Source: Vicinamibacteria bacterium
GTDB lineage: Bacteria > Acidobacteriota > Vicinamibacteria > Fen-336
Direction: 5' to 3'
Assembly (NCBI GenBank): GCA_041481445.1
Contig: JBGPBV010000016.1
Coordinates: 12,432 to 76,431 of the forward strand
DNA: 64,000 nt
Below are positions 1 to 64,000 of this stretch, piece by piece. Both the position numbers and the translations under genes were made by a program. Below the pieces are notes generated by a model that had not been told where the DNA came from, did not search any database, and saw nothing but the letters and a program-made list of their open reading frames with translations. Within the stretch, counting starts at the first letter, position 1, and each line of letters opens with the position of its first letter.

Positions 1-126
1 CGAGCAGGCGCCAGGAGGGTCGCACCCAGGAGGTCGTCAACCGCATCTCCTGCTAGCCTAGCAGCGGAGCCCCGGCGGCCGGCACTGGCACGCGCGCGGC
101 GCGGTTGCCGCGGGGCCGGCGATGGA

Positions 127-1236
127 GTGTACTGGACGGGCATGGCCGGCTCCCTGAACGACCTCCCCACGCCCGCCGTCCTCATCGACCTGGACGTGCT
201 CGAGCGCAACGTCCAGCGGATGGCAGAGGATGCGCGCGCCAAAGGCGTCCGCCTGCGGCCGCACGCCAAGACGCACAAGGTCCTCGAAGTCGGCCGGCTC
301 CAGCTCCGGGCGGGGGCGGCCGGGCTGACCCTGGCCAAGACCTCCGAGGCGGAGGTCTTCGCCGCCGCCGGCTTCGAGGACATCTTCCTCGGCTATCCCG
401 TGGTGGGCGCGGACAAGGCGCGACGGCTGCTCGCCCTGGCCGAGCGCGTGCGGATCCTGGTCGGCGTCGACTCCGTGGAAGGGGCGCGCACGCTGTCCGA
501 CGTGTTCGCCGCCGCCGGACGCCGCCTCGAGGTGCGGCTCAAGATCGACAGCGGCCTCCATCGCGTCGGGGTATTGCCGGAGCAGGCGGTGGGGATGGGC
601 CGCGCGGTCGCCGGGCTGCCGGGGTTGCGCCTCACGGGCGTGTTCACGCACGGCGGCCAGTCCTACGGCGAGACGAGCCGGGAGGGAGTCGCCGCCGTCG
701 GGCACCACGAGGGCGCGACGATGGCCGCGGTCGCGGACGCTCTGCGGGAGGCGGGGCTGCCCGTGGAGGAGGTCTCGGTCGGCTCGACTCCCACCGCCCG
801 CCACGCCATGGGGATGCGCGGAGTCACGGAATGCCGGCCCGGCACCTACGTCTACAACGACGCCTCCCAGGTCTCGCTCGGGGTGTGCGGCCTCGAGGAC
901 TGCGCGATCAGCGTCCTGGCGACGGTGGTCAGCGCGCCCGCCCCCGATCGCGCGGTGATCGACGCGGGCAGCAAGAGCCTCTCGAACGACCCCCTGCGGC
1001 CGCGCGCGGACGGCCACGGGTGGATCCGGGGACGTCGCGCCCGCGTGGCCCGGCTCAGCGAGGAGCACGGCGTCCTCGCCGTCGAGGAAGGCGAGCGGTT
1101 CCGGGTCGGGGAAAGGGTCCGCGTGCTGCCCAATCACGCCTGCGTGGTCTCGAACCTGTTCGACCGCGTCGTGGCCCACCGGGGAGAGAGCATCGAGGAG
1201 GAGTGGCGGGTGGCCGCGCGCGGCCGGGTGGAGTGA
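127..1236 (+). CDS. PLP-dependent D-serine/D-threonine deaminase- or aldolase-like enzyme (alanine-racemase-fold family)
   Basis: 369-aa ORF with a PHAKTHK lysine motif typical of alanine-racemase-fold PLP enzymes. An alternative start is at 145. The overlapping 58..1179(-) ORF is an Arg-rich frame artefact. Confidence 0.75.
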   Translation: MYWTGMAGSLNDLPTPAVLIDLDVLERNVQRMAEDARAKGVRLRPHAKTHKVLEVGRLQLRAGAAGLTLAKTSEAEVFAAAGFEDIFLGYPVVGADKARRLLALAERVRILVGVDSVEGARTLSDVFAAAGRRLEVRLKIDSGLHRVGVLPEQAVGMGRAVAGLPGLRLTGVFTHGGQSYGETSREGVAAVGHHEGATMAAVADALREAGLPVEEVSVGSTPTARHAMGMRGVTECRPGTYVYNDASQVSLGVCGLEDCAISVLATVVSAPAPDRAVIDAGSKSLSNDPLRPRADGHGWIRGRRARVARLSEEHGVLAVEEGERFRVGERVRVLPNHACVVSNLFDRVVAHRGESIEEEWRVAARGRVE

Positions 1237-1259
1237 GAGGCCGAGGCCCCTTGGCGTGA

Positions 1260-1463
1260 CTACCAGTCGAGCGGCTTGGGCGGCCGCTCGTACGCCGGCT
1301 TGGGCTTCCCCTCCGGTGTCTTCGTCTGCTTGAGTTGCTTGAGCTTCTGGTCCAGGGCGTCCCAGGTCTGCTCGTCCCGGGCCAGCGCCTCGTCCAGCCA
1401 GTCCCGGTAGGTCTTCTCTTTCGGTTCTTTCGAGGGGTCATCCTCGGGCATCGTCATCCTCAC
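1260..1463 (-). CDS. small charged hypothetical protein (about 63-67 aa)
   Basis: ORF with balanced K/E/D-rich composition, unlike GC-frame artefacts. The start is ambiguous (M1, M3 or M5). Confidence 0.4.
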   Translation of the reverse strand: MRMTMPEDDPSKEPKEKTYRDWLDEALARDEQTWDALDQKLKQLKQTKTPEGKPKPAYERPPKPLDW

Positions 1464-1643
1464 GGAACCACGCGGGCCTCGCCCGTGCCGCTCTCTTGGG
1501 GCGGCCCGGAGCGCGAACCCAGGGAATGTCGTGATCCAATCAGGCAGTACGTCCTTGTGCGATCAACGGTTTGTGTGGACGGTCACCCATCTTCACACCA
1601 ATTTACTTGACGCGTCATGTATTGTCGGACTAACGTACGCGGC

Positions 1644-2123
1644 ATGTCCCGGGTTCGGAGCGCCGTCCAGGAGGAGATCCGGCAGAGCCGGCCGTTCTCC
1701 TCGCCCTCCGAGGAGGGCGTGGTCGCGCTCGTGCGCACCGCGGACCTCCTGCGCCGCGCCCTGACCGGCGTGGTGGAGCCGCACGGGATCACGCTGCAGC
1801 AGTACAACGTGCTCCGCATCCTCCGCGGGGCCGGCCCCGAGGGGCTGCCCACGCTCGAGATCGCCGGCCGGATGATCGAGCACGCTCCGGGCGTGACGCG
1901 ACTGGTCGACCGGTTGCAGGCCAAGGGCCTGGTCCGGCGCCAGCGCTCGACGGAGGACCGCCGCGAGATCCGGTGCCGGATCGCGGCGGAAGGGCTCGAC
2001 CTCCTGGCGCGGCTCGACGGCCTGATGCAGGACGCCGCGCGGGAGTTCATGTCTCCGCTGGACGCCGAGGCGCTGGACCGCTTCATCCGCGACCTCGACG
2101 CGCTGCGCGCGGCCATCACGTGA
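1644..2123 (+). CDS. MarR-family transcriptional regulator
   Basis: Winged-helix MarR signature (LTLQQYNVLRIL...VTRLVDRLQAKGLVRR). ATG at 1644. Lies upstream of the YceI gene, a classic pairing. Confidence 0.85.
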   Translation: MSRVRSAVQEEIRQSRPFSSPSEEGVVALVRTADLLRRALTGVVEPHGITLQQYNVLRILRGAGPEGLPTLEIAGRMIEHAPGVTRLVDRLQAKGLVRRQRSTEDRREIRCRIAAEGLDLLARLDGLMQDAAREFMSPLDAEALDRFIRDLDALRAAIT

Positions 2124-2200
2124 GCCCGCGCGCCGAGGATCCCGGGAACGTCGTCGCCATCGCGGCCGGCCGCCTGCCGCCGCGCCATTCAAGGAGAGAA

Positions 2201-2803
2201 ATGATGATCCGTAAGCTGTCCCTCGCCGCCGCCGCCGCCTTCCTGGCCGCCTCCCCCGTCCTCGCCGACACCTGGGTGATCGACAAGAACCACTCGGAGA
2301 CCGGCTTCCAGATCCGCCACATGATGAGCAAGGTGCGCGGGCACTTCAACGACTACGCGGGCACGGTCGTCGTGGACCCGGCCAAGCCGGAGGCCGCCAC
2401 CGTGGAGTTCACCATCAAGGCCGCCACCATCGACACCGCCAACGAGAACCGGGACAAGGACCTGCGCAGCGCGAACTTCTTCGACGTCGAGAAGTTCCCC
2501 GAGATCAGCTTCAAGAGCACGAAGGTGAAGGCGGCGGGCAAGGACCGCTACGACGTCATCGGCACCCTGACCATGCACGGGGTCTCGAAGGAAGTGACGC
2601 TGCCCGTCCAGTACCTGGGCGTGGGCAAGGATCCCTGGGGCAACGAGAAGGCCGGCTTCTCCGCCGACGTCACCCTGAACCGCAAGGATTTCGGGATCAC
2701 CTGGAACAAGACTCTCGACAGCGGCGGCGTGCTGCTGGGCGACGACGTCTGGGTCTCCATAAACCTCGAAGCGGCAAAGAAGAAGGAGGCGGCCGCCAAC
2801 TGA
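2201..2803 (+). CDS. YceI-family periplasmic protein
   Basis: Starts MMIRKL with a signal peptide and has an AAGGAGAG RBS 6 nt upstream. Carries YceI motifs (HSETGFQIRHMMSKVRGHF, FPEISFKST, MHGVSKEVTLP). Confidence 0.85.
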   Translation: MMIRKLSLAAAAAFLAASPVLADTWVIDKNHSETGFQIRHMMSKVRGHFNDYAGTVVVDPAKPEAATVEFTIKAATIDTANENRDKDLRSANFFDVEKFPEISFKSTKVKAAGKDRYDVIGTLTMHGVSKEVTLPVQYLGVGKDPWGNEKAGFSADVTLNRKDFGITWNKTLDSGGVLLGDDVWVSINLEAAKKKEAAAN

Positions 2804-2854
2804 CGGAATAGCGCCCCGGGCTGGGCCGTACTCCTGAGGCAAGGAGGCCGGCCC

Positions 2855-3823
2855 ATGCCCTCGCCGCTCGCCGCTCCCACCCCTGTCCCGCTCGGCCCTC
2901 GACGGGCCGGCGCGGCGGCCGTCATCGCGTTGTCGTTCCTTCTCACCCCTTCCGCTCGGGCCGGCGTCTGGCAGGCGAGCGGGTCCCTCGTCGACCTCTC
3001 GGTCGAAGTCGAGGGATCCGCGGCGCCGCTCTATCCGGCACGCGACGGCTCCGGCCGCTACTACCTCGAGGCCCGCAGCGGCTCCGCGTACACCGTCCGC
3101 GTGGCCAACCGGAGCTCCCGGCGCCTCGGCGTCCTGCTCGCCGTCGACGGGCTCAACGCGATCAGCGGCGAGCGTGAGCCCGGTCCGACCGCGGCCGGCC
3201 GGCCGGGCCGCATGTACGTCATCGATCCCTGGGACGAGGTGAGGGTGCGCGGCTGGCGCACGTCGCTCGAGGACGTGAGGCAGTTCACGTTCGTGGACGA
3301 GCGGGCGTCGTACGCGACCCGGAGCGGACGCGCGAACGGGAAGATGGGCTGGATCGAGGCCTGGGTCTATCGCGAGCGCTTCGGCCCGCGGGTCTCGCGC
3401 GGCGGGACGGAGCCATGGGACCGCGGGTCGCGGCCGGAGGACCAGGCGGAGGAGCGCCCGCGGCGCGACATCCCCCCGCCCGACGCCGCCGGCACCCTCC
3501 CCGGCGCCGCTCCAGAAGGCGCGGCTCCCCCCGCCAGCGCGCCCCCGGCCGACGCCGACGCGTCCAGGGAGCGCGCCGAAGGCCTCCGCAAGGCGCAGCC
3601 CTCCGAAGAGTCGTACCCCGGCACCGGCTGGGGCAGCCGCGCCTGGGACCCCGCGACGGTGGTGAGCTTCGTGGCCGAGGCCCGCCCCTCCGACGGCGTG
3701 ACCATCCGCTACGAGTACGCGCCCGCGCTCCGCGCCCTCGGCCTGATCCCGCCGCCGTGGCATCGCGACCGCCTGGCCGAGCGCGAGCGCGGCGAGGGAT
3801 TCGCGCGGCCGCCCGCCTGGTGA
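2855..3823 (+). CDS. secreted hypothetical protein with a Pro/Ala/acidic low-complexity linker
   Basis: N-terminal signal peptide (AAAVIALSFLLTPSARAGV). Coding-like composition. No recognisable family. Confidence 0.55.
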   Translation: MPSPLAAPTPVPLGPRRAGAAAVIALSFLLTPSARAGVWQASGSLVDLSVEVEGSAAPLYPARDGSGRYYLEARSGSAYTVRVANRSSRRLGVLLAVDGLNAISGEREPGPTAAGRPGRMYVIDPWDEVRVRGWRTSLEDVRQFTFVDERASYATRSGRANGKMGWIEAWVYRERFGPRVSRGGTEPWDRGSRPEDQAEERPRRDIPPPDAAGTLPGAAPEGAAPPASAPPADADASRERAEGLRKAQPSEESYPGTGWGSRAWDPATVVSFVAEARPSDGVTIRYEYAPALRALGLIPPPWHRDRLAERERGEGFARPPAW

Positions 3824-3856
3824 GGCGGCAGATCGCCAAGCCGTAGCGGGGAAAGG

Positions 3857-5641
3857 TCAGCGGCCGCCGGCCACGAGCAGCGTCTCCGCCAGCTCGAACA
3901 CGTCGGCCGGCCAGAACGTCCTCGGGCGCGGGTGGTGCGCGAACCCCGCCACGGGATGGCAGCTCAGGACCATCGAGCGCCATTGCGCCGGTATCCCCGC
4001 GCGTCCATGGAGGGCGCCGAGCAGCGCCCCCGCGATGGCGGCGTTGGTGTCGGTGTCGCCGCCGCGGAGGACGGTCGCGGCCAGGCCCTCCTCCACCGTC
4101 CGCGCCCGCAGCGCTTCGTGGAACGCGTTCTGCAGCGCGATGAGGACCCAGCCCTGCTGCGGGCCGTCGGCGGGCCGGGCGGCCCCCGCCGCCGCCTCCA
4201 GCGCCTCCCGCACCGCGGGGACCGCGGGCGCGCCTCGCGCCCAGTCCAGGGCGGCCCGATACGCGCCCTCCGCCCCGTCGCCGCGGTCGATCGCGTGCGC
4301 GATCGCGACCACGAACGCGGCCGTGGCGTCGCCGCACACGGGATGGGGATGGGTGAGCGCGGCGTCGGCGCGGCCCAGCTCCGCGGCCCCCCGCGCCTCC
4401 AGGCGGTGGGCGAGCACGCCGAGCGGGCTCGCGCGCATCAAGGAGCCGTTGGCCTGGCTGTCGCGGCGGGGCGCGCCTTCCAGGGCGGCGCGGACCGTGG
4501 TGCCGACGTCGAAGGGCGCGGAATCCAGCCACCGGCGGTAGGCGTCGAAGGCGCGCGCGGGGTCGTAGCCGCCGCCGTCGACGATCGTGCGCGCCAGCGC
4601 CAGCGCCATCTCGCCGTCGTCGGTGGGCTGGCCGGCCAGGAGGTGCCACCGGCCGCCGTCGACGAGCTGGCGCGGACCGTCCGGGTAGAGGCGCCGGACC
4701 TCGTCCGCGGAGGCGAACTCCACGAGCGCACCCAGGTTGTCACCCGCGATCTGCCCGAGCAGGCAGCCCTGCGCCCGCGCCAGCCGCTCCGCGTCCGCGA
4801 TCGCCACTCCCGGGCGAAGGCGGGCCGGGCGCTCGGCGCCCCAGGGGCCGGCGGACACGTTCCACGGCCGCGCGGCCAGGGCCTGGCTCACCTCGAGCGA
4901 CCCCGCGAACGCGCGGGCGGAGCGGCTGTCGCCGCCGCCGTCGTAGATCATCGGCCGGCCGCTCTCGTCCACCACGGCGCCGCCCGCCGCCCGGACCATG
5001 GCGTCACCCCCCCCGTAGTCCCAGGCGCAGGGCGCGAACAGGGCGCTGGCCGCCGCCCCCTCCCCGCTCGCCACCAGGGCCAGCCGGTGGGCGATCGAGG
5101 GCACGCTGCGGTAGCGCGCGGGGGCCACGTTGCGGAGGTTGCCGCCGGGATCGCGCTCGCCGTTGCTGGAGACGAGCACGATCTGCGCGCGGTCGAGCCG
5201 GGCGGGCGGTGACGCCTCGGCGGCGCGGCCGTTGCGCTGGAGCGGCCCCCGGCCCTCCGCCCATGCGAAGAGGTCGCCGCGGTCGTCCGGATAGCCGAAC
5301 GCGAACACGACGCCGAGGACGGGCTGGCCCTCGCGCGCGAGCCCGATCGAGACCGCGCTCCCGCGCCGGCCGGCCAGGTAGTCGCGCGTGCCGTCGTTGG
5401 GATCCACGAGCCAGATGGGCTGGCCGGGCTGGCCGGCCTGGACGCCCGTCTCCTCGCCGCGATAGCCCCAGCCCGGGAAGGCCTGGAGGAGGCGCGCGCG
5501 GACCTCGCGCTCCGCCTCCGTGTCCGCCTCCGCCTTGTCGCCCCCCCCGCGCGCCCCGTCCGGGCGGTGGAAATCCGCGCGCAGGATCTCGCCCGCGCGG
5601 AGCGCCGCCTCCATCGCGACCGAGAGGGCGCGCTCGAGCAT
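3857..5641 (-). CDS. fusion protein: inositol-monophosphatase-family (IMPase/CysQ/FBPase-like) domain plus ADP-ribosylglycohydrolase (DraG/ARH) domain
   Basis: The true start is MLERAL at 5641; the upstream part of ORF 3857..6124 is artefact. IMPase motifs: WLVDPNDGTRDY and WDYGGG. ARH motifs: GCLLGQIAGDNLGALVEF, GQPTDDGEMALALA, GGDTDTNAAIAGALLGA. Confidence 0.75.
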   Translation of the reverse strand: MLERALSVAMEAALRAGEILRADFHRPDGARGGGDKAEADTEAEREVRARLLQAFPGWGYRGEETGVQAGQPGQPIWLVDPNDGTRDYLAGRRGSAVSIGLAREGQPVLGVVFAFGYPDDRGDLFAWAEGRGPLQRNGRAAEASPPARLDRAQIVLVSSNGERDPGGNLRNVAPARYRSVPSIAHRLALVASGEGAAASALFAPCAWDYGGGDAMVRAAGGAVVDESGRPMIYDGGGDSRSARAFAGSLEVSQALAARPWNVSAGPWGAERPARLRPGVAIADAERLARAQGCLLGQIAGDNLGALVEFASADEVRRLYPDGPRQLVDGGRWHLLAGQPTDDGEMALALARTIVDGGGYDPARAFDAYRRWLDSAPFDVGTTVRAALEGAPRRDSQANGSLMRASPLGVLAHRLEARGAAELGRADAALTHPHPVCGDATAAFVVAIAHAIDRGDGAEGAYRAALDWARGAPAVPAVREALEAAAGAARPADGPQQGWVLIALQNAFHEALRARTVEEGLAATVLRGGDTDTNAAIAGALLGALHGRAGIPAQWRSMVLSCHPVAGFAHHPRPRTFWPADVFELAETLLVAGGR

Positions 5642-5704
5642 CCGGAATTGTACCGGCGCGCGCTCGTTGACGCTCGCATGGACGCCGCGTACGCTTCTTC
5701 GATC

Positions 5705-6337
5705 ATGGCCCTGATCCAGTTCGTGGAGAACTACGACGATCTTTCGACCGACCGCGGCTTCCAGTTCAAGTTCTATTGCGACAAGTGCCGCAACGGGTAC
5801 ATGTCGGCCTTCCAGGCCTCGGTGGTGGGCACCGCGGGCAGCCTCCTCCGCGCCGCGGGCGACCTCTTCGGCGGCGTGTTCAGCCAGGCCGGCTCCAGCG
5901 CCTACGAGATCCAGCGCGCGGTGGGCGGCCAGGCCCACGACAGCGCGCTGCAGGCCGCGGTCACGGAGGTCAAGCCCAACTTCACGCAGTGCGTGCGCTG
6001 CGGGAAGTGGGTCTGCAACACCGTGTGCTGGAATGCCGACCGGGGCCTCTGCTCCAACTGCGCCCCCCAGACCGAGGAGGAGATCGCGGCCGCCCAGGCC
6101 CAGGCCCAGGTGGAGCAGATCCACTCCAAGGTGCGCGAGCGCGACCAGACGAGGGGCCTCGACCTCGACGACCAGATGGTCGCGCGCTGCCCCAAGTGCT
6201 CAGCCCAGACCGCGGGCGGGAAGTTCTGCCCCGAGTGCGGCGCCCCCCTCCACCCGCGGGACGCCTGCGCCCAGTGCGGGGCCAAGATGGCCCCGGCGGC
6301 GAAGTTCTGTCCCGAGTGCGGGGCCCGGAGGGCCTGA
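5705..6337 (+). CDS. multi-zinc-ribbon protein (Cys-rich N-domain plus C-terminal double zinc ribbon)
   Basis: ATG at 5705 (MALIQFVENYDD). N-domain cysteines: CDKC...CVRCGKWVC...CSNC. C-terminal ribbons: CPKC..FCPECGA and CAQCG..FCPECGA. Divergent from the IMPase-ARH gene with a 63-nt spacer. Confidence 0.65.
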   Translation: MALIQFVENYDDLSTDRGFQFKFYCDKCRNGYMSAFQASVVGTAGSLLRAAGDLFGGVFSQAGSSAYEIQRAVGGQAHDSALQAAVTEVKPNFTQCVRCGKWVCNTVCWNADRGLCSNCAPQTEEEIAAAQAQAQVEQIHSKVRERDQTRGLDLDDQMVARCPKCSAQTAGGKFCPECGAPLHPRDACAQCGAKMAPAAKFCPECGARRA

Positions 6338-6342
6338 GGGGC

Positions 6343-6531
6343 TCAGGCCGGGTCCGGGCGGGACACGAAGAGCGCGCAGGCGAGAACAGGCTGGGGCGGG
6401 TAGCGCTGCAGCAGCGGACAATAGATGAAGACCGACCCGCGGTCGCTCGTCACGTAGCGCGGCGGGGCCGCGCAGCGGTGGCAGAGGCTCTCCGGAAAGG
6501 GGTAAGGGTCGGGCCGGCCCTCGGGCACTAG
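6343..6531 (-). CDS. small Cys-rich protein (about 62 aa; CHRC...YCP...C)
   Basis: Only the C-terminal 62 codons of ORF 6343..6852 look coding. A GTG start overlaps the stop of 6528..6944. Sequence: PEGRPDPYPFPESLCHRCAAPPRYVTSDRGSVFIYCPLLQRY. Confidence 0.3.
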   Translation of the reverse strand, partial: LVPEGRPDPYPFPESLCHRCAAPPRYVTSDRGSVFIYCPLLQRYPPQPVLACALFVSRPDPA

Positions 6532-6944
6532 ACGGGTCGGCGCGGAGGGGTCAGCTCGGAGCGCCGATGGTCGCGCCGCTCCAGGATCTCGGCCGCGCAA
6601 CGCAGCGCGCCCGCGTCCTCCTCCTGCAGCCCGTAGGCCCGGCCGATCGCGTCCACTTCGTTCTGGTCCGGCGTGGGGGCGCTGCCGCCGGGCGTCTCCT
6701 CGCCCACGTACTCGTTGGCCAGGAAACGGTCGTCGGGATCGCCGACGCGGATCGTCTCGCCGGCGCGTGGGATCTCCGCCCGGCGGCTCGCGCGGGCCGC
6801 CCGCGGCAGCACTCCGGTGCGCAAGGCCTCGGCCGCCACCGCGGTCGCGCAACTCGTGTACCGCCCGTTCACTTCGTCGAGGGGAGGCAGCCGGAGGGTT
6901 CCCGGCCGGTCGTCACGCGATTTCCGCCTCGTGCGTACCGCCAT
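6528..6944 (-). CDS. hypothetical acidic protein (138 aa)
   Basis: ORF with coding-like composition (EYVGEETPGG...DQNEVDAIGRAYGLQEEDAGAL). Its TAG stop overlaps the GTG of the next small ORF (TAGTG). Confidence 0.4.
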   Translation of the reverse strand: MAVRTRRKSRDDRPGTLRLPPLDEVNGRYTSCATAVAAEALRTGVLPRAARASRRAEIPRAGETIRVGDPDDRFLANEYVGEETPGGSAPTPDQNEVDAIGRAYGLQEEDAGALRCAAEILERRDHRRSELTPPRRPV

Positions 6945-7008
6945 CGTCGATCCCGGTCATACCCTGCTCCTCCAACACGTCGCTGGTCAAGGATTTTCTT
7001 TGCCCCCG

Positions 7009-7425
7009 TCACGATGCGGCATCCACCTGGAAGGCACGATCCGCCACCACGCGGCCGTCGATGAGGATCTCGACCCGGTACTGCCCCGGAGCCCATCCCG
7101 CCGGGTTGAACACGTGGAACTCGCTCACGGTGGTGCCGTCGGGCGCGATCTTCTGTGCCGTCTCCTCGAGCAGCGCGCCCTGGTAGGTCCATCGCGCGGA
7201 CATCACCGCCCGCCGCGCCTCGCCGTCCGTGACCACCGACGCGAAGATGACGTCCCCGGGCGCGAACGTGCCGGCGGGCGCGGTGACGCGCTTGTCCGCG
7301 CCCACCGCCCGTCCGACCTCGACGTCGACGACCTTGAGCTCGGCGTTGGGCGGGAAGGCCGAGCGCGGCACGGAGCAGCCGCTCGAGGCGAGGACGGCGA
7401 CGGCGAGGAGGGGGACGGGGCGCAT
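7009..7425 (-). CDS. lipoprotein (hypothetical)
   Basis: Signal peptide and lipobox (MRPVPLLAVAVLASSGC). An alternative start is at 7452. Confidence 0.6.
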   Translation of the reverse strand: MRPVPLLAVAVLASSGCSVPRSAFPPNAELKVVDVEVGRAVGADKRVTAPAGTFAPGDVIFASVVTDGEARRAVMSARWTYQGALLEETAQKIAPDGTTVSEFHVFNPAGWAPGQYRVEILIDGRVVADRAFQVDAAS

Positions 7426-7545
7426 CGGGGTTTCCGGCTCGTCTTCCAGCATGATAGCCCGCGGCCCGTGTCCGGTCGGGCACTTTGCCCACGATCACGC
7501 GCGGCGCCGCCGAGCGGAACGCGTCTTGCTGCCTTCCGGAAGTAC

Positions 7546-8844
7546 ATGGTGCCAAAGGGACCGCCGGCGACCGACCGCAGCGAGCGCGCGCGAGCGGGCA
7601 GGCTTCGGCCCACGACCTGGGTGCTCCTCGTGGCCCTGGTCGTGGCCCTCTCGGGCCTGGCCGTGCGCTTCCGATGGGAGCGAGGTGCGGAGGCGGACGC
7701 ACCTGGCCCCGAATCGGCGGCGGCGCCACCTCCGGCCGTTCCTCCGGCCCAGGTGAATCACTGGAAGGAAGCGGCGCGCCGCGTGGAGGAGGACCGCGGT
7801 GAGCCGGTCGGTCGTGCCGCGCATATCCACGTCCCGTCCGAGCTGCGGCACTACGCCGACCGGCGGCGGTTCCTCGCCGTGCAGGTGGCGGCGTGGATGG
7901 AGAAGGACTACCCGATCCCGCACGACGAGGCCGAGCTCGCGCAGATGATCGGCCAAGGCGACCTGGTCGAGGTGCCCGCGCTGGGCGACCACTACATCCT
8001 CTACGGCGTGGGGGCGAACGCCACCGGCGAGCCGCTCGCCCACTACGACCGCGCCACCGGCGCCGAGGTCCCGCTGTACGGCCGCTACGATCTCTTCCAG
8101 GACCGTGCGGCCGAGATGGCCCAGGAGATCCAGGCGATGAAGGCGGCGGCGTCCGAGGCCGCGGCGCAGGCGGCGCGGCTCCCCCGAACCCAGGCCCGAC
8201 GGCGGCGCGCGCTCCTTGCCCAGGCCCGCAAGGCCAGGCAAGAGGCGGCGGCGCTCGAGAAGGAGAAGGCACGCGCGGCCGCCTGGTACGACGACTACGA
8301 CAAGCGCCGCCGGCTGGTCTCCGAGCGCCAGACGCTCGAGGACTTCGCGCGGCACCTGGGGAAGCGGCCGTACGACCTCGACGATCCGAAGGACCGCCGC
8401 GCCTTCCGCGGCCGGCTGCTGGGCTTCCTCCGGCCGGCCGCGCGCGACGTCCTGCTCGAGCTGGCCGCCCGCTACGACCAGCGCTTCCATCGCCCTCTGC
8501 CGGTGACGTCGCTCGTCCGCACCCTGGCCTACCAGCGCCTGCTCGGCGAGACCAACCCGAACGCGACGCACATCTCGATCCCGCCCCACACGACGGGCCT
8601 GGCCTTCGACGTGTACGACCGCTACATGACGGGCCCGGAGCAGGACGCGCTCATGGACATGGTCGCGGAGCTCGAGAGGAACGGCCGCGTGGAAGCCCTC
8701 CGCGAGAACCGCGACCACATCCACATGCTGGCGTTCGCGGACGGGCGGCGGCCTCCGGAATCGCTGATCGCGGAGGCCCTCGGCGTGGTGCGGCCCTGGA
8801 CGCGCGTGGCCGCGCGCCACGGCGGGGTGGCCGGCACGCCCTAG
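7546..8844 (+). CDS. membrane-anchored protein with coiled-coil region and C-terminal peptidase-M15 (VanY-like D-Ala-D-Ala carboxypeptidase) domain
   Basis: ATG at 7546 followed by a TM helix (TTWVLLVALVVALSGLAV). M15-like motifs HTTGLAFDV and a C-terminal DHIHM. The upstream part of ORF 6673..8844 is artefact. Confidence 0.55.
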   Translation: MVPKGPPATDRSERARAGRLRPTTWVLLVALVVALSGLAVRFRWERGAEADAPGPESAAAPPPAVPPAQVNHWKEAARRVEEDRGEPVGRAAHIHVPSELRHYADRRRFLAVQVAAWMEKDYPIPHDEAELAQMIGQGDLVEVPALGDHYILYGVGANATGEPLAHYDRATGAEVPLYGRYDLFQDRAAEMAQEIQAMKAAASEAAAQAARLPRTQARRRRALLAQARKARQEAAALEKEKARAAAWYDDYDKRRRLVSERQTLEDFARHLGKRPYDLDDPKDRRAFRGRLLGFLRPAARDVLLELAARYDQRFHRPLPVTSLVRTLAYQRLLGETNPNATHISIPPHTTGLAFDVYDRYMTGPEQDALMDMVAELERNGRVEALRENRDHIHMLAFADGRRPPESLIAEALGVVRPWTRVAARHGGVAGTP

Positions 8845-8860
8845 TGTCTCGTGGCCGACG

Positions 8861-9238
8861 TCAGTTGGCGTGGTGGGTGGCGTCCGTCATCACGAGCCCG
8901 GAGCCGATCTGCTCGGGCAGCTTGATGATCGTGCCGAGGTCCGCCACGTCGCGGATCTTGCCCTCGACCTTCACGCGGGCGCCCCGCCGGGGGACGCCGT
9001 GGCTCGAGATCACCCAGATCGTGCCCGTCCCGTCGTCGAGCTTGAAGGCGCCGTGACCGAGAAGGGACATGCTCTCCAGGACGTTCCCGGCGAGTTGGAC
9101 GTCGTCGCGGTGGGTGTACTTCTGCGGCTCGGCCAGGATGCGCGCCACCGTCGTCGTGGCACAGCCCATCGAGGACAGGGTCAGGGCGCCGAGCAGGAGC
9201 AGCACCCCTGTCCGCGGCGCCGGTTTCATGTAGGCCAT
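8861..9238 (-). CDS. small lipoprotein (OB-fold-like, hypothetical)
   Basis: MAYMKPAPRTGVLLLLGALTLSSMGC lipobox. About 125 aa. Start at 9238 or 9229. Confidence 0.55.
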   Translation of the reverse strand: MAYMKPAPRTGVLLLLGALTLSSMGCATTTVARILAEPQKYTHRDDVQLAGNVLESMSLLGHGAFKLDDGTGTIWVISSHGVPRRGARVKVEGKIRDVADLGTIIKLPEQIGSGLVMTDATHHAN

Positions 9239-9340
9239 GCAGGATCTCCCCTCGTCTTCTAGCGTAGCATCGGACCCCCGCGAGTTCCGGGCGCTCGATT
9301 TCGGACCCGCGAAGGTGCAACATGCGGCCCCGAAGTCCTT

Positions 9341-11131
9341 ATGTCCGCTCCCCGGATGCGCTTTCGCCTGAAGGGGCAGGTCGACGACCTGCCCCGCACG
9401 TTCCTGCTGTTCGCGGACGGAGAGACGCGGGTCGGCAGCGCGCCCACCAACGACGTCGTCCTGCCGCAGGCCGGGGTGTCCCGCCGGCACGCCGTCCTCC
9501 GGGCCTGCGAGGGGGGCTTCGAGGTCACCGACCTCGAGAGCAAGAACGGCGTCCACGTCAACGGCGTGCGCACCGCCTCCGCGGTCCTGGCCGCCGGCGA
9601 CGAGGTACGCTTCGGATCCGTCTCGCTGGTCCTCGATCCGATCGACGAGGCCGACGTCGAGCTGGCGCTCGCCCTCGACGGTCGGGTCCCGGCGGCGCGG
9701 GCGCGTGAAGCGGCGGAGCGCGCCACCGAGACGTGGGCGGGCGCGGAGCCTGTGGACGCGCTCGCGGTCGTCGAGCACCTGCTGGGCCGGTTGCGCGGCG
9801 GTCCCGCCGCCCTGGGGGATGCGCTCACCCGCCTCGTCGAAGAGGCCGGCCTGCAGGGCTGCTGCATCGCCGAGGTCCAGGAAGGCTCGCCGGTCGTGGT
9901 CGCGGCCGCGGGCACGCTACAGGCGGTGGACGAGACGCGAGTGCTCGCCGCCGTGCAGGGCGCGGAGGGGCCGGACGCGACTTCCGGCGTGCTGGCCGGC
10001 GCTCCCGACCTCGTGTGGTCCGCGATGCCCGGCCATCCGCCCCGCGTCGCCCTCGCCTGGGGCGGTCGCCGCGCGGCTTCCCTGGAGCCGGTCCTCCGCA
10101 TCCTGGTGCAGGCCGCGGCCTGGCCGGAGGCGGCGCCCCGACGCAGACACGCGGCGCCGGAGCCTCCGCGCCCGCTCGTGTTCCCCACCCACTACGTCCG
10201 CGGGACGTCGCGTCCCATGATGGCGCTGTACGCCCTCATGGAGCCCATCGCCAACACCGGCCTGCCCGTCCTCCTCATCGGCGAGACGGGGGCGGGCAAG
10301 GAGGACGTGGCGCGCGCCCTGCACTTGTCGTCGGCGCGCGTGGGCGGCCCCTTCGTCCCCGTGAACTGCGCGGCCATCCCGTCCGAGCTCCTCGAGGCGG
10401 AGCTGTTCGGCGTCGGCAAGGGCGCGGCCACGGGGGTGGCGCCGCGGACGGGGCGCTTCCAGGCCGCCCACGGCGGTACGCTGTTCCTGGACGAGATCGG
10501 CGAGCTCGGCCTCCCCCTCCAGGCCAAGCTGCTGCGCGCGCTGGAGAGCGGCGAGGTGGAGCCGCTGGCCGCCGCCCCCGTGCGCGTCGACCTGCGCATC
10601 GTGGCCGCCACCAACGTCGACGTCGCGACGCGCATCGAGGCCGGCCAGTTCCGTGCCGACCTCTACTATCGCCTGAGCGGAGCCGTCCTGCGGATCCCAC
10701 CCCTGCGCGAGCGGCGGGGGGACATCCCCACCCTGATCGACGGGATCCTCCGCCCGCTCGCGGTCGCCTCCGGCAAGCCCGTCCGAGGCGTGACCGCCAA
10801 GGCCCTGGTCGCCCTCGTCGACTACGACTGGCCCGGCAACGTCCGCGAGCTGGTGCACGAGATGCACCGCCTGTTCCACGGCTGCCCGGCCGGGGAGGCC
10901 GTGGAATTCGGCATGCTCCGCGACGATATCCGGGCGGGACCCCGCGCCGCGCGGAGAGCGCCGGACGGAGGCTCCCTGGAGCTGCAGCCCCAGGTCGACG
11001 CCCTCGAGGGCCGCCTCATCCAGGAGGCGCTCGCGCGGAGCGGCGGCAACCGGACGGAGGCCGCGAAGCTGCTGGGCATCTCGCGCAACGGCCTCGCTCT
11101 CAAGATCACGCGGCTCGGGCTCGACGCCTGA
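9341..11131 (+). CDS. FHA-domain sigma-54-dependent transcriptional activator (bacterial enhancer-binding protein)
   Basis: N-terminal FHA domain (GSAPTNDVVL...VSRRHAVL...SKNGVHVNG). Central AAA+ sigma-54 interaction domain (GETGAGKE Walker A, GAFTGA-like GKGAATGV, DEIGEL). C-terminal Fis-type HTH. Confidence 0.85.
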   Translation: MSAPRMRFRLKGQVDDLPRTFLLFADGETRVGSAPTNDVVLPQAGVSRRHAVLRACEGGFEVTDLESKNGVHVNGVRTASAVLAAGDEVRFGSVSLVLDPIDEADVELALALDGRVPAARAREAAERATETWAGAEPVDALAVVEHLLGRLRGGPAALGDALTRLVEEAGLQGCCIAEVQEGSPVVVAAAGTLQAVDETRVLAAVQGAEGPDATSGVLAGAPDLVWSAMPGHPPRVALAWGGRRAASLEPVLRILVQAAAWPEAAPRRRHAAPEPPRPLVFPTHYVRGTSRPMMALYALMEPIANTGLPVLLIGETGAGKEDVARALHLSSARVGGPFVPVNCAAIPSELLEAELFGVGKGAATGVAPRTGRFQAAHGGTLFLDEIGELGLPLQAKLLRALESGEVEPLAAAPVRVDLRIVAATNVDVATRIEAGQFRADLYYRLSGAVLRIPPLRERRGDIPTLIDGILRPLAVASGKPVRGVTAKALVALVDYDWPGNVRELVHEMHRLFHGCPAGEAVEFGMLRDDIRAGPRAARRAPDGGSLELQPQVDALEGRLIQEALARSGGNRTEAAKLLGISRNGLALKITRLGLDA

Positions 11132-11144
11132 AGGCGGGCCGCGT

Positions 11145-13277
11145 TCAGCGGCCGCGACTGCTCCGGCGGCTACGGTCGTGCGTCCAGCGCCAGGACGATC
11201 GGATCAGCTCGTCGCGTACCTCCATCACGCCGCGGCGCGCCGGGAGCGGCGCGGCCACGGCCCCGATGAGCGGGAAGAGGGCATCCCGGATCGCCGCCGG
11301 CAGCACCTGGTCGAGATATTCGAGGGCGGTCCCCCGCAAGGCCGCGTCGTGGCCGCGTACGGCGCGGCGCGCGATGTCGATCGGCTCTCCCTCCCGGGCC
11401 AGGGCCAGGATCGTGAAGACGTGGTCGAGCCGGATCGGGTCCGCGTGCCCTCCGAGCTCCTCCATCTCACGCTGCGCCGCCGCGAACGCCCGATCCGCGG
11501 GGACGGCCAGCCCCGCGCGCTGGCGTAGCCGGAGGAGGGCCGCCCCCGAGCGGTAGCGCACGTCGAAACGCTCGCATTCCAGGCCGGCGAGCAGGCCGTC
11601 GGCGGCGCGCCGGGTCGGAGCGGAGGCCAGCACGCGCGCGGCGCGCCGGCGGATCACGGGGTCCACCGCGGGGTCGAGCAACGCATCCACGAGCTGGCCG
11701 GTGAACCGGGACGCGGCCGGCCGCAAGGCGGGGACCACGTCCTTGAAGAGGTCGTCCCGCCGCAGCAGAGGCAGGGCGGCGGCGACGGCGGTCGCGTCCG
11801 AGAGGCCGAGCGCGAGGGCGGCGCGGATCCGGACGGGATCGCTCGAGCGCAGGTCGGCCACCTGACTCCCTTTCGGCTCCTCCTCCGCCGCCGCCGCCGG
11901 CACCGTCTCCTCCCGTCCGGCCTCTTCGCGCCCGGCGCTCTCCACCGCCCGCTGGGTCGTGGAATCCACGACCTCCTCCTGCTCGAGCCGGACCACGCCG
12001 CGGCGGAGGCTCTCCACCAGGGCCGTCACGTACGCGCGGTGGAAGCGCCACGTGACGGCCAGCATGGCCAGGGCCGCCGCCGTCGCCAGCAGGGCCAGCG
12101 CCCGGCCCACATGAGGACCGGCCACGACGAGGGCGAGGGCAGTGGCTCCGCTCCCCGCGAGCGTGCCCAGGCGGTCGGCGCCGACGTCGATCCAGGGCTT
12201 GGCCGGCCGCTTGAGGGTGTGGGGCAGGGGCGTGTAGAGCAGCTCGTAGGAAGAGCGGAACGTGGAATTCCTCAGGACGGCCTCCGCACCGCGGAGCAGG
12301 ACCATGACGTTCATGCGCGGGATCACGCTGGCCACGCCCGCGAGGAGGGCCACGACCAGTGGATGCGTGGCCAGCGTGCCGGCCAGGCCGAGCCGCGTGA
12401 GCGATCGCCTCACCAGGGAGGCCTGCACGATCAGCCCGGCCAACCCGGTGAAGGTGTGGAAGGCCGCGAAGAACCCGGCCAACGCCTGGCCTTGGGCAAA
12501 CCGGCCGGCGGCGGCCGCGTTGAACGCGTAGTCCAGGAGCGCCTCCACGAACGCGCAGAGCACCATCAGCGCGGCCAGGGCGCGCAGGTAGGGATCCCGG
12601 GCGAGCCAGGCGAGCGACGGCTCGGACCGCGCCGGCTCCGCGTCCACGCGCGGCGACGGCCCCGGCCGCCCGGCGGCGGGCCGGCTCCGCCCGATCCCGC
12701 GCAGCGCCAGCGCGCACAGCACGAGCAGGCCCGCGAGACCGAGGAGCAGCGTGGGCACGCGGACCAGACGGGACGCGCGCCAGGTCAGGGCCCCCCCGAG
12801 GACGCCGCCCACGCTGGCCCCCGCCCCGATCGTGCCCATGGCCTTCCGGGCCGCGTGCGGGTCGAAGCTCTCGTTGATCAGGGACCAGTACCCGGAGACC
12901 AGAGTGGCCCCGAACGTGGCCACGTGCAGGTAGACGAGGGCGGCCGCCGCCCGCGGCGCGCCCAGGCTCAGCGCCCACTCCAGGGCCAGGAGAAAGGCGC
13001 TCGACCAGAGCATCATGCGCACCACTGCCCCGGGATGGCGGCGGGCGGTGACACGCGACAGCGCGGCCACTGCGATCAGGGAGATCGCGGCGCCGGCGGC
13101 CAGGGCCAGCGGCAGCGTCGTGACCGGGAACTCCGAGAGGAAGAACGCGTCGCGGACGACCTTGGCCGCCACCTGCTGGCCGACCAGGAGCCCCGCGCCC
13201 AGGGCGGCGCGCAGGGCGGTGACCGGACCCGTTTCGGGGCTCGATCCGCCCTCGGCGGCGTCGGCTTCACTGCTCAT
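11145..13277 (-). CDS. polytopic membrane transporter (MFS / ATP:ADP-antiporter-like) fused to C-terminal HEAT/PBS-lyase repeat domain
   Basis: 710 aa. About 12 predicted TM helices in the N-terminal 450 aa. C-terminal repeated D-x-VR-x-AA-x-AL HEAT-like repeats. The transporter-family assignment is from memory and low-confidence. Confidence 0.65.
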   Translation of the reverse strand: MSSEADAAEGGSSPETGPVTALRAALGAGLLVGQQVAAKVVRDAFFLSEFPVTTLPLALAAGAAISLIAVAALSRVTARRHPGAVVRMMLWSSAFLLALEWALSLGAPRAAAALVYLHVATFGATLVSGYWSLINESFDPHAARKAMGTIGAGASVGGVLGGALTWRASRLVRVPTLLLGLAGLLVLCALALRGIGRSRPAAGRPGPSPRVDAEPARSEPSLAWLARDPYLRALAALMVLCAFVEALLDYAFNAAAAGRFAQGQALAGFFAAFHTFTGLAGLIVQASLVRRSLTRLGLAGTLATHPLVVALLAGVASVIPRMNVMVLLRGAEAVLRNSTFRSSYELLYTPLPHTLKRPAKPWIDVGADRLGTLAGSGATALALVVAGPHVGRALALLATAAALAMLAVTWRFHRAYVTALVESLRRGVVRLEQEEVVDSTTQRAVESAGREEAGREETVPAAAAEEEPKGSQVADLRSSDPVRIRAALALGLSDATAVAAALPLLRRDDLFKDVVPALRPAASRFTGQLVDALLDPAVDPVIRRRAARVLASAPTRRAADGLLAGLECERFDVRYRSGAALLRLRQRAGLAVPADRAFAAAQREMEELGGHADPIRLDHVFTILALAREGEPIDIARRAVRGHDAALRGTALEYLDQVLPAAIRDALFPLIGAVAAPLPARRGVMEVRDELIRSSWRWTHDRSRRSSRGR

Positions 13278-13379
13278 GCGCTCCCGTTCCGCGGTACGAT
13301 CAGGCTGCCAAGATCAGCGCATCGTACGCCCGCCGGCCTCCTCGGCCACGGCCCGCGGGCCAGCGTGGGAGCGGGAGCC

Positions 13380-16300
13380 ATGCCCTCCACGGATCCCGAA
13401 TCGTTCGCGGGGACCGAACGATTCGCCGTCCAGCGCCGCCTGGGTGCGGGGTCGTTCGGCGTCGTCTACGAGGCCTTCGACCGCCAGCGGAACACGCGCG
13501 TCGCGCTCAAGACCCTGCGCGTGGGCACGGGCCGCACCCTCTATCGTTTCAAGCAGGAGTTCCGGGCCCTGACCGACGTGTCTCATCCGAACCTGGTGAC
13601 CCTCTACGAGCTGCTGGCGGAGGGTGACCAGTGGTTCTTCACGATGGAGCACATCGACGGCGTGACCTTCCTGCAGCACGTGCGGGGCAGCGAGGGCGGG
13701 ACCTTCTCGAGCGGGTTCTCGTCCCCCACCACCCCGGCGCTGGAGGCGCTGCTCCGGCCGCGCGGGTCGCCGGGATCCTCCGCGTCCACGGCGGGGTCCT
13801 CGGAATCGACTCCGGACGACGAGCCCGAGCCGCCGCCCGACCGGGTGCCCGATCCGCGGCCGGCGCTGCCGCCGATTCCAGCCGGGATGTCGGGCGCGGT
13901 CTTCACCGACCGCCTTCGCGCCGCCCTCGCCCAGCTCGCGGAGGGCGTCGGGGCCCTGCACTCCGCGGGCAAGCTCCACCGCGACATCAAGCCCTCGAAC
14001 GTGCTCGTCACCGGGGCCGGGCGGGTGGTGCTGCTCGATTTCGGCCTCATCCGCGAGCTGCGACCGGACGTCACCTACACCGTCGAGACCGCGGGCACCC
14101 CCGCCTACATGTCGCCCGAGCAGGCGGCGGAGCGCCCGCTGAGCGAGTCCAGCGACTGGTACAGCGTGGGGGTCATGCTGTACGAGGCGCTCACCGGAAA
14201 CCTTCCGTTCACGGGGGCCACCCTGCAGGTCCTCCGCCGCAAGCAGCTCGACGAGCCACCGCCGCCCTCCACCGTGGTCCCGGACGTCCCCGAGGACCTC
14301 GACGTCCTGTGCCAGGGTCTCTTGCGCCGCGCGCCCGGGCAGCGGCCGTCCGGGGCGGAGGTGCTCCGGCGGCTCCGCCGCGATGCCGTCGCCGCCGAGG
14401 TCACGTCGCCGCCGCCCCTCTCCGCGCCCTCCGCGGGAGTTCCCTTCGTCGGCCGGACGGGCGAGCTCGCGCGGCTCCACGAGGCCTACGCCGTCCTGCG
14501 CAGCGGACGCGCCATCACCGTGACCGTGCACGGCGGATCCGGCATGGGCAAGACGGCCCTGGTCCGGTCGTTCCTCGACGAGGTGCGCGGGCAGAGTCCG
14601 CCGCCGGTGATCCTCTCCGGCCGCTGCTACGAGCGCGAATCGGTCCCCTACAAGGCCTTCGACAGCGTCGTGGACGCGCTGAGCCAGCACCTGCGCCGCC
14701 TCTCGCCGGCCACCGTCGAGGCCCTCCTGCCCCACGACCTGTCGGCGCTGGTGCGCCTGTTCCCGGTGCTGCGACAGGTGCGCGGAGTAGGCACGCAGCG
14801 GCCCCCGCCGGAGATCCCGGACTCCTACGAGCGGCGCCGGCGGGCCTTCGCCGCCTTGCGCGAGCTGTTCGTGCGGCTGGCCGATCGCTACCCGGTCGTG
14901 GTCGTGATGGACGACCTGCATTGGGGCGACGTGGACAGCGCGGCCCTGCTCACCGGGCTCATGGAGCCGCCGGACGCGCCGGCCGTGCTGATCATCGGGT
15001 GCTATCGGACGGAAGAGGCCACGACCAGCCCCCTGTTGTCCGTGCTCCTTCCCCTGCGCGACCTCCCGGCGGCGGCCCCCCTCGTGAAGATGGACATCCC
15101 GCTCGGGGAGCTGGGACCGGAGGAGGCGCGCGCGCTGGCCCGCGAGCTGCTCGGGCACCGTCCCCAGGCCACCGATCGCACGGAGGCGATCGTCCGCGAA
15201 GCACAGGGGAACCCGTTCCTGGTGGACGCCCTGTCCCGATTCTCGGCCGACGAGACCTCGGGCCTGGCCGTCGACGAGTTGATCTGGCGCCGCGTCCGCG
15301 AGATGCCCGAAGCCGCGCGGCGGCTCCTGGCCGTGGTGGCCACGGCCGGCCGGCCGATCGAGCTCGGGGTGGCCGTGCAGGCGGCCGGTCTCGAGGGCGA
15401 GGGCGACGCCGCGCTGGCCGCCCTGCGCTCCGTCCACTTCGTCCGCACCCGCCGGAGCTCGGCCTGGGAAGAGGTCGAGCCCTATCACGACCGCATCCGG
15501 TCCGCCGTCACCGCCGGCCTGCCCCCGGACGAGACGCGCCACGTCCACGAGCGGCTCGCCACCGCGCTCCTCGCCTCCCGTCGGGCGGATCCCGAGCGGC
15601 TGGCCGAGCACTTCCGGGAGGCCGGACACCTCGAGGAGGCCGCCGACTACGCGGCCGCCGCCGCCGACGCTGCCGCGGAAGCGCTCGCCTTCGAGCGCGC
15701 GGCCCGCCTGTATCGGCTGTCGCTGAACCTGGTCGCGCATCCCCGGCCCCAGGACCAGCGGCTGCGGGTCCTTCTCGGCCACGCCCTCGCCAATGCGGGG
15801 CGCGGCCGCGAGTCCGCCGAGGCCTACCTGGCGGCGGTGGCGGGCGTGACCGACGCCTCCGAGCGGATCGATCTCCAGAGGCGGGCGGCCCAGCAGCTCC
15901 TCATGGCGGGGCATGTCGAGGCCGGGGACCGCCTGGTCGGCACCGTCCTGGACGCCGTGGGCATCTCCCGGCCCCGCACCACGCGCCAGGCCCTGGTCTC
16001 GCTGGTCCTGCGCCGCGCCTTCCTCTTCGTGCGTTGCTTCCCGCGCGCGTGGTTCCGCGAGCGCGAGGAGGCGCGGGTCCCCGCCCGCGACCTCCTCCGC
16101 ATCGACACCTGCTGGTCGATGGCGGTCGGCTTGGGGCTCATCGACATGATCCGGGCCGCGGAGTTCCACGCGCGCAGCCTGCAGCTCGCCCTGCGGGCGG
16201 GCGAGCCGTACCGCGTCGCCCGCGGGCTGGCCCTGGAGGCGGTGTTCGTGGGCGTGGGCGGGACGAGGACCCGCCATCGCGTGGATCGCCTGCTCGGCGA

Positions 16301-17264
16301 GGCCAACGCCCTGGCCTCGAAGCTGGGGCACGAGCACGCGCACGGAGTGGCGGCCATGGCGGACGGGATCTGCGCCTGGGTCCAGGGGCGCTGGAAGGAC
16401 GCACGGCGCCTGTGCGACGAAGCGACGGCCCTCCTGCGCGGGCAGCGCACGGGCGCGACCTGGGAGGCGGACAACGCGGAGATGTACGCGCTGGCGTCCC
16501 TGTTCATGCTGGGCGAAGTGACGGAGCTGTCGCGACGGCTGCCCCGGCTGCTCGAGCGCGCGGAGGACCGCGGCAACCTGATGATGGCCACCAGCCTCCG
16601 GCTGGGCGGCTTCTTCGCCCACATCGCCTGGCTGGCCGCCGACGATCCGGACGGCGCCCGGCGCGAGCTCGAGAGGGGGCTGGCCGCGTCCACCGAGGGC
16701 AAGTTCGACTTCCGGCACATCTGGGCGCGCGGGGCGCGGCGGGACATCGCCCTCTACACGGGCGTCGGGCTCGAGGCGACTGCTCCCATCGCCGAGGGCT
16801 GGCGGCGGGCGGCCCGGCTGCTCGACCGCTTCCCGCAGGCCGGCCTCATCCTCGGGATGTTCTCTCGCGCCCGGCGGCGGCTGGCCCTGGCCGCGGCCGC
16901 CGCCGATCCCGACGCCGTCGGCCCGCACCTCGAGCAGGCGGATCGACACGCGCGCGACATGCAGCGGCACCGGACGCGGTGGGGCGACGCGCTCGCGTTG
17001 CTCGTGCGGGCCGGAGCCTCCAGCATCCGTGGCCACCGCGAGCGCGCGATCGCGGAGGCCGCGGAGGCGGAGTCGCGTCTGGAGGCAGCGGACATGGCCC
17101 TCCACGCGGCGGCGGCCAGGCACGGCCGGGGCGAAGCGATCGGGGGCGAGGCCGGACGCGCCCTGGTCACGGAGGCGGAGGCCTGGATGACCGGCCAGTC
17201 CATCCGCCGTCCGGACCGCATGGCCCGCATGCTCGCCCCGGGAGCGTGGCGCAGGCCGAGCTAG
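13380..17264 (+). CDS. serine/threonine protein kinase with AAA_16-type ATPase and TPR-like helical C-terminal region (PknK/STAND-like)
   Basis: ATG at 13380. Hanks kinase motifs: GAGSFGVV, VALK, HRDIKPSNVL, DFG, TPAYMSPE. After a Pro-rich linker comes a P-loop (GGSGMGKTALV), then about 650 aa of alpha-helical repeats. ORFs 13314..17309(-) and 13631..17632(+) are frame artefacts. Confidence 0.85.
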   Translation: MPSTDPESFAGTERFAVQRRLGAGSFGVVYEAFDRQRNTRVALKTLRVGTGRTLYRFKQEFRALTDVSHPNLVTLYELLAEGDQWFFTMEHIDGVTFLQHVRGSEGGTFSSGFSSPTTPALEALLRPRGSPGSSASTAGSSESTPDDEPEPPPDRVPDPRPALPPIPAGMSGAVFTDRLRAALAQLAEGVGALHSAGKLHRDIKPSNVLVTGAGRVVLLDFGLIRELRPDVTYTVETAGTPAYMSPEQAAERPLSESSDWYSVGVMLYEALTGNLPFTGATLQVLRRKQLDEPPPPSTVVPDVPEDLDVLCQGLLRRAPGQRPSGAEVLRRLRRDAVAAEVTSPPPLSAPSAGVPFVGRTGELARLHEAYAVLRSGRAITVTVHGGSGMGKTALVRSFLDEVRGQSPPPVILSGRCYERESVPYKAFDSVVDALSQHLRRLSPATVEALLPHDLSALVRLFPVLRQVRGVGTQRPPPEIPDSYERRRRAFAALRELFVRLADRYPVVVVMDDLHWGDVDSAALLTGLMEPPDAPAVLIIGCYRTEEATTSPLLSVLLPLRDLPAAAPLVKMDIPLGELGPEEARALARELLGHRPQATDRTEAIVREAQGNPFLVDALSRFSADETSGLAVDELIWRRVREMPEAARRLLAVVATAGRPIELGVAVQAAGLEGEGDAALAALRSVHFVRTRRSSAWEEVEPYHDRIRSAVTAGLPPDETRHVHERLATALLASRRADPERLAEHFREAGHLEEAADYAAAAADAAAEALAFERAARLYRLSLNLVAHPRPQDQRLRVLLGHALANAGRGRESAEAYLAAVAGVTDASERIDLQRRAAQQLLMAGHVEAGDRLVGTVLDAVGISRPRTTRQALVSLVLRRAFLFVRCFPRAWFREREEARVPARDLLRIDTCWSMAVGLGLIDMIRAAEFHARSLQLALRAGEPYRVARGLALEAVFVGVGGTRTRHRVDRLLGEANALASKLGHEHAHGVAAMADGICAWVQGRWKDARRLCDEATALLRGQRTGATWEADNAEMYALASLFMLGEVTELSRRLPRLLERAEDRGNLMMATSLRLGGFFAHIAWLAADDPDGARRELERGLAASTEGKFDFRHIWARGARRDIALYTGVGLEATAPIAEGWRRAARLLDRFPQAGLILGMFSRARRRLALAAAAADPDAVGPHLEQADRHARDMQRHRTRWGDALALLVRAGASSIRGHRERAIAEAAEAESRLEAADMALHAAAARHGRGEAIGGEAGRALVTEAEAWMTGQSIRRPDRMARMLAPGAWRRPS

Positions 17265-17289
17265 CCGTCTCCGGCGGCCGACCTCCGCG

Positions 17290-17445
17290 CGTGCCTTCGT
17301 CCGTGGCACGGTCCACCGCCGCCACCACCGCCGCGGGGGCCTCTTCGAACAGGAAGTGGCCTGCGCTCGGCACCGTCTCCAGCTGGAACGAAGGAAGGCC
17401 GTCCGCGAGCCGCCGGATGTCCGCTTCGGTGATGGCGGTCGGCGG
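17290..17445 (-). pseudogene. C-terminal fragment of an alpha/beta hydrolase (about 50 codons)
   Basis: Minus-frame peptide ...ADIRRLADGLPSFQLETVPSAGHFLFEEAPAAVVAAVDRA matches the typical alpha/beta-hydrolase C-terminus. The upstream frame is Arg-rich junk with no start. Confidence 0.35.
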
Positions 17446-17632
17446 CCGCGCCGACCTCGCCGCGCGCGTTCCCGGCCTGTGGGACCTGCTGACGCACGAC
17501 AACCCCTTCTCGTCCGAGCGCGCGCGGCGTGAGCTAGGATGGTCGCCCGTCATCCCGCCCTCGGAAGGCCTCCCGGAGGCGTTCCGCTGGTGGCACGACC
17601 ACCGGTCCCGCCGGCAGAGAGAGGAGCACTGA
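17428..17632 (+). pseudogene. C-terminal fragment of an NAD-dependent epimerase/dehydratase (about 65 codons)
   Basis: ...NPFSSERARRELGWSPVIPPSEGLPEAFRWW... matches the canonical epimerase C-terminus. No upstream coding frame. Confidence 0.35.
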
Positions 17633-17635
17633 GAC

Positions 17636-18544
17636 ATGCCTCGTGCCTTGACCCTGATCACCGTTCCGATCACCGTCGCCATCGCCCTGGCCGCCCCCGC
17701 GGCCGCGTCCGAGGACCTGCGCGCCCCCGGGGCGAAGGTCGAGAAGCTGGCCGGAGATTTCTCGTTCACCGAGGGCCCGACCGCCGACGCCGCCGGCAAC
17801 GTCTTCTTCACCGACCAGCCGGGCGACCGGATCATGAAGTGGGGCGTGGACGGAAAGCTCACGACCTTCCTCCAGCCCGCGGGACGCAGCAACGGCATGT
17901 ATTTCGACCGCGCCGGGAACCTCATCGCCTGCGCGGACGAGAAGAACGCGCTCTGGTCCATCGGCAAGGACGGCCAGATCACGGTGATCTGGACGGAGTA
18001 CCAGGGCAAGAAGCTGAACGGGCCCAACGACGTCTGGGTCCATCCGAGCGGCAGCCTCTACTTCACCGACCCCTTCTACAAGCGGCCATGGTGGTCACAC
18101 GACGCGCCGCCGCAGGACGGCCAGCACGTCTATCGCCTGTCCGCCGATCGCAAGACGATCACGCGCGTGACGAGCGACCTCGAGCAGCCCAACGGCATCA
18201 TCGGCTCGCCCGACGGCAAGACGCTGTACGTGGCGGACATCAAGGCCGGCAAGACCTACGCCTACGACATCCAGGCGGACGGCAGCCTTGCCGGCAAGCG
18301 GCTGCGCGCCGCGCTCGGCTCCGACGGGATGACCCTGGACGACAAAGGCAACCTGTACCTGACCGGCAAGGGCGTGCACGTGTTCGACAAGACGGGCGCG
18401 GAGATCCAGGTCTTCGACATCCCCGAGGACTGGACGGCGAACGTGAGCTTCGGCGGGGCCGGCCACCGCACGCTGTTCATCACCGCCAGCAAGGGGCTCT
18501 ACGCGGTCCGGCTGCGGGTCAAGGGCGCGAACGCGGCCAAGTAG
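17636..18544 (+). CDS. SMP-30/gluconolactonase/LRE-family beta-propeller hydrolase, secreted
   Basis: Signal peptide. Family motifs FTEGPTADAAGNVFFTD and NGPNDV. Confidence 0.85.
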   Translation: MPRALTLITVPITVAIALAAPAAASEDLRAPGAKVEKLAGDFSFTEGPTADAAGNVFFTDQPGDRIMKWGVDGKLTTFLQPAGRSNGMYFDRAGNLIACADEKNALWSIGKDGQITVIWTEYQGKKLNGPNDVWVHPSGSLYFTDPFYKRPWWSHDAPPQDGQHVYRLSADRKTITRVTSDLEQPNGIIGSPDGKTLYVADIKAGKTYAYDIQADGSLAGKRLRAALGSDGMTLDDKGNLYLTGKGVHVFDKTGAEIQVFDIPEDWTANVSFGGAGHRTLFITASKGLYAVRLRVKGANAAK

Positions 18545-18602
18545 GCCTCGCCCCTTCGGAGACGTCCGCCGGCGGATGTAGACTCGTACCGGAGATCGGG
18601 CC

Positions 18603-19994
18603 ATGGCTATGAAGAGAATGGATCGCCGGCGGTTCCTGGCCACGGCGGGCCAGGGGGTGGTGGCCTCGTCCGTGGTCGCGGGCTTCCCCGCCATCGTGCC
18701 CGCCTCGGTGTTCGGCGCCACCTCTCCCAGCAACCGCATCAGCGTGGCGGCCATCGGCACCGGGCGCATCTCGCGCGGGCACGACCTGCCCGGCATCTGG
18801 CAGCACGACATCGCCACGATCATGGCGGTCTGCGATCTGGATAGCCGGAGGGTGGAGGACGCGAAGACCCTGGTCAACGGCTACTACGCCGGGAAGACGG
18901 GCAAGCCCTACGACGGGGTCAGGACGTACACGAACTACCACGACCTCCTCGCCAACAAGGACGTGGACGCCGTCGTCATCAGCACCCCCGACCACTGGCA
19001 CTGCATCATCGCCATCGACGCCGTGGAGGCGGGCAAGGACGTCTACCTCCAGAAGCCGGCCTCGCTGACCATCGCCGAGGGCCGGGCGCTGAGCAACGCC
19101 GTCCAGCGCACCGGCCGCATCTTCCAGATCGGGAGCCAGCAGCGCTCGACCGTGCAGTTCCGCTACGCCGCGGAGCTGGTCCGCAACGGCCGCATCGGCC
19201 AGTTGCAGACGGTCGAAATCGGCCTGCCCGGCGATCCCTCCGGCGACGACGAGCCGGAGATGCCGGTGCCCAAGAACCTCAACTACGAGATGTGGCTCGG
19301 CTCGACGCCCGTCGTGTACTACACCGAGAAGCGCGTCCATCCGCAGGAGGGCTACGACCGGCCGGGCTGGCTGCGCTGCGAGCAGTTCGGGGCGGGCATG
19401 ATCACGGGCTGGGGCGCGCATCACATCGACAGCGCGCACTGGGGCATGGACACCGAGCTCACGGGGCCGGTGGAGATCTGGGGCACGGCCGAGTTCCCGA
19501 AGAAGGGCCTCTGGGACGTCCACGGCCCCTTCAAGACGGAAGCGCTCTACGCCAATGGCGTGCACATGATCGTCAGCGGCGATTTCCCCAACGGCATCAA
19601 GTTCATCGGCACCAAGGGCTGGATCTTCGTCTCGCGGGGCAACGAGAAGGTCACCGCCAGCGATCCCGTGGCGAAGCTCAAGGACTCGACCGCGCTCGAC
19701 GCCAGTGACCCCCGGATCATCACGTCGGTCATCGGCCCGGGCGAGATCCACCTTCCCGAGAGCACCGAGCATCACCTCAACTGGCTCGAGTCCGTGAAGT
19801 CGCGCCGGCCGCCCATCGCCCCGGTCGAGGTCGCGCACCGGTCGTGCTCGGCCTGCCTGCTCCACCACGCGGCCATGAAGCTGAAGCGCAAGCTCTACTG
19901 GGATCCCGTCAAGGAGCGCTTCAAGGACGACGAGCAGGCCAACGCGATGCTGTCGCGCCCGCAGCGGGCGCCCTACACGATCGCCTACTCCTAG
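18603..19994 (+). CDS. Gfo/Idh/MocA-family oxidoreductase with Tat signal
   Basis: Twin-arginine motif RRRFLATAG. Rossmann motif AAIGTGRISRGH and family signature TPDHWH. Confidence 0.85.
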   Translation: MAMKRMDRRRFLATAGQGVVASSVVAGFPAIVPASVFGATSPSNRISVAAIGTGRISRGHDLPGIWQHDIATIMAVCDLDSRRVEDAKTLVNGYYAGKTGKPYDGVRTYTNYHDLLANKDVDAVVISTPDHWHCIIAIDAVEAGKDVYLQKPASLTIAEGRALSNAVQRTGRIFQIGSQQRSTVQFRYAAELVRNGRIGQLQTVEIGLPGDPSGDDEPEMPVPKNLNYEMWLGSTPVVYYTEKRVHPQEGYDRPGWLRCEQFGAGMITGWGAHHIDSAHWGMDTELTGPVEIWGTAEFPKKGLWDVHGPFKTEALYANGVHMIVSGDFPNGIKFIGTKGWIFVSRGNEKVTASDPVAKLKDSTALDASDPRIITSVIGPGEIHLPESTEHHLNWLESVKSRRPPIAPVEVAHRSCSACLLHHAAMKLKRKLYWDPVKERFKDDEQANAMLSRPQRAPYTIAYS

Positions 19995-20010
19995 CCGCTA
20001 CTCCTAGCCG

Positions 20011-20280
20011 CTACTGCTTCGGTCCCTCGAAGCGTTCGAAGAACTCGTGCAGGGCCTGCTGGCGGTATTCCTCCAGGTTCTGGGTGAACTCCTCCATCTT
20101 CTGCTGCGCCTGCGTCCCTTCCTCGGCGGCCAGCAGCTTCTCGAACTCCTCGGCCTTGATGACGCCGCCCTGCTGCAGCGTCGCGCGGAGGGTCTTCACC
20201 AGCGCCTCGTTCCGGTCCAACCGCTTCCAGAGGATGCCGAGGAGCATCTCCAGGGTCTCGATCTGCGTTTCGTGATCCAT
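20011..20280 (-). CDS. small helical hypothetical protein (89 aa)
   Basis: Coding-like composition (MDHETQIETLEMLLGILWKRLD...). No known family. Confidence 0.5.
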   Translation of the reverse strand: MDHETQIETLEMLLGILWKRLDRNEALVKTLRATLQQGGVIKAEEFEKLLAAEEGTQAQQKMEEFTQNLEEYRQQALHEFFERFEGPKQ

Positions 20281-20403
20281 GCGCTCTCACCCGAGCCCAC
20301 GGGCATCGTGGGCGAAATCCGCGGCCAGGTTGCTGCTGGTGCCGGGACTGGAACCAAAGACCCGCCGATTCTACGTTCTTTTGGAGGTGAGGCCGCGCCC
20401 GTA

Positions 20404-21459
20404 CTATCGTGCCGCCTGGAGCTCTCCTTCGAGCGCGCGCTTGACCACCCGCACCTGGGCGTCGAGCCGCCGCCGGACCAGGCGATTCAGGAGGAGCCGC
20501 TCGATCCAGGTGAAGCCGGTCGGACGGATGTCCGCTCGCGTGCGGTTGATGGTGACGAGATAGGAGCCTCTGGCCTCTTCCAGGAACATCGTGGTGGCCA
20601 GCGAGGCCTCGTAGTAGTGGGTGGCGTAGAGCTGCTTGGTGGTGGCGATGATGATCCTCTCCCCCGGGCTCTTGCGATCGACGATGGTGCAGTGGTTCAG
20701 GCTGAGAACGCCCGTCCGCCAGAACTTCTCCTTCATCCAGTAGATGAAGTCCTCGGCATCCGGCGGACGCCGGTTCGGGTAGGAAGCCAGGTACGCCGCC
20801 ACGTCGGGTGCGGTCGCTCCCAGAAGGGACGACCGGGAAAGGATGCGATTGAAGCCGGCGGCGATGTGGACGGGATCATCGTTGTTGATGTACTCGAACA
20901 GGGCGGCGTCCCCGGTGCTCGTGTATCCGGCGGCGTAGCTGGCGAGGATCTCGCGCGCGAGCCCGTTGGCCTCGGCGGCGGCCGCCGGCGACGACCAATG
21001 GATACGGGTCCGGAACTGCTCGATCGCTTCGCGCGAGAGCCGCACCTCGCAGTCGCCTACGCGGCAGCGAGCCAGGTCACGAATGTCGCCGGCGTCGAGG
21101 GTCAGCCCCTCGAGATCGCGCGGAGCCGGCGGGCGGCCGAGTCGTCCGGTCTGCACGACCCACGGCTGCCGGCGCCAGTCGTCGACGCCGCGCAGCCAGG
21201 CCAGCACGGCTTCTGGCGTCGCCCGTACGCGCAGGGCGGCCACGGACAGCACTTCGGAGCGGTCGTCGGTGTCGATCGTCTTCGCGACCACCTCACCCTT
21301 CTCGATGGCGGCGATCTCGGACGGGGTGAGGCTGGCCTCGCGGAAGGCGGCGAGGCGGACGGACAGGCTGCCCAGCGCCGCCTCCGGGACGAGAAGGAGG
21401 TAGACGATCACCGCGGCGCCGAGCCCGGCGGTCTTCCCGGCCGCCGGCACCCTCCGCAT
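20404..21459 (-). CDS. hypothetical exported/membrane-anchored protein
   Basis: Start MRRVPAAGKTAGLGAAVIVYLLLVP at 21459. Its ATG overlaps the TGA of the upstream GT4 gene (TGATG), indicating a coupled operon. Confidence 0.6.
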   Translation of the reverse strand: MRRVPAAGKTAGLGAAVIVYLLLVPEAALGSLSVRLAAFREASLTPSEIAAIEKGEVVAKTIDTDDRSEVLSVAALRVRATPEAVLAWLRGVDDWRRQPWVVQTGRLGRPPAPRDLEGLTLDAGDIRDLARCRVGDCEVRLSREAIEQFRTRIHWSSPAAAAEANGLAREILASYAAGYTSTGDAALFEYINNDDPVHIAAGFNRILSRSSLLGATAPDVAAYLASYPNRRPPDAEDFIYWMKEKFWRTGVLSLNHCTIVDRKSPGERIIIATTKQLYATHYYEASLATTMFLEEARGSYLVTINRTRADIRPTGFTWIERLLLNRLVRRRLDAQVRVVKRALEGELQAAR

Positions 21460-22592
21460 CAACGGCGGATGCGGAGCGCCGCTTCGTACTCGCCGCGGAC
21501 GCGGGTGGCGATGGAGTCCCAGTCGAAGGTCTCGGCCCGCTGCCGGTTCACCTCCCCCATGGCGTGGCGCCGATCGGGATCGCCTACGAGCGAGAGGATC
21601 GCCTCCTCCAGCGCCTCCACGTTCGAAGGAGGCACGAGGCGAGCCCCGCCGGGATCGACCACCTGGCGGTAGCCCGGGATGTCGGAGCACACCACCGCTT
21701 TCCCGCACGCCATCGCCTCGAGCAACACGATGCCGAAGGATTCCTGGCCGGTGGCCGGCGACACGAAGAGGTCGCAGCGCTGGTAGTGGCCGGCCAGCTC
21801 CGTCTCCGCGGCCACGCGCCCGTGGAAGGTGACCCCGGGAATGGACGGCGCCTCGGAGCCCCCCTCGCCGACGACGTCCAGCTCCAGCGCGAGCCCTCGA
21901 GCGCGGAGGCGCGCGAAGGCTCGCAGAAGGTACGAGAGACCCTTGCGGGCATCACGCCAGTTGCCGACGAACAGGAGCCGCAACGATAGCGGGCGCGGAC
22001 CCGCCCCGTTCGGGGCCGGGCGGAACGTCTTCGTCGGAACGCCGTTCGGAACCACGGACAGGGTCCGAGCCCAGGCCTCGGCGGCGAACGCGGCGGCCGG
22101 CCGCGACACGGCGATCGCGCGATCGAACCTCGGGAAGATGCGCCGCCCCAGCAGTCGCCGCGCCGCCCGCGAGAGGCCACTCTCGGCCTCCGCGTACATG
22201 TGGAAGGTGCAGACGTGGGCGGCCCGCGGCGAGAACCACAGCGCGTAGTACGGCAAGAGCGGGACGAGGGGCTCGTGCACGTGGACGACGTCGAAGTCGC
22301 CGTCGAGGAAGAACCGCCGCACCGACCAGGGTGGGGTGAGCAGGGCCATGGAGTTGGCGGCGCCGTTGGCGGGAACGTTGACGACGCCGCCGAATCCGCG
22401 CGTGTGGTCTCCGGCTCGTCCCCGGCTCAGCGGACCGACGACCGTCACCTGGTCCCCGCGGCGCCGCATCGATTCCGACAGGTGCTCCGCGTGCCGCTTC
22501 ACGCCCCCCTCGTCGGCCATGTCGTAGGGCACGACGAGACAGACGCGGAGCGGGCGAGCCCGGTCCACGACCGCGCACGGGCGGCTGGCCAC
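21459..22592 (-). CDS. glycosyltransferase family 4 (GT4, GT-B fold)
   Basis: N-terminal RVCLVVPYDMADEGGV. C-terminal E-x7-E motif region (FVSPATGQESFGIVLLEAMACGKAVV). Likely GTG start at 22592; the upstream ORF extension overlaps the preceding gene. Confidence 0.8.
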   Translation of the reverse strand: MASRPCAVVDRARPLRVCLVVPYDMADEGGVKRHAEHLSESMRRRGDQVTVVGPLSRGRAGDHTRGFGGVVNVPANGAANSMALLTPPWSVRRFFLDGDFDVVHVHEPLVPLLPYYALWFSPRAAHVCTFHMYAEAESGLSRAARRLLGRRIFPRFDRAIAVSRPAAAFAAEAWARTLSVVPNGVPTKTFRPAPNGAGPRPLSLRLLFVGNWRDARKGLSYLLRAFARLRARGLALELDVVGEGGSEAPSIPGVTFHGRVAAETELAGHYQRCDLFVSPATGQESFGIVLLEAMACGKAVVCSDIPGYRQVVDPGGARLVPPSNVEALEEAILSLVGDPDRRHAMGEVNRQRAETFDWDSIATRVRGEYEAALRIRR

Positions 22593-22606
22593 ACCTCGCC
22601 CCGGTG

Positions 22607-23216
22607 TCAGCGCCGTCCCTCGATCGCCGCCGCGAACCTTTCCGCGACCCAGACATTCCCCGCCTGCGTGAGGTGGATCCCGTCCACGAAGTGCTCCCGG
22701 GGAATCCCGGAAAGCTCCACCAGCGACAGGCCGCGCTCCGCGGCAATGCGCCGGTAGGCCTTGTTGAGCTGCTCGATCATGCCGTTCATGCTCCAGGGCT
22801 CCAAGGGAGCGCCGAAGCCGGTCTTGCCGGGGAGGGTGGCGAGGTAGACGAACCGGCCCGCGACGCGACATTGATCGAGTACGGCCTCGCAGGCGGCCAG
22901 GGCCTGCTCCAGCGAGCGGTCCTGCTTCGCGTCGTTGGTTCCACCCCAGAGGCAGACCTCCTTGGCCTCGGGGACGGAAAGAAGCTCGTGATAGTTGCGC
23001 CGCCAGATCTCGGCCCAGCCGTCCCGCGGCACCCCGAGGTTCACCGCCGCCCAGGTCTGGCCGTGCTTCTGGGAGAGCAGCCGCCCGAGGTACAGGGGAT
23101 AGCTCATGCCGTCCGGGTCGCGCGATCCGAACGTCAGGGAGTCGCCCTGACAGGCGAGGAGTCCGTAGACACTGGCGCGCCTTTTTTGCGTCTTCCCCGA
23201 GGCCGAGCCCTCCATC
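22607..23216 (-). CDS. SGNH/GDSL-family hydrolase
   Basis: SGNH block I (ACQGDSLT), block III (WGGTND) and block V (DGIHLT). ATG at 23216. Confidence 0.75.
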
Positions 23217-23747
23217 AGGCCGGTGTCACGGGACACTGAGCCGGATTCCTCCAGAGTCAATCTCCACCTCCGATCCTGATGCGACCAGTTGACCGCGATC
23301 CACGCGGCCACTGTGCAATCGCTGTACCCGCTCGCGATTCGGTCGGACCAGGAGGCCTCGCCGCATCCCCGCCGCGATCCTTCTCGCCGTGAAGCTGGTC
23401 GGGTGCGGCGAGCGACGTCATCGCGGGCCATGCGACCGGCTTCGTATGGCTGCGCACCCGTGGCCGCGGCCGACCGCCTGCGGCGCCGCCCGGGAGCGAT
23501 CGGCTGCCCAACCGCCGTATAGGAGCTCCCGAACAGATCCCGAACGGCGCCTATCTCCACACGATCATCGACGGGGCCCGCCGCCGAGTCCGCGGACCGG
23601 CCGTCAGCAAGTCCGCCACAGCGAGGCCATCGCGCCACAGCCGGGCCGGCTCGGTTGGCCGGTGGACGTCAGTGTCCCCCAAGCCTGGCGCGGTCGGTTT
23701 CGACGCCTTCCGCACGGAAGCGAACCACGGCGACGATGGCGAGGACG

Positions 23748-24017
23748 TCAGTACTCGGCAAACGCGTCGTCCGGGTAGCAGTAGAGCCACCGCTCTCCCG
23801 GCTCCGCGGAGGCGATCACCGGATGTCGGCTGGCCCCCGCGTGCTTGCTGGCGTGCCGGTTGGGCGAGTCGTCGCAGCATCGCGTGGTGCCGCATTCCTG
23901 GCAGGTCCGGAGGTGTACCCACTGCGCGCCCGTCTTCACGCACTCCTCGCACTCCCGGCGCTTCGCGTGCTTCACCGCCGTCACGGCTTGGATGTGATCA
24001 CAGGCTCCGTCCGGCAT
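23748..24017 (-). CDS. UBP-type zinc-finger domain protein
   Basis: 89 aa with C/H-rich zf-UBP pattern (CDHI...CEEC...HLRTCQECGTTRCC...H). Confidence 0.65.
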   Translation of the reverse strand: MPDGACDHIQAVTAVKHAKRRECEECVKTGAQWVHLRTCQECGTTRCCDDSPNRHASKHAGASRHPVIASAEPGERWLYCYPDDAFAEY

Positions 24018-24049
24018 GGCGCTTTCCTCACTCCTTCAGCCAGCCGTCC

Positions 24050-24841
24050 TTACTGCAAAGTCCGGACACCGGCGGCGGCGCTTTCGATCAGTGACGCGAC
24101 GGCCCGGGGCTGCGACACGAAGATGGCGTGGCTGCCCTTGACCTCGACGACCGTCGAACCCGCGCGCCGGGACATGGCGCGCTGCGCGTCGGGTGGGATC
24201 ATCTTGTCGTCGGTGGCGACCAGGTACCAGCTGGGCTTGGTCTTCCACGCCGGCTCGCTGATGCTGCCGCTCAGCGCGGCCACGCCCCACGGAACCTGGG
24301 AGTCGGCCATGAACGCCGCCCTTTCCACGGCCACGTCCGCCGCGAAGGAGGCGGGGAACTTCGCCTTGTCGAGGAATAGATAGCCGTCCTGCGGCGGCAG
24401 GATCGGCGGCACGGGGGCGCCCGGCACCGGGTCCTTGATGAGGGTGGACACCGACTCGCCCTTGTCGGGCGCGAAGGCAGCGATGTACACGAGCCCCGCA
24501 ATCTTTGGATCGTTCCCGGCTTCGGTAATCACCACTCCGCCGTACGAGTGGCCGACGAGAACCACGGGGCCGTTCTGCGCGGCAACAATGCGCCTGGTTG
24601 CGGCGACATCGTCGGCGAGCGATGTCGTCGGATTCTGAACGATGGCGACGGTGTAGCCGTCCTTCTTCAGGGCGTTGTAGACGGCCTCCCAACCGGAGCC
24701 GTCTACGAAGCCCCCGTGCACGAGAACGACGGTCCTCACGCTCGTCGGATGGCTCGTCTGTGCCATCAGAACCTCGGCCGAACCCAACAGCAACGCAACG
24801 CCGAACACAGCTGCCGCAAACGTTCCTTGCCTCATGACCAA
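24050..24841 (-). CDS. secreted alpha/beta hydrolase
   Basis: Signal peptide. HGG oxyanion motif (VVLVHGGF) and nucleophile elbow GHSYGG. Confidence 0.8.
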   Translation of the reverse strand: MVMRQGTFAAAVFGVALLLGSAEVLMAQTSHPTSVRTVVLVHGGFVDGSGWEAVYNALKKDGYTVAIVQNPTTSLADDVAATRRIVAAQNGPVVLVGHSYGGVVITEAGNDPKIAGLVYIAAFAPDKGESVSTLIKDPVPGAPVPPILPPQDGYLFLDKAKFPASFAADVAVERAAFMADSQVPWGVAALSGSISEPAWKTKPSWYLVATDDKMIPPDAQRAMSRRAGSTVVEVKGSHAIFVSQPRAVASLIESAAAGVRTLQ

Positions 24842-24889
24842 GTCTCCTTTTCAATTCCTCGCGGCCGCGAACGTCGGCGACCAACGGCA

Positions 24890-24995
24890 AAGTACGCTTC
24901 GGCGCGCCCTCGCACATCACGACATCGAAGGCTTTTGCGCTACCCCGCGAGCGGAGTCTCGCGATACCCAATTCGAGGGAGTCAGGAGACTCGTC
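24890..24995. repeat. intergenic cassette F (shares the 30-mer CATCACGRCATCGARGGCTTTTGCSCTA with G, plus GCGATACCCAAT)
   Basis: Compared with 30335..30430. Lies upstream of alpha/beta hydrolase 24050..24841. Confidence 0.5.
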
Positions 24996-25060
24996 AAGGC
25001 TCTCACCGCGAAGGCACGTGTCCTCGCCACGTTCTCGTGCGCGGAGGCGAGGGAAGCCGG

Positions 25061-25690
25061 CTAGAGCTGGATGATTCCCCGCCGTATCGCGATCGCGACC
25101 GCTTCCGTCCGGTCGCTGGCCCCGAGCTTTTCCATGACGTGCTTGACGTGAACCTTGACCGTCTCTTCGGAGATGAACAGGTGCTCCGCGATATCACGGT
25201 TCCGGTTCCCTCCCGCCACCTGGCGCAGCACCTCCACTTCACGCGCAGTGAGGGTCTCGTCGCTGAGATGCTCGGCCAGGTGAGCCACGATCTCGGGAGG
25301 GATCCGCTTCTTTCCCGCGTGGACCTGGCGGATCCCGTCGAGCAGCTCCTTGGGGGGCATGCTCTTCAGGAGGTACCCGCGCGCTCCCGCCTCCAGGGCG
25401 CGCTGGATCTCGACGTCGCCCTCGAAGGTGGTGAGGATGACGATGCGGGCGTCCGGGAACTCCGAGCGGATCGCCGCCATGGCGTCGATCCCGTTCATGT
25501 CCGGGAGGCGAAGGTCCATCAGCGTGATGTCTGGCCGGTGCTGGCGGAACCGCTCGAGGCCGTCCCGGCCGTTGCTGGCCTCCGCAACCAGCTCCATGTC
25601 GAGCTGGCTCCTGATCATCGCGGAGATCCCCTCGCGCAGGAGCGGATGGTCGTCGACACTGAGGACGCGGATGGGGGCAGTTGCGCTCAT
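25061..25690 (-). CDS. NarL/LuxR-family two-component response regulator
   Basis: ATG at 25690. REC domain (VLSVDDHPLLREG...DITLMDLRLPDM). LuxR HTH (LTAREVEVLRQVAGG.NRDIAEHLFISEETVKVHV). Confidence 0.85.
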   Translation of the reverse strand: MSATAPIRVLSVDDHPLLREGISAMIRSQLDMELVAEASNGRDGLERFRQHRPDITLMDLRLPDMNGIDAMAAIRSEFPDARIVILTTFEGDVEIQRALEAGARGYLLKSMPPKELLDGIRQVHAGKKRIPPEIVAHLAEHLSDETLTAREVEVLRQVAGGNRNRDIAEHLFISEETVKVHVKHVMEKLGASDRTEAVAIAIRRGIIQL

Positions 25691-26526
25691 GGACCTGTCT
25701 CCCGTCGGCTCGATGTGCTGGATTGCTCGTGGAAGGCCGCTGCTTCCGGAACGGAGAGCTCGACCTCCCTGCGGAGGCGCTCGTCGTCCCCGCATCGGAG
25801 ACCGTGGAGCACGCGACGGGCTTCATCGGTCGCGCGTCCCATGACGGCGAGGACCTGTTCGAGACGCGTGCGGTCCGGCGAGCCCTCGGGCAGGTGATTC
25901 ACGGCCAGATGGAGCTGCATCGACACGCTCAGGAATCCCTGGAGGAGCGTATCGTACAGCTCCTGCGCGATTCTCGCGCGCTCCGCCAGCCGTTCGTCCG
26001 AGCGCGCGTCGAGCTCCCGCGCGAGCTGCCGCAAGCGATAGCGGTGGAGACCGACCGCTCCCAGCACCGCCACCGCGAGGCAAGCGACCCAGAACCACGG
26101 GGCCTTCCACCAAGGCGGCGCGCCGTCCCTGACGGTGAGAGCGGCCACCCCGCCTCCGATCCCGGGGAGGGACGGCGTTCGCGCGAGGGGACGGTACTCC
26201 GCATCGACGAGGAGGGCAGCATACTCCGTTCCGAGGTGCGTCGAGCTCCTCCAGGTGGAGTCGGCCTGGATGGCCGTGAAGGGCTGGTCCGCGAACGGCT
26301 GCACGTACCAGTCTCCGCTCCGGGCATAGAGGACGATCCGTTGCCCGCTGCGCGCGCCCGACACCCGGCCCGCGATGGCTCCGAGGCGGACGGTGCCGCC
26401 CTCGTCCGCCGGGGGCACCTGGCTCAACTTGACGACGGGTCCGGCGGCCATCGCCGGCGGACGCGTCCTCGCAAGGAGGATGACGGCGCAGAGGAGGGCG
26501 ATTGTGCTCGCCCTCGGCCACGTCAT
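25687..26526 (-). CDS. membrane pseudo-sensor: periplasmic domain plus TM plus HisKA_3-like dimerisation domain with His->Tyr, and no ATPase domain
   Basis: ATG at 26526 overlaps the upstream TGA (ATGA). The signal/TM, periplasmic domain and second TM are followed by ERLAERARIAQELYD, where the codon is TAC (Y) at the conserved His. The ORF then ends 50 aa later without a HATPase_c domain. Its stop overlaps the response-regulator ATG. Confidence 0.65.
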   Translation of the reverse strand: MTWPRASTIALLCAVILLARTRPPAMAAGPVVKLSQVPPADEGGTVRLGAIAGRVSGARSGQRIVLYARSGDWYVQPFADQPFTAIQADSTWRSSTHLGTEYAALLVDAEYRPLARTPSLPGIGGGVAALTVRDGAPPWWKAPWFWVACLAVAVLGAVGLHRYRLRQLARELDARSDERLAERARIAQELYDTLLQGFLSVSMQLHLAVNHLPEGSPDRTRLEQVLAVMGRATDEARRVLHGLRCGDDERLRREVELSVPEAAAFHEQSSTSSRRETGP

Positions 26527-28208
26527 TCCTTCAGCACCTGGTGCACGAGGGCGATGGCCGTCGATCCCTCCCCCACCGCCGACGCCACCCGCTTCTGGTT
26601 GCCGCTGCGCACGTCGCCCACGGCGAAGACGCCGGGAAGGCTCGTCTCCAGGAGGTGCGGGGCCCTCGTCAGCGGCCACTCCGCCGTCCGCAGGTCGTCC
26701 GGCGAGAGATCGGGGCCCGTCTTGATGAATCCCTTGTCGTCGCGCGTGACGCAGTCCTCGAGCCAGCGCGTGGTGGGCTCCGCGCCCGTCATCACGAACA
26801 CGTGCCCGACGTCGTTTCGCTCCATCACCATCGTCTGGTTGTCGCGCCAGAGCACGGCCTCCAGACGATCGCCGCCCTCGAGGCTCACGATCTCCGCGCG
26901 TGTCCGGAGCTCGATGTTGGGGCTCTGCTCGATGCGGCGGATCAGGTAGCGCGACATGGTCTCCGCCAGCCCGGCCCCGCGCACGAGCATGGACACGCGC
27001 CGTACGGACGTGGAGAGGAACACGGCGGCCTGCCCCGCCGAGTTCCCGCCCCCCACGACCACCACCTCTTCTCCCTGGCAGAGCTGGGCTTCCATGGGGG
27101 TCGCGCCGTAATACACGCCCGCGCCCTCGAAGCGGGCCAGGTCGGCCACGGCCAGCTTCCGATAGGCAGCGCCGGTGGCGATCACGATGGTCCGCGCGGG
27201 CACCGTCGTCCCGTCCTCCAGCTCGATCGAGTAGGGCTTGCGCGTGCAACGAAGGGCCCGCGCCCCCTTGGCCACCGTCACCTGGGCCCCGAACTTCTGG
27301 GCCTGGCTGTACGCGCGCCCGGCCAGCTCCGCGCCCGAGATGCCCATGGGGAAGCCGAGGTAGTTCTCGATCCGAGAGCTCGAGCCCGCTTGCCCTCCGG
27401 GGGCCGTGGATTCGAGGACGAGGACGTCGAGACCTTCGGACGCGCCGTACACGGCCGCGGCCAGACCCGCCGGCCCCGCCCCCACGATGACGGTGTCGCG
27501 CACGTGGGCGTGGTCGATGGGCGCGTTGAGGCCGAGGCAGTCCGCGATCTGCTGGTTGGTCGGGTTGCGGAGGACGGTGCGGCCGCCGCAGATGAGCACG
27601 GGCACGTCCCCGACGCCGATGTGGAAGCGATCGAGGAACTCCTGCGCCTCCGCGTCCTGCTCGAGGTCGATGTACGAGATCGGATGCCCGTTGCGGGTGA
27701 GGAATTCCTTGATGCGGAGGGTGCCCGCGGAATGGCGCGAGCCCAGGAGGACCACGTCCGCGGAGCCGCGGGCGATCAGCTCCAGCCGGCGCAGGATGAA
27801 GGCCCGCATGAGAAGGTCGCTCAGCTCGCTGTCCGTCTGCACCAGCGCCATGAGCTGGGGGCGGTCCACCTCGATGACTTCCCCGCTCTCGCGCGCGCGC
27901 GTCCTGGCCAGACCGCGCCGGCCGGAGAGGATGGCCATCTCCCCCGTGAACGACCCGACTCCGTGCACCACGATGATCTCTTCGGCGTCGCCGACGCCCC
28001 TCACCGTCTCGACGCTGCCGGCGGTGATCACGAAGATCCGCGCGCTGTCGCCCTGCCCGAGAAGGATCTCGCCCGCCTCCACCCGCCGCACCCGCCCGTG
28101 CGCGGCCACCCGCGCGATCTGCGCCGGGGTCAGCCGGGGAAAGACGTGCTCGAGGGGAGAGTTGAGCCGGAGCGTCGTGGTGGCGCCGGCGGTCAGGGCG
28201 CTGGTCAT
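26523..28208 (-). CDS. cyclic-nucleotide-binding domain protein fused to degenerate glutaredoxin-like and thioredoxin-reductase-like (FAD/NAD(P)-binding) domains
   Basis: cNMP-binding beta-roll (GEILLGQGD...FTGEMAIL). Glutaredoxin-like segment with GSRHSAG in place of CPYC. TrxR-like fold (IVGAGPAGLAAAVY, VVVVGGGNSAG, GVFAVGD) where GATPMEAQLC replaces the CATC redox disulfide. Confidence 0.8.
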   Translation of the reverse strand: MTSALTAGATTTLRLNSPLEHVFPRLTPAQIARVAAHGRVRRVEAGEILLGQGDSARIFVITAGSVETVRGVGDAEEIIVVHGVGSFTGEMAILSGRRGLARTRARESGEVIEVDRPQLMALVQTDSELSDLLMRAFILRRLELIARGSADVVLLGSRHSAGTLRIKEFLTRNGHPISYIDLEQDAEAQEFLDRFHIGVGDVPVLICGGRTVLRNPTNQQIADCLGLNAPIDHAHVRDTVIVGAGPAGLAAAVYGASEGLDVLVLESTAPGGQAGSSSRIENYLGFPMGISGAELAGRAYSQAQKFGAQVTVAKGARALRCTRKPYSIELEDGTTVPARTIVIATGAAYRKLAVADLARFEGAGVYYGATPMEAQLCQGEEVVVVGGGNSAGQAAVFLSTSVRRVSMLVRGAGLAETMSRYLIRRIEQSPNIELRTRAEIVSLEGGDRLEAVLWRDNQTMVMERNDVGHVFVMTGAEPTTRWLEDCVTRDDKGFIKTGPDLSPDDLRTAEWPLTRAPHLLETSLPGVFAVGDVRSGNQKRVASAVGEGSTAIALVHQVLKE

Positions 28209-29131
28209 GGAGCGGGTGACGCGGAGGCGTCGTCGAGGAATGCCGTCAGCTCCGGGATCACCTTGGCCGGCGCCTCGTCGATGAGCCAGTGTCCGGACCC
28301 CGGAACGATGACGCCCTTGACGTTGGTCGCGGCCAGGCGTGTCTGGTCGATGAGCCCCTGTCCGGAGGCCTTCTCACCGGTCAGGACGAGGACCGGCATC
28401 GTGAGCGGCGTGCGAGCGAGTTGCGCGAAGTCCTGGGCGTCCTTCTCGAAGTTGCGGAAGTACTCGAAGCCGGCGCGCACGCCGCCGGGCTGGGCGAAGG
28501 CGGCAGCGTAGAGCCGGCGGTCGGCCTCCGAAACGGAATGGTTGCGGTCCGCGGCGAAGTCGTTCCAGAAGTGCTCGAGGTACGTCCGCTCGCGGCCCGT
28601 GACCAGGGCCAGCGGAGTCTCGCCGTAGAAGTGGAAATGCCAGAGGTCGCGCATCAGCCAGACGCTCTTCCAGTCCCCGATTCCGGGAAGGAAGGCGTCC
28701 ATCAACACGAGGCGGTCGGTGCCCGCCGGGAACTGCGCCGCGTACCCGTAGGCGACCATGAGGCCGATGTCGTGGCCGACCACGCTCACCCGATCGAAGC
28801 CAAGCGAGCGCGTGAGCTCGTGGACGTCCACGGCCATGCTCTTCTTGTCGTATCCGCCTTCCGGCTTGGCGGAGTCGCCGGCTCCCCTCAGGTCCGGCAC
28901 GATCACGGTGTGCCGCTGGGCCAGGAGCGGCATGATCGGCCGCCACATGAGTCCCGTCTGGGCGAACCCGTGCAGGAGGACCACGGCCGGGCCCTTGCCG
29001 CCGATCGAGTAGTGCAGCCGGACCCCGTTCACGTCCGCGAACCGCTCCGAGAATCCGGCGGTGGGCGCCGCCTTGGCGGCCGGCGCCGGTGCGGACGCGA
29101 GGAGGACGGCGACGGCCAGGCTCATGAGCAT
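28205..29131 (-). CDS. secreted alpha/beta hydrolase (epoxide-hydrolase / haloalkane-dehalogenase-like)
   Basis: Signal peptide. LLHGF and GHDIGLMVAYGYA nucleophile motif. The stop overlaps the downstream ATG (ATGA). Confidence 0.8.
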   Translation of the reverse strand: MLMSLAVAVLLASAPAPAAKAAPTAGFSERFADVNGVRLHYSIGGKGPAVVLLHGFAQTGLMWRPIMPLLAQRHTVIVPDLRGAGDSAKPEGGYDKKSMAVDVHELTRSLGFDRVSVVGHDIGLMVAYGYAAQFPAGTDRLVLMDAFLPGIGDWKSVWLMRDLWHFHFYGETPLALVTGRERTYLEHFWNDFAADRNHSVSEADRRLYAAAFAQPGGVRAGFEYFRNFEKDAQDFAQLARTPLTMPVLVLTGEKASGQGLIDQTRLAATNVKGVIVPGSGHWLIDEAPAKVIPELTAFLDDASASPAP

Positions 29132-29288
29132 CTTGTGGCCCTCTCACGGCACCGCAGGCTGCGGGTGCAGGCAGGAAGCGTAGCGCCCCCACCGCCCGAA
29201 ATCGTCCCCTCATCCAGGGGTTGTGGGGTACCACGATGGATCCATGGGGGACTACCACCATCGTGGTACCTCGAGGTTTCCGAGGCGG

Positions 29289-30122
29289 CTATGACTTGAG
29301 GAACGCCAGCAGGTCGGCGTTGATGGTGTCGGCCTCGGTCGTGGGCATGCCGTGCGGAAAGCCCTTGTAGGTTTTCAGCGTGCCGTTCCTCAGCAACTTT
29401 GCCGACAGTGGTGCCGAATCGGCATAGGGCACGATCTGGTCGTCATCGCCATGCATCACCAGGACGGGCACGGTGATCTTCTTCAGGTCTTCGGTGAAGT
29501 CCGTCTGGGAGAAGGCGACGATGCCGTCGTAGTGCGCCTTTGCGCCTCCCATCATGCCCTGGCGCCACCAATTCCAGATCACGCCCGGAGAGGGTTTCAC
29601 TCCAGGCCGGTTGTAACCGTAGAACGGTCCAGCCGGCAGATCGTAATAGAACTGGGCTCGGCTGGCGGCGAGCTGTGCCTGAAGCCCGTCGAACACGTCC
29701 TTGGGCAGCCCGCCGGGATTGGCCGGCGTCTTGACCATCAGCGGCGGCACCGCGCTGATGATCACCGCTTTTGCCACCCGGCTTTCGCCGTGGCGGGCCA
29801 GGTAGTGCACCACTTCGCCGCCGCCGGTCGAGTGGCCGACGTGCACTGCCCCCTTGAGGTCGAGATGTGCGGTCAGCGCCGCCAAGTCGTCGGCGTAATG
29901 ATCCATGTCATGCCCGCCACCGGTCTGGCTGGAGCGGCCATGGCCGCGCCGGTCATGGGCGATGACGCGATAGCCGTGCGCGAGGAAGAACAGCATCTGC
30001 GCGTCCCAATCATCCGCGCTCAGCGGCCAGCCGTGGCTGAAGACGACGGGCTGCCCCTTGCCCCAGTCCTTGTAGTAGATCTGCGTGCCGTCCGTGGTCG
30101 TGATCGTCGACACGTCGTTCAT
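29289..30122 (-). CDS. alpha/beta hydrolase of the non-heme haloperoxidase/esterase family
   Basis: ATG at 30122 ([21 protein letters not shown]). VFSHGWPLS and GHSTGGGEV motifs. Confidence 0.8.
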
Positions 30123-30126
30123 GGCG

Positions 30127-30297
30127 TCATTCCTCCTCGCTGCACGCGGCAGCCGTCTTGACCAGCGCTTTGGCACCGTCCGAACGGCTCACGTAGTTCA
30201 CGACGACGGCAATCCCGTCCGCGGCCAGGCGCTTGGCCACGGAGGAGCCGATGCCCCCGGACGCGCCGGTGACGATTGCGACTCTCGCATCACTCAT
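30127..30297 (-). pseudogene. N-terminal fragment of a short-chain dehydrogenase/reductase (SDR)
   Basis: MSDARVAIVTGASGGIGSSVAKRLAADGIAVVVNY... Rossmann segment runs into a stop after about 57 codons, 4 nt before the next gene start. Confidence 0.5.
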
Positions 30298-30334
30298 GAG
30301 ACCGCGTCCTCCTGAGTGATCAAGGTAGCGATCC

Positions 30335-30430
30335 GGTGCGCCAGGGCGCATCACGGCATCGAGGGCTTTTGCCCTAACACCCTGGATGGAACGCGGGATT
30401 ACTCGATGGTGGTACCGCGCTCGTCTAGGA
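30335..30430. repeat. intergenic cassette G (paralog of F) upstream of the SDR fragment and haloperoxidase-like hydrolase
   Basis: Shares a 30-mer at about 27/30 identity with F, followed by GGATGGAACG and GATGGTGGTACC. Confidence 0.5.
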
Positions 30431-30685
30431 CTTGGTCGCGGAGGCCGGGACAGGATCTGCGGGCTTCGTACCGCTCCGACGCGCAGGCGCCCACACGGAC
30501 GCGCCGACGGTCGCGAGCAGCACGACGCCGATCACGACGATCGACTGGAGGGGGCTGATGTGGATCCAGTCGCTGGCCAGCATCTTCCCGGCCGTGAAGA
30601 GCAGGACGACGGCCAGGCACTGGCGCAGGAAGCGCAGGCGGGTCAGGGTGTCGGCGAGAACGAAGTAGATCGAACGCAGTCCGCG

Positions 30686-32341
30686 TCAGACGCCGGCCGA
30701 CTCCAGGGCCCGGCCCACGATGGCCTGCGCCTCGCTCAAGATCGCGTCGAGGTGGGCCTGGCTCCGGAAGCTCTCCGCGTAGATCTTGTACAGGTTCTCC
30801 GTACCGGAGGGGCGGGCCGCGAACCAGCCGCTGGGGGCGACCACCTTCAGGCCGCCGATCGGCGCGTCGTTGCCGGGAGCGCGCGTCAGCTTGGCCGTGA
30901 TCGGCTCGCCCGCGAGCATCGAGTCCTTGACCGCCTCCGGCGACAGCTTCTCCAGGGTGGCCTTCTGCGCGGGGGTGGCCGGAGCATCGATGCGCGCGTA
31001 GTACGGCGTCCCGAACTCCTCGGTCAGCGCGCGATAGCGCTCGCCGGGGTCCCGGCCCGTCCGCGCCGTGATCTCCGCGGCGAGCAGGGCCATGATCAGC
31101 CCGTCCTTGTCCGTGGCCCAGGCCGTGCCGTCCTGCCGGAGGAAGCTCGCCCCGGCGCTCTCCTCGCCGCCAAAGCAGTACGAGCCGTCGAACAGATGCG
31201 GCCCCAGCCACTTGAATCCGACCGGCACCTCGGACAGGCGCCGGCCGAGCTTCGCCACCACGCGGTCGATCATGCCGCTGCTCACGAGCGTCTTCCCCAC
31301 CGCCGCCCGCGCCGGCCATGACGGCCGATGGGTCAGCAGGTACTCGATGGCGACGGCCAGGTAATGGTTCGGGTTCATCAGACCCGCGCCGGGAGTCACG
31401 ATGCCGTGCCGATCGGCGTCGGGATCGTTGGCGAACGCAAGCCGGTACCGATCCTTGAGGCCGACCAGCCGGGCCATGGCGTACGGACTGGACGGGTCCA
31501 TGCGGATCCGGCCATCGTGATCCACGGTCATGAAGGAGAACGTCGGGTCGATCGCCGGGTTGACCACCGTGATGTCCAGCCCATAGATGGAATTGATCGG
31601 CTCCCAGTACGGCAGCGACGCGCCGCCAAGAGGATCGACCCCGAGCGCCAGCTCGGCCCCGCGGATGGCGTCCATGTCCACGACGTTGCGAAGGTCGCGG
31701 ACGTACGGCAGCACGAAGTCGGCCTCCTGGGTCGTGTCCGCCCGCATGGCCTCCGCGAACCCGATTCTCCTCACGCCGGCGTTGCCTTCGCGCAGCAGCG
31801 CGTTGGCGCGGTCCTGTATCCAGCGGGTGGCGCCGGTGTCGGCCGGCCCGCCGTCGGTCGGGTTGTACTTGAAGCCGCCGTCTTCCGGCGGATTGTGCGA
31901 GGGGGTCACCACGATCCCGTCCGCGAGGCCTGACGTGCGCCCGCGGTTGTACACGAGGATGGCCCGCGAGATCACCGGCGTCGGCGTCACACCGTCGTCC
32001 GGCTGGATGATGGTGGACACGCCGTTGGCAGCCAGGACCTCCAGCGCCGTGCGCTGCGCCGGCCCCGAGAGCGCGTGCGTGTCCTTGCCCATGTGGAGCG
32101 GCCCGTCGGTGCCCTGGCCTCGCCGGTAGTCGCAGATGGCCTGGGTGACGGCGAGGATGTGCGCTTCCGTGAACGAGCCGCGCAGCGACGAGCCCCGGTG
32201 CCCGCTGGTCCCGAAGGCGACGAGCTCGCGCGGATCGCTCACGTCCGGCGTACGCTCGTAGTACGCGCGTACGAGCCGCACCGGGTCCATCAGCAGCTCC
32301 TTCGGGGCGGGCCGGCCGGCCAGCGGGGAGATCGCGCTCAT
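30686..32341 (-). CDS. pgm: phosphoglucomutase, alpha-D-glucose-phosphate specific
   Basis: 551 aa collinear with E. coli-type Pgm. Active-site TSGHRGSS, metal loop DPDADR, sugar-binding GEESAG. Confidence 0.9.
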
Positions 32342-32348
32342 GGCGACA

Positions 32349-34826
32349 TCATGGCACCGGGCACGGCGTGACGTTCCAGATCTCGGCCGCGTACTCCGCG
32401 ATGGCGCGGTCGGACGAGAACCGGCCCGACCCCGCCACGTTCAGGATGGCCCGGCGCGTCCATTCCTCGGGGGTGGCCCAGAGCGCGGCCAGCCGCCGGT
32501 CGGCCTCCAGGTACGACGCGAGGTCGGCGAGGTGCATGTAGGGCTCGCCGCGGAGGAGGAGGCCGTCGCGCATTGGTGCGAAGAGGCCGCGCTCACCGGG
32601 GCTGAAGTGGTCGGAGGCGATGAGGTCGAGGGCCGCCCGCGTTTCCGGCTCCCGGTCGTAGTGCCAGCGCGGGTCGTACCAGTCGCGGCTGGCCGCGACC
32701 TGCGACGCGGTCAGGCCGAAGAGGAAGAAGTTCTCCTCGCCCGCCTCCTCCGCCATCTCGATGGTGGCGCCGTCGCGGGTGCCGATGGTCAGGGCGCCGT
32801 TCATCATGAACTTCATGTTGCTGGTGCCGCTGGCCTCGTACCCCGCGGTGGAGATCTGGTTGGAGACGTCGGAGGCCGGGATCAGCCGCTCCGCCAGCGA
32901 CACCGAGTAATCGGGGAGGAACACGACCTTGAGCCGGCCGCGCACGGCGGGGTCGCCGTCGATGGTGGCGGCCAGGTTGTTGATGAACTTGATGTTGAGT
33001 TTCGCGGTGTGATACGCGGGCGCCGCCTTGCCCCCGAAGAGGAACGTCCGCGGGGCCATCTCTCGATTCGGTTCCTCTCGCAGGCGGTTGTAGAGGACGA
33101 CGATGCGCAGCGCGTTGAGGAGCTGCCGCTTGTATTCGTGGATGCGCTTGACGTGGCAGTCGAAGACCGAGTCCGGGTCCACCTTCAGTCCGTGCTGCGA
33201 GGTGAGCCAGCCCGCGAAGCGCGCCTTCGCTTCGCGCTTGGCGCGGCGGAAGTCCTCCCGGAAGCCGGGGTCGTCGGCCAGGGGCGAGAGCTTGCGCAGC
33301 TCGCCCAGCTCGGTCGTCCAGCCCTCGCCGATGGCGCCGGTTATGGCGCGAGAGAGGGCCGGGTTGGCCAGCCGCAGCCAGCGCCGCGGCGTGACGCCGT
33401 TGGTCTTGTTGCCGAAGCGCTCGGGGAACATCTCGGCCAGGTCGCGGACGGTCGTCGTGCGCAGGAGGGTGGAGTGGATCGCGGCCACGCCGTTGGTGCT
33501 GTGCGAGCCCACCACGGCCAGGTTGGCCATGCGGACGTGCTTGCCGGCGCCTTCCTCGACCAGGCTGATCCGGGCCACGCGCCCCTCGTCGCCGGGGAAC
33601 CGAGCCCCCACGTCGTCGAGGAGCCGCCGGTTGATCTCGAAGACGATCTCGAGGTGGCGCGGCAGCATCAACTCGAACCACGCCAGCGGCCATTTCTCGA
33701 GCGCCTCCGGCAGGAGGGTGTGGTTCGTGTAGCCGAGCGTCCGCTTGGTGATGTCCCAGGCGTCGTCCCAACCCAGGCCGGCTTCGTCGAGGAGGATGCG
33801 CATCAGCTCGGGCACGGCCAGGGCCGGATGCGTGTCGTTGAGCTGGATGGCCGCCTTGTCCGGAAGCGCGGCCCAGTCCGCGTTGCCACGCCGGAAACGG
33901 CGCACGAGGTCGCCCAGAGAGCAGGCCACGAGGAAGTACTCCTGCAGGAAGCGCAGGCCCCTTCCCTGGGTGGTGGAATCGTCGGGATAGAGCACACGCG
34001 TGAGCGACTCGGCGGTGAGCGTCTCCGCCAGCGCCCCCACGAAGTCGCCGCGGCTGAATTGCTGGAAGTCGAAGTAGTCGGGGGTCCCCGCCATCCACAG
34101 CCGGAGCGTGTTGATGTTCTTTCCTCCGTAACCGACGACGGGGCGGTCGTAGGGGATCCCGAGCAGCGTCGACGGCCGGCCCACGATGGGGCGGAGCTCG
34201 CCCGCGCGCAGCTCGAACGAGCAGCCCAGCCGCACCTCGACCGCTTCCTCCGGCCGCACCACGCCCCAGGGGTCCGGCCGGCGCAGCCAGTTGTCCGGCT
34301 GCTCGAGCTGCCAGCCGTCGCGGATCGTCTGCTTGAAGATCCCGTACTGGTAGCAGAGGCCGTAGCCGATGGCCGGGAGCTGCCGGGTGGCCATCGATTC
34401 CATGTAGCACGCGGCCAGCCGGCCCAATCCGCCGTTGCCCAGCCCGGCGTCCGGCTCCTCCTCGAGCAGCGCCGTCCAGTCGAGCTTCCTCTCGGAGACC
34501 GCCTCGCCGATGACGGGATCGAGGAGGAGGTTCTGCACGTTGTGGGCGAGGGAGCGCCCGATGAGGTACTCCATCGAGAGGTAGTAGATGCGCTTGGCGT
34601 TCGCGAGCTCGTAGGTCTTCTCCGTGCGCACCCAGCGCTGGGACAGGATGTCACGCACCGAGCGGGCGAAGGCCTCGAAGCGCTGGCGAGGGTCCGCCGT
34701 GGCCGGATCGATCACGTCGTCGAAGAGGAGGTGGCGCTCGTAGAGCGCGTGGTCGGCCCCCGTGAGCGCCACCGGGCCGCATCCGTAGCGCTCGGCGAGG
34801 TCGGGGGCGGGCCTGACGCCGCTCAC
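32349..34826 (-). CDS. glgP: glycogen/maltodextrin phosphorylase (GT35)
   Basis: About 825 aa. PLP-site region [28 protein letters not shown] and many family blocks. GTG start at 34826 overlaps the zwf stop (GTGA). The upstream part of the ORF is artefact. Confidence 0.9.
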
Positions 34827-36178
34827 GACGCCACCGCGGGATCCTGCCAGCCTCCGGGCGGCGTCACGCTGGGTGAGGTGGGGCCCCAGGTGCCCGGGTC
34901 GTATTCGGTGGGAGCCGTCGTGGGCCTCAGCACCGGCTCGACGATGCGCCACGCCTCCTCGACGTAGTCCTCTCGCGCGAAGAAGGTGGCGTCTCCCGCC
35001 AGCGCGTCCCCGAGCAACCGCTCGTAGGCGTCCATCTCTTCCGGACCCGGGTGGTGGCTGGCCAGCATCTCCACGACCTCGCTCCCGCCTTCCTGCCCCG
35101 AAGGGATCGCGTTGGCACCGATCGCGATCGTGATGTCGGGGCTGATGCGCATCCGGCAGTAGTTCGCCTTCAGGGGGAAGTCCGCGAACATCGTCGGGGG
35201 CTGCCGCCAGCGGACGACGATCTCCGTGCAGGTCACGGGAAGGCACTTGCCGGCACGGAGGTAGATCGGGACGCCCTTCCATCGCCAGGAGTCGACCTCG
35301 AGCCGCAGGGCCGAGAACGTCTCGACCCGGGAATCACTGGCCACGCCCGGCTCGGAGCGATACCCGCGGAACTGGCCGCGCACGACTCGCGCCGGATCGA
35401 GAGGAGGGACGCCCTTGAGCAGCCGCACCTTCTCGTCCCGGATCGACTCGCTGTCCGTCCGGATCGGCGGGTCCATGGTGAGGTTGGTAAGGAGCTGGAA
35501 GAGGTGGTTCTCCACGACGTCGCGGATGGCGCCGGCCTCCTCGTAGAAGACGCCCCGCCCCTGCACGCCGAAGCTCTCCGCCATCGTGACCTGCACGCTC
35601 TCGACGTGGCCGCGGTTCCAGACCGGCTCCAGGAACGCGTTCGCGAAGCGGAAGAAGAGCATGTTCTGGACCGGCGCCTTGCCCAGGTAGTGGTCGATGC
35701 GGAAGATCGACTTCTCGGGGAAGCAGCGGAGCAGGATGGCGTTGAGCTCTCGCGCCGAGGCCAGGTCGCGGCCGAAGGGCTTCTCGACGATGACGCGGGC
35801 GCCTTCGAGGCAGCCCTTACGGTTGAGCTGATCCACCACGACACCGAACTGTGATGGCGGAATGGCGAGGTAATAGGCGGGACGCTGCGCGGAGCCGAGC
35901 TGCCGGCGAATGGCCTGGAACGTGGCGGGGTCTCCGTAGTCGCCGCGGACGTAGCGGAGGAGTCGGGACAGCTTCTCGAACGCGGCCGGATCGACGCCGC
36001 CGTGCCTCACCAGGCTCTCCCGAAACCTGGGCTGGAACTCTTCGACCGGCCGCCGGCCGATGCCGATGACCGGCACGTCGAGGCGGCCCCGCTTCACCAT
36101 CGCCTGCAGCGCCGGGAAGATCTTCTTGTAGGCGAGATCCCCGGTCGCGCCGAAGAAGACGAGCGCGTCGGACTTCAC
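34823..36178 (-). CDS. zwf: glucose-6-phosphate 1-dehydrogenase
   Basis: NADP site [15 protein letters not shown] signature and EKPFGRD motif. Confidence 0.9.
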
Positions 36179-36834
36179 CGCGCTCCCCCGCCGCGCTCGG
36201 AGATGCCGATCGTCACCCGGATGGGATCGACGGTCGAAACCGTGGTCATCACCGACTGCGTGTTGACGAGGTCACCCACCTGCGTGCGGGCGATCCCCAC
36301 GATGCCCTCGATGGGCGAGGTCGCCCTCGTCCAGCCGAGGTTGAGCGCGGACTGGTCGACCGCCGCCCGCGCCGCCGCCAGCCCTCCGCGCGCGTCTTGC
36401 TCGGCCGCCACCGCGTTGTCGAGCTCCTGCTGGCTGATCGCCCGCTGGGCGGCCAGCGGAGTGAAACGCTCGACGTCCCGCCTGGCTTTCGAGAGCTGCG
36501 CCTCCGCGCGGGCCAGGGTGCCGCGCGCCTGCTCCAGGGCGGCCCGGAACTGGCGGGGGTCGATCTCGAACAGGGGATCGTCGCGACGGACGAATTGCCC
36601 CTCCTTGTAGAACTCCCGGAGGAGGTACCCCTCGACCTTGGGCCGGATGTCCGCGTTCACGGACCCGTCGAGGGTGCCGATCCACTCCCCCACCACGGGC
36701 ACGTCCATCTGCGCGACGGGTACGACCAGGACGTCGACGGGACGAGGGGCGGGCGCGGGCTTCCGCGCGCAGGCGGAGGCGAGCAGGAATGGCATCAGCA
36801 CCGGCGCGAGACCGCGGCCGAGGAGGGATCTCAC
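36175..36834 (-). CDS. truncated efflux-transporter periplasmic adaptor (MFP/HlyD-family) lipoprotein
   Basis: GTG start at 36834 gives a lipoprotein signal ([22 protein letters not shown]). Coiled-coil and lipoyl MFP region. Ends after about 219 aa inside the beta-barrel domain. The stop overlaps the zwf ATG (ATGA). Confidence 0.55.
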
Positions 36835-36836
36835 GC

Positions 36837-37088
36837 CTACTGCTCGTAATTCTCGACGACCTTCGGCGGTCGCACGCGGGCCTCGCCCGGATCGCGGCCG
36901 GCGTCGCGGAGCGCCTGGCGCTGGCGCAACAGGTCCCAGCATTGATCCAGCTCGACCTTGATCTCGTGCAGGCGGGCGCGGTCCCCGTCGTCGAGCGATC
37001 CCTGCCCGTAGAGCCGGTGCTCGTCGGCGACGAGCCGTTCGATGCGCCCCCGCACGGGCTCGTCCGTCTTGCCCTCGGGCATGGTCAT
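36837..37088 (-). CDS. DUF2630-family small protein
   Basis: 83 aa. EHRLYGQGSLDDGDRARLHEIKVELDQCWDLLRQRQALRDAG matches the DUF2630 family as I recall it. Confidence 0.65.
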   Translation of the reverse strand: MTMPEGKTDEPVRGRIERLVADEHRLYGQGSLDDGDRARLHEIKVELDQCWDLLRQRQALRDAGRDPGEARVRPPKVVENYEQ

Positions 37089-37612
37089 CGACCTGCCCCG
37101 TCGGCTCCGATCCGTTCCGCACGGAACCGGATCGCGGCGACGATGGCGAGCACGATGAACAACACGAGGACGATGCCCTGGGACACCACGAACGGCGGCT
37201 CCGTCTGCTTCGGGGCCAGCGCCCTGAGCGCGGGAATCTTGAGGAACGACTGCACCACCCCGACGAAGACGTTCAGGTAGAGGGCCAGCGCGGCGCCGAC
37301 CACGTAGACGTGACGCCAGGCCCCGTGGAGGCGGAAGGCGTAGCGCGCCGCGATGGCGATGGCAAGCACCACCAGCGAGATGAAGCCGACGATGTGGGAC
37401 GGAAGCAGGTGTTCGAACGGGAACCCGAAGCCAGTGACGCTGGTGGCCACCGTCGTGGCCAGGAACAGGGCGGTCCAGCCCTCGAGCCGCCTGGCGGTGA
37501 CCAGGCCGAACAGGACCACCAGCCCCGATCCGATGCCGACCAGGCTGATCAGCACGTGCACCAACGTGTAGGTCGCGAGCGACATCCCGAACACGGTCTC
37601 CGGCGAGCTCAT
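37085..37612 (-). CDS. small integral membrane protein (4 TM), hypothetical
   Basis: Hydrophobic helices. Its stop overlaps the DUF2630 ATG. Confidence 0.6.
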   Translation of the reverse strand: MSSPETVFGMSLATYTLVHVLISLVGIGSGLVVLFGLVTARRLEGWTALFLATTVATSVTGFGFPFEHLLPSHIVGFISLVVLAIAIAARYAFRLHGAWRHVYVVGAALALYLNVFVGVVQSFLKIPALRALAPKQTEPPFVVSQGIVLVLFIVLAIVAAIRFRAERIGADGAGR

Positions 37613-37866
37613 GGCACTCTCCTCTTCCTCTTCAGTCGGCCCGCACCAGCGGCACGTCCACGACGTGCTCGGACCGGCTGGTCCTGGACTTGCTCATGTC
37701 GACGCCTCCGTGAGAGCGACGGAAGGACACTACGATGGCGCCGGGGCCTCTGACATCACGACAAGGCATGGTTTTCGGCTACCGCTACCGGCGTATCTCG
37801 CAATACCTCGGTCGAGGTACGGAGGCCGATCGACTATCCTCGTACGCTGACTGCCCACGAAAGCCA

Positions 37867-39198
37867 ATGGTCAGGCTCCGCCTTTCCGCCCCGCTCGCCT
37901 TGCTGCTGGTCCTCGCCGCCGCGGCCTGCCGCCGGCATCCCGTGGGAGAGCCGGTGACGGTGGTGCTCCTCGACATCGGCCCGGCCAGGAACCGGGAGTA
38001 CACGGAATGGACGGAGCAGGCGCTGGAGGGCTTCCGCCGCGAGACCGGCGTCGCGGTGAAGCGGCTGCCCGCCCCGGAATCGTCGGACGAGCAGCTCGTC
38101 TTCGAACGGCAGCTCCTAGAGGGGGGCGCGACCACGCCGGACGTTTACATCATCGACGCCATCTGGCCCGGGATGCTGGTCGAGCACTTCCTCGACCTGC
38201 GGCCGCGATTGGGCAGGGAAGCCGCCCGGCACTTCCCCGCCCTCCTCGCCAACAACGTCGTCCAGGGCCGGCTGGTGGCGATGCCGTACCACGCCAACGT
38301 GGGCATCCTCTTCTACCGCACCGACCTGCTGCGCGAATACGGGTACGGCGCACCTCCGCGCACGTGGGCGGAGCTCGAAGGCATGGCGGCGGCGATCCAG
38401 AAGGGGGAGCGCGCGAAGGGCGACGACGGTTTCTGGGGCTACATGTGGCAGGGAGCGCCCTACGAAGGCCTCACCTGCAATGCCCTGGAGTGGCAGGCTT
38501 CGGACGGTGGCGGCCACATCGTCGAAGACGACGGGTCGGTCTCGGTCGACAACCCGCGAACGATCGCGGCGTGGGAGAGAGCGGCCTCCTGGGTCGGCAC
38601 CATCTCCCCGCCGGAGGTCGTCGGCTACCGCGAAGCGGAGGCGGAGGAGGCCTGGCGCGCGGGCCGGGCCGCGTTCATGCGGGCCTGGCCCTCGAACTAC
38701 CGCCCCAGCCAGGACAGCGGCTCGCGCATCCAGGGGCGGTTCGACATCACGTTCGTGCCCGCCGGCGCGCACGGGCACGCCATGGTCCTTGGCGAGAACG
38801 CGCTGGCGGTGTCGCGGTACTCGAAGCACGTCGAGGAGGCGGTGGCCCTGGTGAAGTACCTCTCGAGACGCGACGTGCAGCTCGGGCGGGCGCGCGCGAC
38901 CTCGCTCCCTCCGACCGTCCCCGATCTCTACGACGACCCGGAGGTCCAGAGGGCGAATCCCTACTACACGCCGCTGAAGCAGGTCTTCCTGGGGGGCGCG
39001 GTGTCCCGGCCGTCGTCCGTGACCGGCCACAAGTACGCGGAGGTCTCCCGCGCATACTTCCGCGCCGTCCATTCCGTCCTCACGCGCCAGCAGGAGCCCT
39101 CGGCGGCGGCGGCGGCCCTGGAGCGCGAGCTCGTCTGGATCACCGGATTCCCGGTGGCGAGGCCTCGCCCAGGCCGGAGCGCGCCCGCGACACGCTGA
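37867..39198 (+). CDS. ABC-transporter substrate-binding lipoprotein (family-1 sugar-binding type), orphan
   Basis: ATG at 37867 with lipobox MVRLRLSAPLALLLVLAAAAC. Family-1 SBP features. No adjacent permease or ATPase genes. Confidence 0.75.
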   Translation: MVRLRLSAPLALLLVLAAAACRRHPVGEPVTVVLLDIGPARNREYTEWTEQALEGFRRETGVAVKRLPAPESSDEQLVFERQLLEGGATTPDVYIIDAIWPGMLVEHFLDLRPRLGREAARHFPALLANNVVQGRLVAMPYHANVGILFYRTDLLREYGYGAPPRTWAELEGMAAAIQKGERAKGDDGFWGYMWQGAPYEGLTCNALEWQASDGGGHIVEDDGSVSVDNPRTIAAWERAASWVGTISPPEVVGYREAEAEEAWRAGRAAFMRAWPSNYRPSQDSGSRIQGRFDITFVPAGAHGHAMVLGENALAVSRYSKHVEEAVALVKYLSRRDVQLGRARATSLPPTVPDLYDDPEVQRANPYYTPLKQVFLGGAVSRPSSVTGHKYAEVSRAYFRAVHSVLTRQQEPSAAAAALERELVWITGFPVARPRPGRSAPATR

Positions 39199-39201
39199 CC
39201 C

Positions 39202-39627
39202 TCAGTCTTCGCGCGCCGCCTCCCGCCGCGCCGGGATCGTGATCTCGCGGCGCCCGAACAGCGCGGCGTCGACCGAGATCGCCCCCGGCCCGAGCAGAGC
39301 GATGGCCGCCGCCACGACGACCGGAAGGACGCCCGCCACGCCGGGGCCGAACGTGCTCGGGGTGGGCGACGGCAGCCAGGAAAGGAAGACGCCCGCGCTG
39401 GCCAGGGCGGCCAGCGCGCCCGCCACCGGGGTCAGGAGCCCGACCAGGAGGAAGGCTCCGGTGAGGGCCGAAACCACGCCGATGGCCCACGTCCCTCGCG
39501 CGGAAGCGACCGCGCCGCCGAGGCAGGCCGCGCCGTGGGAGACGAGCACGACGGCCACGCCGAATCGCAACAACAGCAGGCCGATCCCTGGCGATCCGTT
39601 CGGGAACGTCGAGAACAACCTCTGCAA
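39202..39627 (-). CDS. DoxX-family membrane protein
   Basis: 141 aa, 4 TM, DoxX-like. Confidence 0.65.
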   Translation of the reverse strand: MQRLFSTFPNGSPGIGLLLLRFGVAVVLVSHGAACLGGAVASARGTWAIGVVSALTGAFLLVGLLTPVAGALAALASAGVFLSWLPSPTPSTFGPGVAGVLPVVVAAAIALLGPGAISVDAALFGRREITIPARREAARED

Positions 39628-39682
39628 TCGGCTCTCCTCGCCGGCGCCGTCGCCAGCCCGTGCGCGGAGAGGCTACCGAAAG

Positions 39683-42600
39683 TCAGTGCCCCGCGGAATC
39701 CCCAGATCGGGGTATTTGGCGCGTCCACGATCGGGTCAGGGCCCTCAGCCAGCCGGCTGGACCGCGTGAGGACGCGGCCGGAAAGGCCACGTGCCCGGGA
39801 ACCGTGAGCTCCACTTCGGTACCGGCTCCGGGGCGGCTCCACAGCCGCAACCGGCCGCCGATCCTTTCCGACCGCTCGCGCATCCCCGAGAGTCCCCAGT
39901 GGCCGTCGCGCCCCGCGCGGAGGACCTCGGCGTCGATCCCCTTCCCGTCGTCGCGCACGAGGACACGGAGCCGGCGGGCCTCGCGTTCGACTCCGACCTC
40001 GATACGGGTCGCCCCCGAGTGCCGGAACGCGTTGATGAGCGCTTCCCGTCCGATGCGGTAGACCTCGTCGCGGATCATCGGATGCAGGCGGCGGGGCGGC
40101 CCTCCGCCGATCACGCGGAAGGCAACGTCGTCCCTCACTCCGAGCTCGTCCCGGATGCGCGAGAACGACTGCTCGAGATCGTCGAGGCTGCTCTGGGACG
40201 AGCGGAGGCCCCGCACGGCGTTCCGGCCCTCTTCGATGACCCGCTTGATCAGCTCGAGGACCCCGGCCAGGCTTCCCCTCTCGGGCGAGCCTGGCGGCAT
40301 GCGGTCCACCGCCAGGTGGAGCTGCATCGAAGCGCTCAGGAACCCCTGCAGCAGCGTGTCGTGCAGCTCCTGCGCGATGCGCGTCCGCTCGGCCAGCCGC
40401 TCCTCGAACCGGACGTTCAACTGGCGCGTCAAGCGATGGAGCCGCATCCGGTAGAGGCCGAGCAGGATCAGCGCGCCGGCCAGCGCGCTCGTCAAGCGAA
40501 ACCATCGCGTCTGCCAGACCACGGGTTCGATGTCGAATCCGAGCGCGGCCTCGGCGCCGTTCCAGAAGCCCTCGCTGTTCGAGGCCATGACTCGGAACTG
40601 GTAGGCGCCGGGCGCGAGGTTGGTGTACACGGCCTCCCGCGCGGAGAAGGGCTCGCTCCAGCCGCGATCGAATCCGTCGAGCCGATAGCGGAATCGGATC
40701 TCGTCCGGGGCGCCCAGGCTGACTCCGGAATAGCCGAGGGTGACGCGCCGCGATCCCGCGGGTATCGCGTGCGTCCCCTCCAGATCGATGAGGTTGCCGT
40801 CGGCGGACAGGGCCTCGATGCGGGCCACGACGGGAGCCGCGCTGCTGGTGGCGCGCACGGGATCGACGACGGAGAGGCCGCGGCTCATCGAGAACCAGAT
40901 CCGGCCGAACAGGTCGGCCACCACCGACCGGTGCCGGCGGGCGACCTCCGTGCTGTACAGGCCATCGGAGGGGCCGTACTCCGCCACTTCCGCGCGTCCC
41001 GGGGAGGGGTCGAGGAGCTGGTCACGCCGGGCCCGCAGCACCCGCGTCGAGGTGGCGATCCAGAGCCATCCCTGGCGGTCCTCCGCCAGCCCGAAGATCG
41101 GCTCGTGGAGCGACCCTGGCACGCCGCCCGGCACCCGGATCCCTTCCGGACCGAGCCGCGCGAGCCCGTCACCGGTCCCTATCCAGAGGCCGCCCGCGGA
41201 GTCCTCCAGGAGGCAGCTCACGTCGTCGGACGGCAATCCGTCGCGGGTCGTGAAATATCGCCAGTGACCCTTCGAGAGCGCGCCGAGGCCGCTCGGCGTG
41301 GCGAACCACGTCGTGCCGTCGGCGGTGTCCACGATCGACACGACGGTGTTGGAGACGAGGCCACTCTCGGAGTCGTAGGTCGTGAACCGGCCATCCCGGA
41401 AGCGGCTGGCGCCGCTCTCGAGCGTTCCTGCCCAGACGGTGCCGTCGCGGCTCTCGTGGACGGCGTACACCGTGTCGTCGACGAGGCCGTCCGCGGTCCG
41501 GTACGTCCGAGCCACGACGGCGCCGCCCCTGGTGACCAGGCGCGTCAGCCCGCCCGCTTTCCGGCCGACCCAGAGACCGTCCTTGCCGCCCGCGAGCGAG
41601 TAGACCACGTCCCCCGGTAGCCCGTCCGCGGTGACCTTGCCCACCCGCCCGTTGTGGAGCCAGAAGAGCCCGCCGCCCAGGGGCGCGAACCACGTGCGTC
41701 CCTCGGCGTCGACGTGGATCGGCCCGCTGCTCTCCGACGGCAGCCCTTCGGCGGGCCCGTAGGTGGTGAAGCTGGTGTCGCGGAGGCGCTCGAGGCCACG
41801 GGGAGTGCCGACCCACAGGCTCCCTTCGCGGTCTTCGAAGAGGGCGGTCACCGCGACACGGGCCGCCGGATCCTCGAAGCGGGAGACGCCGCGCGCGTTC
41901 ACGCGCAGCAGGCCCTCGGCGGTGCCGATCCAGACGTTCGACTCGCGATCCACCGTCATCGTCGACGCCACCACCCGTCGCAGACCAGGGGCGAGCCCGT
42001 CCGCGCTGATCCCGCTTCCGTTCCAGCGCACCATGCCTTTCGGCGTGGCCACCCACACGTCTCGGGCGCCCACGGCGAGCACGGCGCTGATGGTCCGATC
42101 GGGAAGTCCCTGCCTCACCGCGATGACCTGTCCCTGGACGGCACAGAAGAGGCCTTCGCCCTGCGTTCCCATCCAGATGCGGCCGTCCCCCGCTTCCGTC
42201 ATCGAGGTCACGGGAGACCGCGCGGGCAGGGAGGCGCGTGGGGCGAGGCTCTCCACGCGCTCCCCACTCCAGCGCAGGGGGCCGTTCACGATGCCGGCCA
42301 TCATCATGGTGCCGTCGGGAGCGCGCGCCATCGCGGTGATCGCATCCTCCATCGTCTCCAGGGAGGGCACGCTCTCGAACCGGCGGTCGCGATAGCGCAG
42401 GACCCGGGGCCCGCCGAGCCTGACCCACATGGTGCCGCGCCCGTCCACGGTCAGCCCCAGGACCTGGGTGATCGACGGCGACGCGGAGCCCGGCTCCGGA
42501 AAGCGGCGGAAGGCCGAGCCGTCGAAGCGGTACAGTCCCCGGTCGGTTCCGAGCCAGAGGTATCCGTCCGCGGTCTGGCTGATGGCCTGGACGGTTCCCC

Positions 42601-42754
42601 CCGGGAATCCGCGGTCGGCGCCCCAGCGTTCCCGCACGTACTGGGACATCGTCCGGTCGGGGTCGATGGCCTGGGCGGTGCCGGCGAGGCACGTCACCGC
42701 CACCGCGGCCCAGAGCCCAACCCGTCGACGCGCCGCGCCACCTCCGAGCCTCAC
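39683..42754 (-). CDS. sensor histidine kinase with periplasmic two-component-regulator beta-propeller (Y_Y_Y-type) domain, HisKA_3 and HATPase_c
   Basis: GTG start at 42754 overlaps the upstream TGA (GTGA). Signal peptide and repeated propeller blades (DG.LW.GT..GL.R). TM followed by ERLAERTRIAQELHDTLLQG (H-box), then N-box, G1 and G2 (DDGKGID, GLSGMRER). Confidence 0.8.
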   Translation of the reverse strand: MRLGGGAARRRVGLWAAVAVTCLAGTAQAIDPDRTMSQYVRERWGADRGFPGGTVQAISQTADGYLWLGTDRGLYRFDGSAFRRFPEPGSASPSITQVLGLTVDGRGTMWVRLGGPRVLRYRDRRFESVPSLETMEDAITAMARAPDGTMMMAGIVNGPLRWSGERVESLAPRASLPARSPVTSMTEAGDGRIWMGTQGEGLFCAVQGQVIAVRQGLPDRTISAVLAVGARDVWVATPKGMVRWNGSGISADGLAPGLRRVVASTMTVDRESNVWIGTAEGLLRVNARGVSRFEDPAARVAVTALFEDREGSLWVGTPRGLERLRDTSFTTYGPAEGLPSESSGPIHVDAEGRTWFAPLGGGLFWLHNGRVGKVTADGLPGDVVYSLAGGKDGLWVGRKAGGLTRLVTRGGAVVARTYRTADGLVDDTVYAVHESRDGTVWAGTLESGASRFRDGRFTTYDSESGLVSNTVVSIVDTADGTTWFATPSGLGALSKGHWRYFTTRDGLPSDDVSCLLEDSAGGLWIGTGDGLARLGPEGIRVPGGVPGSLHEPIFGLAEDRQGWLWIATSTRVLRARRDQLLDPSPGRAEVAEYGPSDGLYSTEVARRHRSVVADLFGRIWFSMSRGLSVVDPVRATSSAAPVVARIEALSADGNLIDLEGTHAIPAGSRRVTLGYSGVSLGAPDEIRFRYRLDGFDRGWSEPFSAREAVYTNLAPGAYQFRVMASNSEGFWNGAEAALGFDIEPVVWQTRWFRLTSALAGALILLGLYRMRLHRLTRQLNVRFEERLAERTRIAQELHDTLLQGFLSASMQLHLAVDRMPPGSPERGSLAGVLELIKRVIEEGRNAVRGLRSSQSSLDDLEQSFSRIRDELGVRDDVAFRVIGGGPPRRLHPMIRDEVYRIGREALINAFRHSGATRIEVGVEREARRLRVLVRDDGKGIDAEVLRAGRDGHWGLSGMRERSERIGGRLRLWSRPGAGTEVELTVPGHVAFPAASSRGPAGWLRALTRSWTRQIPRSGDSAGH

Positions 42755-43800
42755 GGGAGGTATTCGAACTTCTCGATCACGACCTCCGTCCCGCGCTCCA
42801 GGGCCCGCGCGCTCCGGCGGAAGACATAGAGGTTCATGCGCACCGTCTCGTTGCCCGGGGAGGGCACGCCCGACGTGAACGTGTGCTCGGCGACCGCCGG
42901 CGCGCGGTTCTCGGGGCCAGCCCCGCGGACGGTCCGGGCCATGAGGCGGCCGGGCTCCCAGCGGAGCCCGTGGGTCAGGACGCCCGGAGGCGCCACGAAG
43001 GGCCAGACGTTCGCGGCGACGTAATAGGGCTGGACCACGTACTGCGCGTTCTTCGCCGCCGGCTCGCCCCACCGGCTGACCTCGATGTCCATCTCGCGAT
43101 GGTTCTCGCTCGCGGCCGGTCCGTCCCAGGTGAACAGGGTCAGTACCACCGCCGGCTCCAGTTGCGACACGTCGCGCACGACGAACCGGTACGAGCCATA
43201 CCCGAGCCGGCGCGTGAGGCGCACTTCTGCGCAGGTCCAGCGCGGCGCCTCTCCCCCGATGCGGAGGTGCATCGCTCCGCTTCCGTCCGTCCAGGCGTTG
43301 GCGGGATCGTAGTCGTTGGTGCCGCCCCGGTCGCTGGGGGCGGCGCGGGCGATCCATTCGTATCCGCTGAACTGGATCGTGTGATGTTGGGCGCGCGCCG
43401 AGGGGTCACCCGGTGCGATCGTGACGGCCACGACGCCGCCGCCGGCAGGCGGCAACGTCTCCGTGGAGAGCGGCGGACGATATCCGGCATCGACGAGGAG
43501 GGCCGCGTACTCCGTCCCCAGGTGGGTGGAGCTCGTCCAGGTCGAGTCGGCACGGACCTCCGTGAACGGCTGCCGGGCCTCCGGCTGGACCCACCACACC
43601 CCGCTCTTGGCGAACAACACGATGCGCTGCCCGCGCTGCGCGCCGACCACGCGGCCTTCGATCACGTCGAGCGTGTCCGGTCCGCCCTTGTCCGCGGGCG
43701 GGATCCTCGTGAATTGGATCGAGGGCCCACCGTCGCCCTGGCGGCCGGCGCAGCCGGTCAGGAGGAGCCACGGTACGACCAGCAGGAGCCTGAGCCTCAC
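42751..43800 (-). CDS. lipoprotein: N-terminal domain of unknown function plus C-terminal GH16-like (concanavalin-type glycoside hydrolase) domain
   Basis: Lipobox LLLTGC. The N-domain is paralogous to the pseudo-sensor's periplasmic domain. The C-terminal domain has a GH16-type E-x-D-x-E catalytic motif (REMDIEVSRWG). Confidence 0.6.
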   Translation of the reverse strand: MRLRLLLVVPWLLLTGCAGRQGDGGPSIQFTRIPPADKGGPDTLDVIEGRVVGAQRGQRIVLFAKSGVWWVQPEARQPFTEVRADSTWTSSTHLGTEYAALLVDAGYRPPLSTETLPPAGGGVVAVTIAPGDPSARAQHHTIQFSGYEWIARAAPSDRGGTNDYDPANAWTDGSGAMHLRIGGEAPRWTCAEVRLTRRLGYGSYRFVVRDVSQLEPAVVLTLFTWDGPAASENHREMDIEVSRWGEPAAKNAQYVVQPYYVAANVWPFVAPPGVLTHGLRWEPGRLMARTVRGAGPENRAPAVAEHTFTSGVPSPGNETVRMNLYVFRRSARALERGTEVVIEKFEYLP

Positions 43801-43996
43801 GGGAAGTGAAGGGTCGATGGAAACTCGAAGCCGCTACAGTACCCCTTCAGCCGTGGGTTTCCAAGACTCTCGCCTCGTCGTGCCTCGCCCGCCGCGCCTC
43901 GCTACCAAGGTATCTCCCGGACATTCAGAGCGACCTCTTCTAGGATTAGCGGACGAACGTCGACGTGAAGGAGCGGCGGGCACGGAGGGCAAGGCG

Positions 43997-44869
43997 GTGA
44001 CGTCCAACAGGGTCAGCAACGATGGCATCCCCGATCACATGCCGCCGTTGCTGCGGCGGCGCCTCGAGCGTGCGGAGGCCTGGGCCGGCAACGAGAAAAC
44101 GGCGGCTCTCGTCGAGATGCCAGGTCTGGTGGCATGGGTGCATTCCGTGCCCAGCGACTCCAGTACGGGTGGCGGCGACGTCCACTACCTGTCCGTCTGC
44201 CCCAGCGGGATCGTCTCCCGGATCGCCCTTGCCGACGTGAGCGGGCACGGACAGGCCGTGATGAGCGTCGGTGAGAAGCTGCGTGAGCTCATGCTCCGAT
44301 ACCTCACGGCGCTGGAACAGGTCGGGCTCATGCGGGATCTGAGTCGAGCGGTCCGGGAAGAACTGGACGGCGTGCACTACGCCACGATGGTAGCGGTCGG
44401 ATGGCATGGCCGCCGCCGCCTGCTCGTCGTGACGAATGCGGGGCACCCCCCGCCGTGTTGGTACCGCGCGGCCCTTGGTGAATGGAGTTGGATTGGAGCG
44501 CGACACGCCAGCGAGCGAGGGCGGACGGTCGGCGTTCCCCTCGGCCTGCTCGCCGACAGCAGCTACGACCGCGCGGTACTCAAGCCCGAGATAGGCGACC
44601 TGGTGGTGCTGTACACGGACGGGGTCTTTGAAGCCTCGAACGAGGCGGGAGACGAGCTGGGTCGCGACGGGCTGATGAGGATCGCGCGCGGGTTGGACGC
44701 GAGCTCGGCCGAGGCTTTCGGAAGCCAGTTGGCGGCCGCGCTGCGCCGCTTCCGCGGACGCGCGGAACCCACCGACGATCAGACGATCATCGTCCTGCAG
44801 AGGGTGGCTCCCGAGACGTCGCCAAGTGGATCCCGGCCTGACCCACGGAAACGGGCCGCGCGGAAATAG
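43997..44869 (+). CDS. PP2C-family (SpoIIE-like) serine/threonine phosphatase, stand-alone
   Basis: A GGAGGG RBS precedes a GTG at 43997; an alternative ATG is at 44039. SpoIIE-like metal-binding motifs ALADVSGHG and YTDGVFEA. Confidence 0.7.
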   Translation: MTSNRVSNDGIPDHMPPLLRRRLERAEAWAGNEKTAALVEMPGLVAWVHSVPSDSSTGGGDVHYLSVCPSGIVSRIALADVSGHGQAVMSVGEKLRELMLRYLTALEQVGLMRDLSRAVREELDGVHYATMVAVGWHGRRRLLVVTNAGHPPPCWYRAALGEWSWIGARHASERGRTVGVPLGLLADSSYDRAVLKPEIGDLVVLYTDGVFEASNEAGDELGRDGLMRIARGLDASSAEAFGSQLAAALRRFRGRAEPTDDQTIIVLQRVAPETSPSGSRPDPRKRAARK

Positions 44870-45026
44870 CTCCCCGCCCCTCCCCCTAACGAGGTATGCG
44901 CAGGCCCCTCCATTGCGTGGGGCGGAAACGACCCGATTGCGTGATGCGCGCGCGGCGGCCGGCCCGCTAGCATCCGGCGTTCGCTGCGCAACCGGACCGC
45001 GCAGGGTTCGAGAGGAGGCAAAGAGC

Positions 45027-45698
45027 ATGACGGCCAGACCCATCGTGTTCGTCGTCGACGCCGACGTCTCCGTGCGTGAGTCCCTGGAGCTGCTGATCGA
45101 CCGCAGTGGCTGGCAGCCGAGGACGTTCGCGTCGGCGCCGGAGTTCCTGGCTCAGGCGCGTGTCCCCGCTCCGAGCTGCATGGTGCTCGACGTCGCTCTC
45201 CCGGGCCTCAGCGGCCTCCACCTGCAGAAGCTCGTCGCCGACCGGACCGACATGCCGATCATCTTCCTCACCGGCTCCGGCGACGTGGCCATGACCGTCC
45301 AGGCCATGAAGGCGGGCGCCGTGGAGTTCCTGACCAAGCCGTTCCGTCCCGACGTGCTCGTTGGCGCCATCCGCGAAGCGCTCGAGCGCAGCTGGCAGGC
45401 ACTGGCGCGGGAGACGGCGCTGAAGTCTCTCCGTGAGTCCTACGCGTCCCTCAGCCGCCGCGAACGGGAAGTGATGGCCCTGGTCGTCGCCGGGCTCCTG
45501 AACAAGCAGGTCGGGGGCGAGCTCGGCATCAGCGAGATCACCGTCAAGGCGCACCGCGGCCAGGTGATGCGGAAGATGCAGGCCGACTCCCTCGCCGCCC
45601 TGGTGAAGATGGCGGCGAGACTCGACCTTCCCGCCGCCTGGCCGGCGGAGCCGGTTCGCCCGGTCGCGGTGACCGCCTATGGCCAGTTGTCCCTGTGA
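45027..45698 (+). CDS. FixJ/LuxR-family response regulator
   Basis: A GAGGAGG RBS precedes the ATG at 45027. REC domain (IVFVVDAD...CMVLDVALPGLSG). LuxR-type HTH (SRREREVMALVVAGLLNKQVGGELGISEITVKAHR). Confidence 0.85.
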   Translation: MTARPIVFVVDADVSVRESLELLIDRSGWQPRTFASAPEFLAQARVPAPSCMVLDVALPGLSGLHLQKLVADRTDMPIIFLTGSGDVAMTVQAMKAGAVEFLTKPFRPDVLVGAIREALERSWQALARETALKSLRESYASLSRREREVMALVVAGLLNKQVGGELGISEITVKAHRGQVMRKMQADSLAALVKMAARLDLPAAWPAEPVRPVAVTAYGQLSL

Positions 45699-45716
45699 GA
45701 TGCCCTGGAGTCTGGC

Positions 45717-47081
45717 TCAGGGGCCATGGCCAGACGCGGCGAGCGGCTCTCGACGTGCCTGGGAGACATCGTGCGCCAGCGCCTTCAGGGCGTCCGCGTA
45801 GATCTCCGAGAACGTCGGGAAGGGCTGGATCACGTCTCTCAGCACATCGAGAGGCACACGGGCGCGGATGGCCAGCGTGGCCTGCTGCAGCCACTCGCCG
45901 GCCTCGGCGCCCAGCGCGTAGGCGCCGGTGAGCCGGTCGCCGTCGCTGAGCAGGGTGAGGAATCCATTGTCCTCGGCGTAGGCGCGCGAATAGGTGGCCG
46001 TCCTCGCCACCGCCGACAGGCGGGCCGTCCCGCGGAAGCGCGCCTCCGGCGCCCCCACCGCCGCCGCTTGCGGCTCCGTGAAGACCACACGCGGTACCGC
46101 TTCGTAGTGGGCCTCACGCGACTCGCCGAGGATGTTCGCGGCGACGATGTCGGCCTGGTACTTGCCGACGTGGGTCAGCAACCAGATTCCGTTGACGTCG
46201 CCGACGGCCCAGAGACGCTCACCCGCGCGCAAACGCGCGTCGACGGGGATCCCGTGTCCGTCGGCCTGGATTCCCACGTTCTCCAGACCGAGGCCGGCGA
46301 CCCGCGGGCGACGGCCCGTCGCGACGAGGAGGCGGTCGCCGCGCACCTCGCGGCCATCTCCGAGGGCCAGGACGTAGTCCTCGCCTTCGCGTCGCGCCGC
46401 CGTGACCTTCGCGCCGAGGACGAGCTCCACTCCCTCGCGACGCAGGACCGCGCCCAGCGCCTCGCCCAGCGGGGCCGGCTCCCGGGCGAGGACCCGCTCC
46501 GCACCCTCCACCACGACGACCTCACCCCCGAAACCACGGACCGCCTGCGCGATCTCGACGGCGACGGTTCCGCCGCCGAGCACGAGCAGACGGCGCGGAA
46601 CCACCTTCATGCCGGTCGCCTCGCGGCTGCCCCAGACGCCGTCGAGCTCGCGCAGGCCCGGCACCGGCGGCACGACCGGCTCCGAGCCCGTCGCGACCAC
46701 GATGTGCTCGGCGGTGTAGCGGACGCCGTTCACCTCGACCGCACCGGTGCCCGCGATCCGGCCGCGGCCGCGCAACAGGTCGATGCCCGCGCCCGCCAGC
46801 CAGCGGACCTGGCCCGCATCGGAGTAGTCCGAAACCATGACGTCGCGCCAGGCCAGCGCGGCCGGGACGTCCACCTCTGCCCTCGCCGCCGCCTCCCGCG
46901 CCGCCCGCGCCGCCTGGCCGGGACGCAGCAGCGTCTTGGAAGGGATGCACGCCCAGTAGGAGCATTCGCCTCCCACCAGCTCGCGCTCGACGACGGCCAC
47001 GCGCAGGCCGCCCTCCGCCAAGGCGCCGGCGCAGTGCTCGCCGGCCGGCCCGCCGCCGATGACGATGACGTCGTAGTGCAT
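45717..47081 (-). CDS. class-I pyridine-nucleotide-disulfide FAD oxidoreductase (dihydrolipoamide-dehydrogenase/glutathione-reductase family)
   Basis: ATG at 47081 ([15 protein letters not shown]). Redox-active [13 protein letters not shown]. Second Rossmann [13 protein letters not shown]-terminal dimerisation domain. Confidence 0.85.
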
Positions 47082-47107
47082 GACGCCTCCTCCAGGACGC
47101 GAAGGGC

Positions 47108-48181
47108 CTAGTCGATCCGCAGGCTTTGTTCCATCGAGTAGCACTGGTCCCAGACGTAGATGTCGAAGGCGGCGAGCCTGGCCGACCACTTCGGCGTCAG
47201 CCGCTCGACGCACTGCGCCGCCACCCGGTCGATGTAGTTGTCGAAGACCGCCCACGGGTTCGACTTGTCGAGCGGATTCAAGCCCTCACCGGGCTTGGTG
47301 GTGGCCAGGGCCGTGCCCGCCGCCTGCTTCACGTCCGCATAGAATTGCGCCTGCACGTCCACGTCGGCATGGGTACCCGTACGCGCGACATGGCCTCCCA
47401 CCAGCGTGTCCCAGTCCATCTTGCGGATCTCTTCCACCTGGGCGATGGAGCGTTGTACGTCCTGAGCCACCGCGAAACGACGCCACGGCATCCAGCCCGG
47501 GAAGACCACGTCGACGACCATCAGCACCCGCTGGGCGGGCGCGGAGATGAAGATGTTGCCCGGCTCGTGTGCATTGCCGTGGTACGAGAGCTCGAGCACC
47601 TGGCTGCCGGCGCGGAGGGTATAGCGGTCGGCGAACGTCACCGTGGGCAGGGGCCGGTTCGGATCGGCCGCACGCTTGAGCAGCCGGAGGGTTTCCTCGT
47701 GCGCGATGACGACGGGATGACCGCCGAGGGCCTTGATGCCCGCGATGTGGTCGGTGTGCGAATGGCTGTAGACGACGTGCGTGATCGGCCGGTCGGTGAC
47801 CTCGGCGATGGCCTGCGGAATGTGCGCGGCGTAGCCCGGGGGCGCGTCGATCACCACGACACCGCTCTCGTACACCAGGAACATCGACTGGTACGCGCCG
47901 TCCGTGACCATGTAGAGGCCCTTGCCCAGGTCCTGGCGGCGATAACCCTTGGCGGGGTCGATGGCCGGCCCCTGGGCCGAGGCGGGCACGTCCATGTACT
48001 TGCCGATTCTCACCCCGATCGGGGCGATCGCGGGCATGCCCGGGTAGGGTTCCCCGGCTGCCCCCGGGACCACGGCCGAGTCCGCGGAAGCGGCGTTCGT
48101 CGTCGCCGCGGGTCCGTTGAGGACGGCGAGGGCCACCGCCAAGGCCAACACGCCGGCGCCGAGCTTGATCGTCGTCGTCAT
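47108..48181 (-). CDS. secreted metallo-beta-lactamase-fold hydrolase
   Basis: A GGAGGA RBS precedes the ATG at 48181. Signal peptide. HSHTDH zinc motif. Confidence 0.8.
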   Translation of the reverse strand: MTTTIKLGAGVLALAVALAVLNGPAATTNAASADSAVVPGAAGEPYPGMPAIAPIGVRIGKYMDVPASAQGPAIDPAKGYRRQDLGKGLYMVTDGAYQSMFLVYESGVVVIDAPPGYAAHIPQAIAEVTDRPITHVVYSHSHTDHIAGIKALGGHPVVIAHEETLRLLKRAADPNRPLPTVTFADRYTLRAGSQVLELSYHGNAHEPGNIFISAPAQRVLMVVDVVFPGWMPWRRFAVAQDVQRSIAQVEEIRKMDWDTLVGGHVARTGTHADVDVQAQFYADVKQAAGTALATTKPGEGLNPLDKSNPWAVFDNYIDRVAAQCVERLTPKWSARLAAFDIYVWDQCYSMEQSLRID

Positions 48182-48220
48182 GTGATCCTCCATTCTGGAC
48201 GCCTGCGCGATCTGACCACA

Positions 48221-48316
48221 CGCTCGAACACCGAAACCATTGGACGAAAGTGTCGGTCGAAACCGATACCAAAGTCCGATGGACGAACCGCCCTCGCCGC
48301 GCGCATCCTGACCGCC
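48221..48316. repeat. intergenic cassette C: ATTGGACGA-N-ACCGATACCAA-N-GATGGACGA-N16-GCGCATCCT
   Basis: Same architecture and about 75% identity to 54741..54848. Lies in the MBL/VOC divergent region. Confidence 0.65.
48280..48309 (+). promoter_or_regulatory. putative sigma70-like promoter (-35 TGGACG, 18-nt spacer, -10 CATCCT) of the VOC gene, embedded in cassette C
   Basis: The -35/-10 hexamers are conserved in position and sequence with cassette D. Lies 72 nt upstream of ATG 48381. Confidence 0.3.
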
Positions 48317-48380
48317 AACCATGGAAGCCGCGATTGAGACGGATGCATCCCATACAAACGATCAGGAGAGAGAGGCCACG

Positions 48381-49058
48381 ATGAGCACGCAGACACGCAG
48401 TGAGCAAGCCGCCCGGGCCCCGAACGCCGCGACGGTCGAAACGAAGCTCGAGGTCGTCGTCCTTCCGGTGTCCGATGTCGATCGCGCCAAGCGCTTCTAT
48501 GGGGGCCTGGGATGGAGGCTGGACGCCGATTTCACCAACGGCCCGGATTGGCGGGTCGTGCAAATGACCCCTCCCGGCTCGCAAACCTCCGTCCAAATCG
48601 GCAAGGGAATCACGACGGCCATGCCGGGCTCGGTCAAGGGAACGTTCCTCGTCGTCGAAGACATCGAGGCCGCACGCGCCGAGCTCATCGGCAAAGGCGC
48701 CGACGTGAGCGAGCCGTTCCATTTCGCCAGCATCGGGGGACCGCGCTTGCCCGGCGTCGACCCCGAACGTCGCACCTACAACACCCGGGCCACGTTCAGC
48801 GATCCGGACGGCAACACCTGGCTGCTCCAGGAGATCACGACGCGGCTTCCCGGACGCGGATTCAGCGGGCTGGACGTCGCGACGCTGACCGGGCTCCTGC
48901 GGGAGGCGGAGACGCGCCACGGCGCGTACCAGCCGACCGCTCCGAAGCACCACTGGTCGGACTGGTACGCCGCCTACATCGTCGCCCGCGAGCGCGGCCG
49001 GACTCCCGAGGACGCCGTCAAGGACGCGGGGCTCCACTTGGAGGGCGCGCGGCGTTGA
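48381..49058 (+). CDS. VOC (glyoxalase/bleomycin-resistance/dioxygenase) family protein
   Basis: An AGGAGAGAGAGG RBS precedes the ATG at 48381. Two beta-alpha-beta-beta-beta modules. Confidence 0.8.
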   Translation: MSTQTRSEQAARAPNAATVETKLEVVVLPVSDVDRAKRFYGGLGWRLDADFTNGPDWRVVQMTPPGSQTSVQIGKGITTAMPGSVKGTFLVVEDIEAARAELIGKGADVSEPFHFASIGGPRLPGVDPERRTYNTRATFSDPDGNTWLLQEITTRLPGRGFSGLDVATLTGLLREAETRHGAYQPTAPKHHWSDWYAAYIVARERGRTPEDAVKDAGLHLEGARR

Positions 49059-49651
49059 GAGCAGACATCGTTCCCGGGACCGTTTTCCCCGACTACGAGC
49101 TGTCCGACCACCGCGCGACGCACCGAAAGCTCTCGGAGCTGCAGAGGGACGATCCGCTGGTGCTGGTGCTCTCCCGCGGAGGGTTCTGTCCGAAGGATAG
49201 ACGCCAGCACGAAGGGCTCCTGCAGCTCCACCGCGAGATGCGCGTCGGCTACTGCCGCCTGGTGACGGTCTCGACGGACAACCTCATCGAGACGAACGAT
49301 TTCCGCGACGGCGTCGGCGCCCACTGGCCGTTCCTCTCGGACCCTGGGCGGATGGTCCAGAAGGATCTCGACATCGCGGAGTACACCGACCCGGATCACA
49401 ACCCGATGATCCCGCACACGCTGGTGCTCGAGCCCGCCCTGCGCGTCCACAAGATCTACAACGGCTACTGGTTCTTCGGACGGCCGACGGTGGAGGAGCT
49501 GCGCCTCGACCTGCGCGCCGTGCTGCGGCCCTGCCGTCCCGATTGGGACATCAGCAGCGCGGAGCAGCGAACAGCCTGGGAGAAGGGCGAGAAAGCGCGT
49601 TTCTTTCCGTACGGGAAGACGCGGGTGCAAGTGCTGGCCGAGCGGGACTGA
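49055..49651 (+). CDS. redoxin / AhpC-TSA-like thioredoxin-fold protein
   Basis: TTG start overlapping the VOC stop (TTGA). GGFCPKDRRQHEGL peroxiredoxin-like Cys motif. Confidence 0.6.
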   Translation: MRADIVPGTVFPDYELSDHRATHRKLSELQRDDPLVLVLSRGGFCPKDRRQHEGLLQLHREMRVGYCRLVTVSTDNLIETNDFRDGVGAHWPFLSDPGRMVQKDLDIAEYTDPDHNPMIPHTLVLEPALRVHKIYNGYWFFGRPTVEELRLDLRAVLRPCRPDWDISSAEQRTAWEKGEKARFFPYGKTRVQVLAERD

Positions 49652-50053
49652 TGCGCGAACCGGAGCTGCTCGAGCCGACGTTCATGGCGAACGGCTTGGA
49701 GGTCAGGCCGCGGATCTCGGCGATCACGTCGCGGATCGCCTCCGCGCCGGGCCGTGCGCGCCGAAGGACCCGAGACCGCCGAAGTTCGAGACCGCCGCCG
49801 TCAGTCTCTGCGATGACCGCCCGCCGAGCGGACCCTGGATCACGGGATAGAGACGCCGGTGTCCAGCCCGATGCGCGCATGGGCGATGCCTTGCACGTCG
49901 TCGAGAGCCGGCAGCAGGCCGACGGTCGATGGCTCCTCGATCGCTCGCACAATGAGGCGCTCGCCTTCCCGTTCGGCGAGTCGGTGGGCGCGCCCAGTCG
50001 GTGGAACACGCTCCGGGCGCTGCGTGTGCTCCGTTGGTACGAGCGAGCACCGG

Positions 50054-51127
50054 CTAGCCGAACGTGAACACGACCGCCCGGACGCCCGGATCGAGGAACT
50101 CGATCTCGAACCTGCGATCGTCGACGCGCGTGCCCTGTCGAATGAGCTGGTAGAGACGAGGCTCGCGGACCTCGCCGCTGCCGTCGGGGGCCGAATCGGA
50201 TCCGTGCGCGTCGCCGGGCGCGGCGCCGTCCAGCCTCACCTTGAAACGAACGGGGCGTCCGTCCTTCCCCGGAGCCAGCACGAGGTGCAGGTCGCGGCTG
50301 TGGAACCGGAAGACGATCCGGCCGCCCGCGGTCTCGAGCAAGGCGCTCTCGGGGCCGACGTTCCACGATCCGACGAGTCCCCAGTCGTTCCGCGCGAGCC
50401 GGTCCGGTACGCGGTACGTGTTGGGGACGCCGCTGGCCAGCCGCCCGGGTGATGCGAATCGCTCAGCCTGGCGGGAGCCGATATACGTCTCGGGCGACTG
50501 CACCGCCGCGCTGGGCGCGGCTTCGACGCCGTCACCGGCGACACGGACCGTGCTCTCGTCCAGGCCGACCGCTCCGCTCTCCTTCAAGAGCTCCTGCAGG
50601 ACGCGCTCGGCCTCGACGTATTGGCCCTCGCCGAAGTAGTGATGGCGAATGCGGCCCTTGGCATCGATGAAGTACAGCGCCGGCCAGTACGCGTTGTGAA
50701 AGGCCTCCCAGATCCTGTAATCGCTGTCGATGGCGACGGGGTAGGTGACCTTCAGGCCGCGCACGGCCTCCTGCACGTTGGCGCGCTCCTTCTCGAACGA
50801 GAATTCGGGCGTGTGCACGCCGATCACGACGAGCCCTGCATCCTTGTACTTGTCTGCCCAGGCCTTAACGTAGGGTAGAGGCCGCAGCGAGTTTATGCAG
50901 GTGTACGTCCAGAAGTCGACCAGCACGACCTTTCCGCGCAGCGACTCGCTGCTGAGCGGAGCGGAGTTGAGCCAGCAGAGCGCGCCGCCGAGGTCAGGCA
51001 GGCGGCCCTCGTCGGCCAGGGCGGGACGAGCGCTGGTCCCCAGCGCGCCCAGGGCGGCCACCGTCGCCGCCCCGATCGCGGGCAGCGCGGCCAGTCCGAT
51101 GATCACGTTTCTCATGATGCTCCTCAT
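50054..51127 (-). CDS. secreted thioredoxin-like (TlpA/redoxin family) protein with extra C-terminal domain
   Basis: Signal peptide. The thioredoxin-fold motif WTYTCINSL retains a single Cys (CxxS). Confidence 0.7.
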   Translation of the reverse strand: MRSIMRNVIIGLAALPAIGAATVAALGALGTSARPALADEGRLPDLGGALCWLNSAPLSSESLRGKVVLVDFWTYTCINSLRPLPYVKAWADKYKDAGLVVIGVHTPEFSFEKERANVQEAVRGLKVTYPVAIDSDYRIWEAFHNAYWPALYFIDAKGRIRHHYFGEGQYVEAERVLQELLKESGAVGLDESTVRVAGDGVEAAPSAAVQSPETYIGSRQAERFASPGRLASGVPNTYRVPDRLARNDWGLVGSWNVGPESALLETAGGRIVFRFHSRDLHLVLAPGKDGRPVRFKVRLDGAAPGDAHGSDSAPDGSGEVREPRLYQLIRQGTRVDDRRFEIEFLDPGVRAVVFTFG

Positions 51128-51136
51128 TCGTGGCTC

Positions 51137-52168
51137 TCAAATGCCGTCGACGTCGATGACCGCCCGGGCGAACGCTTCGGGCGCCTCCTGGGGAACGTTG
51201 TGCCCAATGCCGTCGAGGATCCGGTGCGCGTGCTTGCCGGCGAACTGCCGGGCATAGGGCGCGCCATCCGCGGCGGCGCCGTCGAAATCACTGCCAATGG
51301 TGATGGCCGGCACCGTGATGGCGGGACGCCGGAACAGCTTCTGCTCCAGGTCCTCGTATCGGGATTCACCCTTGGCCAGGCTCAGCCGCCAGCGGTAGTT
51401 GTGGATCACGATCGCGACGTGATCGGGGTTGTCGAAGGAAGCCGCCGTGCGGTCGTACGTCGCGTCGTCGAAGTCCCACTTGGGCGAGGCGATCTTCCAG
51501 ATGAGCTTGTTGAACTCGTACCAGTTCCGGCGGTAGCCGAGCTGGCCACGCTCCGTCGCGAAGTAGTACTGGTACCACCATCCCCATTCCGCCTTCGGCG
51601 GCAGGGGCTGCTGGTTGGCCTCCAGGTTCACGATCAGGTAGCCGCTGACCGACACGATCCCCTTGCAGCGCTCGGGCCAGAGGGCGGCCATGATGTCGGC
51701 CGTCCGCGCCCCCCAGTCGAAGCCGGCGACGATCGCCTTCTGGACGCCGAGCGCATCCATCAAGGCGAGGATGTCGGCCGCGATCGCCGACTGCTGGCCG
51801 TTGCGGAACGTGTCGGCGGAAAGGAATCGCGTCGTGCCATAGCCGCGCAGGAAGGGCACGATCACCCGGTATCCCTCGGCCGCCAGCAAGGGCGCCACGT
51901 CCACGTAGCTGTGGATGTCGTAGGGCCAGCCGTGGAGGAGAACGACGGCGGGGCCACTCCTGGGGCCTGCTTCGGCGTACCCCATGTTCAGCAGCCCCGC
52001 CTCGACCTGCCGGATCGGGCCGAGCGACGTGTTCGTTCCCGGCTTGCGCTCGCCCATTCGCGGCGCTGCCTGGGCGGACTGCGCGAGCGGGGAGCCCATG
52101 GCGAGCTCGGCCACGGTCAGTGCCGCGGCTCCCATGAAGCGGCGGCGATCGAGCTCGATCCCCGTCAT
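51137..52168 (-). CDS. Tat-exported alpha/beta hydrolase (epoxide-hydrolase-like)
   Basis: RRRFMGAAAL twin-arginine signal. LLHGWPYD and GFDWGA motifs. Its ATG overlaps the upstream stop (ATGA). Confidence 0.8.
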   Translation of the reverse strand: MTGIELDRRRFMGAAALTVAELAMGSPLAQSAQAAPRMGERKPGTNTSLGPIRQVEAGLLNMGYAEAGPRSGPAVVLLHGWPYDIHSYVDVAPLLAAEGYRVIVPFLRGYGTTRFLSADTFRNGQQSAIAADILALMDALGVQKAIVAGFDWGARTADIMAALWPERCKGIVSVSGYLIVNLEANQQPLPPKAEWGWWYQYYFATERGQLGYRRNWYEFNKLIWKIASPKWDFDDATYDRTAASFDNPDHVAIVIHNYRWRLSLAKGESRYEDLEQKLFRRPAITVPAITIGSDFDGAAADGAPYARQFAGKHAHRILDGIGHNVPQEAPEAFARAVIDVDGI

Positions 52169-52746
52169 AGGATCTCGTCGATCCGGTGCACCGCTCCGTC
52201 CGGGCGCGTTTCGCCGACACCGACGCTGATGATGCGATTCAGGAATGCGTACGTCTCCGCCGAGGTCTCGAACCTCGGCACCGTTCGGAAGTAGTAGCGC
52301 GCGGGATCGACGACCTCTCCACGCCCGAGGGCGGCGATCGCGTCCGGGGGGCCGTGACGGAGCCCCTGGAACGTCATGTAGATCAGCCCATGGTCGTCCG
52401 TCTCCAGCGTGATGCGCAGGTCCAGCTCCAGGACGCCGTCGGAGCGCAGCAACAGCCAGTCCCCTCCCCCGGGCAGGATCTTTCCGCGCAGTCGCGGGCC
52501 TTCGAAGTCGCCGCCCGTGACCGGCACGATGATGCGCGTGCCATGGGGCACCGTGCCGAGCTTCTGCGGCGGAGCGGCGGTGATCCTCACCGTCATCAGT
52601 GGTCGCGAGTTCATGGCGGGCTGTCTCCCCTTCGCGGCGGCGGGGGCGCCATCGGCGGCGGCCCTCGGCGCAAGTCCCGGCAGGGCGCTCGCGGCCCCGG
52701 CAACGAGAGGGGCCGCCACGGCCTTGAGCACGTCTCGGCGAAACAT
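52165..52746 (-). CDS. DUF3237-family protein with Tat signal
   Basis: MFRRDVLKAVAAPLVAGAASALP. Paralog of the next gene. Confidence 0.65.
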   Translation of the reverse strand: MFRRDVLKAVAAPLVAGAASALPGLAPRAAADGAPAAAKGRQPAMNSRPLMTVRITAAPPQKLGTVPHGTRIIVPVTGGDFEGPRLRGKILPGGGDWLLLRSDGVLELDLRITLETDDHGLIYMTFQGLRHGPPDAIAALGRGEVVDPARYYFRTVPRFETSAETYAFLNRIISVGVGETRPDGAVHRIDEIL

Positions 52747-52748
52747 GA

Positions 52749-53198
52749 CTAGAGGATTTCCTCGATCGTATAGATCGGTCCGTTCGCGCGGCGATCGCCC
52801 GACGCGATGGCGATCACGCCGTTCAGGTAGGCGTACTGCGGCGCGCTCGTCTCGAACCGTGGCGCGGTCCGGAAGTAGTACCTGGACGGATCGACGGACT
52901 CGCCTCGCGCCAGCGCCGCGAGCACGTCCGCGGAGCCGTGACGGAAGCCGAACGACGACATGTTGATCAAGGCGCCGTCGTCCGTCTCCAGCGTGATCCT
53001 GAGATCGAGCTCCAGCACGCCGTCCGCCCGCAAGAGCGTCCAGTCCCCTCCGCCCGGCAGGACCTTGCCGCGCAGCCGCGGGCCGTCGAAGCTGCCGCTG
53101 GTGATCGGCGCGATGACGCGTGTTCCATGCGGCACCGCGCCGAGCCTTTGCGGCGGAGGGACGACGACCCGCAGCGTCATCAGCGGACGTGAAGTCAT
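52749..53198 (-). CDS. DUF3237-family protein (cytoplasmic paralog)
   Basis: About 149 aa. Roughly 70% identical to the C-terminal 150 aa of 52165..52746, indicating tandem duplication. Confidence 0.65.
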   Translation of the reverse strand: MTSRPLMTLRVVVPPPQRLGAVPHGTRVIAPITSGSFDGPRLRGKVLPGGGDWTLLRADGVLELDLRITLETDDGALINMSSFGFRHGSADVLAALARGESVDPSRYYFRTAPRFETSAPQYAYLNGVIAIASGDRRANGPIYTIEEIL

Positions 53199-53212
53199 CG
53201 GGGCTCCCCGGA

Positions 53213-54514
53213 TCACCGGAGCGACTTGAATCCCGCGCGGAGATCCGCGACCAGGAGCTCCGGCTGCTCCCAGGCCGCGAAGTGGCCGCCCTTGTCGAGT
53301 TTGTTGTAGTAGACGAGTTTCGGATAGGCCCGCTCTGTCCAACTGCGCGGCGCCTGATAGAGCTCATCGGCAAAGGCGCTGACGGCAACCGGGATGGCGA
53401 TGCCTTTCGGGGCGAAAAAGACGAGCTTGCTCTCCCAATAGAGACGAGCCGACGAGACCCCCGTGTTCGTCAACCAGTAGAGGGTCACGTTGTCGAGGAT
53501 ATCGTCTCGGGTCAGGCCCTCCTTCTGGCCGCCAATGACGCGCGCGATGAGCGCATAACTGCTAGCGTCGTGATCGATCATCCAAGCGGCGAGACCGATC
53601 GGCGAATCGTCGATCCCGTACAGCGTCTGCGGGCGGTGGCTCATCTCCTGGGCGTAGCCGAGGCCGTTCTTGTAGAAGAAGTCGAGCTGATCGTACGCAT
53701 GACGCTCATCGGCCGAGAGGCCGGCCGGCGCCGCGCCGCCGGACGAGAGCGCCTTGGCAATGTCGTCGGGGACGGTGGCCGGCATATTGGTGTGAATGCC
53801 AAGGAGCTCCGGAGGCGCCTGCAGGGCCATCTGCTCGGTGACGGCATTCCCCCAGTCGCCCCCCTGGGCCACGAATCGCGTGTAGCCGAGGCGCTTCATC
53901 AGGACGGTCCAGGCGCGCGCGATGCGAATAGGGTCCCAACCGGGAGTGGTGGGCTTCCCTGAGAACCCGTGGCCCGGCAACGACGGAATCACGACGTCGA
54001 AGGCGTCCGATGCACTTCCGCCATGGGCCGTTGGATTCGTCAGCGGATCGATGATCTTCAACTGCTCGATGATCGAGCCTGGCCACCCATGCGTGACGAT
54101 GAGCGGCAATGCACTCGGATGCTTCGAACGCACGTGGATGAAATGAATGTCCACCCCGTCGATGTTCGTGATGAACTGCGGCAGGGCGTTCAGCCTCGCT
54201 TCGGCCTTCCGCCAGTCGTAATCGGTCTGCCAATAGCGCGCGAGCTCTCGCATCGTCGCGAGCTGCACGCCTTGCGATGCATCCGTTACCGTTTCCCGCG
54301 ACGGCCACTTGCTTGCGGCGATGCGCCGACGCAGGTCCGCGAGAGCCTCATCGGATGCATGAAACTGGAATGGCCGGACCTGTTTGTCGTCCGTGGCCGG
54401 GTCCCTTTCGGCGGCGGACGGCGGCGCCGCGGCCCGAGCGCTGGCGGCGAGCACGCCGAGGACGAAGAGCCCCCCGGCGGCGGCCGTGAACGTCGTCTGT
54501 CCGAAATGGGTCAT
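53213..54514 (-). CDS. epoxide hydrolase (microsomal-EH-like, N-terminal EHN domain)
   Basis: ATG at 54514 with a signal peptide. Motifs IHFIHVRSKHP...LIVTHGWPGS, GGDWG and HFAAWEQPE. Confidence 0.85.
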   Translation of the reverse strand: MTHFGQTTFTAAAGGLFVLGVLAASARAAAPPSAAERDPATDDKQVRPFQFHASDEALADLRRRIAASKWPSRETVTDASQGVQLATMRELARYWQTDYDWRKAEARLNALPQFITNIDGVDIHFIHVRSKHPSALPLIVTHGWPGSIIEQLKIIDPLTNPTAHGGSASDAFDVVIPSLPGHGFSGKPTTPGWDPIRIARAWTVLMKRLGYTRFVAQGGDWGNAVTEQMALQAPPELLGIHTNMPATVPDDIAKALSSGGAAPAGLSADERHAYDQLDFFYKNGLGYAQEMSHRPQTLYGIDDSPIGLAAWMIDHDASSYALIARVIGGQKEGLTRDDILDNVTLYWLTNTGVSSARLYWESKLVFFAPKGIAIPVAVSAFADELYQAPRSWTERAYPKLVYYNKLDKGGHFAAWEQPELLVADLRAGFKSLR

Positions 54515-54560
54515 GTCGGATTCCTTTCTCAGGCGCTCACCCCGCCGGTCCGAGGGGATC

Positions 54561-54660
54561 GGTGGCGCGCGAAGACACCGACAAGATCGTCCCGCGGGCC
54601 CGGATGTTCCATTGGACGATGGTGTCGGCGATACCTTCGTATCGGTCGCGACGGTCACGC
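54561..54660. repeat. intergenic cassette A (about 100 nt) with CCATTGGACGA and the 7-1-7 imperfect palindrome GGTGTCGGCGATACC
   Basis: About 80% identical over roughly 100 nt to 60619..60712. Lies between the EH1 start and the SDR fragment. Confidence 0.7.
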
Positions 54661-54770
54661 CTTGTCTGCGTAGGCTCTGTTGTCCACGGGCACGAGTCCG
54701 CGGATCATCTGGCCGCCGTCCACGACGAAGGTCTGCCCCGTGGCGTACGAGGCGGCGTCCGATTTATTGG
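54655..54770 (-). pseudogene. C-terminal fragment of an SDR-family oxidoreductase
   Basis: ...ASYATGQTFVVDGGQMIRG...* is the canonical SDR C-terminus. The upstream part of ORF 54655..55008 is non-coding-like. Confidence 0.4.
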
Positions 54771-54848
54771 ACGATGGCATCGATCCCACCTGAACCGATA
54801 CCAACGTCTGATGGACGATTGCGCTGTGGATGCGCATCCTTTGCCGGG
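54741..54848. repeat. intergenic cassette D (paralog of C) upstream of the SRPBCC gene
   Basis: Sequence: ATTGGACGAtggcatcgatcccacctgaACCGATACCAAcgtctGATGGACGAttgcgctgtggatGCGCATCCT. Confidence 0.65.
54812..54840 (+). promoter_or_regulatory. putative sigma70-like promoter (-35 TGGACG, 17-nt spacer, -10 CATCCT) of the SRPBCC gene, embedded in cassette D
   Basis: Same arrangement as in cassette C. Lies 47 nt upstream of ATG 54887. Confidence 0.3.
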
Positions 54849-54886
54849 ACGCCGCCTCCGAATGGCGGGTCAAGCAAGGAGCACGC

Positions 54887-55336
54887 ATGTCCACGATCCA
54901 TCTCCACCAGACGACCACCGTGACGCCCGAGCAGTTCGTGGCCGGGCTCACCGACTTCGGGCCGGGCCGCTCGAAGCTGTTTGGCAACAGCGCCGACGAG
55001 TACCTCAAGGTGCATCACCAGGCCTCCAAAGAGGCCGACGTCACCGAGGGATCGGGGGGTATCTGGGAACGCCTGCACTACGACTGGTCCGACCCCAACC
55101 GCGTCGTCCTCACGACGACCGACTCCAACCTGTGGGGAGGCGCTTCCGGCCACACCTACACCTTCACGCGGCAGCCCAACGGCACGACCGACATCGACGC
55201 CGTCGTGGTACGCGACGGCAAGAACCTCAGGGGACGGATGCTCGGCCTCGTGCTCGGGACCGTCGGCAAGGGCGTCCTGGAAAAGGCCTTTCGAAACACC
55301 GTCAAGGCCGTCGAAGCCCGAAACGCCGGGGCATAG
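54887..55336 (+). CDS. SRPBCC-family (polyketide cyclase/START-like) protein
   Basis: ATG at 54887 (MSTIHLHQTTTVTPEQFVAG). About 149 aa. Confidence 0.65.
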   Translation: MSTIHLHQTTTVTPEQFVAGLTDFGPGRSKLFGNSADEYLKVHHQASKEADVTEGSGGIWERLHYDWSDPNRVVLTTTDSNLWGGASGHTYTFTRQPNGTTDIDAVVVRDGKNLRGRMLGLVLGTVGKGVLEKAFRNTVKAVEARNAGA

Positions 55337-55399
55337 GCGCCGGCAGCCGATCGCTGACCGAACGCTGAGACGAGGTGATTGGCGTGAAGACCAATATTC

Positions 55400-56670
55400 G
55401 TGTCAATAACGCGGCCTACGAGCTCTCCGTGGGACGCCGAAGGCTCGTTCGCTTTGGAGTCGGCCATCGACGAGCTCTCGTACGCGCTGGGCATCGATCC
55501 AATCGAGCTGCGAGTGAAGAATCACGCGCACGTGCATCCGGAGAGCGGCCTGCCGTGGTCGAGCAATGCGCTGATGGACTGCTATCGACGCGGTGCGGAA
55601 CGCTTCGGCTGGTCGGCGCGCAATCCAAAGCCTCGATCGATGAGGAACGGGGGGCAGCTCGTCGGATACGGCATGGCCCGAGCGGCATTGGTCGCGTACC
55701 AGCCCCCATGCAAAGCCATCGCATCCATACGGCGCGATGGAACGGCCTTCGTTCGCAGCGGCGCGACCGATATCGGGCCGGGCCCCCCCTACACCGTGAT
55801 GACGATGCTCGCGGCGGATTGCCTTGGCGTGCCGATCGAGCGTGTGCAGTTCGGTCTGGGTGATAGCCCGATGCCGAAGGCGCCGCAGGAAGGTGGGTCC
55901 GGACTGACGGGCGCACTCGGCAACGCCGTCCAGGCGGCCTGTGTCGATCTCGTCCGCGCATTCGTGAATCGCGTCCGCGACGACGAGGCGTCTCCCCTCG
56001 AGGGATGTCGATTGGAGGGCATCACCGTTCGGGACGGAGGCATCCAGATCACCGACGATCCCGCGCGCTTCGAAACATATGCCGCCATACTCACGCGGCA
56101 CGGTCTGGACGAGATCACCATTGAAGCAGAGAGCGCGCCGCCGGGTGAGACCTCGCCCGTCACGATGATCGCCCGCGCCGGTCGCTTCGTCCCCTTCACG
56201 GCGCCGTCGACGGGCGCCCGCGCGCACGCCGGGGGATATGCCGCGCACTTCGTCGAGGTCCACGTCGATCCGGATCTCGGAACGATCCGCGTGGCGCGCG
56301 TCGTGTCGGCGGTGGATGGAGGCCGGATTCTCAACCCGAAGACGTCCCGCAGTCAGATCACCGGGGGCATGGCCGGCGGAATCGGCATGGCACTGCTGGA
56401 GGAAACCGTATCGGACCGTACCGTCGTCTGGTGAACACGTCGCTGGCCGACTATGTCGTGGCGCTGAACGCGGACGTGCGGGATGTCGATGTGCTGTTCG
56501 TGGGACAACCCGATTCAATGACCCCCCTCGGAACAAAGGGGGTCGGGGAGCTCGCCATCGCCGGGATGGCGGCCGCAATCGCCAATGCGGTCTATCACGC
56601 GACGAGCACGCGGGTCCGCTCGTTGCCGCTCTCCATCGAGAAGGTGCTCGGACAGGAGTCCTCCCGTTGA
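55400..56670 (+). pseudogene. N-terminally truncated, frameshifted molybdopterin-binding subunit of a xanthine-dehydrogenase/CO-dehydrogenase-family oxidoreductase
   Basis: Only the C-terminal roughly 420 aa are present. A -1 frameshift at about 56425 (ACCGTCGTCTG where ACCGGTCGTCTG would restore ...SDRTGRLVNTSLADY...). Just upstream, about 16 codons resembling the start of a 2Fe-2S small subunit (VKTNIRVNNAAYEL) lie out of frame. Confidence 0.7.
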
Positions 56671-56686
56671 AGCAGGAGATCAGGAG

Positions 56687-57568
56687 ATGTCGATGACAAC
56701 GGCAGCCAGCAACACGACGGCCCCAACGCAGCTCCTCCGAGGGAGAAGCGAGACGTACGCGTATCGCCGTTTCGGCGGCGGACCCGCACGTCCCTTGCTG
56801 TTTCTCCAGCACTTCACCGGGACGCTCGACAACTGGGATCCTGCCGTGACTGATCCGCTCGCAACAGAGCGAGAAGTCATCTTGTTCGATAGCGCAGGCG
56901 TAGGGCGGTCAACCGGCAAGGTGCCCGTCACGGTAGCCGGAATGGCGGCGCATGCGCTGGACTTCCTGGACGGCTTGGGGTTGGACAGATGTGATGTCCT
57001 CGGATTCTCGCTCGGCGGAATGGTCGCGCAGCAGATGGCGCGGGACCGCCCCTCGATGTTCCGCCGGATGATTCTCGTGGGGACCGCGCCGCGCGGCGGC
57101 GACGACATCATGCACCTGGAGAAACCGAGTCTGGCCAGGCACCTTGGTGATCCGACCCTCAAGGGATACGCAGTGTTGCCGAAGCTTTTCTTTGCGCCGA
57201 CGTCGTCGAGCCAGGCGGCCGGCGGGGCGTTCATCGAGAGGCTGGCACAACGAAGCGAGGACCTCGACACCGCATCCGGACCGGCCGTCGCCGCCGCGCA
57301 GATGGCGGCGTTCCGTGAGTGGGAGCAGTCTACGGGGACCCGCTTCGGCGATCTCGAGGGCATCCTTCAGCCCACCCTCGTCGTCAATGGCATCTACGAC
57401 GAAATGATTCCCGTCGCGAACTCCTATCGGTTGGCCGAGAACCTTCCGAACGCCGTACTTCTCGCGTACCCGGACTCCGGACACGGTTCCCTCTTCCAGT
57501 TTCACGACTCCTTCACCCGGCACGCGGCGGCATTCCTCGCGTCGGACTCGCCGTTCGCACCCTACTGA
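56687..57568 (+). CDS. alpha/beta hydrolase
   Basis: An AGGAGATCAGGAG RBS precedes the ATG at 56687. GFSLGG nucleophile motif. Confidence 0.8.
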   Translation: MSMTTAASNTTAPTQLLRGRSETYAYRRFGGGPARPLLFLQHFTGTLDNWDPAVTDPLATEREVILFDSAGVGRSTGKVPVTVAGMAAHALDFLDGLGLDRCDVLGFSLGGMVAQQMARDRPSMFRRMILVGTAPRGGDDIMHLEKPSLARHLGDPTLKGYAVLPKLFFAPTSSSQAAGGAFIERLAQRSEDLDTASGPAVAAAQMAAFREWEQSTGTRFGDLEGILQPTLVVNGIYDEMIPVANSYRLAENLPNAVLLAYPDSGHGSLFQFHDSFTRHAAAFLASDSPFAPY

Positions 57569-57569
57569 G

Positions 57570-58382
57570 TCAGGTCGCCCACCATCCGGGCCAGCGCCAG
57601 CTCCGCGTCCCGCGTCTGGGAAGCCGCGCTCCATCGCGGCCCCGAACCGGCCTTGCGTCTCGGGGCTGCACGCGCCCTCGCCGAAGAGCTCGGAATCGCG
57701 ACGGAAGTCCTCGGCCGGAGCAAGCGCGATGGCATTGATCCGGTCCTTGAGCGCGACCGGGCCGGCGGCCGGAAACCCGGCGATCCGTTGCGCGAGCGAT
57801 CGCACGAAATCGCCGAGAGCGCTGGCGGGCAACGCCCGGTTGATCCAGCCGTACCGTTCCGCCAGGTCCGCGTCGCAATCCTCCGCGCTCAACATGACTT
57901 CGAGCGCCCGCCCGCGGCCCATGAGACGCGTCAAGTGCTGGACACCGCCCGCGCCGGGGATCAGGCCGAATGCCTGCTCCGGCTGCCCGAAAATCGCCGA
58001 CTCTCGCGCGGCAAAGCGCATGTCGCACCGCCAGCACGAACTCGCTGCCCGCGCCGCGCACGCGTCCCTCGATCTGGGCGATGGTGACGAAGCGGCTTGC
58101 GCTCAGGTGGCGAAACAGGAGGCCGATCGACGCTTCGCCGGTCAGCTTCGCCGCCTCCTGCCGGTACTCGCCTATCCGCGTCACATCGACGTGTGAAATG
58201 AAATAGTCGGGGTCGGCGCTCGTGAACACGAGCACCCGGACCGCGTCGTCGGCCTCGGCCCGCTGAATCAGGGACACCAGATCGCGGACCATTTCGGGCC
58301 CGAGGAGGTTCGTGGGCGGGGCCGCAATGGCAACGAACAGAACGGCCCCTTGCTGGCGCACCGTGAGGGTCTCGAGAGCCAT
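57570..58382 (-). pseudogene. enoyl-CoA hydratase/isomerase (crotonase) gene with +1 frameshift
   Basis: The N-terminal 120 aa are in one frame (MALETLTVRQQGAVLFVAIAAPP...GAGSEFVLA). The continuation CDMRFAARESAIFGQPEQAFGLIPGAGG... is in another frame, caused by an extra G at about 58030 (CTGGCGGTGCGAC). No in-frame stop lies at the expected C-terminus. Confidence 0.6.
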
Positions 58383-58390
58383 GGCGACTC

Positions 58391-59677
58391 CTACCGCAAC
58401 GACCGGAACGCCGCCCGGACCTCTTCGGAGAACAGCTGCGGCTGCTCCCAGGCCGCGAAGTGACGGCCCTTGTCCACCTCATGGAAGTAGATCAGGTTGC
58501 GGTACGTTCTCTCCACCCAGGTTCGTGGCGCACGCCAGATCTCGCCGGCGAAGACCGTGAATGCCGTGGGAACGGTGACGTCCCCCTTGTAAACGAGGCG
58601 CGCGTTCTCCCAGTAGAGCCGCGCGGCGGACGCGCCCGTGTTGGTGACCCAGTAGAGCGTGATGTTGTCGAGGATCTCGTCTCGCGTCAGTTCGCCCTCG
58701 GGGTGTCCTTCGAAGGCGTGCGCGATTTGCTCATAGGAGTGCGGGTCGTGATCGAGCATCCAGGCGGCGAGGCCGGCGGGGGTCTCCGCGAGGCTGTAGC
58801 CTATGGTCTGCGGGCGCGTGGCCTGCATGGCGAGATAGGCCAGAGCCAGGGCACTGCGTTGATCGAAAGCGGCCTTCTCCTTCTCGGATAGTCCGGCTGG
58901 CGCCGGGTCGTGCGTGGCGACCGCCCGCGAGATCTCCGGCGGGATGTTCAAGAGCAGGTTCATGTGGATGCCCAGCAGGCCCGGCGGCGCCTGGCGCGCC
59001 AGCGCCTCCGAGACTTTCGCGCCCCAGTCGCCGCCCTGCGACACGTAGCGCGTGTAGCCCAGGCGCTTCATCAACGTGTCCCAGGCGCGGGCGATGCGGT
59101 CGGTGTTCCAGCCGGCCGTGGTCGGTTTGCCTGAAAACCCGTAGCCCGGCATGGACGGAATCACCACATCGAACGCGTCCGACGCGCTCCCGCCATGTGC
59201 CGTGGGATTGGTGAGGAGATCGATGATCTTCAGCTCCTCGATGATCGAGCCAGGCCATCCGTGCGTGACGATGAGCGGCAAGGCATTCTTGTCTTTCGAA
59301 CGAACGTGAATGAAATGGATGTCCAGCCCATCGATCGTCGTCACGAACTGGGGCAAGGCATTGAGCTTTGCCTCCGCCTTCCGCCAGTCGTAGTCGGTCT
59401 GCCAGTAGCGCACCAGCTCCTTCATCGTCGCCGACTGGACGCCCTGCGATTGATCCGTAACCGTTTCCTGGTCGGGCCACCGGGTCGCGGCCAGGCGCCG
59501 CCGGAGGTCGACGAGCGTCTCTTCCGGAACGTGGACCTGGAAGGGACGGATGGCGCTGTCGTTGCCGCCCGCGGCCACGGCCGCCGTCCCCGTCGGCAGC
59601 CCGATCACCATCACCATGAACATGACGGTGCCGATTCGGTGTGCCACGCGGTGGGCCGGTCGTTCGAGTGGCTTCAT
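58391..59677 (-). CDS. epoxide hydrolase, paralog of 53213..54514
   Basis: About 75% identical to EH1 over the full length. Signal peptide. Confidence 0.85.
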   Translation of the reverse strand: MKPLERPAHRVAHRIGTVMFMVMVIGLPTGTAAVAAGGNDSAIRPFQVHVPEETLVDLRRRLAATRWPDQETVTDQSQGVQSATMKELVRYWQTDYDWRKAEAKLNALPQFVTTIDGLDIHFIHVRSKDKNALPLIVTHGWPGSIIEELKIIDLLTNPTAHGGSASDAFDVVIPSMPGYGFSGKPTTAGWNTDRIARAWDTLMKRLGYTRYVSQGGDWGAKVSEALARQAPPGLLGIHMNLLLNIPPEISRAVATHDPAPAGLSEKEKAAFDQRSALALAYLAMQATRPQTIGYSLAETPAGLAAWMLDHDPHSYEQIAHAFEGHPEGELTRDEILDNITLYWVTNTGASAARLYWENARLVYKGDVTVPTAFTVFAGEIWRAPRTWVERTYRNLIYFHEVDKGRHFAAWEQPQLFSEEVRAAFRSLR

Positions 59678-59694
59678 TGCGATGTCCTCCACAC

Positions 59695-59765
59695 ACATGA
59701 AACCAGACGCGCAACGTCCGATCCATTAGACTAAGGTATCGACGACACTCTCGTATCGCTCCACC
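59695..59765. repeat. intergenic cassette E (inverted core GGTATCGACGACACT plus CCATTAGAC) upstream of EH2
   Basis: The core 15-mer matches B in reverse orientation. Flank halves are shared with A. Confidence 0.55.
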
Positions 59766-59787
59766 GCCTGTGCGGCGGAGGTCAAGC

Positions 59788-60468
59788 TCAGAACCTGTCG
59801 GCCTGGGGATCCCAGAACGTGTCCGTCAGGCCGATCCGCGCGAAGATCTGCCTGATCTCGCTCGCGTCAGGCCGATGCGCTTGGGGGCTCAGACGGTTCG
59901 AATACCACGCCATGGCCATCTGCCAGAGCTGTGGAAGCGTCGCCGTGGGGCGCCGCGGCTGTTGGAGCGCGGTGCACCAGTCGTTCAATGCCTCTTCCGA
60001 CCGGAAGAACAGCATCAGGCTTCAAGTGAACACGATGTCGTTCCACCATTTCGACGCGGGAACGACGCAGTGGAACCGCCATCCCGAAGACGGCGGCCCG
60101 TCCGGGGTCAGATGAAGGACAAGCGGTTCGAGTGTCTGCTCGCAACGGGAGAGAACGCTACCGGTCCCGCCCAGCGCGGCGACGACACCGAACGCGTCCC
60201 ACGCGCAGTTTGCGAAGTACTCCGCTGCGTTCACCGTCGCCCGATGCTGGGTGGGGACGCCGGAAAACGGCGGTGCCATCCGAATGGATGCGAAATCGCC
60301 AGCGGGCAAGAGCATTCGTTTGGCGTACAGCCGGCGATACCCGTCCCGGACTTGCTCGCTCGTGGCGCCGACCGCCTCGCGCATGGCATCCAGCGTTGGA
60401 GACTGACCCGTGGTCGCGAAATGCCGATACACGGCCGTCCGCAAGGTCACATCAAAGGTGTCGTCCAC
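59788..60468 (-). pseudogene. alkylmercury-lyase (MerB)-like gene disrupted into two ORFs
   Basis: ORF 60022..60468 matches MerB through ...NCAWDAFG...RFHCVV. ORF 59788..60015 in another frame continues MLFFRSEEALNDW.... About 36-40 non-homologous nucleotides lie between the two. Confidence 0.5.
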
Positions 60469-60618
60469 ACTTCACTCCGATGTCTTCCACGCACATGATA
60501 CCAGGACACGCGACGCTCGATGTTGCGGGAAGTCGTTGACAGGAACTGCGTTGGCGGTGGATGACGCGCACCTCAGCCGCGCCGTCCACCGCACGGCCTT
60601 TGAACTACCGTCGCCAGC

Positions 60619-60712
60619 GGCGCGAAGACGCCGGACACGATGGCCCCGCGAGCCCAATGTTCCATTGGACGAAGGTGTCGTCGATACCTTCGTCCCGGTC
60701 GCGACGGTGGCC
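60619..60712. repeat. intergenic cassette B (paralog of A) with GGTGTCGTCGATACC
   Basis: Directly compared with A. Lies between the MerB-like start and the SDR 60726..61457 stop. Confidence 0.7.
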
Positions 60713-60725
60713 CGCTCCGCTAGCG

Positions 60726-61457
60726 CTAGCCGGCCACGAGCTGCTGCCCGCCGTCGATGTCGTAGGTCGCGCCCGTGAGGGCGGTGTTGATCATGATGTG
60801 TACGGCGAGCGCGGCGACGTCGGCCGGTCCGACGACACGCCGGATGGGAAGCGTGGCGCGGAGCTGATTGCGGCGGTCTTCGAGCTGATCGCCGAGGAGC
60901 GATGCCGACAACGGTGTGTCCACGAAGCCGGCGGCGATGAGGTTGACTCGGACGGGTGCGAGCTCGAGCGCGAGGTTCTTCGTCAGGGCGGGAAGCGCGG
61001 CGGTGAGAGCCGAGATGAACGCGAGTCCCGCCGCCGGGCGGCGGCCACCGGTGCCGCCCATGAAGAGCAGGGTCCCTCCCGGACGAACCTTGCTCGCGGC
61101 GTTCCGGGCGACCTGCAGCGGCAGCAAGAGATGGGCGTCCACGTCCCGGCGTGCCGCTTCCACGTCGAACGCCGCCAGCGGCGCGTAGTAGGGACCGGGG
61201 CCCGTGACCAGCACGTGGTCGATCGGCCTGGGCAGCTCGTGGAAGAACCTCCCGAGCCGTTCGAAGTCGGTGGCGTCGAAGGCGGTGATGCGGGCCCCAA
61301 GCTCGAGGCCGGCGCGGTGCAGGCGATCCGGGTCGCGCGCGGTGAGGATCACGTCGGCTCCCTCGGCGCGGGCGCGCCGGGCCGTCTCGAGGCCGATGCC
61401 CGAGCTGCCGCCGATCACGACGACAGTCTGCCCGGCGAGCTCAGGCTTGCCGCTCAT
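60726..61457 (-). CDS. SDR-family oxidoreductase
   Basis: VVVIGGSSGIG Rossmann motif. C-terminal YDIDGGQ. Confidence 0.85.
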   Translation of the reverse strand: MSGKPELAGQTVVVIGGSSGIGLETARRARAEGADVILTARDPDRLHRAGLELGARITAFDATDFERLGRFFHELPRPIDHVLVTGPGPYYAPLAAFDVEAARRDVDAHLLLPLQVARNAASKVRPGGTLLFMGGTGGRRPAAGLAFISALTAALPALTKNLALELAPVRVNLIAAGFVDTPLSASLLGDQLEDRRNQLRATLPIRRVVGPADVAALAVHIMINTALTGATYDIDGGQQLVAG

Positions 61458-61589
61458 GGTCGTTCCTTTGCGCCCTCACTTGACCGGCACGGACCTCTTT
61501 CTGGTCGCACCACCATGGTGCAGGAACAGAGTAGAGCGCGCACCCATTCGCAGGCGTCCCACGATCGAGTGCTTGTGCGCTACGTCGGG

Positions 61590-61730
61590 CGCGAAGGCGG
61601 CGACATACACGAATCCCGCCACCTCTGCATCCTACCCGGCTTCGGTAATCACCGCACCGCCGTAGGAGTGGCCGACGAGGATCACCGGGCCGCTCACCGC
61701 GGTAGAGGGGGTGTGCGTTTCTCTTTGATC
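61590..61730 (-). pseudogene. fragment of an alpha/beta hydrolase paralogous to 24050..24841, with in-frame stop
   Basis: The DNA at 61600-61700 is about 80% identical to 24480-24580. It translates to GPVILVGHSYGGAVITEAG*DAEVAGFVYVAAFAPD with no flanking coding frame. Confidence 0.5.
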
Positions 61731-61778
61731 AATCGCGGGAGCTACGAACGCCGTGCTCGCCGCTCGGCCGCCGCTCCC

Positions 61779-62714
61779 TCAGCGCTCGGGGGCGTCGCGG
61801 GCGAGGGCCAGGACCGGGGCGCGCGGCAGCGCCGGTCTCGGCGTGACCGAGGGCGCGGGGGAAGCCGCGGGTGCCCTGGGGTCCAGGCGCGCCTGCCGCA
61901 CTCCCATCGCCACGAGCAGTCCGTTGAGGATCGCCTGCGGCCGCGGCGGGCACCCCGGAACGTAGACATCGACCGGGAGCACGTGGTCGACGCCTCCGAT
62001 GGAGGCATAGGTGCCTTCACCGAAGATCCCGCCACTGCATCCGCAGGCGCCCACGGCGACGACGACCCGCGGCTCCGGCGCCGCTTCGTAGGTCCTCACG
62101 AGCGCGATCTCCATGTTCCGCGTGACGGGGCCGGTGACGAGGAGGAGGTCCGCGTGCCGTGGGCTGGCCACGAAATGGATGCCAAAGCGTTCGAGGTCGA
62201 AGACCGGATTCGCGGTGGCCGTGATCTCGAGCTCGCAACCGTTGCAGCTCCCGGCGTCCACCTCGCGGACGTGAAGCGAGCGTCCCAGCAACCCATGGAT
62301 CCGCGCGCGGAGGCGAGCCGCGGACTCCCCGAGCCCGGGACCGGGTTGAACCTCCATGTGCGTGAACCGGGCGAGGCCCGTGCCGTCCACTTCGAACGAC
62401 GCGGTCTGCGTGAGCTGCTCGCGGGTGTAGGCGGCGACGTCGACGTCGTGTCCGGAGGCCACCACTTGCGGCGGACACGCGTCCACGCACTCACGGCACT
62501 GGATGCAGGCGGCATAGGACAGCGAGAGCTGCCGGCGGTCGGGGGCGGGCGCCTTGAGCTGGATGGCGCCCGTGGGGCAGGCGCGCGCGCACTGCTCGCA
62601 GGCGGTACAGCGGGCGAAATCGATCACGGGGAAACCGAACGGCGGCCTGGCTCGGAACGGGTCCGCCTTCGTCACCACTCCGGTCTTGAGGCTCTTCGAC
62701 AGGATGCGGAACAC
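61779..62714 (-). CDS. fusion of 2x[4Fe-4S] ferredoxin (HycF/NuoI-like) with hydrogenase-small-subunit/NuoB-like (HycG-like) domain
   Basis: A GGAGGAG RBS precedes the GTG at 62714. Ferredoxin clusters CTACEQCARACP and CIQCRECVDACP. Then GSCNGCELE, GACGCSGG and GCPPRP cluster motifs, nearly collinear with E. coli HycG. Confidence 0.8.
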   Translation of the reverse strand: MFRILSKSLKTGVVTKADPFRARPPFGFPVIDFARCTACEQCARACPTGAIQLKAPAPDRRQLSLSYAACIQCRECVDACPPQVVASGHDVDVAAYTREQLTQTASFEVDGTGLARFTHMEVQPGPGLGESAARLRARIHGLLGRSLHVREVDAGSCNGCELEITATANPVFDLERFGIHFVASPRHADLLLVTGPVTRNMEIALVRTYEAAPEPRVVVAVGACGCSGGIFGEGTYASIGGVDHVLPVDVYVPGCPPRPQAILNGLLVAMGVRQARLDPRAPAASPAPSVTPRPALPRAPVLALARDAPER

Positions 62715-62722
62715 GTCTCCTC

Positions 62723-64000
62723 CTAGAGGTCGTTGCCGGAATAGGACAGGTTGAAGCTCTTGTTGATCACCGGAAAGTCGGGAAGGATGTTGCCGGGCAC
62801 CGCGTGCGCGAGCCCCTGCCAGTTCTTGAAGCTCGGATCCGTCACCTTGACCCGGCGGAGGCGTCCCTCTCCATCCGTCTGGACCCAGTGCAGGCACTCG
62901 CCGCGCCAGCCTTCGGCCCAGCCGACGGCCGAGGAGGAAGGCGGCAGCGCGTCCGGCAACGGGCTCGACACCCCCCCCTCGGGCAGGTCCTCGAGCACGT
63001 GGCGGAGGATGTCCAGGGACTGCTCCACCTCGCGCGCGCGGATCATGAAGCGGGCGCGGACGTCTCCTCCCTCCTCGACGGGGACGACGAAGCGCAGCCC
63101 CGCGTAGGCGTCATGAGGCTGGTCGCGCCGGAGGTCGAGGTCGAGGCCGGACGCCCGCCCGGCCAGGCCGACGACGCCGAAGTCCCGGGCGACGTGCGTC
63201 GGCAGGATGCCCGTCCCGTCGACGCGGTCCGTGAAATTGCCGGAGTCGACGAGCAGCGTCACCAGATCGTCGAACTCGCGCTGCAGCCCCTCGAGCTCCA
63301 GCAGGATCTCGCGGCGGCGGCCGAGGGCGAGGTCGCACTTCACGCCCCCGAGGGCGACGGTGCCGCGCAGCGTGCGTGAGCCGAACAGGCGCTCCTGCAT
63401 GCTGACGAGCCCCTCGCGCAGGATCTGGGCGCGCGCGGCGGGAACCGTGAACGCCACGTCGGTGGCGATGCCGGCGATGTCGGCGACGTGGTTGTAGACG
63501 CGCTCGAGCTCGAGGAGGACGACGCGCAGGTGTCGTGCCCGCGGCGGCGGCTCGACTCCGGCGAGCCGCTCGATCGCGTGCGCAAAGGCCAGGGCGTGCC
63601 CGACGGCCGTGTCGCCGGAGATCGATTCCGCGAGGAAGAGGCCGTGCCGCCAGGGCAGTCGCTCGAAGCGCTTCTCCGTGCCCTTGTGCGTGTAGAACAG
63701 CCGGACCTGCAGGTAGAGGATCGGCTCGCCGGCGACGCCGAACCGGAAGTGACCGGGCTCGATGATGCCCGCGTGGACCGGTCCGACCGGGACATGGAAC
63801 ACGCCCTCTCCCGTCACCGGCCGATAGGGACGGGCCTGTCCCCCGACGCGCGGGACGACCTGGCGGTCGTCGAGATCCTTCCGGAGCGGCCAGACGTTCT
63901 CCGGCCAGTCGTCGTGAAGAGCCACACGGCTCCGGTTGGGATGGCCCTCGGGCACGAGGCCGAAGTAGTCCATGACCTCGCGCTCGAACCAATTGGCCAC
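62723..64000 (-). CDS. NuoC-NuoD-fused hydrogenase-large-subunit-like protein (HycE-like) lacking NiFe-ligand cysteines; 5' end outside window
   Basis: GPVHAGIIEPGHFRF and ELERVYNHV blocks as in HycE. The N-terminal RxCGxC site reads AESISGDTAV and the C-terminal DPCxxC reads NLSYSGNDL. The ORF is open to the window end. Confidence 0.85.
   Translation of the reverse strand: MANWFEREVMDYFGLVPEGHPNRSRVALHDDWPENVWPLRKDLDDRQVVPRVGGQARPYRPVTGEGVFHVPVGPVHAGIIEPGHFRFGVAGEPILYLQVRLFYTHKGTEKRFERLPWRHGLFLAESISGDTAVGHALAFAHAIERLAGVEPPPRARHLRVVLLELERVYNHVADIAGIATDVAFTVPAARAQILREGLVSMQERLFGSRTLRGTVALGGVKCDLALGRRREILLELEGLQREFDDLVTLLVDSGNFTDRVDGTGILPTHVARDFGVVGLAGRASGLDLDLRRDQPHDAYAGLRFVVPVEEGGDVRARFMIRAREVEQSLDILRHVLEDLPEGGVSSPLPDALPPSSSAVGWAEGWRGECLHWVQTDGEGRLRRVKVTDPSFKNWQGLAHAVPGNILPDFPVINKSFNLSYSGNDL

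Follow-up and report, generated by a model that had tools for sequence, protein, structure and literature searches.

Complexes of the Ehr class (energy-converting, or Ech, hydrogenase-related) are related to the group 4 hydrogenases and are missing the Ni-Fe ligands, and their subunits are designated EhrA to EhrD, EhrL and EhrS, as the class is summarized in papers citing Marreiros et al. (2013). HydDB leaves Ehr out as non-H2-metabolising. The class is common in the Nitrospirales, and occurs in Margulisbacteria and Melainabacteria as well. In Geobacter sulfurreducens, products of the ehr genes have been detected by proteomics and Ehr proteins are abundant, and in Mycobacterium tuberculosis the Rv0081-Rv0087 'hyc' locus has been described as an EHR-type complex and not a functional hydrogenase (PMC6728331).

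The locus described here occupies one end of a 64 kb stretch of DNA (the window) from a Vicinamibacteria-like acidobacterial genome. The evidence supports its two genes as the last two of an Ehr operon, and as such as an ordinary member of a known family. Both genes lie on the minus strand where a prior reading of the bare sequence (hereafter the sequence-only reading) had placed them, and the assignment to Ehr which that reading proposed is borne out by a group-4-like large subunit, by the absence of the Ni-Fe ligands, by an operon that includes NuoH- and NuoL-like subunits, and by a gene count that agrees with that of GSU0739-GSU0745. The Geobacter operon (EhrA-1 through EhrL and EhrS) and the present one both have seven genes, and both encode a large subunit without Ni-Fe ligands together with small, NuoL-like and HyfE-like subunits, a likeness drawn from published description; the resemblance to M. 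tuberculosis Rv0081-Rv0087 is likewise one of description. The features on which the analysis rests are collected in Table 1.

Table 1. Features of the Ehr-type locus and its flank, in window coordinates.
Feature	Position	Strand	Description and basis
EhrL-like large subunit	62723..64000	(-)	ORF, Pfam and HycE alignment; NuoC-like tail followed by NuoD/HycE-like domain
Glu81, β1-β2 loop (GPVHAGIIEPGHFRF)	63758..63760	(-)	Equivalent of HycE Glu193, the proton-relay glutamate; retained
L1 replacement AESISGDTAVGH	63596..63631	(-)	Stands for hydrogenase RxCGxCxxxH; HycE alignments
Ser128	63617-63619	(-)	At the position of HycE Cys241
Thr131	63608-63610	(-)	At the position of HycE Cys244
Asp181	63458..63460	(-)	93% conserved in the cysteine-less clade; specificity-position scan
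L2 replacement FNLSYSGNDL	62726..62755	(-)	Stands for DPCxxCxxDR; Ser419 at HycE Cys531, Gly422 at HycE Cys534
Gene junction	62715..62725	(-)	Large-subunit TAG stop overlaps AGGAGGAG ribosome-binding site; read directly
EhrS-like fusion, 311 aa	61779..62714	(-)	N-terminal HycF/NuoI-like two-cluster ferredoxin, linker, HycG/NuoB-like domain, unconserved Pro/Ala-rich tail
Two CxxCxxCxxxCP motifs	62475..62609	(-)	Cys36/39/42/46 and Cys70/73/76/80; sufficient for two [4Fe-4S] clusters
HycG/NuoB-like domain	61863..62333	(-)	Proximal (N2-equivalent) [4Fe-4S]; ligands Cys157, Cys160, Cys224, Cys255
Hydrolase fragment	about 61533-61694	(-)	Abhydrolase_6 profile positions 65-111 of 217, E 5.5e-8; in-frame TAG

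The window end cuts the N-terminus of the large subunit, such that the C-terminal 425 of its 522 aa are encoded inside the window (stop codon TAG, 62723-62725), and the full-length protein is found on the source contig (L001:3341-4909). Pfam detects a NuoC-like Complex1_30kDa tail (E 1.8e-12) and a Complex1_49kDa domain (E 2e-43), and among solved structures the closest is E. coli HycE (7z0s_E, E 4.5e-70), with Thermus Nqo4 (2.4e-45), MbhL (1.7e-41) and MbsL (2.8e-27) as weaker relatives; HyfG is 35% identical to it across 484 residues. The motifs GPVHAGIIEPGHFRF and ELERVYNHV, which had been cited in describing this protein as a HycE-like NuoCD fusion, are both present, and that description stands. 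The E-values obtained for both genes rule out chance resemblance, and homology to the large subunit of the group 4 membrane-bound [NiFe] hydrogenases is confirmed by the matches to HycE, MbhL and HyfG.

The metal site is altered. In a residue-by-residue alignment, RVCGICGF of HycE falls opposite ESISGDTAV, and DPCYSCTD opposite NLSYSGND, so that HycE C241, C244, C531 and C534 are replaced by S, T, S and G, respectively. There is no cysteine within either replacement motif, and the replacement of both NiFe-binding pairs, as first proposed from inspection, thus holds on alignment, with neither RxCGxC nor DPCxxC present in the protein. Asn417 occupies the position of the 'canopy' Asp529 (HycE numbering), and the large subunit terminates at the L2 replacement itself, with a tail of 0 residues against 32 in HycE and HyfG, and hence has no C-terminal extension for protease maturation. 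Judged from these residues, the large subunit is predicted to be without the capacity to bind a Ni-Fe cofactor, from which it would follow that the complex is not a hydrogenase. Neither replacement is peculiar to this genome: of 81 related loci, which belong to Acidobacteriota, Verrucomicrobiota and further phyla, 80 carry the replacement motifs (ES[IV]SGD[ST] at L1), and the cysteine-less motifs ExxSGD and NLSY[SA]G are kept over hundreds of species. When representatives of 50%-identity clusters were considered, 131 of the 150 listed had all five signature columns readable, and 75 of these carried the cysteine-less motifs.

The surroundings of the lost metal are retained. The second-sphere residues E193, H284, R395, E437 and R478 of HycE are all kept (here E81, H171, R282, E324 and R366), and a glutamate at the Glu81 position is shared by 67 of the 75 cysteine-less representatives and by all 20 of the cysteine-bearing ones. 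The pocket has furthermore gained residues. Asp130, within the L1 replacement, is new and conserved in the family, and Asp181 replaces a Gly of the cysteine-bearing sisters and a Phe of HycE; its counterpart in both NuoCD and Nqo4 (the latter by pairwise alignment) is an Asp, which we take to be Asp139 of Nqo4, the residue paired with His38 of the quinone site. It is conceivable, and we offer it only tentatively, that ExxSGD, NLSYSG and an Asp at the NuoCD/Nqo4-equivalent position, set in an intact hydrogenase proton relay, form a new catalytic or coupling site, and that Ehr would represent an undescribed class of ferredoxin-dependent ion-pumping oxidoreductases whose substrate, be it quinone or something else other than H2, is reduced without the Tyr and His ligands of complex I. 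Were this the case, Ehr would be a surviving link between complex I and the group 4 hydrogenases that is common in soil Acidobacteriota and Verrucomicrobiota. The resolution of a neighbour-joining tree of 125 representatives was too poor to tell a single loss of the cysteines from repeated loss.

The second gene begins at a GTG (62714), 8 nt downstream of the large-subunit TAG, and the overlap of stop codon and ribosome-binding site at the junction suggests translational coupling. Its NuoB/HycG domain is recognized by Pfam (Oxidored_q6, E 4.8e-34) and by alignment to HycG (7z0s_G, E 1.6e-47). The four cysteines of this domain are invariant in 77 of 77 relatives, and together with the eight cysteines of the ferredoxin motifs they supply every ligand of a three-site [4Fe-4S] chain, in keeping with the earlier description of a small-subunit-like protein that retains its [4Fe-4S] ligands and is fused to a two-cluster ferredoxin. 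The Vicinamibacteria-type subclade keeps all eight ferredoxin-motif cysteines; family-wide, only Cys46, Cys70, Cys73 and Cys76 are universal. Both HycF-like clusters are thus kept in this subclade and just one in most of the relatives sampled, where the distal cluster is lost, implying that the route of electron entry varies within the family, a point against the redox-driven scheme set out below. The two halves share a single ORF in 80 of 87 fusion-matching ORFs, and both the NuoC-NuoD and the HycF-HycG fusions are family traits; the latter is not special to this locus, because the cysteine-bearing sister operon has it too.

The window holds the last two genes of the operon, and the remainder, which the sequence-only reading had expected beyond the window, was found both on the extension of the source contig (L001) and in a 91%-identical relative (L083). 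The whole operon reads A1-A2-H-E-F-L-FG, which corresponds to a pair of HyfB-like subunits, single HycD-, HyfE- and HyfF-like subunits, the large subunit and finally the fusion; mapping of operon proteins gives A-H-E-F-L-FG as the dominant pattern of the family. Membrane subunits of both the NuoH and the NuoL type, suggested as a check on the assignment, are accordingly encoded upstream in both sequences. The three antiporter-like subunits retain the TM5 Glu, TM7 Lys and TM12 Glu, and the NuoH-like subunit retains R46, D63, K66, R148, E157, D213, E220, E228, K274 and R293 (NuoH numbering). When computed on true gene limits, dN/dS ranges from 0.06 to 0.24 across all five subunits compared, and these subunits are under purifying selection.

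Among named systems, Hyf/Hyc (PDB 7Z0S) contains the closest E. coli counterpart of each subunit, with identities of 37-38% to HyfB, 33% to HycD, 35% to HyfE (C-terminal half), 36% to HyfF, 35% to HyfG, 48% to HycG and 24% to HycF. The membrane part is collinear with Hyf (hydrogenase 4) and not with Hyc, and the order B-C-(D)-E-F-G-H-I is largely kept. Both systems have a NuoC-NuoD-fused large subunit and the same proton-relay residues. Unlike the E. coli systems, the present operon has no Ni-Fe cysteines, C-terminal maturation peptide, HyfA/HycB, FdhF, HycH/HyfJ, HycI or FocB, its HycF and HycG are fused, the C-terminal Cys quartet of HycF is missing, and HyfB is duplicated in place of HyfD. 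A closer comparison is provided by a cysteine-bearing sister clade, up to 49% identical, whose operon runs A-H-E-F-L followed by a Fer4+NuoB fusion, and which also has no C-terminal extension (the 'hydrogenase large subunit' of Candidatus Wujingus californicus belongs here). Its β1-β2 loop, GP[VI]HAGIIEPGHFRF, is the same as that seen here, whereas the sisters keep ERxCGxC and [NE]LCY[SA]C, no Asp separates their two L1 positions, and Gly takes the place of Asp181. These hydrogenases differ only in the four metal ligands and in two or three residues of the pocket, which sharpens the targets for experiment. Inferred from PMC10284858, the sister clade probably corresponds to the group 4f [NiFe] hydrogenases of HydDB.

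More distant systems share parts of the plan. The Pyrococcus furiosus MBS/Mbx (PDB 6U8Y) and MBH (6CFW) complexes belong to the same superfamily, are far more distant and have a different, Mrp-type membrane module. MBS sets a precedent for a hydrogenase-derived complex that has lost its Ni-Fe site and taken on a new substrate. Its chemistry reportedly takes place at the proximal Fe-S cluster. With complex I (NDH-1) the present operon shares an L-shaped modular plan, N6a/N6b/N2-type clusters, E-channel and antiporter residues, the aligned Asp and the absence of a Ni-Fe site; unlike complex I, it has no NADH module, no separate NuoA/J/K genes and neither the quinone Tyr nor the His, and its N2 motif is of the hydrogenase type. 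Membership of three described groups was tried and rejected: of the group 4 [NiFe] hydrogenases on ESISGDT and NLSYSG in place of RxCGxC and DPCxxC; of complex I on the quinone-site Tyr and His, the tandem-Cys N2 motif, the set of Nuo subunits and the NuoD score; and of formate hydrogenlyase (FHL-1/FHL-2) on the finding of no fdhF at E <= 1e-3 in the window or loci and of a hycB/hyfA-like gene in 1 of 86 loci, while such genes may lie elsewhere in the genome.

The gene neighborhood bears on function as well. Apart from the one hycB-like match, neither the 64 kb window nor the DNA up to 10 kb from the operon at 86 loci contains hypA-E, hycI, hycH, hycB, focB or fdhF. An absence of hyp and hyc maturation genes had been named as a check on the assignment and is what we observe, yet it carries little weight, because the cysteine-bearing sister operon also has no hyp genes nearby. 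The label 'formate hydrogenlyase-like' given by the sequence-only reading is valid by homology only, because no formate dehydrogenase or HycB partner is encoded nearby. More generally, no consistent redox partner gene (FdhF, HycB/HyfA or NuoEFG) stands beside the operon in the window or loci, where within 10 kb of the 86 loci nuoF and nuoG matched only at L050 and nuoA, nuoJ, nuoK and nuoE not at all, and no pointer to ferredoxin or quinone was seen in the neighborhood. On individual inspection, the conserved neighbors are regulators or small zinc-ribbon proteins. Many loci have upstream regulators (sigma-54 NtrC-type, ArsR, PTS-EIIA-like, receiver domains), and an ArsR-type regulator is the immediate upstream neighbor at 14 of the loci sampled. 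Rv0081 of M. tuberculosis is likewise of the ArsR type. In contrast to the present operon, the small subunit of that locus (Rv0082) is a separate gene in first position, and no HycF-like domain is known there. A scan for promoters and terminators 3' of the fusion gene found nothing.

Taken on its residues and gene content, the complex in our view probably pumps ions, driven by a redox reaction on a substrate other than H2, which may be quinone. A low-potential carrier in solution, most likely ferredoxin, would deliver electrons at the exposed HycF-like domain, a soluble donor being proposed because no dehydrogenase partner is encoded, and these would travel to the N2-like cluster. They would then reduce, with uptake of protons, a substrate that occupies the remodelled pocket (ExxSGD, NLSYSG and Asp181), and the reduction would drive translocation of H+ or Na+ via the membrane arm; the machine may also be able to operate in reverse. 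A membrane quinone would be the most plausible substrate. Counting against it, the quinone ligands of complex I (NuoD Tyr and His) are absent in the large subunit, and Ehr-carrying Riflemargulisbacteria are reported to be without identifiable quinone biosynthesis pathways (PMC6349859), which argues against quinone as a universal acceptor.

The degree of homology would, on its face, invite the reading of a genuine H2-evolving [NiFe] hydrogenase or formate hydrogenlyase, whose ligands might be unconventional: the subunits are strongly homologous to, and collinear with, HycE/HyfG, HycG, HycF and the Hyf membrane subunits, relatives are publicly named as Ni,Fe-hydrogenase, and cysteine-bearing sisters have the same operon layout. 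With 0 of 4 cysteines in place, none in either motif, and fdhF, hycB, hyp and hycI not nearby, this is scarcely credible. The exclusion of Ehr by HydDB speaks against it too, as does the missing C-terminal maturation peptide, yet the cysteine-bearing sisters do without one also. The loss of the catalytic metal site could alternatively mark a hydrogenase operon that no longer functions and is in decay, as might the gene fragments in the window flanks (the hydrolase fragment and apparently truncated molybdenum-binding-domain, or MoCoBD, genes), and the Geobacter Ehr has been called non-functional in one paper (PMC13194489). We consider a relic very unlikely. The ORFs are intact, with a coupled ribosome-binding site, the Geobacter proteome is rich in Ehr proteins, and the operon appears functional and not decayed because the replacement motifs are highly conserved between phyla, dN/dS is low in each compared subunit, and the Fe-S ligands, proton-path and ion-pumping residues are all retained. 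Nor is a divergent respiratory complex I (NDH-1) to be seriously entertained, as PGAP-style names ('NADH-quinone oxidoreductase subunit C/B') would have it. Pfam and NCBIfam do match models of NuoC, NuoD, NuoB, NuoH and NuoL/M/N, and Asp181 corresponds to a complex I Asp, but the NCBIfam NuoD score of 213.7 falls far under the curated cut-off of 360, each subunit is nearer Hyf/Hyc than Nuo, none of NuoE/F/G, NuoA, NuoJ and NuoK is found nearby save for NuoF and NuoG at L050, the positions of the quinone-site Tyr and His are occupied by Ser or Gly, and by Ile, and the cluster motif is CNGC (a hydrogenase-type CxxC) and not the tandem CC of N2 (PMC9474812).

Two further readings keep the machinery intact and differ from the redox-driven pump in how it would be used. 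In one, the complex would be a redox-independent Mrp-type cation/proton antiporter, its peripheral arm being structural or a gating sensor of a redox or other signal, with no turnover in the pocket. Three antiporter-like subunits with intact pump residues, the donor and acceptor partner genes not found at the operon, the regulators upstream of many loci and the loss of the distal Fe-S cluster in most of the family are all compatible with such an arrangement. We nevertheless hold it to be unlikely, as the invariant N2-like ligands and the kept proton pathway (E81, H171, R282, E324 and R366) would make little sense if no chemistry took place there, and the newly gained pocket residues Asp130 and Asp181 are conserved. 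In the other, the same machinery would run physiologically in reverse, proton-motive force driving electrons from quinol to ferredoxin or another low-potential carrier. Complex-I-type machines are reversible. The Nitrospirales, in which Ehr is common, need reduced ferredoxin for the reductive TCA cycle. Reverse electron transport by the Geobacter Ehr under H2 or formate is a speculation of the proteomics paper on that organism. There is no obvious need for such a reaction in Vicinamibacteria-type soil heterotrophs, and it meets the same quinone-site uncertainty as the forward, redox-driven pump; it appears improbable.

The family to which the locus belongs is very common, having been reported in M. 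tuberculosis, Geobacter and Nitrospira, and the locus itself adds nothing fundamentally new. We count 477 confirmed relatives among GTDB species genomes, and a search of a non-redundant collection of 5.8 billion protein sequences yields over 7,000 proteins at E <= 1e-20; the clusters of ten family representatives carry metagenome names only (Binatia, Thermodesulfovibrio and Ca. Wujingus). Relatives are publicly named 'Ni,Fe-hydrogenase III large subunit' or 'NADH-quinone oxidoreductase subunit C'/B, and both names mislead metabolic reconstruction, for instance by inflating the H2-production potential of soil Acidobacteria and Verrucomicrobia.

On its 3' side the module adjoins a decayed hydrolase fragment, as had been noted before, with a partial Abhydrolase_6 match that carries an in-frame stop (Table 1). 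The flanking DNA of the window also contains the apparently truncated MoCoBD genes.

The module at this end of the window is a member of the Ehr (energy-converting hydrogenase-related) complexes and displays every Ehr class feature tested, which supports the Ehr-type interpretation of the sequence-only reading. Such complexes have been recognised for years and are explicitly excluded from hydrogenase classifiers (PMC5037454). When compared with all solved structures, the large subunit matched HycE of the E. coli formate hydrogenlyase best (E 4.5e-70), in keeping with the HycE likeness claimed for it, with Thermus Nqo4 (E 2.4e-45) and Pyrococcus MbhL (E 1.7e-41) ranking lower, while the HycF-HycG fusion matched E. 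coli HycG (E 1.6e-47). The PDB copy searched held no Ehr structure, HycE being the closest chain; by BLASTP, HycE is 33% identical to the full-length large subunit of a 91%-identical relative. Both window ORFs are intact and appear to be translationally coupled, as the fusion gene begins 8 nt past the large-subunit TAG and its GTG is preceded by a ribosome-binding site, AGGAGGAG, that overlaps this stop codon.

Positions of the Ehr genes and of other features in the window
Feature	Position	Strand	Details
Large-subunit ORF	62723-64000	-	Window edge to TAG at 62723-62725; end of NuoC-type domain (Pfam Complex1_30kDa, E 1.8e-12); NuoD-type domain (Pfam Complex1_49kDa, E 2e-43)
Fusion gene	61779-62714	-	GTG start at 62714; 311 codons; two-cluster ferredoxin domain, then NuoB-type domain (Oxidored_q6, E 4.8e-34)
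Alpha/beta-hydrolase remnant	~61533-61694	-	Abhydrolase_6 profile positions 65-111 of 217 only, including GHSYGG nucleophile elbow; in-frame TAG at 61632-61634
MerB-family (alkylmercury lyase) gene	59788-60468	-	Interrupted by one in-frame TGA, 60022-60024
Two adjoining short ORFs	55400-56670	+	Xanthine-dehydrogenase/aldehyde-oxidase C-terminal similarity; called as a MoCoBD_2 ORF of 325 aa and a 79-aa ORF
Sigma-54-dependent activator AAA+ domain	10202-10870	+	44-47% identical to E. coli FhlA and HyfR

The remainder of the operon, rightly supposed to lie outside the window, was recovered by extension upstream. An identical fusion protein is encoded on NCBI contig JBGQKR010000013.1 (GCA_041499675.1, 76.6 kb), which agrees base for base with the window's final 2,000 nt, runs 3.6 kb further and then ends. 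There the full-length large subunit has 522 residues, and upstream of it lie genes for a 515-residue antiporter-like protein, a 216-residue membrane protein and a 313-residue NuoH-like protein, together with the tail of one more gene interrupted by the contig end. The whole operon of seven genes is present on a 410 kb contig of the 91%-identical relative, in the order two antiporter-like genes (678/679 residues), NuoH-like, 216-residue, 515-residue antiporter-like, large subunit and fusion. Every subunit finds its top E. coli match in a Hyf or Hyc subunit: HyfB for the two 678/679-residue proteins (37-38% identity), HycD for the NuoH-like subunit (33%), HyfE for the 216-residue protein (35% across the C-terminal half), HyfF for the 515-residue protein (36%), HyfG for the large subunit (35%) and, within the fusion, HycG for the NuoB-like half (48%) and HycF for the ferredoxin half (24%). 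The ehr cluster of Geobacter sulfurreducens, GSU0739-GSU0745, agrees with this layout in its count of seven genes and in its named products, EhrA-1 (NuoL-like), EhrC (HyfE-like), EhrL and EhrS (PMC7894505).

Both Ni-Fe cysteine pairs are replaced, as had been read from the sequence. HMMER aligns HycE RVCGICGF to ESISGDTAV and DPCYSCTD to NLSYSGND, a MAFFT alignment of 154 sequences recovers the same columns, and HycE Cys241, Cys244, Cys531 and Cys534 become Ser128, Thr131, Ser419 and Gly422 (numbered from the window fragment). The subunit stops two residues past the second motif and has no maturation peptide, whereas HycE and HyfG carry 32 further C-terminal residues. A true hydrogenase is contradicted at this point, its likeness to HycE notwithstanding. 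Ligand positions aside, a comparison of 75 cysteine-less representatives with 20 tail-less cysteine-bearing ones (the sisters) gave clean switches in only two columns, those of Asp181 (Gly in sisters, Phe in HycE, Asp in NuoCD) and Pro389 (Ala in sisters, Pro in NuoCD). Pairwise alignment places Asp181 on the Asp of GLLDLGA in Thermus Nqo4, which we take to be Asp139, a residue that pairs with His38 in the quinone site, and the SGD motif brings a new Asp between the positions of both former L1 cysteines. Among the proton-pathway and canopy residues of the FHL structure paper (PMC9474812), E193, H284, R395, E437 and R478 (HycE numbering) are kept in 67-74 of the 75 cysteine-less representatives, 62 of which have Asn in place of the canopy Asp529. 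The quinone ligands of complex I are absent: Ile stands in for the His, and the Tyr is replaced by Ser or Gly according to which alignment is used; a divergent complex I, with which Asp181 would accord, is likewise contradicted. The pocket is thus no Ni-Fe site, nor is it a quinone site of the canonical kind; it keeps its full proton supply and has gained carboxylates.

The small-subunit-like protein does keep its [4Fe-4S] ligands and is fused to a two-cluster ferredoxin, as first proposed: two complete CxxCxxCxxxCP motifs and all proximal-cluster ligands (Cys157, 160, 224 and 255) are present, and the four ligands of this N2-like cluster are invariant in 77/77 fusion proteins. All eight cysteines of the ferredoxin-like half are found in the window's Vicinamibacteria-type subclade. 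Across the 77 fusion relatives, motif 1 has Trp in place of its first cysteine (Cys36) in 65 and Ala in place of the next two (Cys39 and Cys42) in 63-64, and Cys80, the fourth cysteine of motif 2, occurs solely in the window's subclade and is gone from all others, which retain only Cys46, 70, 73 and 76. Under standard 2x[4Fe-4S] ferredoxin wiring, relatives left with these four would be devoid of the motif 1 cluster. In terms of Thermus complex I, the lost cluster is presumably the distal N6a-equivalent and the kept one the N6b-equivalent adjoining N2. This cysteine pattern suggests a family split into two-cluster and three-cluster electron wires, with the window's subclade keeping both ferredoxin clusters. 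Most Verrucomicrobiota and Terriglobia members among sampled loci L008-L082 (e.g. L008, L013, L024, L041) are without the four ligands of one ferredoxin-type cluster. In the membrane arm, the TM5 Glu, TM7 Lys, TM12 Glu and central His/His/Lys are all kept in the three antiporter-like subunits, and the NuoH-like subunit keeps the ten charged residues common to NuoH and HycD, with a single family-specific change (E218 to His).

Scanning GTDB species, each represented by one genome, yielded 477 relatives, the best 80 of which are mostly from Acidobacteriota and Verrucomicrobiota (identities of 72-86% in Vicinamibacteria, 54-59% in Terriglobia-type lineages and 55-60% in Verrucomicrobiota); ES[IV]SGD[ST] and SFNLSYSG[TN]D[RL] are nearly invariant among these 80. 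The dominant gene order among relatives is A-H-E-F-L-FG (HyfB-like, HycD/NuoH-like, HyfE-like, HyfF-like, large subunit, fusion), and a tandem double operon (E-F-L-FG-A1-H-E-F-L-FG) occurs in two genomes, of 87 searched sequences. In one relative (L003, 84% identical in the large subunit; 7570-9768, plus strand) the HyfE-like gene is a 732-codon ORF with no Pfam match and just 62% protein identity, versus 85-96% for the other relatives compared, which may reflect a frameshift or an assembly error in its MAG. Among 1.84 billion representative proteins, searched exhaustively and without a profile, 1,030 clusters matched at E <= 1e-30. Of the best 150, 131 could be read at all five signature columns: 75 of these have the Ser/Ala-Gly-Asp motif type, 34 an otherwise degenerate signature, and 22 all four cysteines (two HycE-type with a C-terminal tail, 20 tail-less with ERxCGxC and [NE]LCY[SA]C). 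By this census the tail-less cysteine-bearing enzymes are the nearest kin of the cysteine-less family, and from the position of Ehr beside HydDB group 4f in published trees (PMC10284858) we infer that they are group 4f. Since one of these sisters, that of Candidatus Wujingus californicus, shares the operon down to the ferredoxin-NuoB fusion, this fusion is a trait of the wider clade. In that sister operon a PDDEXK_3 nuclease-family gene (L091:11644-12036) lies between large subunit and fusion.

A search for maturation genes, suggested along with the Ehr assignment, and for partner genes detected none of hypA-E, hycI, hycH/hyfJ, focB, nuoA/E/J/K or fdhF, either in the window or up to 10 kb away at 86 loci, where a hycB-like gene and nuoF/nuoG-like genes appeared once each. 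Neither were hyp genes found within 10 kb of the Wujingus sister operon, and as such missing hyp neighbours are weak evidence either way. The genes that recur nearby encode regulators or small proteins: a C4 zinc-ribbon protein (20 loci), a PTS-EIIA-type domain (14), an ArsR-type regulator (14), sigma-54 NtrC-type activators (9-13) and receiver-like domains. Sigma-54 NtrC-type regulators stand immediately upstream of the operon in relatives; the AAA+ activator gene of the window is ~50 kb from the operon, and no link is implied.

The best-supported reading of the operon product is a redox-driven ion pump. As the operon has no dehydrogenase module, electrons would most likely come from a soluble carrier and enter at the exposed ferredoxin-like domain, as in Ech, MBH and photosynthetic NDH-1, and would then pass along two or three [4Fe-4S] clusters to the proton-fed pocket at the membrane interface, where reduction of a non-H2 substrate may drive the HycD-like and antiporter-like modules. 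We prefer a quinone as the putative acceptor, since the pocket has a complex-I-like Asp and most hosts live by respiration, although some Ehr-bearing Margulisbacteria are reported to be without identifiable quinone biosynthesis pathways (PMC6349859), which counts against it.

Two rivals to the redox-driven pump remain, namely that the same machine runs in a reverse, pmf-driven mode, or that it is a redox-gated Mrp-type antiporter. The view that such a complex is a dead hydrogenase has been voiced for Geobacter Ehr (PMC13194489); however, a decayed relic is contradicted by the intact, coupled ORFs and by low dN/dS against five relatives (large subunit 0.11-0.24, fusion 0.15-0.23, three membrane subunits 0.06-0.22), and under H2 or formate the Geobacter proteome contains Ehr proteins in abundance (PMC7894505). 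[NiFe] hydrogenase, formate hydrogenlyase and complex I were also considered as identities, and the locus fails the defining features of each.

Downstream, the module adjoins a decayed hydrolase fragment, as was noted from the sequence; the remnant begins 85 nt beyond the fusion gene. Synteny with the 91%-identical relatives is lost right after that gene (window 60726-61778 versus L083:12516-15200), their 3' side bearing small ORFs and a cupin/anti-sigma/ECF-sigma set, and that of the window the remnant, an SDR and the MerB-like gene. The two adjoining short ORFs look like a truncated, split molybdenum-binding-subunit gene, and gene fragments seem frequent between 55 and 62 kb (MoCoBD ORFs, hydrolase remnant, split MerB). 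With Cys substituted at its TGA, the MerB-like gene yields a single Pfam MerB domain across it (E 1.8e-23, profile 1-125 of 126). The TGA falls ~61 residues beyond a C-A-W-D motif, at what we take to be the catalytic Cys159 position by MerB numbering. Starting 8 nt 3' of it is a hairpin whose apical loop reads GGUC (-17.5 kcal/mol); its energy is not significant (z -0.28). MerB-related selenoproteins have been described previously (bioRxiv 10.1101/2022.07.06.499078), and the TGA could encode selenocysteine rather than mark a pseudogene.
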